DNA from: Chloroflexota bacterium
Lineage (GTDB): Bacteria > Chloroflexota > Limnocylindria > Limnocylindrales > CSP1-4
Length of the DNA stretch: 64,000 nucleotides
NCBI GenBank assembly: GCA_003169735.1
Contig: PNAP01000025.1
Location: forward strand, 179-64,178
Direction: 5' to 3'
Shown here: positions 1 through 64,000 of the stretch, in pieces
How the letters are laid out: each line of letters opens with the position of its first letter
How positions within the stretch are numbered: position 1 is the stretch's first letter
Made by a program: the position numbers and the translations under genes
The notes under the pieces: model-generated
The model's database searches: none
What the model was told of the DNA's origin: nothing
What the model saw: only the letters and a program-made list of their open reading frames with translations

Positions 1-296
1 GTGCCGAGCGAGGTGACGATGGTGGCGCATGTGCCATCGCCGGCGGGGGCAGCTGGCGGCGAGGCGAGCGGCGTCGCTTCGGGCGGGCCGCTCGGGCGCG
101 CGGTGGCAGCTGCCAGCGGCGTGGTCGAGCACGTCCCCGGCGCGTAGGTCGGGGACGGCCCCGTGGACGTCGGGACCGGCTCGGACGTAGGCCCAGGGGT
201 GATGTGAGGCTTGGAGCTGAACACCGTGCAGCCGGTCGCAACGACGACCACCACGATGGCCAGGGCGGCGATGTTCGGGAGTCGGCGTCGAGACAT
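1..296 (-). CDS. Lipoprotein, N-terminal fragment; the gene runs off the window start
   Basis: Reverse-strand ATG at 296-294 with GAGG 8 nt upstream; translation MSRRRLPNIAALAIVVVVVATGCTVFSS gives a signal peptide with an ATGC lipobox, followed by a Pro/Thr-rich linker. It is not in the ORF track because no stop lies within the window. Confidence 0.5.
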   Translation of the reverse strand, partial: MSRRRLPNIAALAIVVVVVATGCTVFSSKPHITPGPTSEPVPTSTGPSPTYAPGTCSTTPLAAATARPSGPPEATPLASPPAAPAGDGTCATIVTSLG

Positions 297-321
297 CCGA
301 TCGGACCTCATTTGTGCTGGG

Positions 322-1026
322 CTATGCCGCGGCGGCAACGGCGGCGGTGAGATCGATGGTGCCGGTGAAGAGGACCTCGCCGAGGATCACCGCGGCCACC
401 CCGACGTCCCGCATCCGGGAGACCGTGGCCAGTTCGGTGATGCCGCCCGCGACCAGGATCTCGCCGTCAACCGTACGGCAAAGCGCGCCGAGGCGCTCAA
501 GGTCGGGCTGCGCGCCACCGTGCGAGACGATGAAGCGGTGCACGCCGGCGGCCGCGAGTTCGGCGACGAACTCGGCCAGTGTCGGCGCCACCGCTCGCCG
601 CCACGGATACGCGGCCAGCCGCTCGGGGCGCGCGTCAAGGCCGACGGCCAGCCAATCGCCGCCGACCCGCACGCACGCGGCCAGTCGATCGGCCGCATCG
701 GCCACGATCCACGAGGGGATCACGACGCGAGTCGCACCGGCCGCGAAGGCCAGCTCGATCTGGTCCGGGCCGTCGATGCCGCCGGCCAGCTGGAGTGGCG
801 TGGCCACGGCCCGCGCCACGGCCTGGATGGCATCCGTGTTGACAGGCCGTCCGGCGGCTGCGCCATCGAGGTCGACGAGATGCACCAAGGGCGCCCCGGC
901 CTCCACGAACGAGCGGCAGATCCGATCGGGTCGGTCGGTTGGGGAACCCGCTCCGGTCGCGGCGCCCGGCCAGAACACCAACCGCGATCGCCCAGCCTGG
1001 AGGTCGATGCTGGGGATGACCTGCAC
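322..1026 (-). CDS. hisA: HisA/PriA: 1-(5-phosphoribosyl)-5-[(5-phosphoribosylamino)methylideneamino]imidazole-4-carboxamide isomerase
   Basis: The C-terminal 235 aa of ORF 322..1440 begins VQVIPSIDLQAGRSRLV, the classic HisA N-terminus, and has a TIM-barrel HisA-like sequence throughout. The longer N-terminal extension overlaps the upstream gene, so the GTG at 1026 was chosen as start. Confidence 0.8.
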   Translation of the reverse strand: MQVIPSIDLQAGRSRLVFWPGAATGAGSPTDRPDRICRSFVEAGAPLVHLVDLDGAAAGRPVNTDAIQAVARAVATPLQLAGGIDGPDQIELAFAAGATRVVIPSWIVADAADRLAACVRVGGDWLAVGLDARPERLAAYPWRRAVAPTLAEFVAELAAAGVHRFIVSHGGAQPDLERLGALCRTVDGEILVAGGITELATVSRMRDVGVAAVILGEVLFTGTIDLTAAVAAAA

Positions 1027-1036
1027 GCGACCGCCG

Positions 1037-2758
1037 TCAGGCCGAGGCTGACACGCCCACCGCGCTGGGCAGGGTCGGGCCGCCGCCCTCGCCGGCCAGC
1101 AGGCGCCGATGAAAGCTGACGGGCAAGCTGCCCGAGTAGAGCAGCGCGTCATGGAAGTCGCGCAGCGAGAAGCGGTCGCCGAGCCGGCGCCGCTCGTCCT
1201 CGCGCAGCCGCAGCAGCAGGACCTTGCCGAGCAGGTAGCTGAGCTGGTACGTCGGGGTCGAGGTGTAGCGGTGCACCTCGGCTGTCGCGTTGGGCCGCTC
1301 GAAGCCGGTGTGCGCGACCAGGAAGTCGATGGCGTCATCGACGCCGATCTCGCCGCGGTGAAGCTGGACGTCCAGGATGATCCGGCACGAGCGCCAGATC
1401 GCGTCCGTGTACATGACCACGCGGTGGGCGGGCGTGGCATCGAAGCCCTGCTCGCGCATCATCTGCTCCGAGTACATGCCCCAGCCCTCCGTGAACTCGG
1501 GCGCGTCGATCATCGCCCGGGCCAGGCTCGGGTGGTAGTTGGCTGCCGAGAGCTGCTGGTGGTGACCGGGGTACGCCTCGTGGATGCTCGTGTTGCTGAT
1601 CGAGGCGTAGTTGTGTTCGCGCATCGCGCGCGCGTCGCCGTCGACCGAGGGCGTGACGATGTAGATGCCGCGCGGATCCCGGTCGAACCTGGCCGGCGAG
1701 AAATAGGCCGCGAACGGCATCACGCGACGCAGGTACTCGGGCGTGGGGATGACCGAGAGGCTCTCCGGCGGCACGGTCGCCAGGCCGTGCTCGATGATGT
1801 GGTCGCGGGCGCGGAACATCGCCTCGCGGTATCCATCGAGCGCCTCTTCGAACGTCGCGGGATGGTCGCTCTTGAGGCGATCGATGACCTCGTCCTCACT
1901 GGCATCGGGGTCGACCTCGCGGGCCGCGGCACGCCGGCCGTCGTGGTTGAAGGCCAGCTGCTGGTGGCCGATCTCGAGGATCTCATCGGTGGTCAGGCCA
2001 TCGAAGGCCCGCAGCCCGATGAGCTCGTCATAGGCCTCCCGACCAAGGGCGAAGTCGTCCACCGACCGGGCGATGACCTCCTTCACCCACCCGCCATAGG
2101 CCTCGAGCGCCTGGCTGGCCGTATCGGCTGCCTTCGCGAGTCGCCGCTGCTCCGCGCTTCCCTCGGCGAATTCGGAAGCGCCGGCCGACACGATCTCGCC
2201 GAACAGTCCGGGGAGAGACTGCGCCGAGTCCAGCTCCAATTCGTTCCAGAGACGGACGGGGCGGTCGCCGATGCGCGTCTTGGCCTGCTCGATCGCCGCC
2301 GGCGCCGCCTCGAGTCGAGCGGCCATCGACATCAGCCGTTCGGACAGCGGCGCAAAGTCGCGCGCGAACAGGAGGAAGAGGTCGTCGCCGATCTCATCGC
2401 AGGCCGCAGCGCGACGTTCCCACACCCGATGGACGTCGGCATCGAAGATCGAGCGCTTTGCCGACATGACCGACAACTCGCGCTCGAACCGCTCGGCCGG
2501 CGACATCGCGTCGGCGTCAAGGGCTTCGAGATCGGCCAGGAACCGCCGCTCCTCGGCCAGCTCGGCAAGGACCGCATCGCGCGACAGGTCGGCCAGCCGC
2601 TCGTCCTCGGTGTGGACCCCGAAGTAGGTGGCGAATCCCGGATGAGCGCGCAACACCCGGTCGAATCGCTGCCGGACCAGTTCCTGGTGGCGTCGGTCGG
2701 CGCCCTGGACGTCCGCCGGGATGGGCGGCAGCACGCTGCTCGGATCAGACACGGGCAA
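1037..2758 (-). CDS. DUF885 family protein (putative HExxH metallo-hydrolase)
   Basis: 573-aa ORF carrying a HEAYPGHH motif and the overall DUF885-like architecture. Confidence 0.65.
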   Translation of the reverse strand: MPVSDPSSVLPPIPADVQGADRRHQELVRQRFDRVLRAHPGFATYFGVHTEDERLADLSRDAVLAELAEERRFLADLEALDADAMSPAERFERELSVMSAKRSIFDADVHRVWERRAAACDEIGDDLFLLFARDFAPLSERLMSMAARLEAAPAAIEQAKTRIGDRPVRLWNELELDSAQSLPGLFGEIVSAGASEFAEGSAEQRRLAKAADTASQALEAYGGWVKEVIARSVDDFALGREAYDELIGLRAFDGLTTDEILEIGHQQLAFNHDGRRAAAREVDPDASEDEVIDRLKSDHPATFEEALDGYREAMFRARDHIIEHGLATVPPESLSVIPTPEYLRRVMPFAAYFSPARFDRDPRGIYIVTPSVDGDARAMREHNYASISNTSIHEAYPGHHQQLSAANYHPSLARAMIDAPEFTEGWGMYSEQMMREQGFDATPAHRVVMYTDAIWRSCRIILDVQLHRGEIGVDDAIDFLVAHTGFERPNATAEVHRYTSTPTYQLSYLLGKVLLLRLREDERRRLGDRFSLRDFHDALLYSGSLPVSFHRRLLAGEGGGPTLPSAVGVSASA

Positions 2759-3854
2759 GCTCCTTGTCGGGGGCGAAGGCGACGCTCAGCGCCCGGCGCG
2801 TCGCGTCGATGGTGCGGTCGATGTCGGCAGCGGTGATGCCGTAGTGAGGCACGGCGCGGACTCGGCCATCGTGGAAATCGATCATCAGCACGCCTTCGGC
2901 CTCGAGCGCCGCGAGGAAGGCGGTGCTGTGGGCGATGGTCGGCGTCGCCCCGGGCGGACCGACCCAGAACAGGACGAAGTTGGTACGGACTTGCGTCGGA
3001 TCCAGGCCGCTGATACCCGGCAGGGTGGCCAGCGCCTCGGCCAGCCGGCGCGCATTGGCGTGATCCTCGGCGAGGCGCGCGACCATGCCGTCCGGGCCAT
3101 CGCTGAGTGCCACGAGGCCGGCCGCAGCGAGGATGCCGGCCTGGCGCATACCGCCGCCGAGCATCTTGCGCGCGCGGCGCGCCCGCCAGATGAAGTCACG
3201 TTCCCCGACGACGAGCGAACCGACGGGGCAGGCGAGACCCTTCGAGAGGCAGAAGCTGGCGGAATCGGCGCCGGCCAGCATCTCGCGGGCCGTCGTGTCC
3301 AGCGCCACGACCGCGTTGAACAGCCGCGCTCCGTCGATGTGGAGAGGTACACCCCGCTCCCGGGCCACGTCACCGACGGCCCGGATGTACTCGGGCGGCA
3401 GAGGCTGGGCCATCGAATCGGAATGGGTGTTCTCGACGATCACGAGCGAGGTGATCGGGTCGTGGACGTCGGTCGGATCGCGGAACGCGGCACGAATGTC
3501 GTCCAGGTCCATCCGTCCGTCGGGGCCCCAGGGGAGCGTTCTCATCGACGCTCCGACGACGACCGCATGGTTGGCAGCCTCGTGCAGGATGGTATGGCCG
3601 CCCTCGCCACAGATGATCTCGCCGCCGCGCGGCACGTGCGCCATCTCGCTGACGAGATTGCCCATCGTGCCGCTCGTCACGAAGAGTGCCGCTTCCTTGC
3701 CGGTCAGCTCGGCGGCACGCGCCTCGAGGGCGTTGACGGTCGGGTCATCGCCGAAGACGTCATCGCCGACTTCGGCGTCGGCCATGGCGCGGCGCATCGC
3801 CGGCGTGGGATGGGTCACCGTGTCGGAGCGAAGGTCGATGGGAGCGGCTGCCAT
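2745..3854 (-). CDS. ltaE: Low-specificity L-threonine aldolase
   Basis: [40 protein letters not shown] and the downstream PLP-fold motifs match threonine aldolase. The first ATG (3854) was chosen over the TTG at 3983, whose 43-aa extension is Arg/Gly-rich with no recognisable homology. Confidence 0.85.
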
Positions 3855-3997
3855 GGGCGGCGAGGATAGCGCAGCGGGCCCGGGCCGGCCGCTTGACACG
3901 CCGGCCGCTCGACAGCCGAGTCGATATGACCGAGGAGTAGCATGCCCGACATCGGGCGCCGACCCGGCAGCCCGGCGCAGCAAGGTGGGGCCTCGTC

Positions 3998-5131
3998 ATG
4001 ATCGACGTTTCGCGGCGATCCCTTCTGGTCGTTCCAAGCGCAGTCGCGCTCGCCATCGTGCTCATCGCGGCACCGGTCGCGGCCATCACGTGGGTCAAGA
4101 CGACCCTCGCGGTCGAGACCGGGCTCGCTCTCCAGGACGCGGCGTTCTCCGGCCACGACGTGGCGATCGCCTGGCAGGGGCCGGGGCCGGTCACGAACGT
4201 GAGCACCAGCACCAACGACGGCTCATCGTTCGGCACGACGCATGCGGTCGAGAGCGGGGCTCCGACGCGTCAGGCGTCGACCGTCCTGTGCGGCAGCGAT
4301 CTGTACGTCGCCTACGCCTGGAACATCACCTTCGGCGGCACGCCACAGCAGTGGATCATCTATGTCGACCTTGACTCGGCGTCCGGGGCGAACCACGGGT
4401 ACACCATCGGCTGGGAGAATCAGGTAGCCAATGGTCGATACCCGGAGATCGCCTGCGCCGGGCAGGAGTTGTTCGTGTCCTGGGAACAGAAGGTCGGCAG
4501 CGACTGGCATGTGTTCGTCAACTTCGCGCCGCGCTCGAATCCCATCTTCAGCCTGAACCCGTTCGACCTCGGTGTCATCGGTTCGGATGCCGGCATCCCG
4601 GTCATTGCCGGTGACAACAACCATGCCTACGTCGCCTGGTCGAACTCCAGCGGCGCCATCCGCCTCCATCGGTGGAGCGTCGGGCCCGGCACGCTCACCG
4701 ATCTCGGCGAGCGGCAGATCGGTGCCGGCCCGACAGCTGGCGTGCCGCGCATCGCCGCCGTCGGCGGCAAGGTCGCCGTCGCCTGGTTCGACTGCGGCGA
4801 CATGCGCGCCCGAGTCAGCAATGATCACGGTGCGACGTGGGGCGCGGTCACGACCATCTTCACGGGCGCGTGCGGCAGCGAGTTCGGCGGCATCCCGAAC
4901 AGCGTCGCGATCGATGGTTCGCGCGTGCTCGTCGCGTACTACTGGTTCCAGGGCCTCGACCAGAAGGAGCGGATGATCTCGACCACGAGCGACTTTGGCA
5001 GCTTCAGCGACAGCCTGGCGTATGGCACGAGCGATCAGCTGCTGCTCGGCTTCGTCCATCCGTCCGGCGTGAGCAAGATCGCCGGGGCGGTCGACGAGGG
5101 CACGCGATTGCGTTACCTGCGCCAACCCTGA
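3998..5131 (+). CDS. Secreted BNR/Asp-box repeat protein (sialidase-like beta-propeller)
   Basis: N-terminal signal peptide; Asp-box SNDHGATW plus repeated xxVAW/YVAW blade-like segments; AAGGTGGGG Shine-Dalgarno upstream of the ATG. Confidence 0.6.
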
Positions 5132-5192
5132 GGCCGGCCGGGTCGCCGCGGCCGCACGGCCCCGACTTCCTGTTATCCTCGCTGTCCGCCGC

Positions 5193-5269
5193 GGGCCCGT
5201 GGTGTAGCGGCCCAACATGCCAGCCTGTCACGCTGGAGATCGCCGGTTCGAATCCGGTCGGGCCCGCCA
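5193..5269 (+). tRNA. tRNA-Asp (anticodon GTC)
   Basis: Cloverleaf readable directly. Acceptor stem GGGCCCG/CGGGCCC, U8, anticodon stem CCAGC/GCTGG with loop CTGTCAC (GTC), T-loop GGTTCGAAT, discriminator G, and an encoded CCA. Confidence 0.9.
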
Positions 5270-5351
5270 GCTTCTTCTTGACCGTATTCTTTCGCGTCTC
5301 CGTGGCGCCGGTTTCCACCGCCACTGACGCCTTGCGCCGTCCGCGGTTACG

Positions 5352-7175
5352 ATGCGGCGCGATGTCCCGACCGTCTCGACGCAACGGCCGATGAGCGCGC
5401 CTGATCGCACGCCGTCCCCAGGCGGCACCACCACGAACGGCGGAACCAGCGCCACGACGTCCAAGGTCCTGGTCATCATCCTGGTGGTCCTCTTCCTGGT
5501 CGCGAGCGTCGGCTTCTACTTCATGGTTCAGGACCAGCCGCTGCTCGACGCCACGCCGACCCCATCGGGGCTGACGGGCGCCGCCTCGCCGACACCGACC
5601 GGCGCACCGGGCACGAGTTCGGCCCCGAACGCGAGCGGCAGCCCGGTAGCGACTCCGCCCGCCAGCGGTGGCGCCAACCCGACGCCGACCCCGAGCGGCA
5701 GCCCGTCACCGACGCCGACGACCCCGCCGGCGCTGGTCGAGACGGACATGCCGATCGTTCCCGTGGTCGACTTCTGGGGAACGGACCCCGGGCTTTCCAA
5801 GAGCGACTTGACGGACGCGCTCGAGGGTCACAGTGCGAAGTACCCGACGGTCATCGTCCCGACCGAGGATCGCGGCGCCATCGCCGCCGCGGCCGGCGTG
5901 ACCATCGCCGACTCTGTCCAGAGCGGCGACGCGGCGGCCATCGATGCCGCGGTCAAGACCGGGGCTCTCGGCTTCCTGCGCGCGGCCGACGTCACCGCGC
6001 TCGTCCACGCGGTCCCGCTCGAGGGCAAGCAGCTCTTCGGCGAGGACCGCGTCAAGAGCGTCGCCGACTGGCCGCTCACCATCCATGTCACCGAGACAGC
6101 GGACCGCGTCTGGGACCAGTCCGCAACGTGGACACTGCTGGCGGGCGGCGACATGATCCTCGACCGCGGCATCTACGCGCGGGTCGTCAACCAGCACAAG
6201 GGTCTGAACTACCCGTTCGATGGTGGCACGGCCGTGGTCACCGGCCGGCATTGCTGTGGCACGTACTTCGGCTACGGGGCGTTCGACGTGCCCGACTTCC
6301 ATCTCACCGGCAACGCTGGCGCCGTTCGGTCGCTCGTCCAGAACGCCGACCTCGCCATCGCCAACCTGGAAGACCCGACGCCCGACAACTGGATCTTCCA
6401 CGTCTTCGGCATCCCATTCTCGGGTGACCCGGCGCTCCTCCAGATGTTCACCAACGCCGGTATCGACTGGGTGACGATCGCCAACAACCACATCGACGAT
6501 TACGGCGCGTCGGGCATCAAGGACACCATGCGCCACCTGCCCGAGTACGGCCTCCAGTTCGCCGGAGCGGGCCTGAACATCGACCAGGCCAGCCAGTACT
6601 CGGTGCTCGACGTGCACGGCGTCAAGGTCGCCATCCTGCCCTGCGTGGCGGTCTTCCCCTCGGAGTGGGCGAAGGGGTCCTCCAAGGCCGGCGGCATGCC
6701 GTGCACCGATCCACGGATGATCCCCAACATCCAGAAGGCCGCGGCGGAGGACGACTTCGTCATCGTCTTCCCCCACTGGGGCATCGAATACACCCTCGTG
6801 CCCATCGATTCCGAGCGGAAGCTGGCCGCCCAGTTCATGGCCGCCGGCGCGGACCTGATCCTCGGCGCGCACCCGCATGTCGCGCAGGCGGTCGAGGACA
6901 TCAACGGCAAGCTGGTCTTCTACTCGATGGGCAACTTCGTGTTCGACCAGAACTGGGCCGAGATCACCATGGAAGGCCTGCTCGTGGAATCGACCTTCGA
7001 GGGCAAGCACCTCATGCAGACGCAGATGCTGCCCATCATCGATGCCGATCAGTCCCAGCCCAACCTGCTCGACCCGAACGGCTCGGGCAAGATCGTCCTG
7101 CAACGGATGGAGAAAGCGTCGCATGCCCTCGGCGGGCATGGCGTCAGCGACGTCGACCGACCCCGTATCGCATGA
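5352..7175 (+). CDS. CapA family protein (PGA_cap metallophosphatase-like), membrane-anchored, paralog 1
   Basis: N-terminal TM helix, Pro/Thr-rich linker, then a CapA domain with ANNHIDDYG (GNHE-like), FPHWGIEY and FYSMGNFVFDQ motifs. The ATG at 5391 is an alternative start. Confidence 0.8.
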   Translation: MRRDVPTVSTQRPMSAPDRTPSPGGTTTNGGTSATTSKVLVIILVVLFLVASVGFYFMVQDQPLLDATPTPSGLTGAASPTPTGAPGTSSAPNASGSPVATPPASGGANPTPTPSGSPSPTPTTPPALVETDMPIVPVVDFWGTDPGLSKSDLTDALEGHSAKYPTVIVPTEDRGAIAAAAGVTIADSVQSGDAAAIDAAVKTGALGFLRAADVTALVHAVPLEGKQLFGEDRVKSVADWPLTIHVTETADRVWDQSATWTLLAGGDMILDRGIYARVVNQHKGLNYPFDGGTAVVTGRHCCGTYFGYGAFDVPDFHLTGNAGAVRSLVQNADLAIANLEDPTPDNWIFHVFGIPFSGDPALLQMFTNAGIDWVTIANNHIDDYGASGIKDTMRHLPEYGLQFAGAGLNIDQASQYSVLDVHGVKVAILPCVAVFPSEWAKGSSKAGGMPCTDPRMIPNIQKAAAEDDFVIVFPHWGIEYTLVPIDSERKLAAQFMAAGADLILGAHPHVAQAVEDINGKLVFYSMGNFVFDQNWAEITMEGLLVESTFEGKHLMQTQMLPIIDADQSQPNLLDPNGSGKIVLQRMEKASHALGGHGVSDVDRPRIA

Positions 7176-8968
7176 CGAGACGGGATCCGAGCGTCCCTTC
7201 TCGACCGCAGGCGACGCCGCGACACGATCCGCGCCTCCCCCGCGCACCCCGCAACGGGCCGGCCATCGGCCAGATCCTGGTCGCGGTCACCTTCCTGGCG
7301 ATGCTCGTCGGCACGGCCGGGTTCGTTTTCGCCGCCCTGCATCCAGGTCCGTCGCCGAAGCCCGCGCCATCCGGTCTGACCGCTGCCGGCACCACACCGG
7401 GCCCGACCTCGCCGGGTACGAGCGCGCCGGGGTCGAGCGTGGCGGCCGCGGACCAGCCGGACTCTGCGCCACCGTCCGGATCGGCGCCTTCGGGTGCGCC
7501 GGCACCATCTGACTCAGCGTCCCCAGGGCCCACCGCGACGCCGACGCCGGCGCCGACGCCCGGTTCGGGCGGATCGCTGATGCCCATCGTGCCGGTGGTG
7601 AGTTTCTGGGACGTCGGGCCGGGTCTATCCCGCGCCGACCTGACCGCCGCGCTGCAAGGTCAGAGCAGCCGCTATCCCACCGTCATCGTGCCCAGCGCCG
7701 ATCGTGACGCCATCGCCGCGGCACTTGGCGTGACCATCGCCGATGCGGTCACGAGCGGCACTGCGGACGACATCCGCGCCGCGGTCAAGGACGGCGCCCT
7801 CGGCTTGCTGCGTGCAACGGACGTCACGCCGCAGGTGCGCGCGCTGCCGCTCGACGGCAAGGACCTGTTCGGCAACGACCGCGTCGCCAAGACCGCCGAT
7901 TGGCCGCTCTCGATCCCCATCGCCGACGCGTCAGCAGCAGCCTGGGACCAGGGCGCGTCGTGGACGCTGGTCGCCGGTGGCGACATCGTGCTAGACCGGG
8001 GCACCTACCTGAAGGTCGTCAAGGACGGCAAGGGCGTCACCTACCCCTTCGATGGTGGGACCGCCCAGGTGACCGGCCGCCACTGTTGCGGCTGGTTCAC
8101 CGAACTGGGCAAATACGACATCCCGGATTACGTCCAGACGGGCAACGCGGGGGTCGTCCGATCGCTCGTCAGCGGCGCCGACCTGACCATCGCCAACCTC
8201 GAGGACCCGACTCCCGACGATTGGGTCTATCACGCTCACGGCCTGCCGTTCTCGGGCGATCCGGCTCTCCTGTCGATGCTCTCGGGCGCCGGCATCGACT
8301 TCGTCACCCTCGCGAACAACCACATCGAGGACTACGGCACCAGCGGCATCAAGGACACTGTCAAGCACCTGCCACAAGCCGGCCTCGCGTTCGCTGGTGC
8401 CGGACTCGATCTCGGCCAGGCCCAGCAGCCGGGCGTGCTCACCGCCGACGGTCAGACGGTCACCATCCTGCCCTGCGTGGCGGTCGATCCGAACGTCTTC
8501 GCCACCGCGAAACGCTCGGGCGGCCGGCCGTGCGATGACCCCCAGCTCATCCCCGACATCCGGGCCGCGGCGGCCAAGCCGGGCGTGGTCATCGTCTTCC
8601 CGCACTGGGGCACCGAGTACGTGTACCCGCCTTCGGGCCTTCAACGCAGCTTCGCCAAGCACTGGCTGGCGGCCGGCGCCGACCTGGTCCTCGGCTCCGG
8701 ACCGCACATCGCCGGCGCGATCGGCGATTTCGGCGGCAAGCTCTGCATCTTCTCGATGGGCAACTTCCTGCTCGACCAGAACTGGGCCGAGATCACGATG
8801 GAAGGGCTGCTCGTGGAGGTCACGTTCAACGGCGACCAGGTCGTCCAGACGCGCCTTCACCCGACGCTGATCCTGGACCTCACCCAGCCCAACCTGCTCG
8901 ACCCGGAGACCACCGCCGTCGTCTACGGGCGGATCGAGAAAGCTTCGAAAGGCATGCTCGACTTCTGA
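7172..8968 (+). CDS. CapA family protein, paralog 2
   Basis: Collinear with paralog 1 along the whole CapA domain (ANNHIEDYG, FPHWGTEY, FSMGNFLLDQ); own TM helix plus PT-rich linker. The start ATG overlaps the paralog-1 stop (ATGA at 7172-7175). It is the internal portion of ORF 6665..8968. Confidence 0.8.
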   Translation: MTRRDPSVPSRPQATPRHDPRLPRAPRNGPAIGQILVAVTFLAMLVGTAGFVFAALHPGPSPKPAPSGLTAAGTTPGPTSPGTSAPGSSVAAADQPDSAPPSGSAPSGAPAPSDSASPGPTATPTPAPTPGSGGSLMPIVPVVSFWDVGPGLSRADLTAALQGQSSRYPTVIVPSADRDAIAAALGVTIADAVTSGTADDIRAAVKDGALGLLRATDVTPQVRALPLDGKDLFGNDRVAKTADWPLSIPIADASAAAWDQGASWTLVAGGDIVLDRGTYLKVVKDGKGVTYPFDGGTAQVTGRHCCGWFTELGKYDIPDYVQTGNAGVVRSLVSGADLTIANLEDPTPDDWVYHAHGLPFSGDPALLSMLSGAGIDFVTLANNHIEDYGTSGIKDTVKHLPQAGLAFAGAGLDLGQAQQPGVLTADGQTVTILPCVAVDPNVFATAKRSGGRPCDDPQLIPDIRAAAAKPGVVIVFPHWGTEYVYPPSGLQRSFAKHWLAAGADLVLGSGPHIAGAIGDFGGKLCIFSMGNFLLDQNWAEITMEGLLVEVTFNGDQVVQTRLHPTLILDLTQPNLLDPETTAVVYGRIEKASKGMLDF

Positions 8969-9014
8969 CCCAGACGGCGACCGGGGCGCGCGAAGGCCTC
9001 CGTGCACGAGAAAA

Positions 9015-9039
9015 GGCCTCGACCCTTGCGGGCCGAGGC
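9015..9039. terminator. Hairpin between convergent capA-2 and S53 peptidase genes (likely bidirectional terminator)
   Basis: GGCCTCGACCC-ttgc-GGGCCGAGGC forms a 10-bp stem with one mismatch. On the minus strand it is followed by TTTTCTCG. Confidence 0.5.
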
Positions 9040-9068
9040 TTCCCAATGGGGATGTTCGAGGGTCGGCG

Positions 9069-11336
9069 TCAGCAGGAGGTGCCGACGCGGTAATCCGAGC
9101 CGGGGCCGGCGCTGTCGTCCGGCTCGAGCAGGCCGCCGGCGGGCGTGCCGACCGAAGCGTAGGTCTGGGCCCCGGGCCCGGACAGCGCGGCGCTTTGCGC
9201 CGGTGCTCCGACGGTACTGAGCGGCGTGGAGATGGTGATGAACCCATTCGCAAGGTCCATCGAGCCCGTCGCCGTGCCAACGTTGTTGAAGAGCGAGCCG
9301 CCGGTCGCCGTCGTATCGACCGTCCCGTAGCTGTAATCGACCAGCAGGGTCGGGTCGTTCGGATTAGGCGTCGTGCCCGGATACTGCGCGCCGAGGTAGT
9401 ACTCGGTGCCGCCTGACTGCCAGGTGGCATACCAGTTGTCGCCATCACCGCCGAGGCCGGGATGGCCGACGGGATCGCTGTTCAGGCTGACCATGCGCAG
9501 TACGGTCGTGACGTTCGTGGCATCGCTGCTGAGGCCCATGGCCCGGATGTCCATCGCGTCGACGTTGCCGTTGGATGCGATCGGATGCGAGTCGCCGACC
9601 GGGTCCTTGAGGACGCGGCACGAAGGCGATGGCACCGTGGCCGGCGGTGTGGGGACCGTCGGCGGATGCGCGATGAGGGTGGCCGCCTGGGCGATGTCGA
9701 ACGAGCCGTTGCCCGTCGCGTAGTCCCAGCCGGGCGTGGCCGGATAGATGCCGACATCACCGAGGGTCACATCGTGGAAGCCGGCGCTGCCGGCCATCGC
9801 GTAGAGCCGCGGCGCGGCGAATCCGAGGGTGTTGCCGTTGACGGTCTGGAGTCGCGCCCAGACGCCGAGCGCGAGCGGCGACGCCAGGCTGGTGCCGCCG
9901 ATCTGTTCCGGCTGGCCGCCGACCATCACGGTCGCGCCCGTGTTCGGATCGGCGTCCATGGCGATGTCGGGCAGGTTCTTGCCGACGCACGCGACGGTGT
10001 CGACGCATGCCGAGCCGGTCGGCGGGGTCACGCCCTGCTGCCAGTAGGGCTGGTACTCGTAGAGGCTCGGCCCGCCGCCACCGGCGACCCAGGCGACTTC
10101 GTTGTTGTAGGTACCGTCGGCGTTGGCGAGCAGCGTCGTGCCGCCGACCGAGACGACATAGGAGGATGACGCGGGGTAGTTGACGTCGGGCACGCCGGCC
10201 GGGACGCCGTTGTTCGGCGCGACCGGGCAGAAGCTGCCGGTATCGCCGGATGAGGCGAACACGGTCTGGCCCTGCGCTGCGGCTTCGCTCATGACCTCGT
10301 CGTTGACGACCATGAAGCCATCCGCCCATGCCTGGTACTCGCACTCGCCGAAGCTGGCGCTGCCGGCGCGGGCGACGTCCTGGGTCACGAAACGGTTGAA
10401 CTCGAGGCCGATGTCCGCGTCGGTCAGCGACGTGGCGTCGTAGATGTAGAGATGCTTGACCGTGCCGGCGATGCCGGTCGAGGTCTGGGTATCCATGTCC
10501 CACTCGTCGGCACCGGCCGTGTCGGGGCTCTTGAGGCCGACCTTGACGACGCTGAACGGCACCTGCGGCAGCTTGTTGGTGGGGTCCGCCTCATAGCTTC
10601 GAAGGTCCTTGACCACCTGGGTCAGATCGCCTTCGGCGAAGATGGCGATGGGCGTGGCCGAGCCGCGCTTGGTGCCCCCGACGTCATAGACCTTCCAGAA
10701 GTCGCGCGCCGAATAGCCCTTGATGGTCGGCACGGTGTCGGCCGACGGCGCGGCCTGGTGCGGCAGCTGCATCGTCGAGGCGCTGGTCAGACCCAGGACG
10801 GCGACGACGGTGTTGCCCAGCGAGGTCGGCACGCGCGCCGGGCGCGAGTTGGCATAGATCTCGACGCCATGCTGGCGATAGCGCATCAGCGTCGTGTCGA
10901 AGGCGCTCTCCGCCTGCGACGCGGTGCCGTCGGCGGTCACGTAGAGACGGTTCGACTCGACGTGGACCTTGGTGAAGCCCTGCGATCGCAGGTAAGCGGC
11001 GACGGCCGCCGGTTGCGCGCTCGTCGGCCCGTAGCGCTCCGTGAACTGCGCCGGGGTCAGGTAGTGCCCGTACGCGGGCGTGCCCGCGATGGAGGCGTCG
11101 TGGGTGAACTGCGCCAGTCCGGCCTGATCGCGCAGGGCGAGACCGACCGAGATGCGCAGCGGCGTATTGGCCGCGAGCCGCCCAAGCGACGTCGCGTCGG
11201 CCAGGTTCTCCGTGCCGGTGCGCGTGGCGCTCCAGCCCGATGCCGCCGAGACGCCGGCGCCCGCGCCGAACGTCAGGACGAGCGCGAGACCCGCTCCCGC
11301 GAGCCCGAGGCGACTGATCCGATCCAAGGTGTCCAT
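9069..11336 (-). CDS. Secreted S53 family peptidase (sedolisin/kumamolisin-like) with C-terminal extra domain
   Basis: Signal peptide, pro-kumamolisin-like propeptide, catalytic segments SGDTGS and GGTSLASPLALG, and about 240 aa of extra C-terminal domain. ATG at 11336 with GGAGGA 14 nt upstream; the longer ORF start at 11474 has no signal peptide. Confidence 0.8.
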   Translation of the reverse strand: MDTLDRISRLGLAGAGLALVLTFGAGAGVSAASGWSATRTGTENLADATSLGRLAANTPLRISVGLALRDQAGLAQFTHDASIAGTPAYGHYLTPAQFTERYGPTSAQPAAVAAYLRSQGFTKVHVESNRLYVTADGTASQAESAFDTTLMRYRQHGVEIYANSRPARVPTSLGNTVVAVLGLTSASTMQLPHQAAPSADTVPTIKGYSARDFWKVYDVGGTKRGSATPIAIFAEGDLTQVVKDLRSYEADPTNKLPQVPFSVVKVGLKSPDTAGADEWDMDTQTSTGIAGTVKHLYIYDATSLTDADIGLEFNRFVTQDVARAGSASFGECEYQAWADGFMVVNDEVMSEAAAQGQTVFASSGDTGSFCPVAPNNGVPAGVPDVNYPASSSYVVSVGGTTLLANADGTYNNEVAWVAGGGGPSLYEYQPYWQQGVTPPTGSACVDTVACVGKNLPDIAMDADPNTGATVMVGGQPEQIGGTSLASPLALGVWARLQTVNGNTLGFAAPRLYAMAGSAGFHDVTLGDVGIYPATPGWDYATGNGSFDIAQAATLIAHPPTVPTPPATVPSPSCRVLKDPVGDSHPIASNGNVDAMDIRAMGLSSDATNVTTVLRMVSLNSDPVGHPGLGGDGDNWYATWQSGGTEYYLGAQYPGTTPNPNDPTLLVDYSYGTVDTTATGGSLFNNVGTATGSMDLANGFITISTPLSTVGAPAQSAALSGPGAQTYASVGTPAGGLLEPDDSAGPGSDYRVGTSC

Positions 11337-11360
11337 GGTTCGTGAGGTTCCTCCGCCTGT

Positions 11361-11381
11361 GACACCACGACCTGTGGTGTC
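11361..11381. promoter_or_regulatory. Perfect inverted repeat GACACCAC-N5-GTGGTGTC in the S53/trmB divergent intergenic region (candidate TrmB-type operator)
   Basis: 8-bp arms are exact reverse complements. A second, related palindrome CCACCA-ttgcaa-GTGGTG lies at 11410..11427. Confidence 0.35.
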
Positions 11382-11406
11382 GAGTGCGGCGCACCATAAC
11401 AGAGGG

Positions 11407-11436
11407 TTGCCACCATTGCAAGTGGTGTTGTAAAGT
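11407..11436 (+). promoter_or_regulatory. Candidate sigma70-like promoter for trmB (-35 TTGCCA, 18-nt spacer, -10 TAAAGT) overlapped by the second palindrome
   Basis: Hexamers read directly from the sequence. The CACCA/TGGTG palindrome sits in the spacer. Confidence 0.3.
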
Positions 11437-11475
11437 TCGCTCCAGCCCAGACGCAACCACCGCTCGGAGGGCACC

Positions 11476-12315
11476 GTGGAGATCCAGAACGAGGCCGAAC
11501 TGACCTCCCGACTGATCCAGCTCGGGCTGACCAGCTACGAGGCGAAGGCCTACCTCGCGCTCATCCGACGCGACTCGTTCACCGCGGCACAGGTCGCGCG
11601 GCAGGCGAACCTTCCCCGCCAGCGCATCTATGACGTGCTGGGCAGCCTCGTCGAGAAGGGCCTCGCGACCACGCGGCCCGGCGACGTCATCAAGTACGCG
11701 GCCACCGCTCCCGAACTCGCCATCGAGCGGCTGCTCGAGGCGCATCGCCAGAGCCTCGAAGGGCTGGAGATCGACGCGCGCGACACGATCAAGCGCATGA
11801 CCCCGGCCTGGGCGGCCGGGCAATCGCACACCGATCCGCTCGAGTACATCGAGGTGCTGCGTGACCGGCGCGCCATCAACGAGCGTTTCGGCGAGCTGCA
11901 GGCATCGGTGAAGAAGGAGATCCTCGTCTTCACCAAGCCGCCCTACGCCACGCCGCCGCAGGAGAACGACGAGGGCATCGCGGTCACCCAGACCCACACC
12001 GCCCGCAGCGTCTACGAGTTCTCCGCCTTCGATGATCCGCGCTTCATCGCTGGCGTCAAGGCGTTCGTGGCGGCCGGGGAGGAGGCCCGTTTCGTCCCCG
12101 AGCTGCCGCTCAAGCTGGTCATCATCGACGAGACCATCGTCATGTTCGGCATGGAGGATCCGGTCGCCGGCACGACCGAACTGACCATCGTCGTCGTCGA
12201 ACACCCGTCGCTTGCCAAGACACTGAAACTGTCGTTCGACGCGGTCTGGGCATCGGGGCTGACATTCGAAGAGGCGCAGCAGCGTCTCCAGGATCGGCAA
12301 CTCGAACCGGCGTAG
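11476..12315 (+). CDS. TrmB family transcriptional regulator
   Basis: N-terminal wHTH LGLTSYEAKAYLALIRRDSFTAAQVARQANLPRQRIYDVLGSLVEKGL and a TrmB-like C-terminal sensor domain. GTG start with GGAGGG Shine-Dalgarno 5 nt upstream. Confidence 0.8.
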   Translation: MEIQNEAELTSRLIQLGLTSYEAKAYLALIRRDSFTAAQVARQANLPRQRIYDVLGSLVEKGLATTRPGDVIKYAATAPELAIERLLEAHRQSLEGLEIDARDTIKRMTPAWAAGQSHTDPLEYIEVLRDRRAINERFGELQASVKKEILVFTKPPYATPPQENDEGIAVTQTHTARSVYEFSAFDDPRFIAGVKAFVAAGEEARFVPELPLKLVIIDETIVMFGMEDPVAGTTELTIVVVEHPSLAKTLKLSFDAVWASGLTFEEAQQRLQDRQLEPA

Positions 12316-12347
12316 GCAGGCGCCACACAAGCACAGGAGATGACGAG

Positions 12348-15068
12348 ATGAGGATCCGCGTCGCGGCCGCCCTGGTCGCCCTCCTCGCAGTGGGGATCGT
12401 GGCCGCGCCGACGGTAGCCGCCGGAGGCGTAGCCGCCATCGGCAAGACCGCCCATCCGAAGCCCGCGGCCGACGGAGCGACGCCGTTCCGCGACGGCCTT
12501 GCGGACCTGCTCGCTCACCCGGAGCGTGTCGACGCGCGCGTCCCGTCACTCATCGCCGGCTACACCGCGGGTGAGGTGCCCGTGCTGGCCAAACTGCGCC
12601 GCCAGCCGACGACGAGCGATCTCCGTCAACTGCGACACCTCGGCGCGCGCGTCCTGCGCACGTACGTGACCATCCCGGTCGTGGCGTTGTCTGGCCAGCC
12701 GTCGGCGATCACCGCCGTGGCGCAGCTCGCGTGGGTGCGCTGGATGGTGCCGATCGAAGTCGTCCAACTGCTGTCCGAGCCCGAGGTCGATCAATCGAAC
12801 CCACCCACCGGCGGCCCCATCGACGTCGGCGTGCCCGCGCTCTGGGACGAGGGCATGACCGGTCAGGGCGTGACCATCGCCGTCCTCGACACGGGCGTGG
12901 ACATGACCCATCCCGATCTCGACGACAACGATTTCCGCGCGTGGGGCGATCCACCCAACGCCCCGGTGCTGACCAACGGGCCTAAGGTGATCCAGGCGCG
13001 CAATTTCAACGAGGGCGCATGCGCCGTCCCCGACAGCGGCGCCTTCGACGGACACGGCCACGGCACGCACGTTGCGGCCATCGCGGCGGGGACCGGCGAG
13101 GGCGATCCGACCACCTCGAGCGACGACGGCCTCCACATGGGCATGGCCCCGGACGCGACGCTGGCGGTCGCCAAGGTCCTGACCGATGCCGGGATCGGCG
13201 TCAACAGTGACCTCCTGGCCGCGCTCGAGTGGGCAGCCATGCCCGCCGGCAGCGGATCACCGACCTGCCCGGCCGTCGGAGCGCAGGTGGTCAACACCAG
13301 CCTCGGCACCGACTCGCGCCCGACCCGCCTGAACTCCGGTCATGACACCGACCTCGTCAGCCAGATGGTCGATACCCTGGCAACGAAGTACGGGACGGTC
13401 TTCGTCGCCGCGGTCGGCAACAGCGGCCCGTACATCGGCAGCGCGCTCGAGGCACCGGGCGGTGCCTCGCAGGCCCTTTCGGTGGGCGCCACGGCCAAGG
13501 ATTGGGACGTCGATCACGATGCGACCGCGGCCGGCGACACGTGTTCCGGCTATCAGCACACGCAGCCTACCTGCCCGGCTGACGCCCCCGGCACGCAGCG
13601 CACGTCACTCGCCGAGTTCTCGTCGCGCGGCCCTCTCGAGGGTCGCCTCCTGAAGCCCGATGTGGTCGCGCCCGGCTACGACATCGTCTCGGCGCAGGCC
13701 GCGGAGGGCGCCGCCCTCGCCTCCAACGATCTCAACATGGGCACGCGCACCGACCCGTACTACGCCACCGCGAGCGGCACGTCGATGGCGTCGCCGGCGA
13801 CGGCGGGCGTGGTCGCGCTGTTGCTCGACGGCTATCACGACCGATATGGCAAGGCACCGCAGGGACCTTCCGGCGTGGCTGGGTTCAAGGCGAGCGCCGA
13901 GGTCCTCGTCCGTGCCGCGCTGATGAATACGGCCGACTCCGGGCTCTACGAGTCGCGCTGGATCCTGACGACCGATGACGGCACGGTCTCATCGGCAGCG
14001 GGGTGCCCCGTGCCCGACCCGCTCGCGCCGACGGTGTGCAGTTTCGCCGACATCATCACCGGTGGACTGACCGGTTCGCTGGTCTTGGCCGGGACGCGCA
14101 ACGGCCCCACCGACCCGTATGTCGGTCCACTCGCCGAAGGCGCCGGCAAGATCCAGCCGGCCGCCGCGATCGCGGCGCTGCGCGACGGCGTGGTCATCTA
14201 CCGCGCTGCGAGTCACGCATCGGCGGCGACCCTTCCCGGCGATACCGCGTACCAGGGCGCGTGGATGATCACCAACGCCGTCCCGGGCAAGATCGAGACG
14301 GATCCGTTCATCCTGCGCAACGCTCCCGGCGCCCCGGCCACGGTCGCACGCTTCCGGTTCGCGTCTGGCAACCCGAGCGACGGCAGCCACGCCATCCCGA
14401 CCGGTTCGGCGCCGGGCGCATGGACGATCCAGCTGCCGAAACCGACCGCCGTGCGCGCCGGCGGCAGCGCCAAGGTGGGCTTCAGCATCACGCCGCCCCC
14501 GGGCACGCCCGCTGGCACCTACTCGGGCGCCGTCATCGTCGAGGTCGCCAACGGGCAGCATCTCCGCATCCCCGTCCTGGCGACGGTCGCCCTTCACGAC
14601 CCCGACCTGGCCGCCGGCAACGCGCCGAGCCCCCGATGCGAGATCGTCTCGGACCACGACGTCTTCGCCAAGGGCGACACGGTCTGGCCATCGGCGGCTG
14701 GTGTCGCCAACGGCGCCATGTCCGACTGGCTCGTGTATCCCGTCGACCTGGCGCCCGGCCTCGCCTACGCGCGCTTCTCGGTCTACGACGCCGCGGCCGG
14801 CGACGAGACCTACGACCTGTACCTCTACGCGAGCGACTTCTCGCTCGTCTCGAGCACGCACCCGTTCGCTGCGCCGGGCGTGACCGACGTGAACGCCAAC
14901 AACGCGCGTGGTCCATCGACGCAAGCCGATCCGCAGGTCCTCGTCCTCGATCACCCGACGTCCACGAGGTACTACATCGCCGTCAGCCGGGCGCGCGTGG
15001 GCACGGTCGACGCGATCAACGGCGACTTCGGAGCCTTCGTGCTGACACTCGACGAGGTGGGGCCCTGA
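12348..15068 (+). CDS. Secreted S8 family serine peptidase (subtilase) with large C-terminal beta-sandwich extensions
   Basis: Signal peptide; catalytic triad motifs VLDTGVD (Asp), HGTHVAA (His) and GTSMASP (Ser); about 400 aa of additional C-terminal domains. Confidence 0.85.
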   Translation: MRIRVAAALVALLAVGIVAAPTVAAGGVAAIGKTAHPKPAADGATPFRDGLADLLAHPERVDARVPSLIAGYTAGEVPVLAKLRRQPTTSDLRQLRHLGARVLRTYVTIPVVALSGQPSAITAVAQLAWVRWMVPIEVVQLLSEPEVDQSNPPTGGPIDVGVPALWDEGMTGQGVTIAVLDTGVDMTHPDLDDNDFRAWGDPPNAPVLTNGPKVIQARNFNEGACAVPDSGAFDGHGHGTHVAAIAAGTGEGDPTTSSDDGLHMGMAPDATLAVAKVLTDAGIGVNSDLLAALEWAAMPAGSGSPTCPAVGAQVVNTSLGTDSRPTRLNSGHDTDLVSQMVDTLATKYGTVFVAAVGNSGPYIGSALEAPGGASQALSVGATAKDWDVDHDATAAGDTCSGYQHTQPTCPADAPGTQRTSLAEFSSRGPLEGRLLKPDVVAPGYDIVSAQAAEGAALASNDLNMGTRTDPYYATASGTSMASPATAGVVALLLDGYHDRYGKAPQGPSGVAGFKASAEVLVRAALMNTADSGLYESRWILTTDDGTVSSAAGCPVPDPLAPTVCSFADIITGGLTGSLVLAGTRNGPTDPYVGPLAEGAGKIQPAAAIAALRDGVVIYRAASHASAATLPGDTAYQGAWMITNAVPGKIETDPFILRNAPGAPATVARFRFASGNPSDGSHAIPTGSAPGAWTIQLPKPTAVRAGGSAKVGFSITPPPGTPAGTYSGAVIVEVANGQHLRIPVLATVALHDPDLAAGNAPSPRCEIVSDHDVFAKGDTVWPSAAGVANGAMSDWLVYPVDLAPGLAYARFSVYDAAAGDETYDLYLYASDFSLVSSTHPFAAPGVTDVNANNARGPSTQADPQVLVLDHPTSTRYYIAVSRARVGTVDAINGDFGAFVLTLDEVGP

Positions 15069-15980
15069 CTACGCCTCGGCCGGGAGGCCCTCGAAGAGAT
15101 CCGTTTCGGGGATGCGCACACCGACGTCCGAGACGCGCAGGGTGAAGTCCTCGGTCGGCTGGACCGCCCGCCACTCATCCGGGGAGAGCATCAGGAAGAA
15201 CCCGTCGGCGGGAAGTTGCGTCACGTGCTCGCGCATCGCGGCCAGCTTGGCCTCGAACGCGTCTGAGACGTCCACGCGCGTGGTCACCGGACCCTGCGCA
15301 TCGGCCATCTTCTTCATGTGGGCTTCGCGGCCGGCCCGCTGCTCGTCGGTCTCGTCCTCGGGCGGCGTCCACCAGGTCTTGACGCCCTTCTCCCTGAGCA
15401 GGTCCTGGAACTCCTGCCGACGGGCGATGTCGAGCACGGTCTCGTACAGCTTGAGAGGCTGCCACGGCTCCAGGCCGTCCTTGAGTTGCTCGGGATACGC
15501 GGCCGAGTCGCCGGCGCGTTCGAAGGCGCGCTTGGTCGTGGTCGCGGCGCGGATGTGGTCGGGATGGCCATAACCGCCGAAATCGTTGTACGAGACGAGC
15601 ACCTGCGGGCGGTACCGGCGGATGAGGAGCACCAGGCGACCGGCGGCCTCGTCCTCGTCGGCCTGCCAGAAGCTGCGCTTGTCCCCGTTCTGTGGCGTGC
15701 CCATCATCCCCGAGTCGTGATAGCCGAGCCACTCGTGCTCGATCGGGCCGAGGCGGGCCAGGGCGCGTTTGAGTTCCTCGGCGCGGATCTCGGCCAGTCG
15801 GGCGTGGTTCTCGGGCGTGTCCATCTCGGGCACGACGATCTCGCCGTGCTCACCGCCCGTGCAGGTGACGCAGATGACGCGGTCGCCCGCGTGCGCGTAG
15901 CGCGACATGACGCCGCCGGTGGCGATCGTCTCGTCGTCGGGGTGGGCATGGACGGTCATGAGGGAGTGTCGATCAGCCAT
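15069..15980 (-). CDS. mca: Mca/MshB (LmbE/PIG-L) family zinc amidase; mycothiol S-conjugate amidase-like
   Basis: TVHAHPDDE, TGGEHGEI, YNDFGGYGHPDHI and C-terminal ETDLFEG align along the whole length with mycobacterial Mca. The stop abuts the convergent S8 gene stop. Confidence 0.75.
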   Translation of the reverse strand: MADRHSLMTVHAHPDDETIATGGVMSRYAHAGDRVICVTCTGGEHGEIVVPEMDTPENHARLAEIRAEELKRALARLGPIEHEWLGYHDSGMMGTPQNGDKRSFWQADEDEAAGRLVLLIRRYRPQVLVSYNDFGGYGHPDHIRAATTTKRAFERAGDSAAYPEQLKDGLEPWQPLKLYETVLDIARRQEFQDLLREKGVKTWWTPPEDETDEQRAGREAHMKKMADAQGPVTTRVDVSDAFEAKLAAMREHVTQLPADGFFLMLSPDEWRAVQPTEDFTLRVSDVGVRIPETDLFEGLPAEA

Positions 15981-16833
15981 GGTCGGATGCTACCCGAGGT
16001 GCGGCGCGGACCGTCGGCCAGAGGGCCAGATCGATCTCCGGGGCGAGTGCAGCGAGTTCGGCAAGGTCGGGCGCATAGGCAGCGGCGAGCGTTGCGCGGA
16101 GGGCGGCCGACAGCTCGAGCTTGTGCCCGGTGGTCGGGTTGACTGGACGCTCGAACGCGCTGGCCGGCGGGCTGAACGGGCGGAGGCCGAGGAAGTCGAA
16201 CGTCCTGGCCAGCTCGGCGGCCGGGTCAGCCCGGCAACGCTCGTACTGGAGGATCAGCACCTGATCGTGCGGCAGGGCCCGGAAGACCCGCCGGAGCTGC
16301 TGCGAGTAGAGGCCGCGCTGGAAGGCGCCCATCGCACCCAGCCGGTCGAGCGGCGACCGCGACAGCTCCTCGGTGTGGGCCATGCTCGACCGGTAGCGCT
16401 CCACGGGGTCGCGCAGGAGGATCAGGATGCGTGCCTCGGGCGCTGCGCGGTGGATGAGCGCCGGAGCCCAGAAGTCGATCATGTAGCCGGGCGTCCACTC
16501 GCCGGAACGGCCGCCCGCCGGCCGCGGGAAGTAGCGGGCGTAGAGCGCCGCGTCCGCGGTCGTGAAGGGGCGCTCCCAGTAGCCGTCGAAGAAGTGCAGC
16601 TCCTTCGGCTGGCTGGCGATGCGATGCACGTCGGGGTGCTCGTGGATGAGCGCGCTCCACCAGGACGTGCCCGCCTTCTGCGCCCCGATGCCCACGAAAT
16701 CGGGCGGTCCGGCGACCCAACCGCGCGGCGTTCCTGGCGGGGCGCCGGGTCCGGGCGGCCTGTGGCCGCGCCATCGCCGCACGGTTCGCAACCCGCGGAC
16801 GGCCTGTTGGCGCACCCGTGCCGATGTCGTCAT
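15973..16833 (-). CDS. PAPS-dependent sulfotransferase family protein, paralog A
   Basis: 5'-PSB loop GIGAQKAGTSWW and 3'-PB motif LLRDPVERYRS. The ATG at 16833 overlaps the stop of paralog B (ATGA), and the stop overlaps the mca start by 8 nt. It is the internal portion of ORF 15973..17070. Confidence 0.7.
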   Translation of the reverse strand: MTTSARVRQQAVRGLRTVRRWRGHRPPGPGAPPGTPRGWVAGPPDFVGIGAQKAGTSWWSALIHEHPDVHRIASQPKELHFFDGYWERPFTTADAALYARYFPRPAGGRSGEWTPGYMIDFWAPALIHRAAPEARILILLRDPVERYRSSMAHTEELSRSPLDRLGAMGAFQRGLYSQQLRRVFRALPHDQVLILQYERCRADPAAELARTFDFLGLRPFSPPASAFERPVNPTTGHKLELSAALRATLAAAYAPDLAELAALAPEIDLALWPTVRAAPRVASDHG

Positions 16834-17720
16834 CGGCCGAACCCGCTCCACAGTGACGGGTCGAAGTCGTCCGGCAGCAGCGCGGCGAGGCGCGCGTTCT
16901 CCGGCGCGTAGGCGTCGGCCAGGGCGGCGCGCTGGTCGGGGCGCAGCTCCGTCTTGGCGACGCGCGATTCGTTGACGCGCCGATCGACGTCGATGGCGTC
17001 GGCGGCGTCCGGATCGAGCCCCAGGAATGCGAAGGTCCGACGCAGCTCTCCGCGTGGATCGCGGACGCAACGCTCGAACTGGAGCACCAGCACCTGCTCA
17101 CGCGGGAAGATCGACCACAGGCGCAGCAGCTGGTCGGCGTAGCAACCTCGCTGGAAGCCGCCGTTGGCGGCGGCGCGCGCCGTCCAGGCAAGCGTCAGGC
17201 GGTTCTCGGTCAGCGTCACGCCGGAGCGGAAGCGCTCGATCGGGTCGCGCAGGAGGACCAGCAGCCTGGCCTCGGGGGCCGCCCGCCGGAGCAGCGCCGG
17301 GATCCAGAAATCGACCATGTAGCCGGGCGTCCACTCGCCGGCCCTGCCACCCGCCGGTCGCGGGAAGAAGCGCGCGTAGGTCGCGGCGTCTGCCTCGCGA
17401 TAGCTGCCGTCCCAGAAGCGGTCGAAGAAGTGGACCTCCTTCGGGACGCCTTCGGCGCGATGGACGAGGGGATGGGTGTGGATCAGCTCATCCCACCAGG
17501 TCGTCCCCGAGCGGGCGGTCCCGACACCGACGAAATCGGGCGGAGCGACGATCCAGCCGGGTGGCGTGGCCGGAGGCTCGTTCCGGGCGGGCGGGGCGGC
17601 CCCACCACCACTTCGAGCGAGGCCGCTGATGCCGCGCGCGATCTTTCGGACGCCGGTCACCGGGCGCGGGGCGAGGGATGCATCGCGGCGATGATACGGG
17701 AGGGCTTCGGGGGCTAGCAT
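16830..17720 (-). CDS. PAPS-dependent sulfotransferase family protein, paralog B
   Basis: GVGTARSGTTWW and LLRDPIERFRS; the last 296 codons of ORF 16830..18962. The upstream 400 codons of that ORF are antisense to the CoA-transferase gene and are rejected. ATG at 17720. Confidence 0.65.
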   Translation of the reverse strand: MLAPEALPYHRRDASLAPRPVTGVRKIARGISGLARSGGGAAPPARNEPPATPPGWIVAPPDFVGVGTARSGTTWWDELIHTHPLVHRAEGVPKEVHFFDRFWDGSYREADAATYARFFPRPAGGRAGEWTPGYMVDFWIPALLRRAAPEARLLVLLRDPIERFRSGVTLTENRLTLAWTARAAANGGFQRGCYADQLLRLWSIFPREQVLVLQFERCVRDPRGELRRTFAFLGLDPDAADAIDVDRRVNESRVAKTELRPDQRAALADAYAPENARLAALLPDDFDPSLWSGFGR

Positions 17721-17738
17721 CGGCGCGTGCCTGACCCC

Positions 17739-18989
17739 ATGAGCGACGCGCGCCCGGAAGGTCCGTCGCGCGGCCCACTGGCCGGCCTCCTGGTTTGCGA
17801 CCTCTCGACCGTGCTCGCCGGCCCGTACTGCACGATGCTCCTGGCGGATCTCGGGGCGGAAGTCATCAAGGTCGAGCCGCCGACCGGCGATCCGACCCGA
17901 CTGTATGGCCCGCCCTACGTCGGTGGCACGGCCGGCGGCGATCCGGGCGAATCGGCCTACTACCTCTCGATCAACCGCAACAAGCGCGGCATCGCGCTCG
18001 ATCTCAAGTCCGACGCCGGCCGCGAGGTCCTGCGGCGGCTCATCGCCCGCAGCGATGTGCTCGTCGAGAACCAGCGGCCGGGCGGCATGGACCGGCTCGG
18101 ATTCCCCGACGCCGAGTTGGAGCGCCTCGATCCCCGCCTGGTCCGACTGTCGATCAGCGGTTACGGTCAGTCCGGCCCGGACGCCGACAAGCCCGGCTTC
18201 GACTTCATCGCCCAGGCGGTCTCCGGACTGATGTCGATCACCGGCCAGCCCGATCGGGCCGACGGACAGCCGACCAAGGTGGGCGTGGCCATCTCCGACC
18301 TGACCACGGGGATGCTCGGTGCAGTGGCCATCCTGGCGGCGCTGCGTGAGCGCGACGTTTCCGGGCGCGGCCAGCGCATCGATCTGAGCCTGCTCGACGC
18401 GACCGTCTCGTGGCTCATCAATCAGGCCGCGAACTACCTCGTGGGCGGCGTGGTGCCGGGGCGGATGGGCAACCTGCATCCCAACATCACGCCCTACGAG
18501 ACGTTCCCGACTGCCGACGGGGAGATCGCCGTGGCGGTCGGGTCGGAGCGGCAGTGGGTGAGGTTCTGCGAGGCTCTCGGTGTCGCGGCGTTGGCCGCCG
18601 ACCCGCGATTCGCCACCAACGGCGCGCGTGTCGCGAACCGTGACGCGCTCCGGGCGCTGTTGGCGCCGCTGTTCGCGGCACGCACCTCGGCCGTGGCGCT
18701 GGCCGAGCTGCAGGCGGCCGACGTGCCCTGCGGCGCGGTCCGCGACCTCGCCCAGGTCTTCGCCGATCCGCAGGTCATCGCCAACGAGATGGTGGCGACG
18801 GTCGAGCATCCGACGATCGGTCCGCTGCGCCTGACGGGCATCCCCTACAAGTTGAGCGCGACGCCGGGGAGCATCCGCCGACCGCCGCCGCTCTTCGGCG
18901 AGCACACCGACGAGATCCTCGCCGAACTCGGATACGCGCCGGCCGAGATCGCCACGCTCCACGCCGAGGGCGCTGCGCGGCGCCGTTAA
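17739..18989 (+). CDS. CoA-transferase family III (CaiB/BaiF) protein
   Basis: N-terminal PLAGLLVCDLSTVLAGPYCTMLLADLGAEVIKVEPP signature. The ATG at 17739 is preferred over the GTG at 17727. Divergent from sulfotransferase B with only an 18-bp gap. Confidence 0.8.
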   Translation: MSDARPEGPSRGPLAGLLVCDLSTVLAGPYCTMLLADLGAEVIKVEPPTGDPTRLYGPPYVGGTAGGDPGESAYYLSINRNKRGIALDLKSDAGREVLRRLIARSDVLVENQRPGGMDRLGFPDAELERLDPRLVRLSISGYGQSGPDADKPGFDFIAQAVSGLMSITGQPDRADGQPTKVGVAISDLTTGMLGAVAILAALRERDVSGRGQRIDLSLLDATVSWLINQAANYLVGGVVPGRMGNLHPNITPYETFPTADGEIAVAVGSERQWVRFCEALGVAALAADPRFATNGARVANRDALRALLAPLFAARTSAVALAELQAADVPCGAVRDLAQVFADPQVIANEMVATVEHPTIGPLRLTGIPYKLSATPGSIRRPPPLFGEHTDEILAELGYAPAEIATLHAEGAARRR

Positions 18990-19022
18990 GGTCAGCGCCG
19001 ATCCGTCATCGCGTGGTCACCG

Positions 19023-20351
19023 ATGGTGGGAAGCGTAGGCTTGTCGGCGATGATCTTCTCTCGTGCGCGCTGGGTCGCGGTCGCTCTCGCGCTCGGGGCC
19101 ATCGCCGTGGTCGAGTTGCTGAGTGACACCGTGCTCGACTCCGCGCTGACGTTCCCGTGGAACACGCTCATGGTGGTGGCCACCATCGGCATCGTGGGGG
19201 CGCTCGGCGCTGTGCTCGCCTTCCGGAGCATCGATCGGCTGGCCGCGACGCTGCGCGAGCGCAACGCGGAGTTGGAGGCGAGCGAAGCCGCCACGCGGGC
19301 GCTGCTTCGGGTGAGCATCTCGTTATCGACGCTCTCCGAACTCGACCAGATCCTGGGCGCGGTCGTCGAGAACGCCCGCTCGCTGCTCGCCGCCGACGTT
19401 GCGTTGCTCGTGCTCTTCCGTTCCGATGCCACGCTCCGCCTCGCCGCGTCATCCGGCCCAGCTGCCGCCTTCGTCAGCACCGGCGAGCAGCCTGGCACGG
19501 ATTTCCGGCGTTTCGTGGATCCGACGATGGTGCGCAGCCACCTCGCGGCACCGGTCCAACGCGCCGGACGCTCGGTCGGGACGCTGGCCGTTGGTTCCCA
19601 AGAGGAACGGGCCTATGGCGTCGACGCCGTCGAGATCCTCGCCTCGCTCGCCAGCCAGGCCGCCGTCGCCATCGAGAACGAGCGGTTGGCCGAGCAACTG
19701 CGCGAGCTCGCCATCCGCGGCGAGCGCGAACGCATCGCTCGCGAGATGCATGACGGGTTGGCACAGGTGCTCGGCTACGTCAACACCAAGTCGCAGGCGG
19801 TCGAAGAGCTGCTGGCCGGCGGACGCACCGAGGCGGCCCGCGCCCAGCTTGCCGAGCTGGCGGCAGCGGCCCGGTCGGTCTACGTGGATGTGCGTGAAGC
19901 CATCCTCGGCTTGACCAGCCCCATCGCGCCCGAGCGCGGCCTCGTCGGGGCCATCGAGGAGTACGCCCGACGCTTCTCCAGTGCATCGAAACTGGCGACG
20001 TCGGTCGAGGCGAGCCCCATGGCTCGCGAAGTGCGCCTCGCTCCGGAGGCGCAGGCACAGACGTTCCGGATCGTCCAGGAGGCGCTCACGAACGTGCGCA
20101 AGCACGCCGCGGCGCATCGCGCTTCGATCGCCGTCGACTCGGACGCAGGGGAGCTCCGGGTGACGGTCCAGGACGATGGCCGCGGCATCGGGCCCGACCC
20201 GGGCCAGCCCGGCGAGTGGCCGCGTTTCGGCATCAAGGCGATGCATGAGCGCGCCGAGGCGCTTGGCGGGACGCTCCGGATCGAGCGCACGGAGCCCGGC
20301 ACGCGGCTCGTGCTGAGCGTGCCGCTCGGTGCCGCGCTCGAGATCGGCTGA
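19023..20351 (+). CDS. Membrane-anchored GAF-domain sensor histidine kinase (HisKA_3/NarX-type)
   Basis: Two N-terminal TM helices, a GAF domain, an H-box RERIAREMHDGLAQ typical of HisKA_3, and a HATPase_c domain (DDGRGIG). Confidence 0.8.
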   Translation: MVGSVGLSAMIFSRARWVAVALALGAIAVVELLSDTVLDSALTFPWNTLMVVATIGIVGALGAVLAFRSIDRLAATLRERNAELEASEAATRALLRVSISLSTLSELDQILGAVVENARSLLAADVALLVLFRSDATLRLAASSGPAAAFVSTGEQPGTDFRRFVDPTMVRSHLAAPVQRAGRSVGTLAVGSQEERAYGVDAVEILASLASQAAVAIENERLAEQLRELAIRGERERIAREMHDGLAQVLGYVNTKSQAVEELLAGGRTEAARAQLAELAAAARSVYVDVREAILGLTSPIAPERGLVGAIEEYARRFSSASKLATSVEASPMAREVRLAPEAQAQTFRIVQEALTNVRKHAAAHRASIAVDSDAGELRVTVQDDGRGIGPDPGQPGEWPRFGIKAMHERAEALGGTLRIERTEPGTRLVLSVPLGAALEIG

Positions 20352-20995
20352 TGCGCATCCTGCTCGCCGACGATCACTCGCTGTTCCGCGACGGTGTCGC
20401 GTCGCTGCTCGAAGCGTGGGGCCACGAGGTGGTCGGCCAGGCCTCCGATGGCGCCGAGGCCATCGTGCTGGCCGATCGATCGCGTCCCGACCTGGTTCTG
20501 ATGGACGTCCGGATGCCGGTCCTCTCCGGGCTGGCCGCCACGCAGCGCATCAAGGCCGACCACCCTGAGATCCCCATCGTCATGCTCACCGTCAGTGAAG
20601 ACGAGGACGACCTCTTCACCGCCATCAAGGCCGGCGCACAGGGGTATCTGCTCAAGAACCTGGAGAGTCGTCAGTTGCGCCGCATGCTTGAGGCGGTGGC
20701 CCGCGGCGAACCAGCCATCACGCCAGCCACGGCAGCTCGGATCCTCGAGGAATTCGCGCGCATCGACAGAGCCGCCGGCGCTCCGGCCGACCCCGATCGC
20801 CTGACCGACCGCGAGCTGGAGGTACTCGGGCTCGTGACCCGTGGCCTCCGCAACAAGGAGATCGCCGCGCGGCTGGGGATCAGCGAGAACACTGCCAAGT
20901 TCCATCTGAAGAACATCCTCGAGAAGGTGCATGTGCGGAGCCGCACCGAGCTCGCCGCACGAGCGGTCCAGCAACGGCTCGTCGCGGGCGACTGA
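20351..20995 (+). CDS. NarL/FixJ family response regulator (REC + LuxR-type HTH)
   Basis: MRILLADDHSLFRDG...DLVLMDVRMP receiver plus LTDRELEVLGLVTRGLRNKEIAARLGISENTAKFHLKNIL HTH. TGATG overlap with the kinase stop. Confidence 0.9.
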   Translation: MRILLADDHSLFRDGVASLLEAWGHEVVGQASDGAEAIVLADRSRPDLVLMDVRMPVLSGLAATQRIKADHPEIPIVMLTVSEDEDDLFTAIKAGAQGYLLKNLESRQLRRMLEAVARGEPAITPATAARILEEFARIDRAAGAPADPDRLTDRELEVLGLVTRGLRNKEIAARLGISENTAKFHLKNILEKVHVRSRTELAARAVQQRLVAGD

Positions 20996-21057
20996 CCAGC
21001 CCAGCGACTGACCAGCCGAGCCGGCGGCCTCACCGGCACGGGCCGGATGGCCCCCCG

Positions 21058-21082
21058 GCGCCTACCCGTATGAGTAGGGCGC
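21058..21082. promoter_or_regulatory. Imperfect palindrome GCGCCTAC-ccgtatga-GTAGGGCGC upstream of the oxidoreductase operon; contains NarL-heptamer-like TACCCGT / TACTCAT
   Basis: Read directly from the sequence. It lies between the response-regulator stop and the first candidate start of the ferredoxin-GltD gene. Confidence 0.25.
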
Positions 21083-21097
21083 ATCCCCTGCCATCGC

Positions 21098-23122
21098 ATG
21101 TGGTCGTCGGGCTCGCGGGCCGCGATGCTCCGGGACATGGGCTATCGCATCACGATCGATCGGACCGGCTGTATCAACTGCGGCGTCTGCATGGATGTCT
21201 GCCCCGTGCAGGCGCTCGACATGACCCGACCGAACCGTCCCGGTGTGGAGACGGGCGGGCACGGAGCGCCTCTCCGTTGGATGATGGAGTTCCCGACCCA
21301 GGTCGGAGAGTGCATCGGCTGCTCGATCTGTATCCGGGAGTGTCCGGTCGAGGTCATGACCCTCGACGCGGTGTCCGGCTTGACGCCGCTCCAGCCCCGC
21401 CAGGGACCGATCACCCCGCCGTCGCCGATCGGCAACGCGTGGCTGCCGCTCGGCCTGGTGACCCGCGAATCGCTGAAGCCGGATCACCCGGAGCCATACG
21501 ATGGGCTCCACAGTTGGCGCACCTCGGAGCGTCCGCAGTCGTGGCAGGTGTGGCGGACCATGCTGGGCGACGCTCGCCCCGATCCCATCGCCCCGTGCCA
21601 GGCCGCCTGCCCGGCGGGAACTGATGCCGGCCGATACGTCGGCCTGATCGGCAAGGGCCTCTATGCGGATGCCTATGCGGTGGCGGCCGAGGTCAATCCG
21701 TTCCCGTCGGTCTGCGGATGGATCTGCACGGCACCGTGCGAATCGGCCTGCCGCCGGGGGACCCTTGACGAGCCGATCGCAATCCGTGACCTGAAGCGAT
21801 TCGCAGCCGAAGCAGGCAAGTTGCCATCGATCGAGCCGCCAAAGCAGCGCCGGCCCGAGAAGGTCGCCATCGTCGGTGGCGGACCGGCCGGGATGTCCGC
21901 CGCGTACTACCTGGCGCGTCTCGGCTATCCGGTCACCGTCCTCGAGGCGATGCCCGTGCCGGGCGGGATGATGGCCATCGGCATCCCCGAGTACCGCCTG
22001 CCGCGCGACGTGCTGCGCGAGGAGATCGGCCGTATCGTCGGCCTGGGCGTCGATCTTCGCCTCGACACGGCGATGGGCCGCGATTTCACGCTGAGCGACC
22101 TGGAAACGCAGGGCTATCGCGCCATCTTCGTGGCGACGGGCGCGTCCAAGAGTCGGCGCCTGGGCGTCCCCGGAGACGAGTCACCGGGCGTCGTGCCCGC
22201 GACCTACTTCCTGAAGCAGGTCAACCTGGGCGAGAAGCCCAGGCTATCCGGACCGGTGATGGTCGTCGGCGGCGGAAGCACCGCCATGGACGCGGCGCGG
22301 TCCGCGCTTCGCAGCGGCGCGGCGTCAGTGACGATCCTGTATCGCCGCGATCGCGCCGACATGCCTGCGCAGGCCGAGGAGGTCGAGGCGGCGGAGCGTG
22401 AGGGCGTCGTCGTGCGCACCGGTACCTCGGTCGTCGAGGTCCTCGGCGACCACGGCATGACCGCCATCCGGATCGTTCGCCAGGAACCGACCGGTAAGGT
22501 CGAGAGCGGCCGCGCCCTCTTCGCTCCGGTTGCGGGCAGCGAGGAGGAACTGCCCGCGACGACGCTCCTGGTGGCCGTCGGCGAGGAGCCCGACCCATCG
22601 ATCCTGCCCGAGGGGGCCGGCATCGAGGTCAGTGCCTTCGCGGGCATCGCGGCCGACCGACGGACGCTGGCCACCGGTCGCGCTGGTGTCTTCGCCGGTG
22701 GCGACGTCGTGTCGGGCCCCAAGACCATCATCGACGCGGTCGCGGCCGGGCGGCGAGCCGCCGCGTCCATCCACGAGTATCTGTCTGGCGCGCGCGACGG
22801 CGAGGCCGAGATCCTGGCCACGGTCCGCTATCGGACCGCCCATGAGAAGGTCCTGACCGTCAACCTCGCGACCACGCCGCGCACGCACCGCCCGCTGCCG
22901 ATGTACGAGCCGGGCTCGTTCACCGCGACGCAGGTCGGCTTCGACGAGACCGCCGCGCGCCACGAAGCGAGCCGGTGCTTCCGCTGTGACGCCGTCTACC
23001 GCGCCGCCGAGGTCGACGTCGTCGACGGTCGAGGACCCGGTCGCTCGGGGCCACCGACGATATCCACCGCCATGCCGGGAACAACGCCGGCACCCTTCAC
23101 CACACCGGAGGTCGCCTCATGA
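21098..23122 (+). CDS. Fusion of a 2x[4Fe-4S] ferredoxin domain with a GltD-like (glutamate synthase small subunit / DPD PreT-like) FAD/NAD(P)-binding oxidoreductase
   Basis: CINCGVCMDVCP and CIGCSICIRECP ferredoxin motifs; GltD-type cysteine clusters PCQAACPAG and CGWICTAPCESACRRG; FAD fold KVAIVGGGPAGMSAAYYLARLG; NAD(P) fold VMVVGGGSTAMDAARSA. The ATGs at 21125 and 21137 are alternative starts. Confidence 0.8.
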   Translation: MWSSGSRAAMLRDMGYRITIDRTGCINCGVCMDVCPVQALDMTRPNRPGVETGGHGAPLRWMMEFPTQVGECIGCSICIRECPVEVMTLDAVSGLTPLQPRQGPITPPSPIGNAWLPLGLVTRESLKPDHPEPYDGLHSWRTSERPQSWQVWRTMLGDARPDPIAPCQAACPAGTDAGRYVGLIGKGLYADAYAVAAEVNPFPSVCGWICTAPCESACRRGTLDEPIAIRDLKRFAAEAGKLPSIEPPKQRRPEKVAIVGGGPAGMSAAYYLARLGYPVTVLEAMPVPGGMMAIGIPEYRLPRDVLREEIGRIVGLGVDLRLDTAMGRDFTLSDLETQGYRAIFVATGASKSRRLGVPGDESPGVVPATYFLKQVNLGEKPRLSGPVMVVGGGSTAMDAARSALRSGAASVTILYRRDRADMPAQAEEVEAAEREGVVVRTGTSVVEVLGDHGMTAIRIVRQEPTGKVESGRALFAPVAGSEEELPATTLLVAVGEEPDPSILPEGAGIEVSAFAGIAADRRTLATGRAGVFAGGDVVSGPKTIIDAVAAGRRAAASIHEYLSGARDGEAEILATVRYRTAHEKVLTVNLATTPRTHRPLPMYEPGSFTATQVGFDETAARHEASRCFRCDAVYRAAEVDVVDGRGPGRSGPPTISTAMPGTTPAPFTTPEVAS

Positions 23123-23751
23123 CACCAGACCAGGTCTCCGGCTTCTTCGCTGCCGGCGAGAGCTTCGTCGAGGGGACCATCGCGGCCGCCCTCGTCGCGT
23201 TCTGGTTCATCGTCGTGGCCGTGCAGCTGGCACGTCCCTACATGCTCCGCAACCTGAAGAAGTTCACCCTGCGCCTGGGCGCCGACCTGTGGTGGATCAT
23301 CTATGTCGGGCTGCGAGATCTGCTCATCGTGTCGCTGTTCCTCGGCGGGTTCATCTTCTTCTACCCCGATGTCGTGGCCGCTCAGGACCTGCCCATCACC
23401 GGTGGCCTGGCGACCGCCTGCGTCTTCGCCGTAATGCTCCTGAAGCTCGTCTCGAAGGGCGAGGCGGATGTCCGGAGCTATCGCCTCCAGACATTCCTCA
23501 TCGGGCTCGGGGCGACCCTCTACATCGTCCCGTACATCCTGGGCGTCCAGGTCACCCAGCTCGGAGGGGACTCCGCCGACTGGCTGGCCTCGATCTTCGT
23601 CAGCTCGCGCAACACCGATGTGTCCCTGCCGCTGGCATACCTGTCCGCCGCGTTGGTCGGGATCATGGCGCTGGTGGCCGTCGCCTACAACCTGCGCCAG
23701 CCCAGCGCTCGACCGCAACGTGAGATGTCGACCGAGGAGACCGCTCGATGA
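23119..23751 (+). CDS. Integral membrane protein (about 5 TM), paralog A of an operon-specific pair
   Basis: ATGA overlap with the upstream gene and GGAGG Shine-Dalgarno. Hydrophobic helices. Shares ARPYML, G-D-WW-YV-RD and YIVP-I-G blocks with the next gene. Confidence 0.6.
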   Translation: MTPDQVSGFFAAGESFVEGTIAAALVAFWFIVVAVQLARPYMLRNLKKFTLRLGADLWWIIYVGLRDLLIVSLFLGGFIFFYPDVVAAQDLPITGGLATACVFAVMLLKLVSKGEADVRSYRLQTFLIGLGATLYIVPYILGVQVTQLGGDSADWLASIFVSSRNTDVSLPLAYLSAALVGIMALVAVAYNLRQPSARPQREMSTEETAR

Positions 23752-24395
23752 GTGCCGACGACTTCACCCACGCCCTGGTAACGGGCGGTTCCGCATGGCT
23801 GGTCCTGTCGGTGTCGGCGGTCCTGCCGATCCTGTGGGCGTTCACGCTGATCCTCCACTTCGCTCGACCGTACATGCTGCAGTTCCTGCAGACCCTCACG
23901 CTCCGCTTCGGGGGCGACGTGTGGTGGCTCGGCTACGTCCTCTTCCGTGACGGGCTGATGCTCGTCACGCTCGTCCTCAGCATCACCTTCCTGTTCCCGA
24001 ACCTGTACATCGGCCTGGGCCTGCCGCTCACCGCGCCACTCGCCGTGGTCGTGCTGTTCTGGGCATTGACCGTCAAGTTCCTGCGCGACACCGACGACGA
24101 CCAGAAAGCCTTCCAGCTCGAGAGCGTGCTGTTGATCATCGCCTCCGTGCTGTACATCGTCCCGCAGATCTATGGCCTGGAAGCGACCGACCAGGTCGAC
24201 CGGCTGAACTCGGTCGGCCTCGGATGGGTGCCGGGCACGCTCGTGGCGCAAACCGACAGCGGCGTCAACGGCCTCGCCTGGCCGATCCTCGCGGTCAGCC
24301 TGCTGCTCTTCGCCGTCACCGGCGCCGCACTGTTCTGGCGGTTCCTGATCGGCATCGGCCACGAGGCGGAAACGGAGGACGCGACCGCCGCCTGA
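23748..24395 (+). CDS. Integral membrane protein (about 5 TM), paralog B
   Basis: ATGA overlap with paralog A and GAGGAGA Shine-Dalgarno; collinear motif blocks with paralog A. Confidence 0.6.
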   Translation: MSADDFTHALVTGGSAWLVLSVSAVLPILWAFTLILHFARPYMLQFLQTLTLRFGGDVWWLGYVLFRDGLMLVTLVLSITFLFPNLYIGLGLPLTAPLAVVVLFWALTVKFLRDTDDDQKAFQLESVLLIIASVLYIVPQIYGLEATDQVDRLNSVGLGWVPGTLVAQTDSGVNGLAWPILAVSLLLFAVTGAALFWRFLIGIGHEAETEDATAA

Positions 24396-24414
24396 TCCTC
24401 TGCCCTCACTGGGA

Positions 24415-24445
24415 ACGTGAGCCGGGCGTCATGCCCGGCTCACGT
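24415..24445 (+). terminator. Strong GC hairpin (13-bp perfect stem ACGTGAGCCGGGC / GCCCGGCTCACGT, 5-nt loop) 20 nt after the membrane-protein B stop
   Basis: Read directly from the sequence. There is no U-tract, which is common in high-GC genomes. Confidence 0.5.
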
Positions 24446-24539
24446 GATTCGTGGCCACATCTGCCGATGCGAGCCCGGGACACGGTCGCGGCGAGGATTC
24501 CCGATACTTGGCGGCGATCACCTCGCACGGAGCGGACCA

Positions 24540-25358
24540 TTGACCGACACGCGCGAACGCTGGGCGCTCATCCTTGGAGCCAGCAGCGGATTCGGGGAGG
24601 CGACGGCACTCGCCCTGGCCGCCGATGGGTACGAGATCGCCGGTGTCCACCTCGATCGACGAGAAGGACAGCGGCACGCCGACGAGATCAGGGCCCGCAT
24701 CGAGGCGATGGGCCGGCGCGCCGCGTTCTTCAACGGCAACGCCGCCGACGATGAGAATCGGGCCGCGGTCATCGGCCGCGTCGCGGCCATCCTCGCCGAG
24801 CGCCGCGCCGCAGGCGCCCAGCCGTACGTCCGGGTGATGCTCCACTCGCTCGCGTTCGGCACGCTCAAGCCGTTCCTGGCCACGGCACCCGGCGACGCCA
24901 TCAGCCGCCGGAACATGGAGATGACGCTCGATGTGATGGCCCACAGCCTCGTTTACTGGGCGCAGGACGTCTGGCGCGCCGGCCTGTTCGGCGACGGCTC
25001 CAAGATCTACGCCATGACCAGCGAGGGCTCGACGCGGGTGATCGCCTCGTACGGGGCGGTCAGTGCCGCCAAGACGGCGCTCGAGTCGCACTGCCGCCAG
25101 CTGGCCATGGAGTTCGCCCGACTCGGCACCGGCGTGACCGTCAATGCTGTTCGTGCGGGCGTGACGATGACGCCGGCCCTGATGCAGATCCCCGAGCGCG
25201 ACAAGCTCATCGCCCATGCCAACGACAAGAACCCGATGGGCCGCATGACCACCGTCGACGACGTTGCCGCCGCCCTCGTCGCGCTGTCCGGTGACGGCAC
25301 ACAGTGGATCACCGGCAACGTCATCGGCATCGACGGCGGCGAGCTTGTCTCCGGCTGA
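24540..25358 (+). CDS. SDR family NAD(P)-dependent oxidoreductase
   Basis: Rossmann start ALILGASSGFGEATALALAADGY and a YxxxK region (YGAVSAAK). The TTG at 24540 with GGAGCGG 5 nt upstream is preferred; the 41 codons upstream (from the GTG at 24417) are Cys/His/Arg-rich, with no homology. Confidence 0.7.
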   Translation: MTDTRERWALILGASSGFGEATALALAADGYEIAGVHLDRREGQRHADEIRARIEAMGRRAAFFNGNAADDENRAAVIGRVAAILAERRAAGAQPYVRVMLHSLAFGTLKPFLATAPGDAISRRNMEMTLDVMAHSLVYWAQDVWRAGLFGDGSKIYAMTSEGSTRVIASYGAVSAAKTALESHCRQLAMEFARLGTGVTVNAVRAGVTMTPALMQIPERDKLIAHANDKNPMGRMTTVDDVAAALVALSGDGTQWITGNVIGIDGGELVSG

Positions 25359-25391
25359 GCTCGGGCTGAGTGCGGGATCGCTGAGCGGTCG

Positions 25392-26234
25392 GTGATCCTC
25401 ACCCCGGGTAGTGACGTCGCTCTCCTGCTGGTCAGCGTCGCGGCCGGGCTCCTCGGTGCGCTGGGCGGGGTCGGCGGCGGTCTCATCGTCGTGCCGGTCC
25501 TGACCATCATCTTCGGCGTCGACATCCACCTCGCTGCTGGGGCCAGCATCGTGGCAGTCATCGCGACCAGCTCCGGAGCTGGCGTCGCGTTCGTCCGCGA
25601 CGGACTTGCCAACATCCGCATCGCGATGTTCCTCGGGTGGGCGACCGCCATCGGAGCCATCGTCGGGGCACTGGCCGCATCGGAGCTGCCGGCATCGGTG
25701 CTGCTCCTGGTGCTGGCCGCCGTCCTGCTCGTCTCGGTTGCGATGCAGCTGCTCCGGCTGAGCGAGGAACCAGGATCGGAGCCGCTGCCCGCGCACGACC
25801 GCTTCCGCCTGTCCGGGTCCTACTACAGCATCCGGCTGCGAAGCGAGGTGCCCTACGCCAGCCGACGCGTGCCGCTCGGGCTCGCCCTGATGGCGGTGGC
25901 AGGCGTCGTGTCCGGGCTGCTCGGCATCGGATCGGGTGCCGTGAAGGTGCTCGCCATGGACGGCGCGATGCGGCTGCCCATGAAGGTCAGCTCCGCCACC
26001 AGCAACCTGATGATCGGTGTGACCGCGGCGGCATCGGTCGGCATCTACCTGGCCCGCGGCTACGTGGACGCCCGTCTGGCGGCCCCGGTCGCCCTGGGCA
26101 TCCTGATCGGCGCTCTCGTCGGTGCCCGGATGCTCGGCCGGCTCACCAACCGCAACGTCCGCGTGATCTTCATCCCGGTGCTCCTTGCCATCGCCGTCGA
26201 GACGCTCCTGCGCGGCCTGGGGGTCGGCGCATGA
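25392..26234 (+). CDS. TauE/SafE family sulfite/anion exporter (DUF81)
   Basis: Two-repeat 4+4 TM topology with Gly-rich TM starts (GALGGVGGGLIVVP, GLLGIGSGAV). Confidence 0.8.
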   Translation: MILTPGSDVALLLVSVAAGLLGALGGVGGGLIVVPVLTIIFGVDIHLAAGASIVAVIATSSGAGVAFVRDGLANIRIAMFLGWATAIGAIVGALAASELPASVLLLVLAAVLLVSVAMQLLRLSEEPGSEPLPAHDRFRLSGSYYSIRLRSEVPYASRRVPLGLALMAVAGVVSGLLGIGSGAVKVLAMDGAMRLPMKVSSATSNLMIGVTAAASVGIYLARGYVDARLAAPVALGILIGALVGARMLGRLTNRNVRVIFIPVLLAIAVETLLRGLGVGA

Positions 26235-26590
26235 CCGACACTCGTCTTGACCGCGCGATCGCCCTTGTGATGCGCGTCGGCGTCACCGTCAGCGCCACGC
26301 TCATCACGGTCGGCTTCTTGCTGGCGCTGGTCCTCGGCTGGGCCGGCAACGGCACATCGGCTGACGCCGCCGCCCTCGACACGACCGACTTCGCAAGGCT
26401 GCTGGAGAGGCTGGGGGATTTGCAGCCGCTTGCCATCGTGCAGGCCGGCCTGCTGGTCCTCATCGCCACGCCGGTCGTCCGCGTCGCCGTGACGGCGATC
26501 GGCTTCGCGCAGGAGCGAGACCGGCTCTATGCCGCCACGTCGGTGGTTGTCCTGCTCCTCCTGCTGGCGAGCCTGCTGCTGATCCGATGA
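26231..26590 (+). CDS. DUF1634 family small membrane protein (TauE partner)
   Basis: ATGA overlap with the tauE stop; 119 aa with two TM helices. This is the internal portion of ORF 25637..26590, whose upstream part is out-of-frame junk over tauE. Confidence 0.6.
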   Translation: MTDTRLDRAIALVMRVGVTVSATLITVGFLLALVLGWAGNGTSADAAALDTTDFARLLERLGDLQPLAIVQAGLLVLIATPVVRVAVTAIGFAQERDRLYAATSVVVLLLLLASLLLIR

Positions 26591-26603
26591 GCCGGGGAAT
26601 GGC

Positions 26604-29600
26604 TCAGGGTGCCGCGCTCGGTGTCGCCGAGGGCAGACCCGCGGGCCCGTAGCCCGTGAGCTCGACGTAAGCCTGGCCGCCATCGGGCTGGCCGTCGATG
26701 GTGGCGTGGACGGTCTGCGAGCCTTCCCAGTAGACGACCCCGGTCGTTGGGCGCGTGTCGAGTTCCTGGTCGGCGACTGTCGGCGTGAGGTCGAGGACGA
26801 GCGATTCGATGGGCAGCACGATGTGCCAGCCGGCCGGATAGACGGCCCCCGTCGCGGGCGACGTCCACGAGCCGGTCGAGCTGACGGTGAAGGCGGTCGA
26901 CGGCAGGTGCTCAACGGTCTGGCCACGAATCAGCGTTCCGTACACGAGCGTGTCCGTGCCCGCGGTGTCGCGCACCAACGAGAGGGTCAGGCCCGTGCCG
27001 TCGTCGAGGTTCACCGCGAACCAATCCCAGCCGCCGCCGCCGACGGCGATGAAGTCGCCCCACTGGTGGTCGAACCAGGCCTCGCCGTCGACCGCCAGCG
27101 TCTGGCCACCGACGGTGATGGTGCCGCTCGCCGAGAGCCGCGGCCGCGAGTAGTAGTACGAGCCACCGGCAGCGCCGAAGTCGACGTACCCGTCGGTGTC
27201 CTCGAGCGCGACCGGGACCGTGCCCGCGTCGAGGGCCAGGTCGATGCCGAACGGCGACGCGTCGGCAGCGGTGCCATGCGCATCGAGCTGGTCGTGGCCG
27301 CCGGAGCCGACCATCGTCCACGGCTGCGCGGTGAGCTGCGGGACGCCCGGCAGGCGATCGCCGACGATGCCGAGATCGAAGCCGCTCGCCGCACCCAGGT
27401 CAACCTCGGGGCCGATCTGGGCGCGCTGGTCGTACAGGAATCGGTCGCCGCTCTCGTCGGTCAGCGCGAGATGCGACGCCCACGCGACCGGGAAACTGCC
27501 GCGCTCTGCCCGGAAGACCACGAACTCGAAGCCGAAGTGCTTGCCTGCCGCTGTCTGCAGGTGGCCGGTGTAATACCACCACTCGGTCAATCGATGGTGG
27601 GGCGCGTCATCGGCGGGCAGGACGATCGGTTGTGGGTCGGGTGGCCGAACGGCGCTGGCCGTCGGGGTCGGCAGCGAGGGCACGACGGACGGCTGGTTGG
27701 CCATCAACAGCCCGGACGGAGAGCAGGCACTCACGAGCAGCACCGCGATCAGCCCGAGCACGACCAGCTGGAGGGCCGTCCCCTCGATGACCGGCAGGCG
27801 TGACGCGATGAGGCGCTTCAGGCGCTCCGGCATCCACCAGTTCCAGTGCCCGAGCAGGCGCATCGTCGACGGCACGAGCAGCGCCCGCACGACGGTGGCA
27901 TCCAGGGCCACGGCGATGGCCACGCCAAGACCGACCGCCTTGATGAGCACGATGTCGGCGAACGCGAACGAACCCGCCACCACGACCACGATGAGCGCGG
28001 CGCTGGTGACGATCCGACCGCTGCGCTCCATGCCACTCGCCACTGCAAGGCGATTGTCGCCGGTCCGGTCGTAGACCTCCTTCATGCGCGTCAGGAGGAA
28101 GACCTCGTAGTCCATCGACAGGCCGAACAGGACGCAGAAGAGGATGACGGGCAGCGTCGTCTCGACGAAACCGAGCGGCTCGAAGCCGAGGATCGCCGAC
28201 AGGTTGCCGTCCTGGAAGATCCAGACGAGTGCCCCGAAACTGGCCACGATGGAGAGCGCGTTCATGATCAGCGCCTTGGCCGGCAGGACGACCGAGCGCA
28301 GCAGCACGAACAGAACGAGGTAGGTCGAGATGAGGATGAACGCGGCGCTGCGCGGGAAGTCGGCGCCCATCCGGTCGACGACGTCCTTGACCTCGGCCGC
28401 GCCGCCGCCGACCGCCACGGTCACGCCGGCCGGCGGTGCCAGCGCCGAGTGCGGGTCGCGCAACTCATCGACCAGGGCGCGGCCCTCCGGCGCGTTCGGC
28501 CCGAAGTCCGTGACGACCGAGAACGCCGTCAGGTCGCCGTTGGTGGTCCGTGCAAGCGTGTCAGCCACGAACCGATCAGCCGGGCCGTTGGGCGCGCCGA
28601 GGATGAGCTGGTACTGCGCCTCGTCCAGGCGCGGGTCGATGTCCACGATGCTGTCGACGCGCGCCACGCGCGGATCGGCCGCGATCTCACGCGAGTACGC
28701 GTACAGCCGCGCGATGTTGTCGGGCGACGTCACCGGTCCGTCCGTCTGGACGGCCAGCAGGAGTGGCGCGAACTCGCCGCGCTGGAAGTCGTCGAGCAGC
28801 AGGTCGAACGCCTGGCGCGACGGCACGCTCGGAGGCAGGATCGATTCATCGGGAGCGTCGAAGCGGACGTGCAGGAACGGAACGCCGAGGAGGACGAGCA
28901 CCGCGAGCGTCGCCACGAAGATCCTGACGGGCTGATCCATGACCCGATTGGCGAGGCGCGCCCACGCGCCTTCGCCGGGCACCGCCGGCGTGCGCGGCCC
29001 GCGGCGCAGGCTGGGCACGCGCAGGGCGTCGATGCGCGGTCCGGCCACCGCCAGCACGGCCGGCAGCAGGGTCACCGCTCCAGCGAGCGCGAAGCCGACG
29101 ACGATCGCGCCGGCGATGCCGACCGAGCGCAGGACCATGAACTCGAACAGGATCAGGCCGATCAACCCAAGCAGCACCGTCACGCCGCTGAAGAAGGCCG
29201 CCCGGCCGGCGGTGGCGACGGTGACGCCGATGGCATCCTCGATGACCGCCCGATCGGGCGATCCGTCCGGCAGCCGGCCGCCGCCGCGCCGCGCCAGCTC
29301 CTCGCGGAAGCGGCTCGACAACAGCAGCGAGTAGTCCACGCCGAGGCCGAATCCGAGCAGCGTGGCGATGTTCAGCACGAAGATGCTCATCGGCATGACC
29401 GAGGCGACGAGGAAGATCACGGCGACCGCGATGAGCACCGAGACGCCGCCCACGATGACCGGCACCCCGGCGGCCACGAAACTGCCGAAGACGAGCAGCA
29501 GGGCGAGCGCCGCCAGCGGCAACGAGATCAGCTCGCTGCGCTGCAGATCCTGCTCACTGACGACCTGGACATCGCCGTAGAAGACGGGGCTGCCGGCGAG

Positions 29601-30071
29601 ATAGGTGCTGATCCCCGGGGCGGCATGGATGGCCGCCTGGATGCCGGGCACCGCGTCGGGCGCGTCATCGGGCGACAGGTCGAGCGAGACGACCTCATAG
29701 ACGGTTCGCCCGTCGGCGCTGACCTGGTTGGGAGCGAGACGATGGGTCAGGATGCCCGTCACGTGCGGTGCTGACGGCACGTCCACCAGCGCGGTCGCGA
29801 CGGCCGACTCGAACGCGAGATCACCAGCCTTGGCGTCGGTGTCGGAGCGGACGACGATGGCCAACGCCGACGGCGGCAGGCCGATGGCCGATTCGAGAAG
29901 CTTGCTCGTGCGCGCTGCCTCGAGATCGTCGAGCGAGAAGCCGCCCGATTGGAGGACGCTCGACGCTCGCGGCGCGAGCGGCAACGCGACCAGCGCCAGC
30001 ACCGCCCAGACGGCGATGACCCACCACCGGTGGCGCGCGCACGCCCGGCCAAGTCGCTCGAACGTCGTCAT
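26604..30071 (-). CDS. MMPL family RND-type transporter fused to a C-terminal AttH/CrtC-like (COG5621, lipocalin-type) domain
   Basis: Residues 1-790 form a 12-TM MMPL core with LGFGLGVDYSLLL and LFGLSMDYEVFLLTRMKE motifs. Residues about 795-1155 carry HHRLTEWWYYTGHL...FGFEFVVFRAE...WFDHQWGDF, characteristic of AttH/hydroxyneurosporene-synthase-like beta-barrels. Confidence 0.8.
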   Translation of the reverse strand: MTTFERLGRACARHRWWVIAVWAVLALVALPLAPRASSVLQSGGFSLDDLEAARTSKLLESAIGLPPSALAIVVRSDTDAKAGDLAFESAVATALVDVPSAPHVTGILTHRLAPNQVSADGRTVYEVVSLDLSPDDAPDAVPGIQAAIHAAPGISTYLAGSPVFYGDVQVVSEQDLQRSELISLPLAALALLLVFGSFVAAGVPVIVGGVSVLIAVAVIFLVASVMPMSIFVLNIATLLGFGLGVDYSLLLSSRFREELARRGGGRLPDGSPDRAVIEDAIGVTVATAGRAAFFSGVTVLLGLIGLILFEFMVLRSVGIAGAIVVGFALAGAVTLLPAVLAVAGPRIDALRVPSLRRGPRTPAVPGEGAWARLANRVMDQPVRIFVATLAVLVLLGVPFLHVRFDAPDESILPPSVPSRQAFDLLLDDFQRGEFAPLLLAVQTDGPVTSPDNIARLYAYSREIAADPRVARVDSIVDIDPRLDEAQYQLILGAPNGPADRFVADTLARTTNGDLTAFSVVTDFGPNAPEGRALVDELRDPHSALAPPAGVTVAVGGGAAEVKDVVDRMGADFPRSAAFILISTYLVLFVLLRSVVLPAKALIMNALSIVASFGALVWIFQDGNLSAILGFEPLGFVETTLPVILFCVLFGLSMDYEVFLLTRMKEVYDRTGDNRLAVASGMERSGRIVTSAALIVVVVAGSFAFADIVLIKAVGLGVAIAVALDATVVRALLVPSTMRLLGHWNWWMPERLKRLIASRLPVIEGTALQLVVLGLIAVLLVSACSPSGLLMANQPSVVPSLPTPTASAVRPPDPQPIVLPADDAPHHRLTEWWYYTGHLQTAAGKHFGFEFVVFRAERGSFPVAWASHLALTDESGDRFLYDQRAQIGPEVDLGAASGFDLGIVGDRLPGVPQLTAQPWTMVGSGGHDQLDAHGTAADASPFGIDLALDAGTVPVALEDTDGYVDFGAAGGSYYYSRPRLSASGTITVGGQTLAVDGEAWFDHQWGDFIAVGGGGWDWFAVNLDDGTGLTLSLVRDTAGTDTLVYGTLIRGQTVEHLPSTAFTVSSTGSWTSPATGAVYPAGWHIVLPIESLVLDLTPTVADQELDTRPTTGVVYWEGSQTVHATIDGQPDGGQAYVELTGYGPAGLPSATPSAAP

Positions 30072-30127
30072 CTCACGGGTCCGTCGTCACTTGTCGCCGG
30101 GGCGCGCGTCGGTCGTCGCGCGGCCGC

Positions 30128-30550
30128 TCAGACGATCTCGAAGGTGGTCGTGACGGTGGCGACCCCTCGGACGGTCGCGAGCACCGAGCAGTAGCGCTCG
30201 CAGCTCAGCGTCACGGCCCGCTCGACGGCCGCGGGGCGAAGCTCACCACGCACGATGAAGTGGACGGTGATGGCGGTATACGCGTACGGCGCCTCGGTCG
30301 ATTGCTCGCCGGTCACGCGCACCTCCACGCCCTCGACAGGGTGGCGGCCCTTGCCCAGGATCTGGACCACGTCCCAGGCCGCGCACGAGCCGGCCGAGGC
30401 GAGCAGCAGTTCGGCCGGGCTGAAGCCGGTCGGCGGATGGCCCGAATCGGGCGGATGCGGGGCATTGATGGCGATGACCTGGCCCGGGTGCGTCCCGATC
30501 GCGCTGAACCGCTCTTCCTCCGGTTGCCACGCGACCGTCACGGTTCGCAT
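30128..30550 (-). CDS. osmC: OsmC/Ohr family peroxiredoxin-like protein
   Basis: OsmC fold with two conserved Cys (SAGSCAAWDV and LSCERYCSV). The ATG at 30550 with AGGAGGG 7 nt upstream is preferred over the ORF start at 30583. Confidence 0.75.
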   Translation of the reverse strand: MRTVTVAWQPEEERFSAIGTHPGQVIAINAPHPPDSGHPPTGFSPAELLLASAGSCAAWDVVQILGKGRHPVEGVEVRVTGEQSTEAPYAYTAITVHFIVRGELRPAAVERAVTLSCERYCSVLATVRGVATVTTTFEIV

Positions 30551-30644
30551 CAGGCCCTCCTGCTCCTCGCGCTGGCTCGCCACGGCGGGCGACGTTCGCG
30601 GCCACGCCCATCATGCGCCGAGACCGCCGGAGAGGCTCGCGAGG

Positions 30645-30779
30645 TCAGATGTTGGCGGCGATGACCGAGAGGATGGCGCTGATCTGGGTGCCCAGGAAGA
30701 GCAGCGCGACCAGCGCCACGATGGCGATCAACCCGACGATCAGCGCGTACTCGACGAGGCCCTGTCCATGCTGTGGCAC
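30645..30779 (-). CDS. flp: Flp/Fap family type IVb pilin (44 aa), absent from the ORF track
   Basis: GTG at 30779; the product MPQHGQGLVEYALIVGLIAIVALVALLFLGTQISAILSVIAANI carries the Flp processing/assembly signature G-x4-EY followed by a single hydrophobic helix; stop at 30647-30645. Confidence 0.55.
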   Translation of the reverse strand: MPQHGQGLVEYALIVGLIAIVALVALLFLGTQISAILSVIAANI

Positions 30780-30783
30780 CGGG

Positions 30784-31185
30784 TCACTCGCCGATGACCG
30801 ACCAGATGAAGCCCATGAAGATGAAGAAGCCGGCGAAAAGTCCCACCAGCGCCGGGGCGCCGACCTTGTTGGCCGGCAGGTCCTGGCTGGCCAGGAACGC
30901 CATGACCGCCATCCACAGGATGAGCAGGACAGCGAAGAAGTAGCGCGAATTGCGCCCTGTCACGAGGTGGACCCACGTCGTCTGCTTGCGCTCCGCGCTC
31001 AGCGCCACGCGCAGGAACACCGTCACCATCAGCCCGGCGATGGCGATCCCCAGGACGAGCGCGATGGGTTGCGCGATGGCCGTCTGGAATCCGCCGTACA
31101 GCGAGACGATCACGACGAACAGCGTCAAGAGAGCGACCAGGGTGCCCAACCGCTGAAGGCGTTCCATCAGGGGGGAGTCTAACAA
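30784..31185 (-). CDS. Small integral membrane protein (4 TM), unknown function
   Basis: Hydrophobic profile only. Lies 4 nt upstream of flp on the same strand. Confidence 0.45.
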   Translation of the reverse strand: MLDSPLMERLQRLGTLVALLTLFVVIVSLYGGFQTAIAQPIALVLGIAIAGLMVTVFLRVALSAERKQTTWVHLVTGRNSRYFFAVLLILWMAVMAFLASQDLPANKVGAPALVGLFAGFFIFMGFIWSVIGE

Positions 31186-31289
31186 AGGGTCGTCGGCGCG
31201 AACGGGTCGGCTGACCAGCGTGTCGGCGCTGGGGTATCATCGGCCGCTATCCAGCTTGCATAGTGTTTATGCACAGGGAGGCTCGGAGC

Positions 31290-32912
31290 GTGGACATCAT
31301 CGCGAGCCCGGAGACGGCGCCGTTCGTGAATCAGCGTGACCCGTCGCGCGCGCTCGGGCCTGACGGCAAGCCGGCGGTCAGCCGACGCGCACCGATCTGG
31401 GCCGACGTGCCCGACGAGAAGTGGAACGACTGGCGCTGGCAACTGTCGAATCGCGTCAACGACCTCGATGAGATCGAGGGCATCCTCAACCTGACGCCCG
31501 AGGAGCGCGACGGCCTCTCCGCGCCCGACAAGTTCCGCGTCGACATCACGCCCTACTTCATCAGCCTCATCGACCCCGACGACCCGACCGACCCGATCCG
31601 CCGCCAGGTCATCCCGCTCGGCCGCGAGAACGAGGCGTTCACGGGGATGATGGAGGACTCGCTGGCCGAGGATCGCCACTCGCCGGTGCCGGGCCTTGTC
31701 CACCGCTACCCCGATCGCGTGCTGATGCTGGTGACCACGCAGTGCGCGTCATATTGCCGCTACTGCACGCGGTCGCGCATCGTCGGCGATCCGACCCAGA
31801 ACTTCAACCGCAAGGACCACGAAGCGCAGCTCGAATACCTGCGCCGCACGCCGCAGGTGCGCGACGTGCTCATCAGCGGCGGCGACGGGCTGACCCTCGC
31901 GCCGAAGCTCTTCGAATCGATCCTGCGCGGCCTGCGCGAGATCCCGCACATCGAGATCGTCCGCATCGGAACGCGCGTGCCGGTCTTCCTGCCGCAGCGC
32001 GTCGATGACGAGCTGTGCGAGATGCTCGCCAAGTACCACCCGATCTGGATGAACCTGCATTTCAACCACGCCCAGGAGATCACGCCCGAGGTCTCGCGTG
32101 CGGTCGACAAGCTGACGCGGGCGGGCATCCCGGTCGGCAACCAGTCGGTCCTGCTGGCCGGCGTGAATGACTGCGTCAACATCCAGCGCGAGCTGGTCCA
32201 CCGCCTGGTCGAGAACCGGATCCGCCCGTACTACCTCTACCAGTGCGACCTCGTCGAGGGCTCCGGCCACTTCCGGACGCCGGTCGGCAAGGGCATCGAG
32301 ATCATGGAGGGGCTGCGCGGCCACACCTCGGGCTACGCCGTGCCGACCTACGTCATCGATGCGCCCGGAGGCGGCGGCAAGATCCCGGTCGCGCCGAACT
32401 ACCTCATCAGTTACTCGGACCACAAGATCGTCCTGCGCAACTACGAGGGCTACATCACGACCTACGAGGAGCCGCTCGAGTACAAGCAGCACGACAAGGC
32501 CAACTGCAGGGCCTGCCAGAAGCCGCGGCCGGAGCCAGGCCAATCGGGCATCCTCGGGCTGCTCGAGGGGGAGCGGATGTGGATCGAGCCGCGCGGTTTC
32601 GCCGAGATCCACGAGCGCGGCAATCTTGAACAGCATCGCCTCCAGGACCCGTCGAAGTGGGTGCCCTACGGCGTCGGAGCCATCGAGGGCCAGGCGCGCG
32701 GGGCGCTCCCGGTCCTCGAGAGCGGGAATGGCAACGGCCTGCTCGACAGCGAGCGAGCCGCCACTGACACCAATGCCGGTCTCGTCGAGCCAGGCGACCT
32801 GCTGAGCGAAGAGCAGCGCGCGGAGATGGGGCGGCCCCACTACGGACCCGGCGAGGAACCACGGCCGCGCGACGGAGAACCGACCGGATCCGCCCACGGG
32901 GAGCTGCTCTAG
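31290..32912 (+). CDS. kamA: Lysine 2,3-aminomutase (KamA family radical SAM)
   Basis: WNDWRWQLSNRV, CASYCRYCTRSR (CxxxCxxC) and a PLP-binding region. The GTG at 31290 with AGGGAGG 8 nt upstream is preferred. Carries a roughly 120-aa acidic C-terminal tail. Confidence 0.85.
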   Translation: MDIIASPETAPFVNQRDPSRALGPDGKPAVSRRAPIWADVPDEKWNDWRWQLSNRVNDLDEIEGILNLTPEERDGLSAPDKFRVDITPYFISLIDPDDPTDPIRRQVIPLGRENEAFTGMMEDSLAEDRHSPVPGLVHRYPDRVLMLVTTQCASYCRYCTRSRIVGDPTQNFNRKDHEAQLEYLRRTPQVRDVLISGGDGLTLAPKLFESILRGLREIPHIEIVRIGTRVPVFLPQRVDDELCEMLAKYHPIWMNLHFNHAQEITPEVSRAVDKLTRAGIPVGNQSVLLAGVNDCVNIQRELVHRLVENRIRPYYLYQCDLVEGSGHFRTPVGKGIEIMEGLRGHTSGYAVPTYVIDAPGGGGKIPVAPNYLISYSDHKIVLRNYEGYITTYEEPLEYKQHDKANCRACQKPRPEPGQSGILGLLEGERMWIEPRGFAEIHERGNLEQHRLQDPSKWVPYGVGAIEGQARGALPVLESGNGNGLLDSERAATDTNAGLVEPGDLLSEEQRAEMGRPHYGPGEEPRPRDGEPTGSAHGELL

Positions 32913-32967
32913 ACCGTCGCCGGTGCGACCGGATCAACGGGCGAACTGGGGCGTATCCTCAGAAGTG

Positions 32968-34062
32968 ATGGCAACCGGTGGCCCCGAGCGGCTCAGCCCC
33001 GCCCGCCCCCGGCCCGCCCTATGGCTCCTGCCTGCGCTCGCCGCGATGGTCTGTGGCGCCTTTCTGATCGTGGCCCTGGCCGCGACGCCTCCGCAGAACG
33101 CGATCTTCGTCGACTGGACGACCTATTCGCTGGGCAGCGAGCGGGTCCTCGACGGTCAGTCCCTGTACCTGCCGGAGCAGCTTGCCGGTCCGTACCATCT
33201 GCCAGACGTGACGCCGCAAGGCTATGTCTATCCGCCTCCTTCGGCCGTGCTGTTCGTGCCTTTCTCGTACGGTCAGGTCGGGCTCGCGCTGTGGCTGATC
33301 CTGAACCTCGGGTTGCTCTTCTCGGGGCTGGCGGCGGTCGTTCGCCGCGAATTCAGGCAGCTGAGACCCGTCCCCCTGGCCCTCGTCTTCATCGGCCTGC
33401 TCATCATCATCCCGGTCCCCGGGACGGTCCTCGCGCCATTCCCCAACGGCGTGCTGACGGCGAATGTGAACGTGGCCCTGGCCGGGCTCCTGGCATGGTG
33501 CTGGGCCGTCGGGTCGCGGCGCGGTTGGATCCCCTACGTGGCCGGTGTCGTCGGGACGTTCAAGATCTTCCCCGGTGCCCTGGCGCTCTGGGCCGTCCGC
33601 CGCGATGGCTGGCGGGCACTTGCCATCGCCATCGGGGTCGCCGCCGCGATCGTCGTGGTGACCCTGCCCCTGGTCGGGATCAGCGAGTGGTCCGCCTTCT
33701 TTCGCGCGCTATCGAACGCGGAGCCGACGTGCGACGGGGGCCGGTCGTCGATCGCGTGCCTTGCGCTTCCGCTGATCGGCTCGAGCCTTGCCAAGATCCT
33801 CGGGCTCGTGGTCGGTGGCGTCCTGCTTCTGCTGGCCCTGCGAGCTCGCGGCGAGTTCATGGCGTTCGTGCTCCTGACGGCGGGGATGCTCGCGGCGGTC
33901 GAAGACGGCCACTCCCATTACCTGCTGTTCGGGTATGTGCTGCTGGTCATCGGCCTGTGCCGGCTGCGCGTCCGCCGCGGACTCCCCACTCAGGCGCCTG
34001 ACGCGATGATCCCGTCGATGGGGAGCGGCGCTCCAGCAGGTACCCGAACAGCGGCAGGATGA
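32968..34062 (+). CDS. Polytopic membrane protein, GT87/DUF2029-like (GT-C fold mannosyltransferase candidate)
   Basis: Multiple TM helices with conserved-loop style FKIFPGALALW. ATG at 32968 in frame with ORF 32923. Its 3' end overlaps the next gene convergently by 116 nt. Confidence 0.5.
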   Translation: MATGGPERLSPARPRPALWLLPALAAMVCGAFLIVALAATPPQNAIFVDWTTYSLGSERVLDGQSLYLPEQLAGPYHLPDVTPQGYVYPPPSAVLFVPFSYGQVGLALWLILNLGLLFSGLAAVVRREFRQLRPVPLALVFIGLLIIIPVPGTVLAPFPNGVLTANVNVALAGLLAWCWAVGSRRGWIPYVAGVVGTFKIFPGALALWAVRRDGWRALAIAIGVAAAIVVVTLPLVGISEWSAFFRALSNAEPTCDGGRSSIACLALPLIGSSLAKILGLVVGGVLLLLALRARGEFMAFVLLTAGMLAAVEDGHSHYLLFGYVLLVIGLCRLRVRRGLPTQAPDAMIPSMGSGAPAGTRTAAG

Positions 34063-34990
34063 CCAGCAGGTAGCCGACGCTCGCCCAGCGGTCGAAGAAG
34101 AGCACGACGACGAAGATCGCTGTCCCTGACAGCACGACGAGGGTCCAGCGCCGCACGAGGAGCGACAGCGCGCCGATGGGGATGGCCAGCAGCCGCCCGG
34201 CCGGCAGGTCGAAGCTGTTGGCCGGCACCGGGTGGGCGGCCGCGGCGAGGTCGAGCGAGCGCAGGAAGCTGCTCGGGCCCCACACCACGAGTGGCGCCCA
34301 GCAGATCGCCGTCACGCCCAGCGCTGCCACGGCCGTGGCCATGCCGCCGAACCCGATGGCCGCCGGGAACCACGCGAACGCGTAGGGCTTCAACGCCGCC
34401 GCGACCGCCAGCAGGACCCCGCCGGCGCGCCGATGCCGTTCCAGTGCGAGCAGACCGGCAAACACCACGAAGGCCGGGATGCCGTCGTTGATTCCCGAGG
34501 TACTCAGCTGGACGGCGAATCCGAGCGCGCCGTAGACGGCGAGCGTCACGAAGCTTCCGCGCAGCGTGAGCAGCACCATCACTCCCGCCCCGGCGAGCAC
34601 TTCGCCGATCACGCCGAGTGGCGCCGTGAGCAACATCAATGGTCCGTAGACGAACGGCGCGCCCGGCGGCATGGACGCCGCGTAGCCGATGCCATATGGG
34701 CTGCCGCCGGCGAGCACCTGCTGCAGCGCCGCTTGCCCCACGATGAGTTGGTCGGCGCCGACCGGCAGGCCGGCGAAGACGAGGCGCAGCCATATCGCCC
34801 CGACCGTCAGCGCGAGGCCGAAGAGCAGCGGTCGTCGATGGACGAGGGCAGCGGCCGGGATGGCCGCCATCGCCAGCCAGGCGGCAGGGTGCCCGAGGTT
34901 GGTGGCGTCGACGCACGTCAGCGCTCCGAGCGCCGTGAAGACTCCGAGCGCCACCCGCATGCCGAGCGGCACGCTGCGGACACGCGCCAT
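33947..34990 (-). CDS. Polytopic membrane protein, GT-C/DUF2029-like
   Basis: AAALKPYAFAWFPAA and multiple TM helices. ATG at 34990 within ORF 33947..35053. Confidence 0.5.
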   Translation of the reverse strand: MARVRSVPLGMRVALGVFTALGALTCVDATNLGHPAAWLAMAAIPAAALVHRRPLLFGLALTVGAIWLRLVFAGLPVGADQLIVGQAALQQVLAGGSPYGIGYAASMPPGAPFVYGPLMLLTAPLGVIGEVLAGAGVMVLLTLRGSFVTLAVYGALGFAVQLSTSGINDGIPAFVVFAGLLALERHRRAGGVLLAVAAALKPYAFAWFPAAIGFGGMATAVAALGVTAICWAPLVVWGPSSFLRSLDLAAAAHPVPANSFDLPAGRLLAIPIGALSLLVRRWTLVVLSGTAIFVVVLFFDRWASVGYLLVILPLFGYLLERRSPSTGSSRQAPEWGVRGGRAAGTGR

Positions 34991-35070
34991 GATCACGCGG
35001 TCAAGGCCGCCACGGGGCGCTCGAGAACACGCCGCGACCTTAGCACCCGGCATGGAGATACCCTCTCGTC

Positions 35071-36411
35071 ATGACCATGCCTGATCGATCGTTCCCGACG
35101 GATTTCGTGTGGGGTGCCGCGACGGCCGCGTATCAGGTCGAGGGGGCGGTCCACGAAGACGGCCGCAGCGAAAGCATCTGGGACCGCTTCGCGCACACGC
35201 CGGGCACGACGTTCCACGGCGATACGGGCGACGTCGCCTGCGACCACTACCACCGCTACCGCGAGGACGTGGCGCTGCTGGCCGAACTCGGTCTCGGCGC
35301 GTACCGGTTCTCCGTCGCGTGGCCGCGGGTCATCCCAGGCGGCACAGGCCCGGTCAACGAGGCAGGGCTCGACTTCTACGATCGCCTGGTCGACGAGCTG
35401 CTCGCCAAGGGCATCGCGCCGTTCGTGACGCTCTATCACTGGGACCTGCCGCAGGTCCTCGAGGACGCCGGGGGGTGGCCCCTTCGGGCGACCGTGGATG
35501 CGTTCGCCGAGTACGCCGCGGTCGTGGCCGGGCGCCTCGGTGACCGCGTCCGCCACTTCGTCACGTTCAACGAACCGCGGGTCGTGGCGACGCTGGGATA
35601 CGAGGACGGCATCTTCGCGCCGGGACGCCACGACCTCGATGACGGACTGGCCGCAGCTCACCATCTGCTCGTGGCTCACGGCAGGGCCGTCCAGGCCATC
35701 CGCGCCGTGGCACCGGACGCGAGTGTCGGCATCGTCCTCGACATCGTGCCGAAGCAGTCGGCCAGCACGGAGATGCTCGACCTCGAGTCCGCCGCCGCCG
35801 CGCAAGAGCGTCACGACCGGTGGTTCCTCGACCCGCTCACCGGCCGCGGCTATCCCCCTGACCCGCCGGAGAACTCCTGGCGTCACCTCATCCGCGACGG
35901 CGATCTCGAGCTCATCACGGCGCCCATCGACTTCCTGGGCGTCAACTACTACACGCGCGACATCGTCCGTTCGCCGATGCTGCCGCCCCTCCCCGCCGTC
36001 GAGCGAGAGAAGACGGGCTTCGGCTGGGAGGTTTACCCCGAAGGCCTCGGTGAGGTCCTCCGGTTCGTCGCCTCGCGGACCGGCGACCTGCCGCTGTACA
36101 TCACCGAGAACGGCGCTGCCTACCCGGATCATCCATCCGACCCGACCCATGACCCGGAACGCGTCAGGTATCTCCGCCGGCACCTGGCCGCACTCGCCGA
36201 CGCGCGCTCGACGGGCATTCCGGTGCGCGGCTACTTCGTCTGGTCGCTGCTCGACAACTTCGAGTGGATCTTCGGCTACTCGCAGCGCTTCGGCATCGTG
36301 CACGTCGATTTCGCCACGCAGGAGCGCCGGGTCCGCGACTCGGGGCGATTCCTCGAAGCGGTGGCGCGGAGCGGCCGGCTGCCCGCGGAACCCTCGACCG
36401 CCGGCGACTGA
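35071..36411 (+). CDS. GH1 beta-glucosidase
   Basis: FVWGAATAAYQVEGA, TFNEP (acid/base) and ITENGAAY (nucleophile). GGAGATA Shine-Dalgarno. Confidence 0.9.
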   Translation: MTMPDRSFPTDFVWGAATAAYQVEGAVHEDGRSESIWDRFAHTPGTTFHGDTGDVACDHYHRYREDVALLAELGLGAYRFSVAWPRVIPGGTGPVNEAGLDFYDRLVDELLAKGIAPFVTLYHWDLPQVLEDAGGWPLRATVDAFAEYAAVVAGRLGDRVRHFVTFNEPRVVATLGYEDGIFAPGRHDLDDGLAAAHHLLVAHGRAVQAIRAVAPDASVGIVLDIVPKQSASTEMLDLESAAAAQERHDRWFLDPLTGRGYPPDPPENSWRHLIRDGDLELITAPIDFLGVNYYTRDIVRSPMLPPLPAVEREKTGFGWEVYPEGLGEVLRFVASRTGDLPLYITENGAAYPDHPSDPTHDPERVRYLRRHLAALADARSTGIPVRGYFVWSLLDNFEWIFGYSQRFGIVHVDFATQERRVRDSGRFLEAVARSGRLPAEPSTAGD

Positions 36412-37200
36412 TCAGATCGAGCCGCGCATCCGGGCCATGCCCGCCTCGAGCGGCTCGACGCCGCCACCACCGACCCGGGCCAGCTCCCAGTGCTCGGTCA
36501 GCACGGCCGATCGGCCAGGCTCCAACTGCTCGACCGGCCCGAGGATCTCGAGTTCCTGGTAACTCGGGCAGCCGTACGCCTCGACGTTGCAGCCGAGATC
36601 GGCATGGGCGAAGCCCGGCGCGGGCTGGAAGTGGCGAACGACCAGCACGTCCCCGCAGAGGTAGCCAACGCAGCCGCCTGCGCTGAACGTGCCCACCTTG
36701 AGCGGCGGCCCGGCGACGCCACGGACGGCTATCAGGCCGTCGCTGAGCGCCAGCCGCTCGTCCTCCCACGATGTCGACGGCCAGAGCACGACGGTCCGGT
36801 TTGGCCGAACGTCCGGGACCGCGCTGGCGATCGGCTGCGGCAGCAGGACCGCGCCGCTGAGCGGCACCTGGCTGATCGCCCACGGCGCGAGCTCCACCAC
36901 CACGTCACCAGCGTTCCGGATCTCGTGGCGCAACTCCATGGTCGGCGTGAGCGGATCGAGGCGGACGGTGATCGACCGCTCCAGGCCGGTGGCTGGCTCG
37001 ACCGGTCCCCGCAACCGGACGCCCGGTCCATCCTCCTCGACGACGAGGCCCTGACCATCTGGGACAGCGGCGCGGCCGGCATGCTCGGGTGCCACCCAGA
37101 GGCGATGACCGCCCACGAGGTCGTAGCGTCCGAGCGGCGTCTCCCAGCCCAGGTCCGGCGTCTCTGCGAACAGGTTCTCGGACGAACCGGCCAGACCCAA
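36412..37200 (-). CDS. Conserved hypothetical protein co-located with GH94 (possible sugar-binding / mutarotase-like accessory)
   Basis: 262-aa ORF with a TTG start; the frame remains open upstream into the GH94 3' end, so the true start is uncertain. Confidence 0.45.
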   Translation of the reverse strand: MGLAGSSENLFAETPDLGWETPLGRYDLVGGHRLWVAPEHAGRAAVPDGQGLVVEEDGPGVRLRGPVEPATGLERSITVRLDPLTPTMELRHEIRNAGDVVVELAPWAISQVPLSGAVLLPQPIASAVPDVRPNRTVVLWPSTSWEDERLALSDGLIAVRGVAGPPLKVGTFSAGGCVGYLCGDVLVVRHFQPAPGFAHADLGCNVEAYGCPSYQELEILGPVEQLEPGRSAVLTEHWELARVGGGGVEPLEAGMARMRGSI

Positions 37201-37292
37201 TCGGACGAGGCGCGGCCCGGCCTCGGTCAGGACATCGACCCACAGGTGCTCGCTCTGGAGGCGTCGCGTCGGACGACCGAAGTAGTCCCCGC

Positions 37293-39737
37293 TCAGGAGA
37301 TCACCGCTTCGACCGACACCGATGTCGTTCCCGGGCTCGGCAGGGCGATGGTCTGGCCCGCGACCGGCCGGCCATCGACGATGAGCGAGACGGCGTTGCC
37401 GGGGCCTTCCCGGCGCACGGCGATCTCGTAGTCCGCTCCCCGAAAGCGCCGGTGCGCCCGGAAGCCCGACCAGTCGGCCGGCATGACCGGTGCGATCCGC
37501 AGGCCGTCATGGGTCGGCGCGATGCCCAGGATCCACTGCGTGATGGCGACGTAGTTCCAAGCTGCGGTCCCGGTCAGCCACGAATTCTTGGCCTCGCCGT
37601 GCGTCGGCGCGTCCCGGCCGGCGATCATCTGGGCGTAGACGTACGGCTCGCAGCGATGGATCTCGGAGATCGTCTCGCGTGCTGATGGGTTGATGCGCAG
37701 GTAGTAGTCGAGCGCGCCGGCGCCGTTGCCGACGATCGCCTCGGCGATCATGACCCACGGATTGGTGTGGCAGAAGATCCCGGCGTTCTCCTTGTAGCCC
37801 GGCGGATAGGTCGAGATCTCGCCGAGCTCGAGGTAGTAATGCGAGAACGCCGGCTGCTGGAGCACGATGCCGTGGGCCGTCGCCAGCCGTTCGCGCACCG
37901 AGGCGAGTGCCTCGGTCGCCCGCCCATCGGCGACCCCGAGACCGGCCAGGATGCACATGCCCTGGGGCTCGATGAAGATCTGGCCCTCGGCGTTGGCGGC
38001 CGAGCCGATCACGTGGCCGAAGTGGTCGTACGCGCGCCGGAACCAGGCACCGTCCCAGCCGTGGGCGTCGACGGCAGCCGTCATGCGCTCCGCCGACGAT
38101 CGGCAGCGCTCCGTTTCCGCATCGTCGCCGCGCAGCCCGGCAAGGGCTGCCATCTCGTTCGCAGCAAGCACGAAGAGCCCGGCGATGAAGACTGACTCGG
38201 CCACCCCGCCTTCGCGATTCTCGGTCGTCTGGAATGACTCGCCGGGCGTCTCGGAGAAGCAGTTCAGGTTGAGGCAGTCGTTCCAGTCGGCACGGCCGAT
38301 GAGCGGCAGGCCGTGCGGCCCGAGTCGGTCGATGGTGTATCCGATGGAGCGCTGGAGATGGTCGTACAGCGGGCGCTCCGACCCAGCGGAGTTGTCGTAC
38401 GGGACCGGTTCGTCGAGGATGCCCGCATCGCCGGTCTCCTTGACGTACGCCGCGACGCCTAGAACGAGCCACGCCGGGTCGTCGTTGAAGCCCGATCCGA
38501 CCGCATCGTTGCCGCGCTTGGTCAGCGGCTGGTACTGGTGATAGGCGCCACCGGTGGGCAGCTGCGTCGACGCGATGTCCAGGATCCGCTGGCGCGCCCG
38601 CCCCGGGACCATGTGCACGAACCCCAGCAGGTCCTGGTTCGAGTCGCGGAATCCCATCCCTCGACCGATGCCCGATTCGAACATCGAGGCCGAGCGCGAC
38701 AGGTTGAACGTGACCATGCACTGGTAGGCGTTCCAGATGTTGACCATCCGGTCGACATGCTCGTTGCCCGTCTCGACGTGGAGGACACCGAGCCGCTCGG
38801 TCCAGCGGGCGCGCAACTCGTCGAAGGAGCGCGCCACGACGGCAGGGTCGAGGTACCGCTCGATGACCGGCCGAACGCGCCGCTTGTCGATGGTCTGCGT
38901 GCCGGGCGGATCGAACTTGGCGTCGCGCGGATTCTCGGCATAGCCGAGCACGAAGATGACCTCGCGGGTCTCGCCGGGCGCGAGCTCGAGACGCACGTGG
39001 TGCGATCCCATCGGCTGCCAGCCGTGCGCCACCGAGCCGGTCGCTGCGCCGCGTTCCACGACCAGCGGCCGGTCCCAGCCGCGGTACGGGCCGAGGAAGG
39101 CATCGCGCTGCGTGTCGAAGCCGGCCAGCGGCTCGGAGCAGGCGAAGTAGGCGAAATGGTCGCGCCGTTCCCGGTACTCCGTCTTGTGGTAGATGACGCC
39201 GTCCTCGACCTCGACCTCGCCGACCGAGTAGTTGCGCTGGAAGTTCGTCGCATCGTCCTGGGCATCCCAGAGGCAGAACTCGAGCGCGCTGAAGAGCGAC
39301 AGACGAGCCGGGGCTGATCGCTCGTTGGTCACGCGCGTGCGCCACACCTCGAGCGTCTCGGAGAGCGGCACGAAGAAGAGCGTCTCAGTGGCGATTCCGG
39401 CAGAACGTGATGCGATGACGGTGTAGCCCAGGCCGTGCCGGCACGAGTAGTCCTCGACGTCGCGCTGGGTGGGCTGCCAGCCGGGGCTCCAGAAGTCCCC
39501 GGTCTCGTCGTCGCGCAGGTAGAGATAGCGCCCGCCCTCATCGAGCGGCGCGTTGTTGTAGCGGTACCGCGTCAACCGCCGGAGTCGGGCGTCGCGGTAG
39601 AAGGAGTAGCCACCGGCCGTGTTGCTGATGATCCCGAAGTAGTCCTCGCTGCCGAGGTAGTTGATCCACGGCAGCGGGGTGTCCGGGCGCGTGATGACGT
39701 ACTCGCGACGGTCGTCATCGAAGTGGCCATAGCGCAC
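37293..39737 (-). CDS. GH94 cellobiose / chitobiose / cellodextrin phosphorylase
   Basis: N-terminus [47 protein letters not shown] is diagnostic of GH94; about 810 aa. GTG start at 39737. Confidence 0.9.
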
Positions 39738-39791
39738 GGCCCGATGATAGGCTTCCGAGCCTCAGTCGAGACGTGGCACGGAGGGAGGCCG

Positions 39792-40769
39792 ATGACCGAC
39801 GCGCTCCCGAAAATCCCATGGCAGGATCGCCCGGCCGGTTCGAGCGACCTCCTGTGGCGGTCGGATCGCAATCCCATCATCGGGCGGCACCACCTGCCGC
39901 GCTCGAACAGCATCTTCAACTCGGCCGTGGTGCCGTTCGGCGATGCGTTTGCCGGCGTCTTCCGCGTCGATGACATGACCCGCACCATGAACCTGCACGC
40001 CGGCCGCAGCCTGGACGGCGTCGAGTGGCAGATCGACCCCGATCCGATCGCGTTCCAACCGGCCGACGCACGTGTGCGCGAGATCCAGGAGACGTTCGTC
40101 CACGCCTATGACCCGCGCGTCACGTGGCTCGAGGATCGCTACTACGTGACGTGGTGCAACGGCTACTTCGGGCCGACCATCGGCGTCGCCTACACGCATG
40201 ACTTCGAGACGTTCACGCAGCTCGACAACGCCTACCTGCCGTTCAACCGCAACGGCGTCCTCTTCCCGCGCCGCATCGGCGATCACTACGCGATGCTCAG
40301 CCGGCCGAGTGACAACGGCCACACGCCCTTCGGGGACATCTTCTATTCGGAGAGCCCGGATCTCACCCACTGGGGCCGGCACCGCCACGTCATGGCGCCG
40401 CTCGATTGGACCTGGCAGGGGACCAAGATCGGCGCCGGCCCGACGCCCATCGAGACGCCACAGGGCTGGCTGCTCATCTATCACGGCGTGCTGACCTCGG
40501 CGAACGGCTTCGTCTACTCGATGGGCGCCGCCCTGCTCGACCTCGACGAGCCCTGGAAGGTCATCGCCCGTGGCAAGGACTACCTCCTCTCGCCACAGGT
40601 GCCATACGAGCAGGTGGGCGACGTTCCCAACGTCGTCTTCCCCTGCGCGGCGCTGCTCGACCGCCCCACCGACCGCATGACCATCTACTACGGCGGCGCC
40701 GACACCGTCGTGTGCATGGCCCACGGCCATCTGTCGGAGATCGTCACTGCGCTCCTGGCTGGGCGCTGA
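39792..40769 (+). CDS. GH130 family beta-mannoside phosphorylase-like protein
   Basis: GH130/DUF377-type beta-propeller sequence ([23 protein letters not shown]...YDPRV...YYVTW). ATG at 39792 with GGAGGGAGG Shine-Dalgarno. The upstream part of ORF 39435 is antisense to GH94. Confidence 0.8.
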
Positions 40770-40773
40770 CGGG

Positions 40774-41154
40774 ATGCCCACGCCGCGAGTCTTCGACCAG
40801 GAAACGCTCGACCTCTTCGACCGGACGATCGAGGTCGACATCGAGACCCGGCCCGGCCCCGATGCCCCCGCACGACGCACGACCATCTGGGTCGTCGTGG
40901 TCGATGGCCGTGCCTACATCCGCTCGTACGTCGGGGCGGCCGCGCGCTGGTATCGCGACGTGCTGGCCCTGCCCGCCGCGGCGCTCATCGTCGGGGAGCG
41001 CCACATCCCCATCCGTGTCGTGCCCGCGGCCGACGCCGCATCGATCGCGGCCTGCTCGCGCGGTCTGATGATCAAGTACGCCAATGACCCTGCGACGCGC
41101 GCCATGGTGCGCGAAGACGTGCTCGCCACGACCCTGCGCCTGGAGCCCGCCTGA
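40774..41154 (+). CDS. Small conserved hypothetical protein (DUF2255-like)
   Basis: 126-aa ORF that is not low-complexity; weak family assignment. Confidence 0.4.
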   Translation: MPTPRVFDQETLDLFDRTIEVDIETRPGPDAPARRTTIWVVVVDGRAYIRSYVGAAARWYRDVLALPAAALIVGERHIPIRVVPAADAASIAACSRGLMIKYANDPATRAMVREDVLATTLRLEPA

Positions 41155-41255
41155 TCGAGGGGAGCGGCGAGGTCGAGACATCGGTCGCGGGAGGCGCCGC
41201 TGCTGAAGCGGGCCTTGACGCGGCGCGAGCAGCCCAGTCGTTCCGCGCCGACGCG

Positions 41256-42515
41256 ATGGCCACTGCGGCCAGCGCGGACGGCCCAGGAGCATCTCTGCCA
41301 CTCCGCCAGAACCGCGATTTCAAGGTCTTCATGGGCGGCCAGGGCGTGTCCGCCTTCGGCGACGCGGTCACCTTCACGGCGCTGCCATTGCTCGTGGTGC
41401 TGCTGACCGGGTCAGGCGTGGCGATGGGCGTCGTGGGTACGCTCTCGACGATCCCCGATCTGGTCTTCGGGCTGGTCGCGGGAGCGCTGGCCGACCGCTG
41501 GGATCGGCGGCGGATGATGCTCTACTCGGACATCGGTCGGGCGGTGCTGACCGCGATGATCCCCATCTCGTACCTCCTCGGCATCGACACGATGGGCGTC
41601 ATCCTCCTCGTGACGCTGCCCATCAACGCCTTGCGTGTCCTGTTCATGGCGGGGTTCACGGCGGCCGTGCCGGCGCTCGTCGGGCGTGACCAGATCAGTC
41701 GCGCGAGCGGTGTCGTCGAAGCGGTCAGCAGCCTCAGTTTCATCGTCGGGCCGAGCATCGCCGGCGTCCTCGTCAACATCGTCGGCGCCGCTCCCACGCT
41801 GGCCATCGACGCCGTTTCCTTCCTCTTTTCGGCCGGCGCGCTCTGGTTCATCCGTCGTCCGATGAAGGCGCAGCGAGATCCGTTGGCCGCGCCACAGCAC
41901 ATCGTGGCCGACATCGCCGAAGGCCTTCGATTCATCGTGGGCGAACGGACGCTGCGCACGGCCATCGGCTTCTGGGGGTTGGTCAGCGTCGTCGGTGCAC
42001 CGGTCGTGCCGGCCGTCATCTTCTACCTGGTCAAGGACCTCCACCAGCCTGAGGCTGTGGTCGGCCTCGTCCTCTCCGGATACGGCGTCGGTTATCTCGC
42101 CGGTGCGCTGCTCGCCGGCCGCTTCGCGAAGGGCAGGCTCGGACTGATCATGCTCTATTCGAATGCCGCGCAGGGACTTGCCCTCCTGCTGTTCGCGGTC
42201 GGCGGAACGAGCCTCATCGAGTTCGCGGCGGCGGCCGCAGCCGGATTCTTCGGTGCGCTGGTGCTCATCCCGTACGTCACCCTGCGCGCGAGCATCCCTC
42301 CCAACGAGTTGCTGGGCCGGGTCGGCAGCGCGGCGCGGACCCTCTCGTTCGGCCTGAGCCCGGTCGGGCTGCTGGTCGGTGGCGTGCTGCTGGACGCCGT
42401 CGGTGGTGAGGCGACGATGATCGTCATCGGTGCGGTCGGTATCCTCGCCTCGGCCGGATTCGCGCTCGCGCCCGCCATGCGTCACGCCGTCGCCGGCACC
42501 GGCCGCCGCCCGTGA
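41256..42515 (+). CDS. MFS transporter
   Basis: 12 TM helices in two MFS halves, with a GxLaDRxxRR motif (ALADRWDRRR). Confidence 0.8.
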   Translation: MATAASADGPGASLPLRQNRDFKVFMGGQGVSAFGDAVTFTALPLLVVLLTGSGVAMGVVGTLSTIPDLVFGLVAGALADRWDRRRMMLYSDIGRAVLTAMIPISYLLGIDTMGVILLVTLPINALRVLFMAGFTAAVPALVGRDQISRASGVVEAVSSLSFIVGPSIAGVLVNIVGAAPTLAIDAVSFLFSAGALWFIRRPMKAQRDPLAAPQHIVADIAEGLRFIVGERTLRTAIGFWGLVSVVGAPVVPAVIFYLVKDLHQPEAVVGLVLSGYGVGYLAGALLAGRFAKGRLGLIMLYSNAAQGLALLLFAVGGTSLIEFAAAAAAGFFGALVLIPYVTLRASIPPNELLGRVGSAARTLSFGLSPVGLLVGGVLLDAVGGEATMIVIGAVGILASAGFALAPAMRHAVAGTGRRP

Positions 42516-42554
42516 CCGGGCGCGGAATGAGCCTGTGCTAGGCTCCCGGGCACT

Positions 42555-42971
42555 GTGCTGACGCTGCGTGAACTGCCCGGCCTGCCGGACCCGAACCTCC
42601 AGCCCCCGACCATCGCGGATGCTGGTGACCCGTTCACGGACCTGCGTGTCGTGCACGTCCTGGCTCGCCTGCCGCGCGGCGTCCCGGTGCGCGTCCGTGA
42701 CGTGGTCGACCGCCTCAACGCCGAACATGTCGATTGGTCTTTCTCGCGGCCGGTCGTGCTCGCGGCCATCGTCCAGCTTCAGACGAACTGGATGGCCGAC
42801 TATCGCAACACCAGCGGCATCCAGCTCACCGATGGCCGGACCGGCCCCGAGGTGACCATCGAGTCGAGCGCCCGGGTCGATCCCTGGATGATCGCGCAGA
42901 CGACGCGGCTGGCGGCAGCGTGTACCGGGCGTCTCCGTGCCTTCGCGGTCGAAGAGGGAGCTATCCCCTAG
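42555..42971 (+). CDS. Hypothetical protein
   Basis: 138-aa ORF with a GTG start; no recognised motif. Confidence 0.35.
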   Translation: MLTLRELPGLPDPNLQPPTIADAGDPFTDLRVVHVLARLPRGVPVRVRDVVDRLNAEHVDWSFSRPVVLAAIVQLQTNWMADYRNTSGIQLTDGRTGPEVTIESSARVDPWMIAQTTRLAAACTGRLRAFAVEEGAIP

Positions 42972-43055
42972 ACCGATCCGGGCGCGGCGGACGCTGGCAG
43001 CGTCGTCGGGGTAGGCTTCTACCACCAAGTCGGTAGGGAAACATGGAGTAAGTCA

Positions 43056-43898
43056 ATGATGAGCGATTACGCGAACGACAACGCCCTGGTCAGCCCGGAG
43101 TGGGCGAAGCAACATCTCTCGGACCCGGCCGTCCGGTTCGTCGAGGTCGATGTGGACACGGCCGCCTACGAGCAGAGCCATCTGCCGGGAGCGGTCGGCT
43201 GGAACTGGACCAGCCAGCTCTCCGACGGCCTCCGCCGTGATATCACGAGCCGCGAGGACCTGTCCGCGCTGCTCAGCACGAGCGGAATCGGGCCGGACAC
43301 GCACGTCGTGCTCTACGGTGACAACAACAACTGGTTCGCCTGCTGGGCGTACTGGCAGTTAAAGCTTCACGGTCTCGAGAACGTGAGCATCCTCAACGGT
43401 GGGCGCCGCTACTGGCTGGACAACGGCCTGCCCGTCACGACGGATGTCCCGTCCTACCCGCCGACGGGGATCGAGCTGCCCGCGGCCGACTTCAAACTGC
43501 GCGCTTTCCGCGACGACATCATCCCGCGGCTCGGCCAGAGCGGCTTCACCCTCGTCGATGTCCGCTCGCCGGCCGAGTACAGCGGCGAGGTCATCGCCCC
43601 TCCCGGCATGACGGAGACGGCCCAGCGCGGTGGCCACATCCCGGGCGCCCAGTCCATCCCGTGGGGACAGGCCGTTCGCGAGGACGGCACGTTCAAGAGC
43701 GCCGATGACCTGCGCACGCTCTACGCGGGCAAGGGCGTCACGCCCGACAAGGACGTCGTCGCCTATTGCCGCATCGGCGAGCGCTCCAGTCTCAGCTGGT
43801 TCGTGCTGCGCGAGCTGCTCGGTTACCCGAACGTCCGCAACTACGACGGCTCGTGGACCGAGTGGGGCTCCATGGTCAACATGCCCATCGAGAAGTAA
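43056..43898 (+). CDS. sseA: Thiosulfate / 3-mercaptopyruvate sulfurtransferase (two-domain rhodanese, CysA/SseA-type)
   Basis: Near-collinear with mycobacterial CysA2/SseA; active-site loop YCRIGERSS; tandem rhodanese domains. Confidence 0.9.
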   Translation: MMSDYANDNALVSPEWAKQHLSDPAVRFVEVDVDTAAYEQSHLPGAVGWNWTSQLSDGLRRDITSREDLSALLSTSGIGPDTHVVLYGDNNNWFACWAYWQLKLHGLENVSILNGGRRYWLDNGLPVTTDVPSYPPTGIELPAADFKLRAFRDDIIPRLGQSGFTLVDVRSPAEYSGEVIAPPGMTETAQRGGHIPGAQSIPWGQAVREDGTFKSADDLRTLYAGKGVTPDKDVVAYCRIGERSSLSWFVLRELLGYPNVRNYDGSWTEWGSMVNMPIEK

Positions 43899-43949
43899 CT
43901 CACCGAGGGCGCGGCGAGGCGGTCCGGTCCGAGAGGGTCCGGGCCGCCT

Positions 43950-44003
43950 CTTCGATTCGTGGCGGGTCGCCGCCGAGTGGCGGGTCGCCGCCGAGTGGCG
44001 GGT
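43950..44003. repeat. Three tandem 18-bp repeats (GTGGCGGGTCGCCGCCGA) between convergent sseA and serine-hydrolase genes
   Basis: Read directly from the sequence. Each unit contains the GGCGG/CCGCC mini-hairpin. Confidence 0.7.
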
Positions 44004-44179
44004 CGCCGCCGCGTCACGCGTGTCTCCAAATGGGCACCTGAGGGCCATCGTTTCGCCGATTCGACTGGTGTCCTTCCACATGCGCGCCGTGCAACGCATC
44101 TGGCGAGAGGTGGCGGAATCGTGGCTCTGAGATGCCCATCTGGCGGGACGTGGCTGGCCAGCTCCCGGGCCTGAGCGGC

Positions 44180-45298
44180 TCAGCTCCGAGCGTCGACGAC
44201 CTTGTAGATCTCGGCCAGGGTGGCGAACATCGCCGCGTCCTCAGCCCCCCAGACATTGGTCAGGAAGACGAACACGAGGTCCTGGTCGGGATCGATCCAC
44301 AGGCGCGTGCCCGTCGCGCCGCCATGGGTGAACGTGCCCGGGGACGCGGGCACGAACTCCTTGACGGGCGCGCCCCAACCGATGACCGACGGCACGCCGC
44401 CGTCGGTGCGTGGCTTGCCCCAGCCAAGCGCATAGCGCGGATCGCGCGTCGTCCCATCGGCCGCGATCTCGAGGATGCCCGCCGTCTGCTCACGAGTCAT
44501 CTCGGCGATGGCCGCGGCCGAAAGGATGCCGTTGCCCCCGCCTGTCCTGCGCGGCAGGAGCGCCTGCCCGAAGCGCAACAGGTCATCGGCCGTGCCCCAC
44601 AGCCCGCCACCCGGGACGGCGGCACGCGCCAGGAAGCGCAGCAGCAGCTCCCGAAGGATGCGGTTGCCGAGCGGGATGCCCTCCACGACGACGATGCGCG
44701 ACCGGTCGTGGCGCGGGTCGAAGGAGGTGTCGGGCATGCCGATCGGGTCGAGCAGCAGCGAGCGCAACGCCGCCGGGAACGGCCGAGCCTCGAGGCGGGC
44801 CATGGTTTCGGCCAGGAGATAGAAGCTCCCCGAGCAGTACTCGTAGCGCGAGCCGGGCTCCCATTTGAGCGGCGTCCGGCAGACCAGGTCCAGCATCCGC
44901 GCCGCCGACGGCCGCTCGCGCCGGATGACGTCCCAGTCCTGGTCGGGGATGCCCGACGTGTGGGTCAGCACGTGCCACGCCGTGACCTTCTCCTTGCCCG
45001 GGCCGGTGAAGGCGGGTACGTATGTCGCGATCGGCGCGTGGAGGTCGACCCGGCCGGCATCCACGAGGCGCATGAACGCGGTGGCGACGACGGGCTTGGT
45101 CACCGACGCCAGGAAGAACAGCCCGTCCGGCCGAAGCTTCGGCGTCTTGGGGCCGGCGATGGTCTCGACCACAAGGACGCCCGACGAATCGGCCACACCG
45201 ACGACGACGCCGGGCAGCGCGCCCTCACGCACCGCCGTCCGTGCGGGCTCGAGCGCTCCATCGATGGCAGAGAGGTCGACGCGCTGAGGCGCGGTCAT
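44180..45298 (-). CDS. Serine hydrolase, beta-lactamase/transpeptidase-like family (class C / PBP4-like)
   Basis: SVTK active-site motif (LASVTKPVVATAF), a YxN-like region and HTSG. The ATG at 45298 is preferred over the longer ORF start at 45466. Confidence 0.8.
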   Translation of the reverse strand: MTAPQRVDLSAIDGALEPARTAVREGALPGVVVGVADSSGVLVVETIAGPKTPKLRPDGLFFLASVTKPVVATAFMRLVDAGRVDLHAPIATYVPAFTGPGKEKVTAWHVLTHTSGIPDQDWDVIRRERPSAARMLDLVCRTPLKWEPGSRYEYCSGSFYLLAETMARLEARPFPAALRSLLLDPIGMPDTSFDPRHDRSRIVVVEGIPLGNRILRELLLRFLARAAVPGGGLWGTADDLLRFGQALLPRRTGGGNGILSAAAIAEMTREQTAGILEIAADGTTRDPRYALGWGKPRTDGGVPSVIGWGAPVKEFVPASPGTFTHGGATGTRLWIDPDQDLVFVFLTNVWGAEDAAMFATLAEIYKVVDARS

Positions 45299-45332
45299 CG
45301 TCACTGGGTCACAGCCTCCGTCCGGCCGACCG

Positions 45333-45752
45333 ATGATAGGCGCCATGACGCGCGACCAGCTGGAACGCGAGACCCGCCGCCTCATCGACGAAGGCGAACG
45401 GCTCATCGACGCCCCGACGATGCCCGATCTCCGGGCCTGGATCCAGCGCTCGGACGATCTCCTCATCGCCGCGTGGGGCCAGATGGATCGGTACCACCTC
45501 GCCTGGCTGATGGTCGGCCGCCCGAAGGATCTCGTGCGCGGCCGCCCGATGACCGCGGCCGAGGAGCGCGCCTATGTCCGCGAGGTGGCCGAGCAAAAGA
45601 CAGCCGCGCTGCGGATGAGCCTCAAGGCCGTCACCGACGGCATGCCCTTCCTTGGCGCGGAGGTCGACGCGGCTACGCGATCAGATCCGGCGGATCTGGT
45701 CGATGGGCAGGACGAAGATGGTGGCGCCGCCGTGGGTGACCTCGGCCGGTAG
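45333..45752 (+). CDS. Hypothetical protein
   Basis: 139-aa ORF. Its 3' end overlaps darA convergently by 72 nt. The start lies 34 nt from the divergent hydrolase start. Confidence 0.3.
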   Translation: MIGAMTRDQLERETRRLIDEGERLIDAPTMPDLRAWIQRSDDLLIAAWGQMDRYHLAWLMVGRPKDLVRGRPMTAAEERAYVREVAEQKTAALRMSLKAVTDGMPFLGAEVDAATRSDPADLVDGQDEDGGAAVGDLGR

Positions 45753-46004
45753 CCAGGGCGCATCAAGGCCGCCGGTCACGTCGACCGGCACCTGCTCGGT
45801 GCGCGTTCGGCAGTTCGCCTCGAGGATGCCCATCGCCTTGGCCACCTGTTCGTCCTCCAGGCCGAGCATCAGCGTGACGTTGCGTGCTCGCAGGAACCCG
45901 CCCTGCGACCCCAGTTCCGTGACCCGCAACCCGCTCGCCTGGAAGGCGTTGACGACGCGCCGCGAATCGTCGCGATGGACGATGGCGATGATCAGCTTCG
46001 ACAT
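45681..46004 (-). CDS. darA: PII-like c-di-AMP receptor DarA/PstA (DUF970)
   Basis: 107-aa product MSKLIIAIVHRDDSRRVVNAFQASGLRVTELGSQGGFLRARNVTLMLGLEDEQVAKAMGILEANCRTRTEQV...HGGATIFVLPIDQIRRI, collinear with PstA/DarA. The rest of ORF 45681..46661 is antisense filler. Confidence 0.8.
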   Translation of the reverse strand: MSKLIIAIVHRDDSRRVVNAFQASGLRVTELGSQGGFLRARNVTLMLGLEDEQVAKAMGILEANCRTRTEQVPVDVTGGLDAPWLPAEVTHGGATIFVLPIDQIRRI

Positions 46005-46015
46005 TCCGCGCAAGC

Positions 46016-46573
46016 CTACCGACGGGCCGCGCGCCAGGCAAGGACGATGAGCAGGACGATCGACAGGTAGTCGAAGCCCGATAGCTGCGGTGTCAGCCAG
46101 TCGAGGAACGGTTGCGCGTCGAGGCGTTGCTGGAACGTCAGGTCGGAGGCGGGCAGGAGCAGCTTCGCGAGCAGATACGCAAGGTAGCTGCCGGCCAGCC
46201 AGCTCACGGCGCCGAGAACGGCCGCGAGCGCGCTCACCGAACGTGCTGGCACGTGGCCGTGGCCGGACCAGGCGCCCCATCCGACGGTGGCACCGATGAA
46301 CAAGCCGCCGACGGCCGCGACCACCAGTAGCCCGACCTCGATGTCGACGATCGATGCCACGGCCCCCCAGGCAGCGGCCGTCCCGAAGGCGGCAAGGAGG
46401 CCGAACAGGAACGCCAGAAGCCTGTTCGCGGTGGCCGGCGGGGCCATCGAGGCGCTCGTGGCCGGATCCCGGTAACGCTCGCCGGGCGCTCGATCGAGCG
46501 GTGGAGTCGGCGCCCCGCCGGGCCGGCCGACCTCGCCTGGCATCGACCCTCCAGCCTGCGTCCGCTCGGTCAT
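46016..46573 (-). CDS. Membrane protein, unknown function
   Basis: Four predicted TM helices. Lies immediately upstream of darA on the same strand. Confidence 0.45.
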   Translation of the reverse strand: MTERTQAGGSMPGEVGRPGGAPTPPLDRAPGERYRDPATSASMAPPATANRLLAFLFGLLAAFGTAAAWGAVASIVDIEVGLLVVAAVGGLFIGATVGWGAWSGHGHVPARSVSALAAVLGAVSWLAGSYLAYLLAKLLLPASDLTFQQRLDAQPFLDWLTPQLSGFDYLSIVLLIVLAWRAARR

Positions 46574-46594
46574 CAGCCGTTAGACTACCCGCCG

Positions 46595-47098
46595 ATGGTC
46601 CATCCCAGCCTGGGGCTACCCCCGTCCGATGCCACCGCCGGATCACCCGCCGCCGCGGCACGGCTGCGTGGCTCGCGCGAACGGTTGGCGCAGGTGGCGC
46701 TGGAAGCCTCCGTGCGGCTGGCGCCGTACTTCGCCGAGCGCTACTCCGACCTTGAGATGCGGCGGTTCCTGCGCGACCTCGACCGCCACATCGAGCAGCT
46801 GGCGCGGGCCCTCGAGACCGGCGAAGACGGCTACGTGACCGACTATGGGGAGTGGCTCGTGCCCGTCTACCGGCGGCGCCACGTGCCGATGAAGGACTTC
46901 ATCGTGATGCTCGGCGGGCTGCGCGATGCCGCCCTGGCCGTCCTCCCTTCCGATGAGGCACGGCTCACGCGGGCGCTGATCGAGCGCTGGGCGGCGCGCC
47001 TGAAGCATCACGGCCGCCTGGCCGGCGATCACAAGGGCAACCCAGTCGTCCGATTCTTCTGGAAGGCCGCCGGCATCGGCGACGACTCGGTCGTCTGA
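46595..47098 (+). CDS. Hypothetical protein
   Basis: 167-aa helical-looking ORF with no family call. Divergent from the membrane-protein gene with a 21-bp gap. Confidence 0.45.
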   Translation: MVHPSLGLPPSDATAGSPAAAARLRGSRERLAQVALEASVRLAPYFAERYSDLEMRRFLRDLDRHIEQLARALETGEDGYVTDYGEWLVPVYRRRHVPMKDFIVMLGGLRDAALAVLPSDEARLTRALIERWAARLKHHGRLAGDHKGNPVVRFFWKAAGIGDDSVV

Positions 47099-47130
47099 CG
47101 CTGTGACGACCCGCAGATGACTACCAGCCG

Positions 47131-47478
47131 ATGACCATCAAATGGGTCAAGAGCGACCCGCTCGTCATGAACGGGGAGCCGTTCTGCTACAACACGCGGC
47201 TGACCGTCCGCAACCTGCTCGAGATGCGCGCCAACGGGCTGACGCCCTCGCAGATGCTCGCCCAGAGCCCAGAGCTGCGGCCGGTCGGTATCGCCGAGGC
47301 ATTCCGCTTCGCCGCTGAGAACCGGGAGCGCTACGCGGAGTTCTTCGCTGCCGACGGTTCGCTGGAGGGGCCTGGTTTCACGGCCGCGGGGGCGGCGCGC
47401 TTGCCCGAGCATCTGCGCTCGATGGCCGGCATCGTGGTCAGCGTGGGCGAACCGGACCCGGCCGGCGCCATCGGCTGA
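47131..47478 (+). CDS. DUF433 domain protein
   Basis: N-terminal region DPLVMNGEPFCYNTRLTVRNLLEMRANGLTPSQMLAQSPEL matches the DUF433 pattern. Confidence 0.6.
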   Translation: MTIKWVKSDPLVMNGEPFCYNTRLTVRNLLEMRANGLTPSQMLAQSPELRPVGIAEAFRFAAENRERYAEFFAADGSLEGPGFTAAGAARLPEHLRSMAGIVVSVGEPDPAGAIG

Positions 47479-48100
47479 GGCAGGGAGTGGCGTGTCCGCG
47501 GACGCGTCCCGGCGAGTGGTCCTCGGCGGAGTGGGAGCCGAACGATCGGCCCGGCCGCACGCCGCATTCCCGTCAGACAGTCCTCGGCAGAGTGCAAAGC
47601 GAGTGCTCGTCCGATTCGATGGCATCCACTCGCCGAATCGACCGCCGCCGGAGCGTGGGTCCCGCGACTCTGCCCGGTTTCGACACCGGCGCGGCGGCGG
47701 CGACCCGCTTATCACTCTCTCCAGTCATGGATGACGGGAGCGCAACCGGGGAGGGAGGGTTCTCGCGCCCGTGTCCGGCGGCGCGGGCTCGTGACCAGCT
47801 GCGCGCGCTCGTGACCAGATTCAAACGCAGGTAGCGTTCGGCGGCGCGGAGCGGTCGGAACACCGCGGATCAGCGTCCGAGATCGGGTGCGAACGAGCGA
47901 CGACGCCCAACTCCACGCTCACAGCAGTACCCCGATGCCGCCTCGGCGCCCGGTCTCGGGGCGGCATGCGGCCGACTGCCACCCGGGTTTGCGTCTGGAC
48001 CGAAACGGTCGTTGGTGCACGCGTGGCGGCGTGGCGCTGAGCGGGTCAGTCTGCAGCCGGGTGCTAGGATGCCCCGACGCAGCTCCCTGAGGAACCCTGG

Positions 48101-48442
48101 ATGACCGACACCATCACGACCGAGACCGCGACCGCGACCGAGACCGTCAGCGTGGCCGACCCGCAGGCGCGCGCGACCGAGCTGGCCATCCTCGATGCGC
48201 TGCGCAGCGTCGTCGATCCGGAGATCGGCATGAATGTCGTCGAGCTCGCACTCATCAAGCAGATCGTGGTTGGCCCGGAAACCACCGAGATCCGGATGAT
48301 CCTGACGACGCCGTTCTGCCCCTACGCGGGATCGATGATCGCGCAGGTCAAGGAGGCGACCGAAGAAGTGGTCGGGCACGAGGTCAAGGTGACCCTCCTG
48401 GCCGAGCGATGGGACCCGCGCGAAGCGGGCCTCGTCTGGTAG
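48101..48442 (+). CDS. DUF59 (MIP18/SufT-like) Fe-S cluster assembly protein
   Basis: VVDPEIGMNVVELALI...ILTTPFCPYAG is the FeS_assembly_P signature. Confidence 0.8.
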   Translation: MTDTITTETATATETVSVADPQARATELAILDALRSVVDPEIGMNVVELALIKQIVVGPETTEIRMILTTPFCPYAGSMIAQVKEATEEVVGHEVKVTLLAERWDPREAGLVW

Positions 48443-48482
48443 TCGACTCGTAGCAGGCACCCCCCGCACGAGCCGCGCCACC

Positions 48483-48551
48483 GGCGCGAAGCGCGCCCCC
48501 GGCGCGAAGCGCGCCCCCGGCGCGAAGCGCGCCCCCGGCGCGAAGCGCGCC
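48483..48551. repeat. About 3.8 tandem copies of an 18-bp repeat GGCGCGAAGCGCGCCCCC, in frame with the downstream PduO-type reading frame
   Basis: Read directly from the sequence. Each unit is a GGCGCG/CGCGCC hairpin, and a degenerate copy precedes the array. The array translates as (GAKRAP)n in the adenosyltransferase frame. Confidence 0.7.
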
Positions 48552-48698
48552 ACTCGTCCCGCCATCGCCACGAGCGTCGTCGCGACGGGGCGCGGCGACG
48601 ACGGCACGACCGGGCTGCTCTTCGGCGGCCGCGTCGAGAAGGATGACCCGCGGACCGAGGCCTACGGCACGATCGATGAAGCGGTCGCGGCGCTTGGA

Positions 48699-49235
48699 TT
48701 GGGGAGGGCGGAGATCGGCGAGCTTGCCCTGGCCGGCCGGTCGTCGGACGAGCTGCGGCGCCTCGACGCGATCCTGGTGATCCTCCAGCGTGGCCTCTTC
48801 GTCGCCGGCAGCGAGTTGGCCGCGAATCCCGAGGCATGGGATCGGCTCGAGGACCGCGTGACCCGCGTCGACGAAACGATGCTCCAGGAGCTCGAGACCG
48901 CGCTCGCCGAGTACGAGTCACGCATCACCATGCCGAGGGAGTTCGTGGTTCCCGGCGCTTCGCGCCTCTCCGCTGCGCTGGAACTTGCCCGCACGATCCT
49001 GCGCCGCGCCGAACGCCGCGCGGTGACCCTCCGGCGAGACGGCCGCGTCCCCGGGGAGTGGCTCCTGCCCTATCTCAATCGCCAGGCCGACCTCGTGTGG
49101 GTCCTCGCCCGCGCCGCCGAACAGGCCGAGGAACGCGTTACCGTATTCGCCCGCGAGGGCCGCGCCCGGCCACTCCGCCGATCCGCCGCGAACGCGGGTG
49201 ACCCCAGCAAGGAGCGACTGGACGAGCATCGCTAG
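48699..49235 (+). CDS. PduO-type ATP:cob(I)alamin adenosyltransferase; conserved N-terminus encoded upstream of any canonical start
   Basis: The frame is open from 48393. Residues encoded at 48564..48698 (IATSVVATGRGDDGTTGLLFGGRVEKDDPRTEAYGTIDEAVAALGLG) match the PduO N-terminal ATP-binding region, yet the first ATG/GTG/TTG in frame is the TTG at 48699. Possible non-canonical start, pseudogene or sequence error. Confidence 0.55.
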   Translation: MGRAEIGELALAGRSSDELRRLDAILVILQRGLFVAGSELAANPEAWDRLEDRVTRVDETMLQELETALAEYESRITMPREFVVPGASRLSAALELARTILRRAERRAVTLRRDGRVPGEWLLPYLNRQADLVWVLARAAEQAEERVTVFAREGRARPLRRSAANAGDPSKERLDEHR

Positions 49236-49320
49236 ACTCTTGCGGTCGGGCCGGACGCGGGCGCCCGATACCGGGAGAGATTCACCCCTACGCCCGATCA
49301 AAGAAAAGGAACCAACCACC

Positions 49321-50127
49321 GTGTTCGATCGAGATCGCAACCAGCCCGACCGCTACCAGGGCCCCAAGCCGGCCGGACAGCCAGTCGGTGGCGCGCCGAC
49401 CCAGGGCGGCATCACCGGCGGGGTCGTCATCAACGGCCAGCGCGTCGGCATCAACCAGCGCGAAGGCCTCCTGACGATGAGCTTCGTCTGGATGTTCGCG
49501 GCGCTGCTCCTGAGCGCCTTTGCCGCCTACTTCGTCTATTCGAACCCGAGCATCCAGACCTTCGTGGTCAAGTGGTACTTCGCGCTCATCATCGGTGAGC
49601 TCGGTCTCGTGCTGGCCATCAGCTTCGGCATCAACAAGATCGGCGCGCTGCCGGCGCTGGCGCTCCTGTTCGTCTACGCCCTGCTCACCGGGCTCACCAT
49701 CGGTGCCCTCGTCCAGGCCTACGTCGGCAAGGGCGATCCCACGGCCATGGCCGCGGTCGCATCGTCGTTCGTCGGTGCCTCAGCGGTCTTCGGTGGAGCG
49801 GCGCTCTACGGCTTCGCCACCAAACGAGATCTGACCGGCATCGGCGGCATCCTCTTCATGGGCCTCATCGGGCTCATCGCGATGTCGTTCGTGCAGGTCT
49901 TCTTCTTTTCCGGGAACAGCACGTTCAACCTGGTCATCGGCGCCGTCGGCGTGCTGATCTTCACCGGCCTGACTGCCTACCACGTCCAGGCCCTCAAGAA
50001 CGGCAAATTGAGCCGGGTCCAGAACGCCCAGTCGGCCTCGGTCGTCGGGGCGCTCGTGCTCTACCTCGACTTCATCAACCTGTTCCTGATGATGCTGCGC
50101 ATCTTCGGCGGAGGCGGGCGCAGCTGA
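49321..50127 (+). CDS. Bax inhibitor-1 / YccA family membrane protein
   Basis: Seven TM helices with the BI-1 family C-terminal pattern. GTG at 49321 with AAGGAA 9 nt upstream; ORF 49198 is the alternative longer start. Confidence 0.7.
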   Translation: MFDRDRNQPDRYQGPKPAGQPVGGAPTQGGITGGVVINGQRVGINQREGLLTMSFVWMFAALLLSAFAAYFVYSNPSIQTFVVKWYFALIIGELGLVLAISFGINKIGALPALALLFVYALLTGLTIGALVQAYVGKGDPTAMAAVASSFVGASAVFGGAALYGFATKRDLTGIGGILFMGLIGLIAMSFVQVFFFSGNSTFNLVIGAVGVLIFTGLTAYHVQALKNGKLSRVQNAQSASVVGALVLYLDFINLFLMMLRIFGGGGRS

Positions 50128-50149
50128 CGCCGGGGCCCCGCTGCGCTCG

Positions 50150-51031
50150 ATGACCGATCAGCGGGTCGGCTTCTGCGGGCTTGGCACGATGGGCGCCGCG
50201 ATGGCGGCCAATCTCCGACGCAGCGGCTTCTCGCTGACCGTCTGGAATCGGACGCCCGGCCGCGCCGCTGACCTCGTGGCGGCTGGCGCGAGCGAGGCCG
50301 CGACGCCGGGAGCCGCTGCCGCGGCATCTGATGTCGTGGTCGTCTGCGTCTCGGACACGCCCGATGTCGAGGCCGTGCTGTTCGGGCCCGACGGGGTCAC
50401 GGTCGGTGCCGCGGCGGGGACGCTGATCATCGACTGCTCGACCATCAGCCCGTCGGCGACGCGCGACTACGCGGCGCGTCTCGCGACGGGTGGCGTGGCG
50501 ATGATCGATGCGCCCGTCTCCGGCGGGTCGGAGGGCGCGGTCAAGGCGACCCTCTCCATCATGGTCGGCGGCGACGCCGACGATGTCGAACGCGCGCGGC
50601 CGATCCTGTCGGCGATGGGCACGTCCGTCACGCACATGGGACCGATCGGGTCGGGGCAGGCGACCAAGGCGGTCAACCAGGTCATCCTGTGCGGCGCCTA
50701 CCTCGGGGTCGCCGAGGGTCTCGTCCTGGCGATGCGAGCCGGCCTCGACCCGGAACGGGTGGTCGCCGCGCTGAGCGGAGGCGCGGCCCAGTCCTGGGTC
50801 CTCGCCAATCGCAGCGGACGGATGATCGCCGACGAGTACCCGCTCGGGTTCAAACTCGCGCTCCACTTGAAGGACGTTCACATCGCCCTCGGCATGGCCG
50901 AGGACCTCGACCTGGCGTTGCCCGTCACGGCGCTCGCGGCTCGCTTCGAGGAGCAGCTCATGGCCGAGGGGCACGGCGACGAGGACGTCTCGAGCCTGGC
51001 GCGCGCCATCCGCTCCGGCATCGAGGGATGA
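50150..51031 (+). CDS. NAD(P)-dependent 3-hydroxyisobutyrate / 2-hydroxy-3-oxopropionate reductase family dehydrogenase
   Basis: VGFCGLGTMGAAMAANL Rossmann start, catalytic Lys region GSGQATKAVNQ, and a 6PGD-like C-terminal domain. Confidence 0.85.
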   Translation: MTDQRVGFCGLGTMGAAMAANLRRSGFSLTVWNRTPGRAADLVAAGASEAATPGAAAAASDVVVVCVSDTPDVEAVLFGPDGVTVGAAAGTLIIDCSTISPSATRDYAARLATGGVAMIDAPVSGGSEGAVKATLSIMVGGDADDVERARPILSAMGTSVTHMGPIGSGQATKAVNQVILCGAYLGVAEGLVLAMRAGLDPERVVAALSGGAAQSWVLANRSGRMIADEYPLGFKLALHLKDVHIALGMAEDLDLALPVTALAARFEEQLMAEGHGDEDVSSLARAIRSGIEG

Positions 51032-51498
51032 GGCGGCGGCCGGCGAACGCGCTCCTCTCGCTCGCCCTCGCCGCGGTCGCCATGCTCGCCTTCGTCTCCT
51101 GCGACGACATCACCGGCCCGCCCGATGCATCGACCCCGACGCCGATCGATTCGGGCATCCGGGGCCTGGTCCAGCTTTCCCCGACATGCCCCGGGCCGAC
51201 GCTCGCCGACCCCTGTACATCTCCGCTGGCGAAGCAACTCGTCATCGTCGACGCAAGCGGCAAGGAAGTGACGCGTGTCACGTCCGCCGTCGATGGCACC
51301 TTCCAGGTGACCCTGCCGCCCGGTGAATACACGGTCAATCCCGCGCCGAACGATCCACTCCCCATCGCGCCGCCGCAATCGGTGTCGGTCGTGGCCGGGA
51401 CGTATACCGACGTGCAGATCGACTACGACTCGGGTATCCGGATCCCCGATACGCCGCTGCCGACCGACTTCCCCGGCCCGTCGCCGTCGAGCTCGTAG
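51028..51498 (+). CDS. Lipoprotein with prealbumin/carboxypeptidase-regulatory-like beta-sandwich
   Basis: ATGA overlap with the upstream gene; signal peptide with lipobox (LAFVSC); VDGTFQVTLPPGEYTV segment. This is the internal portion of ORF 50689..51498. Confidence 0.55.
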   Translation: MRRRPANALLSLALAAVAMLAFVSCDDITGPPDASTPTPIDSGIRGLVQLSPTCPGPTLADPCTSPLAKQLVIVDASGKEVTRVTSAVDGTFQVTLPPGEYTVNPAPNDPLPIAPPQSVSVVAGTYTDVQIDYDSGIRIPDTPLPTDFPGPSPSSS

Positions 51499-51527
51499 CT
51501 CGCCTCAGGCCGGGCGCGTCCGGCAGT

Positions 51528-52601
51528 TCAGTGCGTGAGCGTCACCTTCGAGAGGCCGCGCGGCGTCTCCGGATCCATGCCGCGCGCCCTTGTCAGATAC
51601 AGGCAGAAGAGCTGGCCGGGGACGATGGCCGGGATGGGTGAGAGCCATTCCGGGAGTCGCGGCGGGAATGGCAATCGGAGGACCGGCGGCGCGGCGAGGC
51701 GCGGCTCCGGTCCGGTCGCTCCGCCATCGGGTCCGGGTTCGTCGCTCACCAGCAGGACGCGCGCCCGTCGCTCGGTGCGCAGCCGCGCGACCAGCTCCGA
51801 GATCTCGTCGGCGAGCGGCCCGCGAGCGCGGACGGCCAGGACGCAGCCGCCATCGTCGAGGCTGGCCACCGGTCCGTGCAGGTAATCGGCCGATGAATAC
51901 GCCTGGGCGCCGATCCCGGCCAGTTCCTTGAGCTTGAGTGCCCACTCGAGTGACGTGGCCAGGTTGTAGCCGCGGCCGAGGACGACGCAGCGATCCATGT
52001 CGGCGAGGTACCCGGCGGCATCCTCGGCTGACGCGTCGGCCGTCAGCGCGTCCGTGATGACCGCGGGGATCGTCTCGAGCTCGCGGCGAGCCGCGTCGGG
52101 ATCGGCCGATAGCGCAGCGGCCAGCATGGCGATGGCCGTCAGCTCCGCCGTGTAGGTCTTGGTCGCGGCCACCGCACGTTCGGCACCAGCGGCGAGATCC
52201 AGCACCTGGCCGGCCGCTGACGCGAGGGGAGAATCGGCGTCATTGGTGATGGCCAGCGTCAACGCGCCCTGCCGCTGCGCCTCTTCGATGACCTCGACCA
52301 CGTCCGGCGAGCGGCCCGACTGGCTGATGCCAAGGACCAGCGCGTTGGCCATCCGCGGTCGACCACCGTATTGCGTCACCACCGACGGCGTGGCGAGTGC
52401 GACGGGCAGGCCAGCCAGCACTCCCAGCACGTACTGTGCATAGACCGCGGCATGGTCCGAGCTGCCCCGCGCAGCGATGACCACGAACGAGAGGTCGCGC
52501 CGGCGTGCCTCGGCGGCGACGGCATCGATCACCGACCGACCGCGTTGGAGGAGACGGGCGCAGACATCCGGTTGCTCGCGGATCTCATCGATGAGCGCCA
52601 T
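51528..52601 (-). CDS. SIS-domain sugar-phosphate isomerase/deaminase (AgaS / NagB-II / FrlB-like, GlmS C-terminal-domain homolog)
   Basis: Two SIS domains (VVIAARGSSDHAAVY and ALVLGISQSGRSPDV) with no glutaminase domain. Confidence 0.8.
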   Translation of the reverse strand: MALIDEIREQPDVCARLLQRGRSVIDAVAAEARRRDLSFVVIAARGSSDHAAVYAQYVLGVLAGLPVALATPSVVTQYGGRPRMANALVLGISQSGRSPDVVEVIEEAQRQGALTLAITNDADSPLASAAGQVLDLAAGAERAVAATKTYTAELTAIAMLAAALSADPDAARRELETIPAVITDALTADASAEDAAGYLADMDRCVVLGRGYNLATSLEWALKLKELAGIGAQAYSSADYLHGPVASLDDGGCVLAVRARGPLADEISELVARLRTERRARVLLVSDEPGPDGGATGPEPRLAAPPVLRLPFPPRLPEWLSPIPAIVPGQLFCLYLTRARGMDPETPRGLSKVTLTH

Positions 52602-52614
52602 CGTGGGTCTCCCG

Positions 52615-54255
52615 TCAGTTGGCGAGGCGGGTCAGGCCGTGACCCCGCGGGTAGAGGTCCGCGACGGCGGCGGGTAGCCGGCCGAGCGGCGGGATGAGCC
52701 CCCACAACACGTCCGCCAGCGCGTCGAGCGTGGGCCGCAGGATGCCGTACGTGCAGAGATGCGTCTTCGACGCAGGGTAGGCTCCGAGGTCGAAGGGCGT
52801 GCGCAGGGCGACCGTGACCGTTGGCACGCCCGTCGAGAGGAGCGTCTGCACCAGCGTGGCCTGGGCCGCGTCCGCCGACGCGGAGATGGTGCCGATGAGG
52901 AGTAGGTCGAAGTCTCGCGCCTTGGCCCGGAGCGCGGCGACCTCCGCGTCGGTCGGCGGTTGGCCGGTCACGAACGACTCAACGGATCCATGGTGGCGAC
53001 GCAGGGCATCGGCGAGCGCGGCCGGCACCGTGCTCGACGTGTCCGCCGGGGTCAGGTCGCGCGGCGTCGGCATGATCGCGGCGATGCGTGACCCGGGCGG
53101 CAGCTGCAGCGGCAGGAGCCCATCCTCGTCACGGACCAGCGTGATCGAGCGCTGCGCGAGCTCGCGCGCGAGTCGGGCGTGCTCGACGCACCCGACGACC
53201 TCGAGGTCGGGCTGGGTCGCCGCCGCCAGCCGTCGGCGCAGCGCCGCCGCCCTGGCCAACGAGACGCGCACGCCCTCGCCATCGATCAGCCGGCGCCCGA
53301 CCGCGTGCCGAAGCCCAGCCTCGATGCGCTCGAGGGCTGCCGCATCGGGCGCACAGAGGAGGAGGTCGACCCCGGCGCGCAGCGCGGCGATGACGTCGAG
53401 CACCTGGCCGCCGCCCTGGGCCATGGCGTGCATGTCCAGGGCATCGGTGATGGACAGGCCGTCGAATCCCATCTCCGTACGCAACAGGTCGTGCATCACC
53501 TCGCGCGCGAGCGTGGCCGGCAGCGATGCCTCTCCGGTCAGCGCGGGCACGGCGAGGTGCGCCGACATGACGAGGTCGACGCCGGCCGCGATGGCGGCGC
53601 GGAAGGGCACGAGCTCCACCGACTCCAGGCGATCGCGGCCGTGAGCGGTCGATGCGAGCGCAAGGTGCGTGTCGAGCGCGACATCGCCGAGACCCGGGAA
53701 GTGCTTGGCCGTGGCCGCCACCCCCGCCGCGCGCAGCCCGCGGATGACCGCTGCGGCCATCGCCCCAGCCGCCGCGGGGTCATCGCCAAACGAGCGGATG
53801 CCGATGGCCGGGTTGTCCGGGTTCGTTGCCAGGTCGCACACCGGCGCGTAGGCCACGTTGACGCCGAGCGCGAGCAGCTCGCGCGCGGTCGCGGAACCCA
53901 CGCGCTCGGCGAGCGCGGTATCGCCGACCGCACCGATGGCCATGTTGCCTGCGAACGGCGTCGTGGCGCCGCCGAGCCCCTGGAGCTGGCCGCCCTCCTG
54001 GTCAGCGGCGATGAGCAACGGCAGGTGGGCTGCGGCACCTCCTGCCGCGGCATCTCGCGCCGCAGCCGCCCGCTGGAGCTGATCGGTCAGGCCGCGCACC
54101 TCGCTCGGCGTGCCGATATTGACGTAGCGGAAGAGCGTCACCCCGGCGGCCGGCGCCGCTGTGAGCCTTCGTTGCATGCCGGCCGGCAGCTCCCGGCCCT
54201 CGAACGCCAGGACGAGGAGGCCGAGGACCTCATCGCCCTGGCTCGCGGAGTTCAT
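52615..54255 (-). CDS. nagZ: GH3 beta-N-acetylhexosaminidase (NagZ-like)
   Basis: KHFPGLGDVALDTH motif and GH3 N-terminal domain layout, plus a C-terminal alpha/beta sandwich. Confidence 0.8.
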   Translation of the reverse strand: MNSASQGDEVLGLLVLAFEGRELPAGMQRRLTAAPAAGVTLFRYVNIGTPSEVRGLTDQLQRAAAARDAAAGGAAAHLPLLIAADQEGGQLQGLGGATTPFAGNMAIGAVGDTALAERVGSATARELLALGVNVAYAPVCDLATNPDNPAIGIRSFGDDPAAAGAMAAAVIRGLRAAGVAATAKHFPGLGDVALDTHLALASTAHGRDRLESVELVPFRAAIAAGVDLVMSAHLAVPALTGEASLPATLAREVMHDLLRTEMGFDGLSITDALDMHAMAQGGGQVLDVIAALRAGVDLLLCAPDAAALERIEAGLRHAVGRRLIDGEGVRVSLARAAALRRRLAAATQPDLEVVGCVEHARLARELAQRSITLVRDEDGLLPLQLPPGSRIAAIMPTPRDLTPADTSSTVPAALADALRRHHGSVESFVTGQPPTDAEVAALRAKARDFDLLLIGTISASADAAQATLVQTLLSTGVPTVTVALRTPFDLGAYPASKTHLCTYGILRPTLDALADVLWGLIPPLGRLPAAVADLYPRGHGLTRLAN

Positions 54256-54256
54256 G

Positions 54257-55156
54257 TCACGACTTGACGGAGCCCGCCAGAAGCCCCCGGATGAATGACC
54301 GCTGGAGGATCAGGAACACCACCATCGGCACGAGCATCGTCACGAAAGCGCCGGCGGTCAGGATGTGCCATTGCTCTTGATGACTTCCGACGAGAAGGCT
54401 GAGCGCCGTTGGCATGACCACGACGCTCGAGTTGATGCCCAGGAAGACGAGCGCGACCAGCAGGTCATTCCAGACCCAGAGGAACTGGAAGATCGCGAAT
54501 GCGCCGAGCGCCGGGACGGACAAGGGCAGCACGATCCTGGTGAACACCTGGAAGTGCGACGCTCCATCGATAGCGGCTGACTCGAAGAGGTCCTTGGGCA
54601 GCTGCGAGATGAAGTTGTAGAGCAGGAAGATCGCCAGCGGGAGCCCGAACGCCGTATGCGCCAACCAGATACCCAGGAACGTGCCCTGCAAGTGGAGCTG
54701 GGAGTACACCTGGAGGATGGGGATGAGCGACATCTGGATGGGCACCACCAGCAGTCCCACCACGATGGTGAACAGGATGCCCCGTCCCGGGAAGCGGATC
54801 CAGGCGAACGCGTAGGCAGCGAACGCGGCCATCGTGATCGGGATGACCGTCGATGGGATGGTCACGATCAGGCTGTTCAGAAAGGCGTTGCCCATGCCGT
54901 CGCTGTTGATGACCTGGGAGTAGTTGTTCAGCGTCCACTGGCTCAGATTGAATGGGTTCAGGAGCGCGCTCCACCAGCCGGTCACCGTGATGTCCTGGCC
55001 GGGTCGCACGGAGCTGACCAGCAGGCCGAGGGTCGGGATGAACCAGATGACGCAGATCCCGATGACCGCGAATCGCAACGGCGCCCGATTGAGCCAGGCC
55101 GGTCGCCAAGGGCCACGGGGTGCCATCGTTCGGACGGTCTGGGCTGGCGCGGTCAT
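54257..55156 (-). CDS. Carbohydrate ABC transporter permease (MalG/UgpE-like)
   Basis: Six TM helices with an EAA-loop region. Confidence 0.85.
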   Translation of the reverse strand: MTAPAQTVRTMAPRGPWRPAWLNRAPLRFAVIGICVIWFIPTLGLLVSSVRPGQDITVTGWWSALLNPFNLSQWTLNNYSQVINSDGMGNAFLNSLIVTIPSTVIPITMAAFAAYAFAWIRFPGRGILFTIVVGLLVVPIQMSLIPILQVYSQLHLQGTFLGIWLAHTAFGLPLAIFLLYNFISQLPKDLFESAAIDGASHFQVFTRIVLPLSVPALGAFAIFQFLWVWNDLLVALVFLGINSSVVVMPTALSLLVGSHQEQWHILTAGAFVTMLVPMVVFLILQRSFIRGLLAGSVKS

Positions 55157-56349
55157 GCTCCGACTCCCTGGTGGCGAAGGTTGCGAAGGTTGATGTACAT
55201 CACCGGTAACACGGCGATGAGCAGGATCACGGCGAGGGCGGCGCCGATTCCCGGCTGGTTGAACTGGAACACCTCGTCATACATCCGGTTGGCGATGACG
55301 TCCGTGCCCGACCGACCGCCGGTCATGACATAGACGATGTCGAAGATCTTGAGGACGGCGATGGCGACGGTGGTCGCGACGGTGATGATCGAGCCCTTGA
55401 TCATCGGCACGATGACCCGGAAGAAGAGCTGGCGTTCATTCGCGCCGTCCAGGCGCGCGGCCTCCACGACCTCGGTCGAGACGCCCTTGATGGCCGCCGA
55501 GAGGATGACCATCGAGAAACCGGTCTGGAGCCAGACCATGATGACGATCAACAGGTACGTGTTGATCGGCTGCGTGTGCACCCAATCGAGTGGTTGGCCG
55601 CCGGCCGCGGTGTAGATGGCGTTGAACAGGCCGTACTGCGGCGCACCCGGCGGCCGATAGGCGTAGACGAACTGCCAGATCACCGACGCACCGACCAGCG
55701 AGATCGCCAGCGGCAGGAAGATGAACGTCTTGGCCAGGGCCTCGCGCTTGACCCGATCGACCAGGCCGGCGATCAACAGACCGAGGCCGACGCTGCCGGA
55801 CGTGGCGACGACCAGCCAGATGACGTTGTTCAAGATGACGTGGGGGAAGTCCTGCGTCCCGAGCGTTGCGTAGTTGGCCAGCGGGTTGGCGAGGGCCGCC
55901 CCGTTGTTCCCGTGGGTGAAGCTCTGGTAGATCGTGGCGATGGTCGGATAGACGAGGTAGATGCCCAGCAGCGTGATGGCTGGCAGCACGAACACCCACG
56001 GGATGATCCGCTGCTGCTTGCGCAGGCTGAGCAGCCCGACGACCGCGCTGACGCCGGTGTACAGGAGCCAGACGCCGCCGACGCCGACGAGGAGCGCCAT
56101 GGCGGCCAGGACGAGCTTGGCCACGAACTGATCGCCGCCGCCATTGCGCAGGGCGGTCGCGCCCGCGTTGTTACCGAGAAGCTGGTAGATCCCCGCCAGG
56201 AGGTTCTCGGCGCCATTCTTGTCGTACAGGAAGGCCGTTCCGAAGACGACGATCGCCAGCCCGATGACCGCGCCGATCGGGAGCAGGAAGCGACGGAGAG
56301 TGTCGTCCCGCGCAGCGTCCCGATCCTTGTCCCTGACCCCGCCAGTCAT
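55153..56349 (-). CDS. Carbohydrate ABC transporter permease (MalF/UgpA-like)
   Basis: TM profile with an EAA-like loop; 4-nt overlap with the downstream permease. Confidence 0.85.
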   Translation of the reverse strand: MTGGVRDKDRDAARDDTLRRFLLPIGAVIGLAIVVFGTAFLYDKNGAENLLAGIYQLLGNNAGATALRNGGGDQFVAKLVLAAMALLVGVGGVWLLYTGVSAVVGLLSLRKQQRIIPWVFVLPAITLLGIYLVYPTIATIYQSFTHGNNGAALANPLANYATLGTQDFPHVILNNVIWLVVATSGSVGLGLLIAGLVDRVKREALAKTFIFLPLAISLVGASVIWQFVYAYRPPGAPQYGLFNAIYTAAGGQPLDWVHTQPINTYLLIVIMVWLQTGFSMVILSAAIKGVSTEVVEAARLDGANERQLFFRVIVPMIKGSIITVATTVAIAVLKIFDIVYVMTGGRSGTDVIANRMYDEVFQFNQPGIGAALAVILLIAVLPVMYINLRNLRHQGVGA

Positions 56350-56444
56350 GAACTCCCTCCTCTGAACGGCCTCTTGGAGATAGTACAGGGGCGCGCTACT
56401 CGCTGGCAGCGCGCCCCTGCAGTATTCAGGCCTTCAAACGACCG

Positions 56445-58037
56445 TCAGGGGGTCGCCGGCCAACTTGCGTCGATGGCGTCGAGGACGGTCTTGGTGTCGG
56501 GGTTCGTCCCTCCACCGTTGATCCAGTCCGTCAACTCGGACCATTCCGTTCCTGCGCCGACCGCGGCCGGCATCAGGTCAGAAGCGTCGAAACCGAAGGA
56601 CGTCGCCTTCGCGACGATGTCGGCTGCGACCTGAAGCTTGTACGCCCCCGCATACCAATCGGTCGGCGTGGTCGAGTTTGCGGAGATGGCGCTGCCTGCC
56701 TGGATCCAGCGCTCGGTGCCTTCGGGGGTGGCGAGGAACTCGGCCACAGCCTCGACCTCGGGCCGAACGGCAGAGCCATCCGGGGGAGCGGGGACGAGGA
56801 GCGTGTCGCCAGAGCCCTCGACCGGCGTTCCCTCGGCGGGATCGATGGTCGGGAAGTAGAACAGGCCGATGTCCTGTCCGAGGATGTACTTGGACACCGT
56901 GCCGGCGCCGCCGGCCTTGACATCCGGGAAGAAGTCCGGGCCGTACCACGTGGCCTGCTTCTGCATCCAGCAGCCGGGCGTCGTGGCGGTCCAGTTGTCA
57001 GTGCCGTCCGTCGGGAACATCGGGTCCATCGGGTCGGTCTGCGGCGTTGCGATGATGGAGGTCGGGCCACCAGCGACGTAGCCCGGCGTGAAGAAGATCT
57101 TGGCTGCGTCGTTCATCGCAAGCGTGACCTGCGGAGAATCGAACAGCAGCTTGTGGGTGATCCAGTTGTTGTAGTCGCTGATGGGCGCGGTCTTGAGCAT
57201 GATCTCTTCGAGCCAGTCAGTGGCCTGCCAGCCGGTCGCGGTGCCGGCACCCATGCCGATGCACCACGGATGGCCGCCAGCCGCAACGATCTGGTCGGAC
57301 AGGGCCATGAGGTCGTCCCACGTCTTCGGCACGGCGTACCCGGCGGCCGCGAAGGACTTGATGGGATACCAGACGACGGACTTGACGTCGACCTTGTACG
57401 GAACGCCCCAGATATGGGTGCCATCGGTCAGGTTGCCGATGGTCGCCTGGTGCTCAGCGGTGAGCTTGGTGGGGTCCATGAACGTCGCGACGTCGACGAG
57501 CTTGTTCTCCTTGCCATACGCGACGACCGCGGACGGCTGGGCAAGCATCGCCAGGTCAGGCGGAGCGCCACCCTCGATGCGCGTGCGAAGCACGGTCTCG
57601 TGGCTGGAGCCGACGCCCTCGATGTTGACGACGATGCCGGTCGCGGCCTCGAAGTCAGCCAGTGATGCGGTGAAGTTGGCGCCCTCGCCGCCGATCCACT
57701 GGGTCTGGATGTCGACGGTCTTGCCCGCGTAGGGCTTGTCCGAACCGAGCGCCTTGTCGAGCTCGGTATAGCCGGTCGGAACCTTCGGCACGGCCGGCGT
57801 GAGTGCGGCGGTGGCCGTCGGCGCGGGCGTCCCGGTGGGGGCGGTCGTGGCGGTCGGCGCGGGCGTCCCGGTTGCCGGAGCCGGAGTCACGACGGGTGTC
57901 GGCACCGGCGTCCCGGTTGCGGGAGCCGGAGTCACAACGGGTGTCGGCACGGGCGTCGGTGACGTCGTCGTGCCCCCGCAGGCCGCGAACACAAGCCCAA
58001 ACGAGGCTGCGAGCGCGAGCCATCTGTGTTTCTGCAT
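56445..58037 (-). CDS. Sugar ABC transporter substrate-binding lipoprotein (family 1 SBP) with Pro/Thr-rich linker
   Basis: Lipobox LVFAACGG, (PTPVVTPAPATGT)x2 linker and an SBP_bac_1-like body. GGAGGA Shine-Dalgarno 12 nt upstream. Confidence 0.85.
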   Translation of the reverse strand: MQKHRWLALAASFGLVFAACGGTTTSPTPVPTPVVTPAPATGTPVPTPVVTPAPATGTPAPTATTAPTGTPAPTATAALTPAVPKVPTGYTELDKALGSDKPYAGKTVDIQTQWIGGEGANFTASLADFEAATGIVVNIEGVGSSHETVLRTRIEGGAPPDLAMLAQPSAVVAYGKENKLVDVATFMDPTKLTAEHQATIGNLTDGTHIWGVPYKVDVKSVVWYPIKSFAAAGYAVPKTWDDLMALSDQIVAAGGHPWCIGMGAGTATGWQATDWLEEIMLKTAPISDYNNWITHKLLFDSPQVTLAMNDAAKIFFTPGYVAGGPTSIIATPQTDPMDPMFPTDGTDNWTATTPGCWMQKQATWYGPDFFPDVKAGGAGTVSKYILGQDIGLFYFPTIDPAEGTPVEGSGDTLLVPAPPDGSAVRPEVEAVAEFLATPEGTERWIQAGSAISANSTTPTDWYAGAYKLQVAADIVAKATSFGFDASDLMPAAVGAGTEWSELTDWINGGGTNPDTKTVLDAIDASWPATP

Positions 58038-58168
58038 CTGTACCTATCCTCCTCGTGGATCCTCGATCCTCAGACCCCGTGACGGCAAGGCGCCGTCATC
58101 TCGTCCTTCTTGATGGGTCCTCTCCGCCGTCGCAACGGCGTTGCCTCTTCCCGTCCTCCACCTCCTCC

Positions 58169-59149
58169 TCAAGGTCCCATTCGCGGGCGCATTCGGGCGA
58201 TGCCTGCGCGGGCGATCACCGCTGCCCCATGCGCCACCGGATCGGTGTCGCCTGGGACCACGCGGATGACACCAGCGGGCACCGCATGACGAATGAGCGA
58301 CGAACTGGCACGCTCCCGTTCCAGCTCGCGCTCGATGGGTTCGATGAAGGCGTCGCCGGATGCGACGACGCCACCGCCGATGTAGACGCGCTCGAGCCCG
58401 AACATCAGCACCAGGGCACGGACGGCTCGGGCAACATGGGCGCCGACTTCGGTGGCGATGCTTGCAGCCACGGGATCACCGGCGGCGGCAGCACGGAAGA
58501 CGGCCTCTGCCGTGACCGGCCCGTCGGCCAGCATCGTCGTCTGCCCGGCCTCCACCGCGGCGCGGCCGCGCCGCTCGATGGCCGGACCGGCAGCGACCGC
58601 TTCCAGGCACCCGCGCAACCCGCAGCCACACGACGGGCCGTTCGGGTCGGCGGAAACGTGGCCGATCTCGCCGGCCAGGCCGGCCGCGCCACGGACGGGT
58701 ACGCCATCGAGGACGATGCCGGCCGAGATGCCGGTGCCCATGCTCAGGTAGGCGATATGGGTCATGCGATAGTCGTCCTTGTCGGGCGGCGATTCGAACA
58801 GCCACGCAGCGGCGGCCCTCGCATCGTGCTCCACGAAACAGGGCACGCCCAGTGCCGTCTGGACCATGCCGGCGATCGGGAGCTCCCCTTCTTCAAGATT
58901 GACGGCCTGCCGGATCCGTCCGCCGGCTACGTCGATCTGGCCGGGCGCCGCGATGCCGACACCGACGAGCCGTCCAGCACCGACCGGCACCTGGGCGAGC
59001 GCCTCCCGTGCGGCGTCGATGACGGCATCGGTCAGGCCGCGGCGAGGCGTGACGACCTGTGCCCGACCGACCGGGCGGTCGGCCTCATCGAAGAGGACAG
59101 CGGCCGTCTTGGTTCCGCCGACGTCGATGCCGAGCACGAACGCGGTCAT
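58169..59149 (-). CDS. ROK family sugar kinase (glucokinase / N-acetylglucosamine kinase-like)
   Basis: LGIDVGGTKTAAVL, zinc motif CGCGLRGCLE and EIGH. The ATG at 59149 is preferred over ORF start 59218. Confidence 0.8.
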   Translation of the reverse strand: MTAFVLGIDVGGTKTAAVLFDEADRPVGRAQVVTPRRGLTDAVIDAAREALAQVPVGAGRLVGVGIAAPGQIDVAGGRIRQAVNLEEGELPIAGMVQTALGVPCFVEHDARAAAAWLFESPPDKDDYRMTHIAYLSMGTGISAGIVLDGVPVRGAAGLAGEIGHVSADPNGPSCGCGLRGCLEAVAAGPAIERRGRAAVEAGQTTMLADGPVTAEAVFRAAAAGDPVAASIATEVGAHVARAVRALVLMFGLERVYIGGGVVASGDAFIEPIERELERERASSSLIRHAVPAGVIRVVPGDTDPVAHGAAVIARAGIARMRPRMGP

Positions 59150-59228
59150 GGCCGCCGAGGCCGTCAACCTGTTCGATGCGGCAACAGGCGGCAGACCGGT
59201 GGCGGACGACTGGCTCATCGGCGGTCGC

Positions 59229-60485
59229 TCATGCCGCTGGGCTCAATCCGAGTTCGCGGGTCATCAGCAGCGCGGCCGATCCCAGCACCACGATGTTGGG
59301 CGTCAGCTTGCCGATCTCGACGCGCGTCGCATCGACGAGCAGCGTCAGGGCGCTCCGTTGCGCCTCTCGCCGAATGGCAGCGAGCCAGGGATCGCCGAAG
59401 ACGGTCATCGCCCCGACCAGGATCACGTGCGATGGGTCGAGCGAGCCGATGAGCGCGCCGATGGTCCGTCCGAGGTGGTGGGCCGAGTCGAGGACCACCT
59501 CCCTCGCGAGCCTGTCGTGTGCCTCGAACGCTGAGACGAGGCGCGCGAACGTGATGTCTTCGGGATCCGTCGTGCCGTGGAGGACGGAGTCGGGCGCGTC
59601 CGGCGCGAGTTCCCGCGCTCGTTCGAGGACCGCGTGCATGGTGGCCACCGTCTCGAGGCACCCTACACGACCGCATCGACAGATGCGCCGGTTATCTGCG
59701 ACCGCCGTGTGTCCGATCTCGCCCGCTCCCGACCTGGTGCCCTGGAAGAGCCGGCCATCGAGCACCAGCCCCGCCCCGATGCCTTCGCCGACCTTGACCA
59801 CCAGGAGGTTGCTCGAGCCATGATGGCCGAAGGCGTACTCGGCCAACGCCGCCGCCTGCGAGTCGTTCGCGACATAGACCGGCAGCCGGTAGCGCTTCTG
59901 GAGCCGCTCGCCGAGCGCCAGGTCGTGCCAGTCGAGGTTGACCGCCCAGCGCACCGTCCCGGTCGCGGTATCGATGAAACCCGGCGTGCCCAGGCCGATG
60001 CCGAGGAGTGGCTTGTCGGTGGCGGCGACGAGCCGATCGAGCAGATCCTCGATGCGTGACAGGGCCTGTTCGCCGTCGCGGCCGTCAAGCGGCACCTGGG
60101 ATTCGTGGCGGACGTGGCCGCGCAGATCGACGATGGCCCCCGACACGCGGCTGTCACCGACGTCCACGCCGATCAAGTGGCGCGCCTCATCGGGCACGTT
60201 GAGCAGGATGGGCGCCTTGCCGCCGGTCGAGCGACCCGTGCCCACCTCTTCGGTCAGGCCGGAGCGGATGAGGTGCTCGACGGCGCCAGAAACGGTCGTG
60301 CGGGTCAGGCCCGTGGCTCGCGCGACATCAGCGCGACTGGTCGGGCTGCTGTCGTAGATGACCTTCAGCACGAGCCGTTGGTTGAACAGGCGTGTCCCTT
60401 GATTGGTGGCCTTCTGGAGCACAGCACCGCTCGACTTGGACTTTGTCCATGGGCTGAACAAAGCCACGATACGCCCCTTTGTCAA
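59229..60485 (-). CDS. ROK family transcriptional repressor (NagC/Mlc-like)
   Basis: N-terminal wHTH (SRADVARATGLTRTTVSGAVEHLIRSGL) plus a ROK sugar-binding domain with CRCGRVGCLE. An alternative GTG start at 60422 would place both TGGAC palindromes upstream. Confidence 0.8.
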   Translation of the reverse strand: MTKGRIVALFSPWTKSKSSGAVLQKATNQGTRLFNQRLVLKVIYDSSPTSRADVARATGLTRTTVSGAVEHLIRSGLTEEVGTGRSTGGKAPILLNVPDEARHLIGVDVGDSRVSGAIVDLRGHVRHESQVPLDGRDGEQALSRIEDLLDRLVAATDKPLLGIGLGTPGFIDTATGTVRWAVNLDWHDLALGERLQKRYRLPVYVANDSQAAALAEYAFGHHGSSNLLVVKVGEGIGAGLVLDGRLFQGTRSGAGEIGHTAVADNRRICRCGRVGCLETVATMHAVLERARELAPDAPDSVLHGTTDPEDITFARLVSAFEAHDRLAREVVLDSAHHLGRTIGALIGSLDPSHVILVGAMTVFGDPWLAAIRREAQRSALTLLVDATRVEIGKLTPNIVVLGSAALLMTRELGLSPAA

Positions 60486-60503
60486 GGCTATGGACTAAGT
60501 CCA
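60437..60503. promoter_or_regulatory. Two palindromes TGGAC-ttt-GTCCA (60437..60449) and TGGAC-taa-GTCCA (60491..60503) at the divergent ROK-repressor / rrf2-suf junction
   Basis: Read directly from the sequence; 5-bp perfect arms 54 bp apart. Confidence 0.35.
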
Positions 60504-60548
60504 ACCAGGCAGTCAGTCCGCGCAACAAAGCATGCGTGAGGCCCCTCG

Positions 60549-60578
60549 TTGACGGCCGCGAGCGGGACCGGCTAAACT
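60549..60578 (+). promoter_or_regulatory. Candidate promoter for rrf2-suf operon (-35 TTGACG, 18-nt spacer, -10 TAAACT)
   Basis: Hexamers read directly, 48 nt upstream of the rrf2 ATG. Confidence 0.3.
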
Positions 60579-60625
60579 CAATCCTGACCAGAACACTCGG
60601 GATTAGGGTAGCCGCACCAGGACCT

Positions 60626-61156
60626 ATGAGAACCACCTTCCCCACCACCGGAGCCGTCCACTTCTCCACGCGCGGCGAATATGGCGTGCGCCTCATGGTC
60701 GAGCTTGCCCGCCATCACGGCACCGGGCCGATCAGCCTGACCGACATGGCCGATCATGAATCCCTGCCGCGGCCCTACCTCGAGCAACTCGTGGTCAGCC
60801 TGCGCGAAGCCGGCCTGGTGACGAGCACGCGCGGCGCCCACGGCGGCTACGAGCTGACGAGGGACCCGGCCGACATTCGCATGGGCGAGGTGGTGCGGGC
60901 TCTCGAAGGCCCCATCGCGCCGATGATCTGCGCGAGCGAGGATCCGGCCCACGCCGGCCTGTGCGAGCGAACGAGTTTCTGTAATGTGAACTCGCTCTGG
61001 GGCCGCGTCCGCGACGCGGTCATCGGTGCGCTCGATTCGCTCAGCCTGGCCGAGCTCGCCCAGCCCCGCCCGGCGCACCCGTTCCATCCAGGGGCGCCCG
61101 CGCAACTGGTGAGCCACCGACCGGCACCGTCGACCACCCAGACCGTCAGCCGATAG
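60626..61156 (+). CDS. Rrf2 family transcriptional regulator (IscR/NsrR-like, 3-Cys Fe-S site)
   Basis: HFSTRGEYGVRLMVELARH...ISLTDMADHESLPRPYLEQLVVSLREAGLVTSTRGAHGGYEL and the Cys cluster CASEDPAHAGLCERTSFC. Confidence 0.8.
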   Translation: MRTTFPTTGAVHFSTRGEYGVRLMVELARHHGTGPISLTDMADHESLPRPYLEQLVVSLREAGLVTSTRGAHGGYELTRDPADIRMGEVVRALEGPIAPMICASEDPAHAGLCERTSFCNVNSLWGRVRDAVIGALDSLSLAELAQPRPAHPFHPGAPAQLVSHRPAPSTTQTVSR

Positions 61157-61163
61157 GGACCGC

Positions 61164-62066
61164 ATGACATCGACCGAGACCGCCCCGACCGAGACCGCCC
61201 TAGCCGCGACCCACGCGCCCGTGACCGACTACCCCGTGGACGATGCCGTGCTCGACATCCGCGACCTGCACGTCGTGCCACTGGCCGAGCCCGGCCGCGA
61301 GATCCTCGCCGGCATCGACCTCACCGTCCGCAAGGGCGAGGTCCACGCGATCATGGGTCGCAACGGGTCGGGCAAGACGACGCTCGCCTACGCGCTCATG
61401 GGCCACCCCGGATACCGCGTCACGCACGGCGAGGTCATCTGGAAGGGGCTGGACATCCTCAAGCTCTCGCCCGACAAGCGGGCACGCCTGGGGCTCTTCC
61501 TCGCCTTCCAGTATCCGACCGCCATCCCCGGCCTCTCCGTGGCGAGTTTCCTGCGCACCGCCTTGAATGCCAGGCGACGCGGCCTCGCCGATGGCGACGG
61601 CGAGATCGACCCGTCCGACATGACTCGTGGCGGCATCAAGATGGGCGAATTCCGGACCCTCATCCGCGAGACGATGGCGCTGCTCAAGCTGGACGACGCG
61701 TTCGCTGCGCGCTACGTCAACGAGGGCTTCTCCGGCGGCGAGAAGAAGCGCCTCGAGATGCTCCAGATGGCGATGCTCAAGCCCGAGTTCGCCATCCTCG
61801 ACGAGACCGACTCCGGCCTCGACATCGATGCGCTGCAGTCGGTCGGCAACAGCGTCAACGCGCTGCGCCACAGCGACGAGGGCAAGGACATCGGCTTCCT
61901 CGTCATCACCCACTATCCGCGCATCCTCAAGCACGTCCCGGCCGACCTGGTGCACATCATGATCGACGGCCGGATCGTCAAGAGCGGCGGCCCGGAGCTC
62001 GCCGACGAGATCGAACGCGACGGCTACGACGCGGTCCGCGACGAGGTTGCCGCGACCAGTGTCTAG
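61164..62066 (+). CDS. sufC: Fe-S cluster assembly ATPase SufC
   Basis: Walker A GRNGSGKTTLAYAL, ABC signature FSGGEKKR and Walker B FAILDETDSGLD. The GTG at 61248 (VLDIRDLHV) is an alternative start. Confidence 0.9.
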   Translation: MTSTETAPTETALAATHAPVTDYPVDDAVLDIRDLHVVPLAEPGREILAGIDLTVRKGEVHAIMGRNGSGKTTLAYALMGHPGYRVTHGEVIWKGLDILKLSPDKRARLGLFLAFQYPTAIPGLSVASFLRTALNARRRGLADGDGEIDPSDMTRGGIKMGEFRTLIRETMALLKLDDAFAARYVNEGFSGGEKKRLEMLQMAMLKPEFAILDETDSGLDIDALQSVGNSVNALRHSDEGKDIGFLVITHYPRILKHVPADLVHIMIDGRIVKSGGPELADEIERDGYDAVRDEVAATSV

Positions 62067-63462
62067 CGGCACCATCGCAGGCGTTACCGCGCCGGCGTTC
62101 ACCCCGACGGCGGCGACGCTCGAAACGGCGATCGCCTTCCTGGCGCAGCACCCCGGCCACGGCGGGGCGGTCGATGCCGCGACGCGCCGCGAAGCGTTGG
62201 CGCGCTACGAAGCGCTGCCCGCGCCCGGCGCGCGGCCCAGCCGCGGTTGGAAGTACGACTACGCGAACCTGCCGTTCGAGGATCTGAGCTGGACATCGGA
62301 CCGCCGCAGCGTCGCGACGAGCCCCTTCGCCGCCGCCGCGCCGCCCGACGCGTCCGGCGCCGATCACCCCGCGCTGCAGACCGCGAGCGCCGGCGGGCTC
62401 GTGCACCTCGGCGCGACGCTGCTCCACCTTCGACCGGCTCAGCATGACATGCCCGAGGCCGCGTCGCGACGCGATGCGCGCGTCGTCATCCTGCCGCTCG
62501 CCGACGCCGCCGGCGCGGCGGAGCCGGCGCTGATGCGCGCGCTCGACACGATCGTCGACTGGCGCGGCGACAAGTTCACCGCGCTCGCGACCGCGTTTCA
62601 GAACTGCGGCGCGTTCGTCTACGTCCCCGACGGTGTCCAACTCGACGAGCCGATCCAGCTCGTCTTCGCCGGCGCACCGGACGACGAAGCGGTTTTTCCG
62701 CACGTCGTCGTGGTGGTCGGCAACGGCGCACGCGCGACCGTGCTCGAGCGGCACGTCGGCGCCGGCGATCCGTTCGTGTGCGGGATCGTCGAAGCGCACG
62801 TCGGCGAGGGTGCGCAGCTCGACTACGCCGTCGTGCAGCAAGCCGGCGAAGCCGCCCGCCTGATGTTCACGCGCGGCGCACGCTGCGACCGCGACGGGCA
62901 GGTCCGCTGGCATCTGGCCGAGCTCGGCGGCGCGCTCGCGCGCACCGTCCTGGCCGCGCGGCTCGACGCACCCGGCGGTCGCGCCGAAGCCTCGGCGCTC
63001 TTCTTCAACACCGGAACCCAGCACGTCGACCTCCTCTCGGGCGTCGACCACACCGTTGGACCGACCACGTCCGACACCGTCGTGCGCAGCGCCGCGACCG
63101 ATCGCGGCCAAGGTCGCTACGTGGGCAACATCGTGATCCGGCCGAAGGCGCACGGTAGCGACGCCTCGTTGCGCGACGACGCGCTGCTGCTCTCGAAGCG
63201 GGCGCACATCGACTCCATCCCCGCCCTGGAGATCGCCGCCAACGACGTCAAGGCGTTCCACGGAGCGACCGTCGGATCGCTGGACGAAGACGCGCTCTTC
63301 TATGCGGGCACCCGCGGGATAGCGCGCGCCGAAGCGCTGCGCCTCATCACGCTGGGCTTTTTCGAGCCCGTGATCGCGCGCTTCCCGAGCGAGGCGCTGC
63401 GCGACGAGGTTCGCTCCGCGCTGGACCGCAAACTCGACGACGCGACGGAGCTCGGCGCATGA
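62047..63462 (+). CDS. sufD: Fe-S cluster assembly protein SufD (SufB/SufD family)
   Basis: Conserved C-terminus PALEIAANDVKAFHGATVGSLDEDALFYAGTRGI with a poorly conserved Ala/Pro-rich N-terminus (SufD-like). TTG at 62047 or GTG at 62059 overlaps the sufC stop. Confidence 0.75.
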   Translation: MPRPVSSGTIAGVTAPAFTPTAATLETAIAFLAQHPGHGGAVDAATRREALARYEALPAPGARPSRGWKYDYANLPFEDLSWTSDRRSVATSPFAAAAPPDASGADHPALQTASAGGLVHLGATLLHLRPAQHDMPEAASRRDARVVILPLADAAGAAEPALMRALDTIVDWRGDKFTALATAFQNCGAFVYVPDGVQLDEPIQLVFAGAPDDEAVFPHVVVVVGNGARATVLERHVGAGDPFVCGIVEAHVGEGAQLDYAVVQQAGEAARLMFTRGARCDRDGQVRWHLAELGGALARTVLAARLDAPGGRAEASALFFNTGTQHVDLLSGVDHTVGPTTSDTVVRSAATDRGQGRYVGNIVIRPKAHGSDASLRDDALLLSKRAHIDSIPALEIAANDVKAFHGATVGSLDEDALFYAGTRGIARAEALRLITLGFFEPVIARFPSEALRDEVRSALDRKLDDATELGA

Positions 63463-64000
63463 TCAGCGCCTCCGACCGCAAGCAGGAAGCGATCGTCGCC
63501 GACTTCCCGATCCTGGCCAAGCTCACGTCGCGCGGCAAACGACTCGTGTACCTCGACTCGGCCGCCTCGTCGCAGAAACCGCGCGCGGTGATCCAAGCGC
63601 TGGTCGACTACTACGAGAACGACAACGCCAACATCCACCGCGGCGTGTACGAGCTCGCCGCCCGCGCGACCGACGCGTTCGAGGGAGCGCGCGCGAAGGT
63701 CGCCCGCTTCGTGAACGCCGCGGATACCGCCGAGATCATCTGGACGCGCAACACGACCGAGGCCATCAACCTCGTCTCGTTCGCGTGGGGCTTGGCGAAC
63801 CTGGGCCCCGGCGATGCAATCCTCACGACGCAGCTCGAGCACCACTCGAACCTCGTGCCGTGGCAGCTCCTCGCCGCGAAGACGGGCGCCGAGCTGCGCT
63901 TCATCCCCGCCGACCGCGACGGCGTCCTGGTGCTCGATCATCTCGACGATCTGCTCGCCGGCGTGAAGCTCGTCGCGCTCGCGCACATCTCGAACACGAT
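63459..64000 (+). CDS. sufS: Cysteine desulfurase SufS, N-terminal fragment running off the window end
   Basis: ATGA overlap with the sufD stop. The translation [67 protein letters not shown] is the canonical SufS N-terminus. Confidence 0.85.
   Translation, partial: [180 protein letters not shown]

Follow-up and report, generated by a model that had tools for sequence, protein, structure and literature searches.

The gene for a PduO-type ATP:cob(I)alamin adenosyltransferase analysed here has an intact body, under purifying selection, yet its reading frame offers no canonical start codon ahead of the ATP-binding region. We put the probability at roughly one half that this is a very young start-loss allele, which would either be silent or give only traces of enzyme from one of two near-cognate codons, ACG 48468 or ATC 48564. 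The window, that is, the whole stretch of DNA that was analysed, comprises 64 kb from an uncultured soil Chloroflexota MAG (124 contigs, 92.65% complete, 2.24% contamination). What is reported below as found comprises the anatomy of the locus, how it compares with its relatives and the statistics on selection; from these we infer in which order the events took place and what the state of expression is at present. The features concerned are the following:

48101..48442, plus strand: SufT-like gene (DUF59, FeS_assembly_P), ending ...ERWDPREAGLVW then TAG; Pfam PF01883, 55.5 bits
48393..49235, plus strand: open frame of the enzyme, which opens after TGA 48390
48409..48453, plus strand: frame-1 mini-ORF, ATG GGA CCC ... 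CTG GTA GTC GAC TCG TAG, read from the sequence
48436..48442, plus strand: CTGGTAG heptamer, the family's overlapped start site (NTG GTA G), in frame 1, the enzyme being in frame 0
48443..48467, plus strand: spacer from the upstream stop to ACG, 25 nt (1 modulo 3), with no Shine-Dalgarno sequence
48468..48470, plus strand: ACG, first near-cognate candidate start, at the ATG/GTG position of type-A relatives (M/V-S-R-A-T-R)
48474..48551, plus strand: tandem hairpin array, 18-bp unit, 4.3 copies, 98% matches, score 149 (Tandem Repeats Finder)
48564..48566, plus strand: ATC, second near-cognate candidate start, a conserved Ile seven codons before TGRGDDGTT
48564..49235, plus strand: body of the PduO-type ATP:cob(I)alamin adenosyltransferase, 223 codons plus stop, intact
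48699..49235, plus strand: ORF P0002 of the gene callers, TTG start, 178 aa, lacking the ATP-binding N-terminus

The gene pair and the enzyme body

The SufT-like gene, whose matches to the NCBIfam models SUF_assoc and SufT are weak and fall under the cut-off, lies directly 5' of the adenosyltransferase, and this order is kept in the loci of about 60 relatives. The pair is conserved across Limnocylindria-type Chloroflexota, with the enzyme gene second. Two minus-strand ORFs that run over the repeat (47870..48607 and 48322..48921) were set aside as spurious on account of their overlap with two conserved genes of the plus strand. A fusion of the enzyme to the upstream gene through frameshifting or readthrough was also rejected, there being no slippery site and a frame relation that varies among relatives. 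Neither a promoter nor an intrinsic terminator was found near the operon or the array, and an Rfam search of 47300..48700 returned nothing at E<=1. The sequence-only reading had proposed a check for a cobalamin riboswitch; none is present upstream or within the 64 kb, where a tRNA is the only gathering-level Rfam match.

The identity of the second gene as a PduO-type adenosyltransferase, initially read from the letters alone, was borne out by Pfam, TIGR00636 and fold matches. First, the Pfam profile Cob_adeno_trans (PF01923) matched over its positions 1-170 with 142.8 bits, against a cut-off of 24, its position 1 falling on residue 63 of the frame 48393..49235, that is, at 48579. Second, TIGR00636 scored 121.5 bits on the protein read from 48564 (cut-off 108.45), which equals the model score of the orthologs. 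Third, the ATP-binding motif T-x-x-G-D-x-G-x-T is present as TGRGDDGTT at 48585..48611; its residues are invariant across 38 homologs and align to YvqK and the B. cereus enzymes, and 69 of the 69 family-invariant columns in these homologs are retained in this ORF. The 40-residue peptide previously quoted for this region is indeed encoded, at 48564..48683 rather than at 48564..48698. As for structure, AlphaFold gave a pLDDT >90 for the enzyme core, and Foldseek returned TM values of 0.81 to 0.91 to 3ke5, 2nt8 and 3ci1, with probability 1.00 and target-normalised TM of 0.76 to 0.91 when 6d5x and 6wgs are included. The predicted helical-bundle fold is, as modelled, that of solved PduO enzymes; the N-terminal tail was modelled with low confidence, and is presumably flexible.

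The dN/dS of the enzyme body is 0.17 to 0.24, at a divergence from relatives of dS 0.7 to 1.0, and that of the 45 codons ahead of TTG 48699 is about 0.09, which means strong purifying selection. Unique amino-acid changes number 15 here versus 14 in the sister species L039 (chi-square 0.03). Neither dN/dS nor this comparison with L039 detected relaxed selection on this branch. Since there is no sign of decay, the gene could therefore still be functional.

Start codons in relatives and in this lineage

The sequence-only reading had found no in-frame ATG, GTG or TTG from TGA 48390 to TTG 48699, and this was confirmed; none of the three codons occurs in any frame from 48443 to 48642. Together they make up 5.0% of the codons in the window's coding frames, and from this frequency a run of 102 codons without any of them is computed to have a chance of about 0.5%, or about 10% when the 45 truly coding N-terminal codons are taken alone. 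Among about 70 orthologous loci, four have no canonical start in frame ahead of the motif; all four belong to the same genus and comprise, besides this locus, the three sister species L013, L015 and L039.

In relatives the enzyme always starts upstream of the ATP-binding motif, and does so in two ways: some use an NTG within the overlap with the upstream stop (NTGGTGA or NTGGTAG), others an ATG or GTG just downstream. Normal translation in the family proceeds by translational coupling in the former arrangement, and with a Shine-Dalgarno sequence of its own in the latter. The overlapped architecture predicts proteins that begin with MV, VV or LV, and about one in three called homologs does so. 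This overlapped start is in frame in L013, L015 and L039 (CTGGTAG), as well as in L017, L121 and L122 (GTGGTAG), and NCBI annotates a CTG start, far upstream, for L039. The overlapping start codon takes its first base from the wobble position of the upstream Val/Met codon, which in this genus is a C and gives CTG.

In the present locus a spacer of 25 nt, where a length of 2 modulo 3 is needed, leaves the overlapped CTG 48436 outside the enzyme's frame, and the frame-1 reading stops at TAG 48451. Relatives with an overlapped start have spacers of 8, 14 and 14 nt, all 2 modulo 3, as compared manually and with MAFFT among L009, L013, L015, L039, L040 and L122. The frame relation of L040 is the one found here, but L040 has its own GGAGG-5-nt-ATG. 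The ATG at 48409 derives from a CGA Arg codon of the SufT-like gene; CGA accounts for 10% of the Arg codons in the window's long ORFs, and selection for the CGA that makes this ATG was rejected, as only 6 of 80 loci have CGA at that codon. The downstream ATG site, in turn, reads ACG, and ACG followed by AGC, AGT or ACC and then CGC GCC also occurs in L015, L039, L040 and L122. Two things together thus account for the missing start: the wrong frame of the overlapped CTG, and an ACG in place of the ATG. As the most probable course of events, a change in spacer length in this lineage would have put both CTG 48436 and ATG 48409 in the wrong frame; with the alternative downstream site being ACG, as in the nearest relatives, the enzyme ORF would therefore have been left without canonical start, Shine-Dalgarno sequence or overlap.

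It is possible, albeit clearly less probable than a young start-loss allele that is silent or nearly so, that the gene remains functional through one of the near-cognate codons. Initiation at ACG 48468 would yield 255 aa with a disordered (GAKRAP)4 tail, and at ATC 48564 a product of 223 aa with an N-terminus of normal length; expression would be low, which may suffice for a cofactor-tailoring enzyme. The lack of detectable relaxation and the dN/dS of the N-terminal 45 codons argue for this explanation, as do the intact tail codons on either side of the repeat insertion (SRAT and RPA), the flanking tail codons having undergone, across the clade, about 8 synonymous versus 3 non-synonymous changes. 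Ortholog N-terminal tails, some of them repetitive, vary from 2 to 55 residues. The ATC codon is kept at its position in most orthologs, and a start there would give a complete domain. Moreover, the three sister species seem to live with a CTG-only start while purifying selection is kept, which suggests that members of this genus can make do with weak initiation of the enzyme. Measured in E. coli relative to AUG, initiation reaches about 0.1 to 3% at AUC and CUG and about 0.1 to 1% at ACG, with an N-terminal Met seen by mass spectrometry for the latter (bioRxiv 10.1101/063800, Hecht et al.).

However, no Shine-Dalgarno sequence was found at any candidate start, TTG 48699 included: the duplex energies of the three candidates are -3.3 (ACG 48468), +1.2 (ATC 48564) and -2.4 kcal/mol, compared with -5.7 to -9.5 kcal/mol for the stand-alone starts of relatives. 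Both near-cognate codons also lie in predicted RNA stems, ACG being paired with CUCGU at 48447..48451. At 25 nt (ACG) and 121 nt (ATC) from the upstream stop, they are beyond coupling range, and neither sits at the overlapped coupling site as the sister species' codon does. In E. coli and Haloferax volcanii, a spacing of about 20 nt nearly abolishes termination-reinitiation, and bacterial ribosomes seldom, if ever, scan 20 nt or more after termination (PMC10666635). Furthermore, ACG is present in L122 with a canonical GTG upstream, such that its conservation is no argument for a role as a start; in this clade it is probably no more than an ancestral Thr codon.

That the MAG sequence contains an assembly or consensus error is unlikely. 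One base missing, or two extra, in 48443..48450 would make CTG 48436 or ATG 48409 the true start, and only a 1-nt gain or 2-nt loss within this stretch restores the frame, joining the mini-ORF at 48409..48453 to the enzyme. A single-base change in 8 nt would thus recover both the family-typical frame relation and a canonical ATG, in a genome of 124 contigs with the contamination given above. Against this, the identical 178-aa product P0002, which is the only near-identical database entry, is recorded on five contigs, and no longer near-identical protein was found among 5.8 billion clusters; 48443..48450 is neither a homopolymer nor a repeat, and the restored N-terminal tail would be unusually long. 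A search for contigs encoding P0002 found none, the records of the window's own genome possibly lying outside that search, and the exact 3'-junction pattern of the repeat had no match in metagenome contigs. An error inside the repeat, as the sequence-only reading had considered, could not restore a start, because 48443-48642 is devoid of ATG, GTG and TTG in every frame.

The hairpin tandem repeat

An in-frame 18-bp hairpin repeat had been described in about 3.8 copies. The repeat is real, but the count was not: it consists of four full units plus the CGCGCC arm of a fifth. The translation as GAKRAP three times and then GAKRAT holds, as does one hairpin per unit, each unit folding as a 6-bp GC stem with a 3-nt loop. 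The four units are identical, contain a GCGAAGC mini-hairpin core (PMC13037366), and lie 12 nt after ACG 48468. The array amounts to a 72-bp in-frame insertion (~48483..48554) between ...CGC GCC ACC and CGT CCC GCC ATC, and the comparison of orthologous loci, which had been suggested as a check on copy number, showed it to be absent from relatives and unique to this species. When compared with shuffled sequences, the z-score of its fold is modest, at -2.4 as RNA and -1.6 as DNA.

A dispersed, REP/BIME-like repeat family was rejected, the matches being near control and the array confined to one locus. With up to 1 mismatch, the 15-mer had 9 matches in 3.06 Mb versus 6 in the reversed control, this array accounting for 4 of the 9; the 15-mer itself occurs in this array plus one single copy on contig C37, seemingly a palindrome that arose by chance in unrelated sequence, and the two-unit pattern had no match in the genome contigs. 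Short arrays of this sort are met roughly every 32 kb in these genomes, some of them in the tails of normally starting orthologs, and in-frame ones resembling it are found in the tails of the orthologs L121 and L084. Being this frequent, and present where starts are normal, short arrays fit neutral slippage. Separately from the change in the spacer, an 18-bp self-complementary GC unit would have arisen beside a pre-existing CGCGCC and grown to four identical copies in a length-variable N-terminal tail, presumably via hairpin-promoted replication slippage. The repeat would be a recent, harmless-looking bystander expansion that keeps the frame at any copy number.

Two roles earlier envisaged for the repeat do not agree with these observations. 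Pseudogenisation driven by the repeat is unsupported, given that the 72-bp insertion is in frame and downstream of the lost start, and the lost-start state, with ACG at the ATG site, is also seen in relatives without any repeat. Nor can copy number turn the frame on and off, the 18-nt unit being a multiple of three, and no promoter-like site is nearby. Any function of the array, be it as a phase-variation switch, as a terminator or insulator, or as a ribosome-stalling structure that promotes non-AUG initiation at ACG, strikes us as very improbable. Its closeness to ACG and its perfect GC hairpins with their mini-hairpin core would suit such a function, and a stable structure right after a stop codon can insulate translation of the downstream gene (PMC7518266). 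Nonetheless, the constancy of frame, the restriction to this species, the modest z-scores, the absence of a terminator-like site and the similar arrays in normal-start orthologs speak against it. It is tempting to speculate, with very little credence indeed, that after loss of the coupled start the array holds a post-termination or loosely bound ribosome over ACG 48468, giving a (GAKRAP)n-tailed enzyme; if true, this would be repeat-associated non-AUG initiation in a bacterium, with copy number tuning expression and not frame.

Finally, TTG 48699 is the sole canonical in-frame start and the choice of the gene callers, yet that it is the true start of a functional 178-aa protein is hardly credible, because the 45 codons it skips are under strong purifying selection, and because its product scores 82.7 bits with TIGR00636, under the cut-off of 108.45, covering profile positions 46-166 only and thus lacking positions 1-45 with TGRGDDGTT, every ortholog beginning upstream of this motif and none at the equivalent of 48699, as had been entertained.

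Implications and comparison with known systems

The significance of a young start-loss allele at this locus lies mainly in annotation: gene callers cut the enzyme to a 178-aa fragment here, and three sister species offer no canonical start whatsoever. The comparison also shows how the start of a coupled gene can drift, since the wobble position of the penultimate codon of the upstream gene supplies its first base; GC pressure would turn the overlapped start into CTG, and small spacer indels would force start-codon turnover. If functional, the CTG-only and start-less alleles would represent natural, sustained near-cognate initiation in Chloroflexota. Otherwise, this would be an unexceptional start-loss allele of recent origin, next to which a neutral tandem repeat happens to lie.

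The enzyme shares domain, motif and fold with the PduO enzymes of Lactobacillus reuteri (2NT8/3CI1), Bacillus cereus (3KE5), M. tuberculosis (6WGS) and human (MMAB, 2IDX). However, characterised PduO enzymes begin 2 to 4 residues ahead of the motif, whereas the gene described here lacks a canonical start and its potential tail is long, basic and repeat-containing. With the overlapped SufT-adenosyltransferase start of related Chloroflexota it has in common the gene pair, the upstream C-terminus (...AGLVW, stop) and CTGGTAG, the difference being that heptamer and enzyme lie in different frames here.

Near-cognate initiation has a precedent in the AUU of E. coli infC, a weak start that serves autoregulation. 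ACG and ATC are likewise each one base from ATG. To our knowledge, though, known natural near-cognate starts keep a Shine-Dalgarno sequence and an accessible site, whereas here the former is missing and the site is predicted to be structured.

As for the repeat, mycobacterial MIRU/VNTR are small intergenic tandem repeats of operons, and REP/BIME are palindromes. Our array resembles them in being short, GC-rich, hairpin-capable and placed between two co-oriented operon genes. It differs in occurring at one locus only, in having units of 18 bp rather than 40 to 100 bp, and in that no unit brings a start or stop codon with it. A further parallel is the repeat-associated non-AUG translation of FMR1 (PMC13270972), where an ACG likewise lies shortly 5' of an in-frame GC-rich hairpin repeat. 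That mechanism requires eukaryotic 5'-to-3' scanning, which bacteria do not perform, and the likeness is thus one of analogy only.

An open adenosyltransferase frame and its first canonical start

The frame of the PduO-type cob(I)alamin adenosyltransferase is open on the + strand from 48393, after a TGA at 48390, to its stop at 49233..49235, as seen in the ORF listing and by reading the sequence, and a scan of it from 48393 gives TTG 48699 as the first in-frame ATG, GTG or TTG. Since the Pfam Cob_adeno_trans profile starts (position 1) at residue 63 of the frame, namely, at 48579, the ATP-binding N-terminus lies upstream of the sole canonical start. These three codons make up 5.0% of codons in the coding frames of the window, from which we calculate a chance of about 0.5% for 102 start-free codons. 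Thus, the absence of a canonical start ahead of the N-terminus, as claimed by the sequence-only reading, is real and not a trivial effect of chance.

48101..48442: SufT-like (DUF59) gene, stop TAG
48393..49235, + strand: adenosyltransferase frame, enzyme body 48564..49235
48468 (ACG) and 48564 (ATC): near-cognate candidate starts
48474..48551: in-frame array of 18-bp GC hairpin units
48699 (TTG): canonical start, as annotated

Read from 48564, the product scores 121.5 bits on the NCBIfam equivalog-domain model for PduO-type adenosyltransferases (cut-off 108.45), comparable with the 122 to 128 of its orthologs, and it retains 69 of the 69 family-invariant columns defined over 38 homologs. Its AlphaFold model has a core pLDDT >90 and a low-confidence stretch over the first 55 residues; matches to solved PduO enzymes have target-normalised TM scores between 0.76 and 0.91. 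The 178-aa form called from the TTG was rejected as the full enzyme, as it scores 82.7 bits, under the same cut-off, and lacks profile positions 1-45. The names of its homologs assign the genome to uncultured Limnocylindria (Chloroflexota).

Start sites in related loci and in the window

The adenosyltransferase gene lies directly 3' of a SufT-like DUF59 gene, with a C-terminus reading ...ERWDPxxAGLxW and then the stop, in about 60 related loci, where two types of start are found.

Type A: ATG or GTG then AGC CGN, 6 to 21 nt past the stop; product M/V-S-R-A-T-R-x-S-I-A
Type B: NTG-GTG-A or NTG-GTA-G, in which NTG overlaps the upstream stop

Type A is the start in most species of the window's genus, and those with longer, 21-nt spacers have Shine-Dalgarno energies of -5.7 to -7.2 kcal/mol. 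In-frame type B starts in the surveyed loci are GTG (11), CTG (6) or TTG (2); their first base is the wobble base of the penultimate codon of the SufT-like gene, so that synonymous drift in that gene alters the adenosyltransferase start codon. MV, VV or LV N-termini, matching the type B prediction, occur in around one third of called homologs, and the overlapped NTGGTGA/NTGGTAG start is family-wide over the ~60 loci (for instance, L017, L029, L057, L121 and L122). The gene order DUF433, SufT-like, adenosyltransferase and Bax1-I/YccA-like membrane protein is kept in related contigs (window 47131-50127; the P0022 JGI contig; locus L039). On the P0022 contig the gene caller placed the enzyme start at a GTG that lies two codons ahead of TG and 53 nt beyond the upstream stop, and this locus may be another case without an upstream canonical start. 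In the ~620 bp 5' of the window's SufT-like gene (47479-48100) we found neither a convincing ORF nor a sigma-70-like promoter, and 47300-48700 gave no Rfam match at E<=1.

Four of about 70 loci, all from one genus, have no in-frame canonical start, namely, the window and the orthologous loci L013 (G002), L015 (G006) and L039 (GCA_039924985.1). The latter three retain in frame CTG-GTA-G, at the site where L017, L121 and L122 have GTG-GTA-G, and the CTG overlapping the upstream stop (gtCTGGTAG) is the sole plausible start of an intact gene under purifying selection; in L039 (JBDSZU010000224.1) the NCBI-annotated start is another CTG, further upstream. Since changes in the tail codons T-S-R-A-T-R-P-A/S across start-less and related loci are mostly synonymous (about 8 versus 3 non-synonymous, counted by eye), and whole-gene dN/dS between start-less species is 0.16 to 0.24, the gene of these sister species is evidently alive and translated from upstream of this tail, with the overlapped CTG as the simplest candidate.

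The window's CTGGTAG (48436..48442) lies in frame 1 and the enzyme in frame 0, and the frame-1 reading stops at TAG 48451. The spacer from stop to ACG is 25 nt, compared with 8, 14 and 14 nt in L015, L039 and L122 (all 2 modulo 3); L040 has the window's frame relation (34 nt), but there a separate GGAGG-5-nt-ATG stands directly 5' of the ACG. Because the type A site is ACG in all four of these loci as in the window (48468), with a canonical GTG upstream in L122, this codon is most plausibly an inherited Thr codon and not a newly mutated start. With the CTG out of frame and ACG at the type A site, neither family-typical start site is available in the window.

The hairpin array

Tandem Repeats Finder places 4.3 copies of the 18-bp unit at 48474..48551 (98% matches), translated in frame as GAKRAP GAKRAP GAKRAP GAKRAT. 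In a single unit a 6-bp GC stem closes a 3-nt loop; the unit contains GCGAAGC, the sequence of an extraordinarily stable DNA mini-hairpin (PMC13037366); pairing of arms across units gives one long ladder (RNA fold -94.4 kcal/mol, z-score -2.4). Alignment with relatives places a 72-bp insertion between ...CGC GCC ACC and CGT CCC GCC ATC. The fifth arm of the array is a pre-existing CGCGCC, of which the new GGCGCG is the reverse complement; this suggests a templated inverted duplication with later slippage. As the four units are identical, the array has expanded recently or is still expanding. A dispersed repeat family was ruled out by searching the genome's contigs for the array sequence.

Two earlier proposals concerning the repeat do not survive. 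Copy number could not act as a frame switch, as the 18-bp unit length is divisible by three; and no indel within the repeat could bring back a start, because ATG, GTG and TTG are absent in every frame from 48443 to 48642.

Comparable arrays are common in these genomes, with 11 (period >=9, copies >=2.8, matches >=90%) in 357 kb. Independent 18-bp arrays occur in L121:625-691 (ena:ERZ27248695 k141_1478228; 3.7 copies, (AETPGT)n, in the N-terminal tail after a GTG-GTA-G start) and at the 3' end of the adenosyltransferase gene in L084:1832-1901 (3.9 copies); evidently, expansions of this kind are tolerated in the enzyme's variable tails. The window has another 18-bp hairpin array at 43959-44011 (GTGGCGGGTCGCCGCCGA x2.9, 100% identity; 5-bp stem plus tetraloop), which occupies a convergent intergenic region just past a long GC hairpin. 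Positions 48391-48431 (SufT-like 3' end) and 48457-48497 (tail and first unit) share a 41-nt ungapped similarity of 68%, including the 10-mer GCGCGAAGCG, which could reflect chance in GC-rich DNA or a new half-unit templated from 66 nt upstream.

Selection, expression and the fate of the gene

We favor, with a probability of about one half, a genuine loss of the coupled start in the very recent past: a change in spacer length would have removed it, leaving the intact enzyme ORF silent or yielding mere traces of protein, and the repeat would be a separate recent in-frame expansion, unrelated to this loss.

A working near-cognate start is a tentative alternative, and signs of a living gene speak for it. 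First, dN/dS over the 45 codons from 48564 to 48698 is 0.03 to 0.11, at dS of ~0.7 to 0.9. Second, terminal-branch omega, estimated from pairwise values, is ~0.27 for the window gene versus ~0.22 for its sister. Third, a relative-rate count gives 15 unique amino-acid changes versus 14. However, efficient expression seems doubtful: ACG 48468, ATC 48564 and TTG 48699 have no Shine-Dalgarno sequence (-3.3, +1.2 and -2.4 kcal/mol, compared with -5.7 to -9.5 at relatives' stand-alone starts and ~-5.7 at the window's neighbouring genes), and the RNA fold puts both ACG and ATC in predicted stems. In E. coli, initiation relative to AUG is about 0.1 to 3% for AUC and CUG and 0.1 to 1% for ACG (bioRxiv 10.1101/063800).

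A 1-nt assembly error in this 3.06-Mb MAG of 124 contigs is unlikely. A gain of one base or a loss of two within 48443..48450 would restore a start by joining CTG 48436 and ATG 48409 to the enzyme frame, the latter stemming from a CGA Arg codon of the SufT-like gene that is not unusual there (6 of 80 loci); yet the identical shortened product is found on 5 contigs, and the database search found no near-identical version of greater length. A functional role for the array we regard as very improbable.

Efficient expression from either near-cognate codon would also be at odds with what is known of translational coupling. The ACG and ATC lie 25 and 121 nt past the upstream stop, termination-reinitiation is nearly abolished by a spacing of ~20 nt in E. 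coli and Haloferax (PMC10666635), and a stable structure after the stop insulates the downstream gene (PMC7518266).
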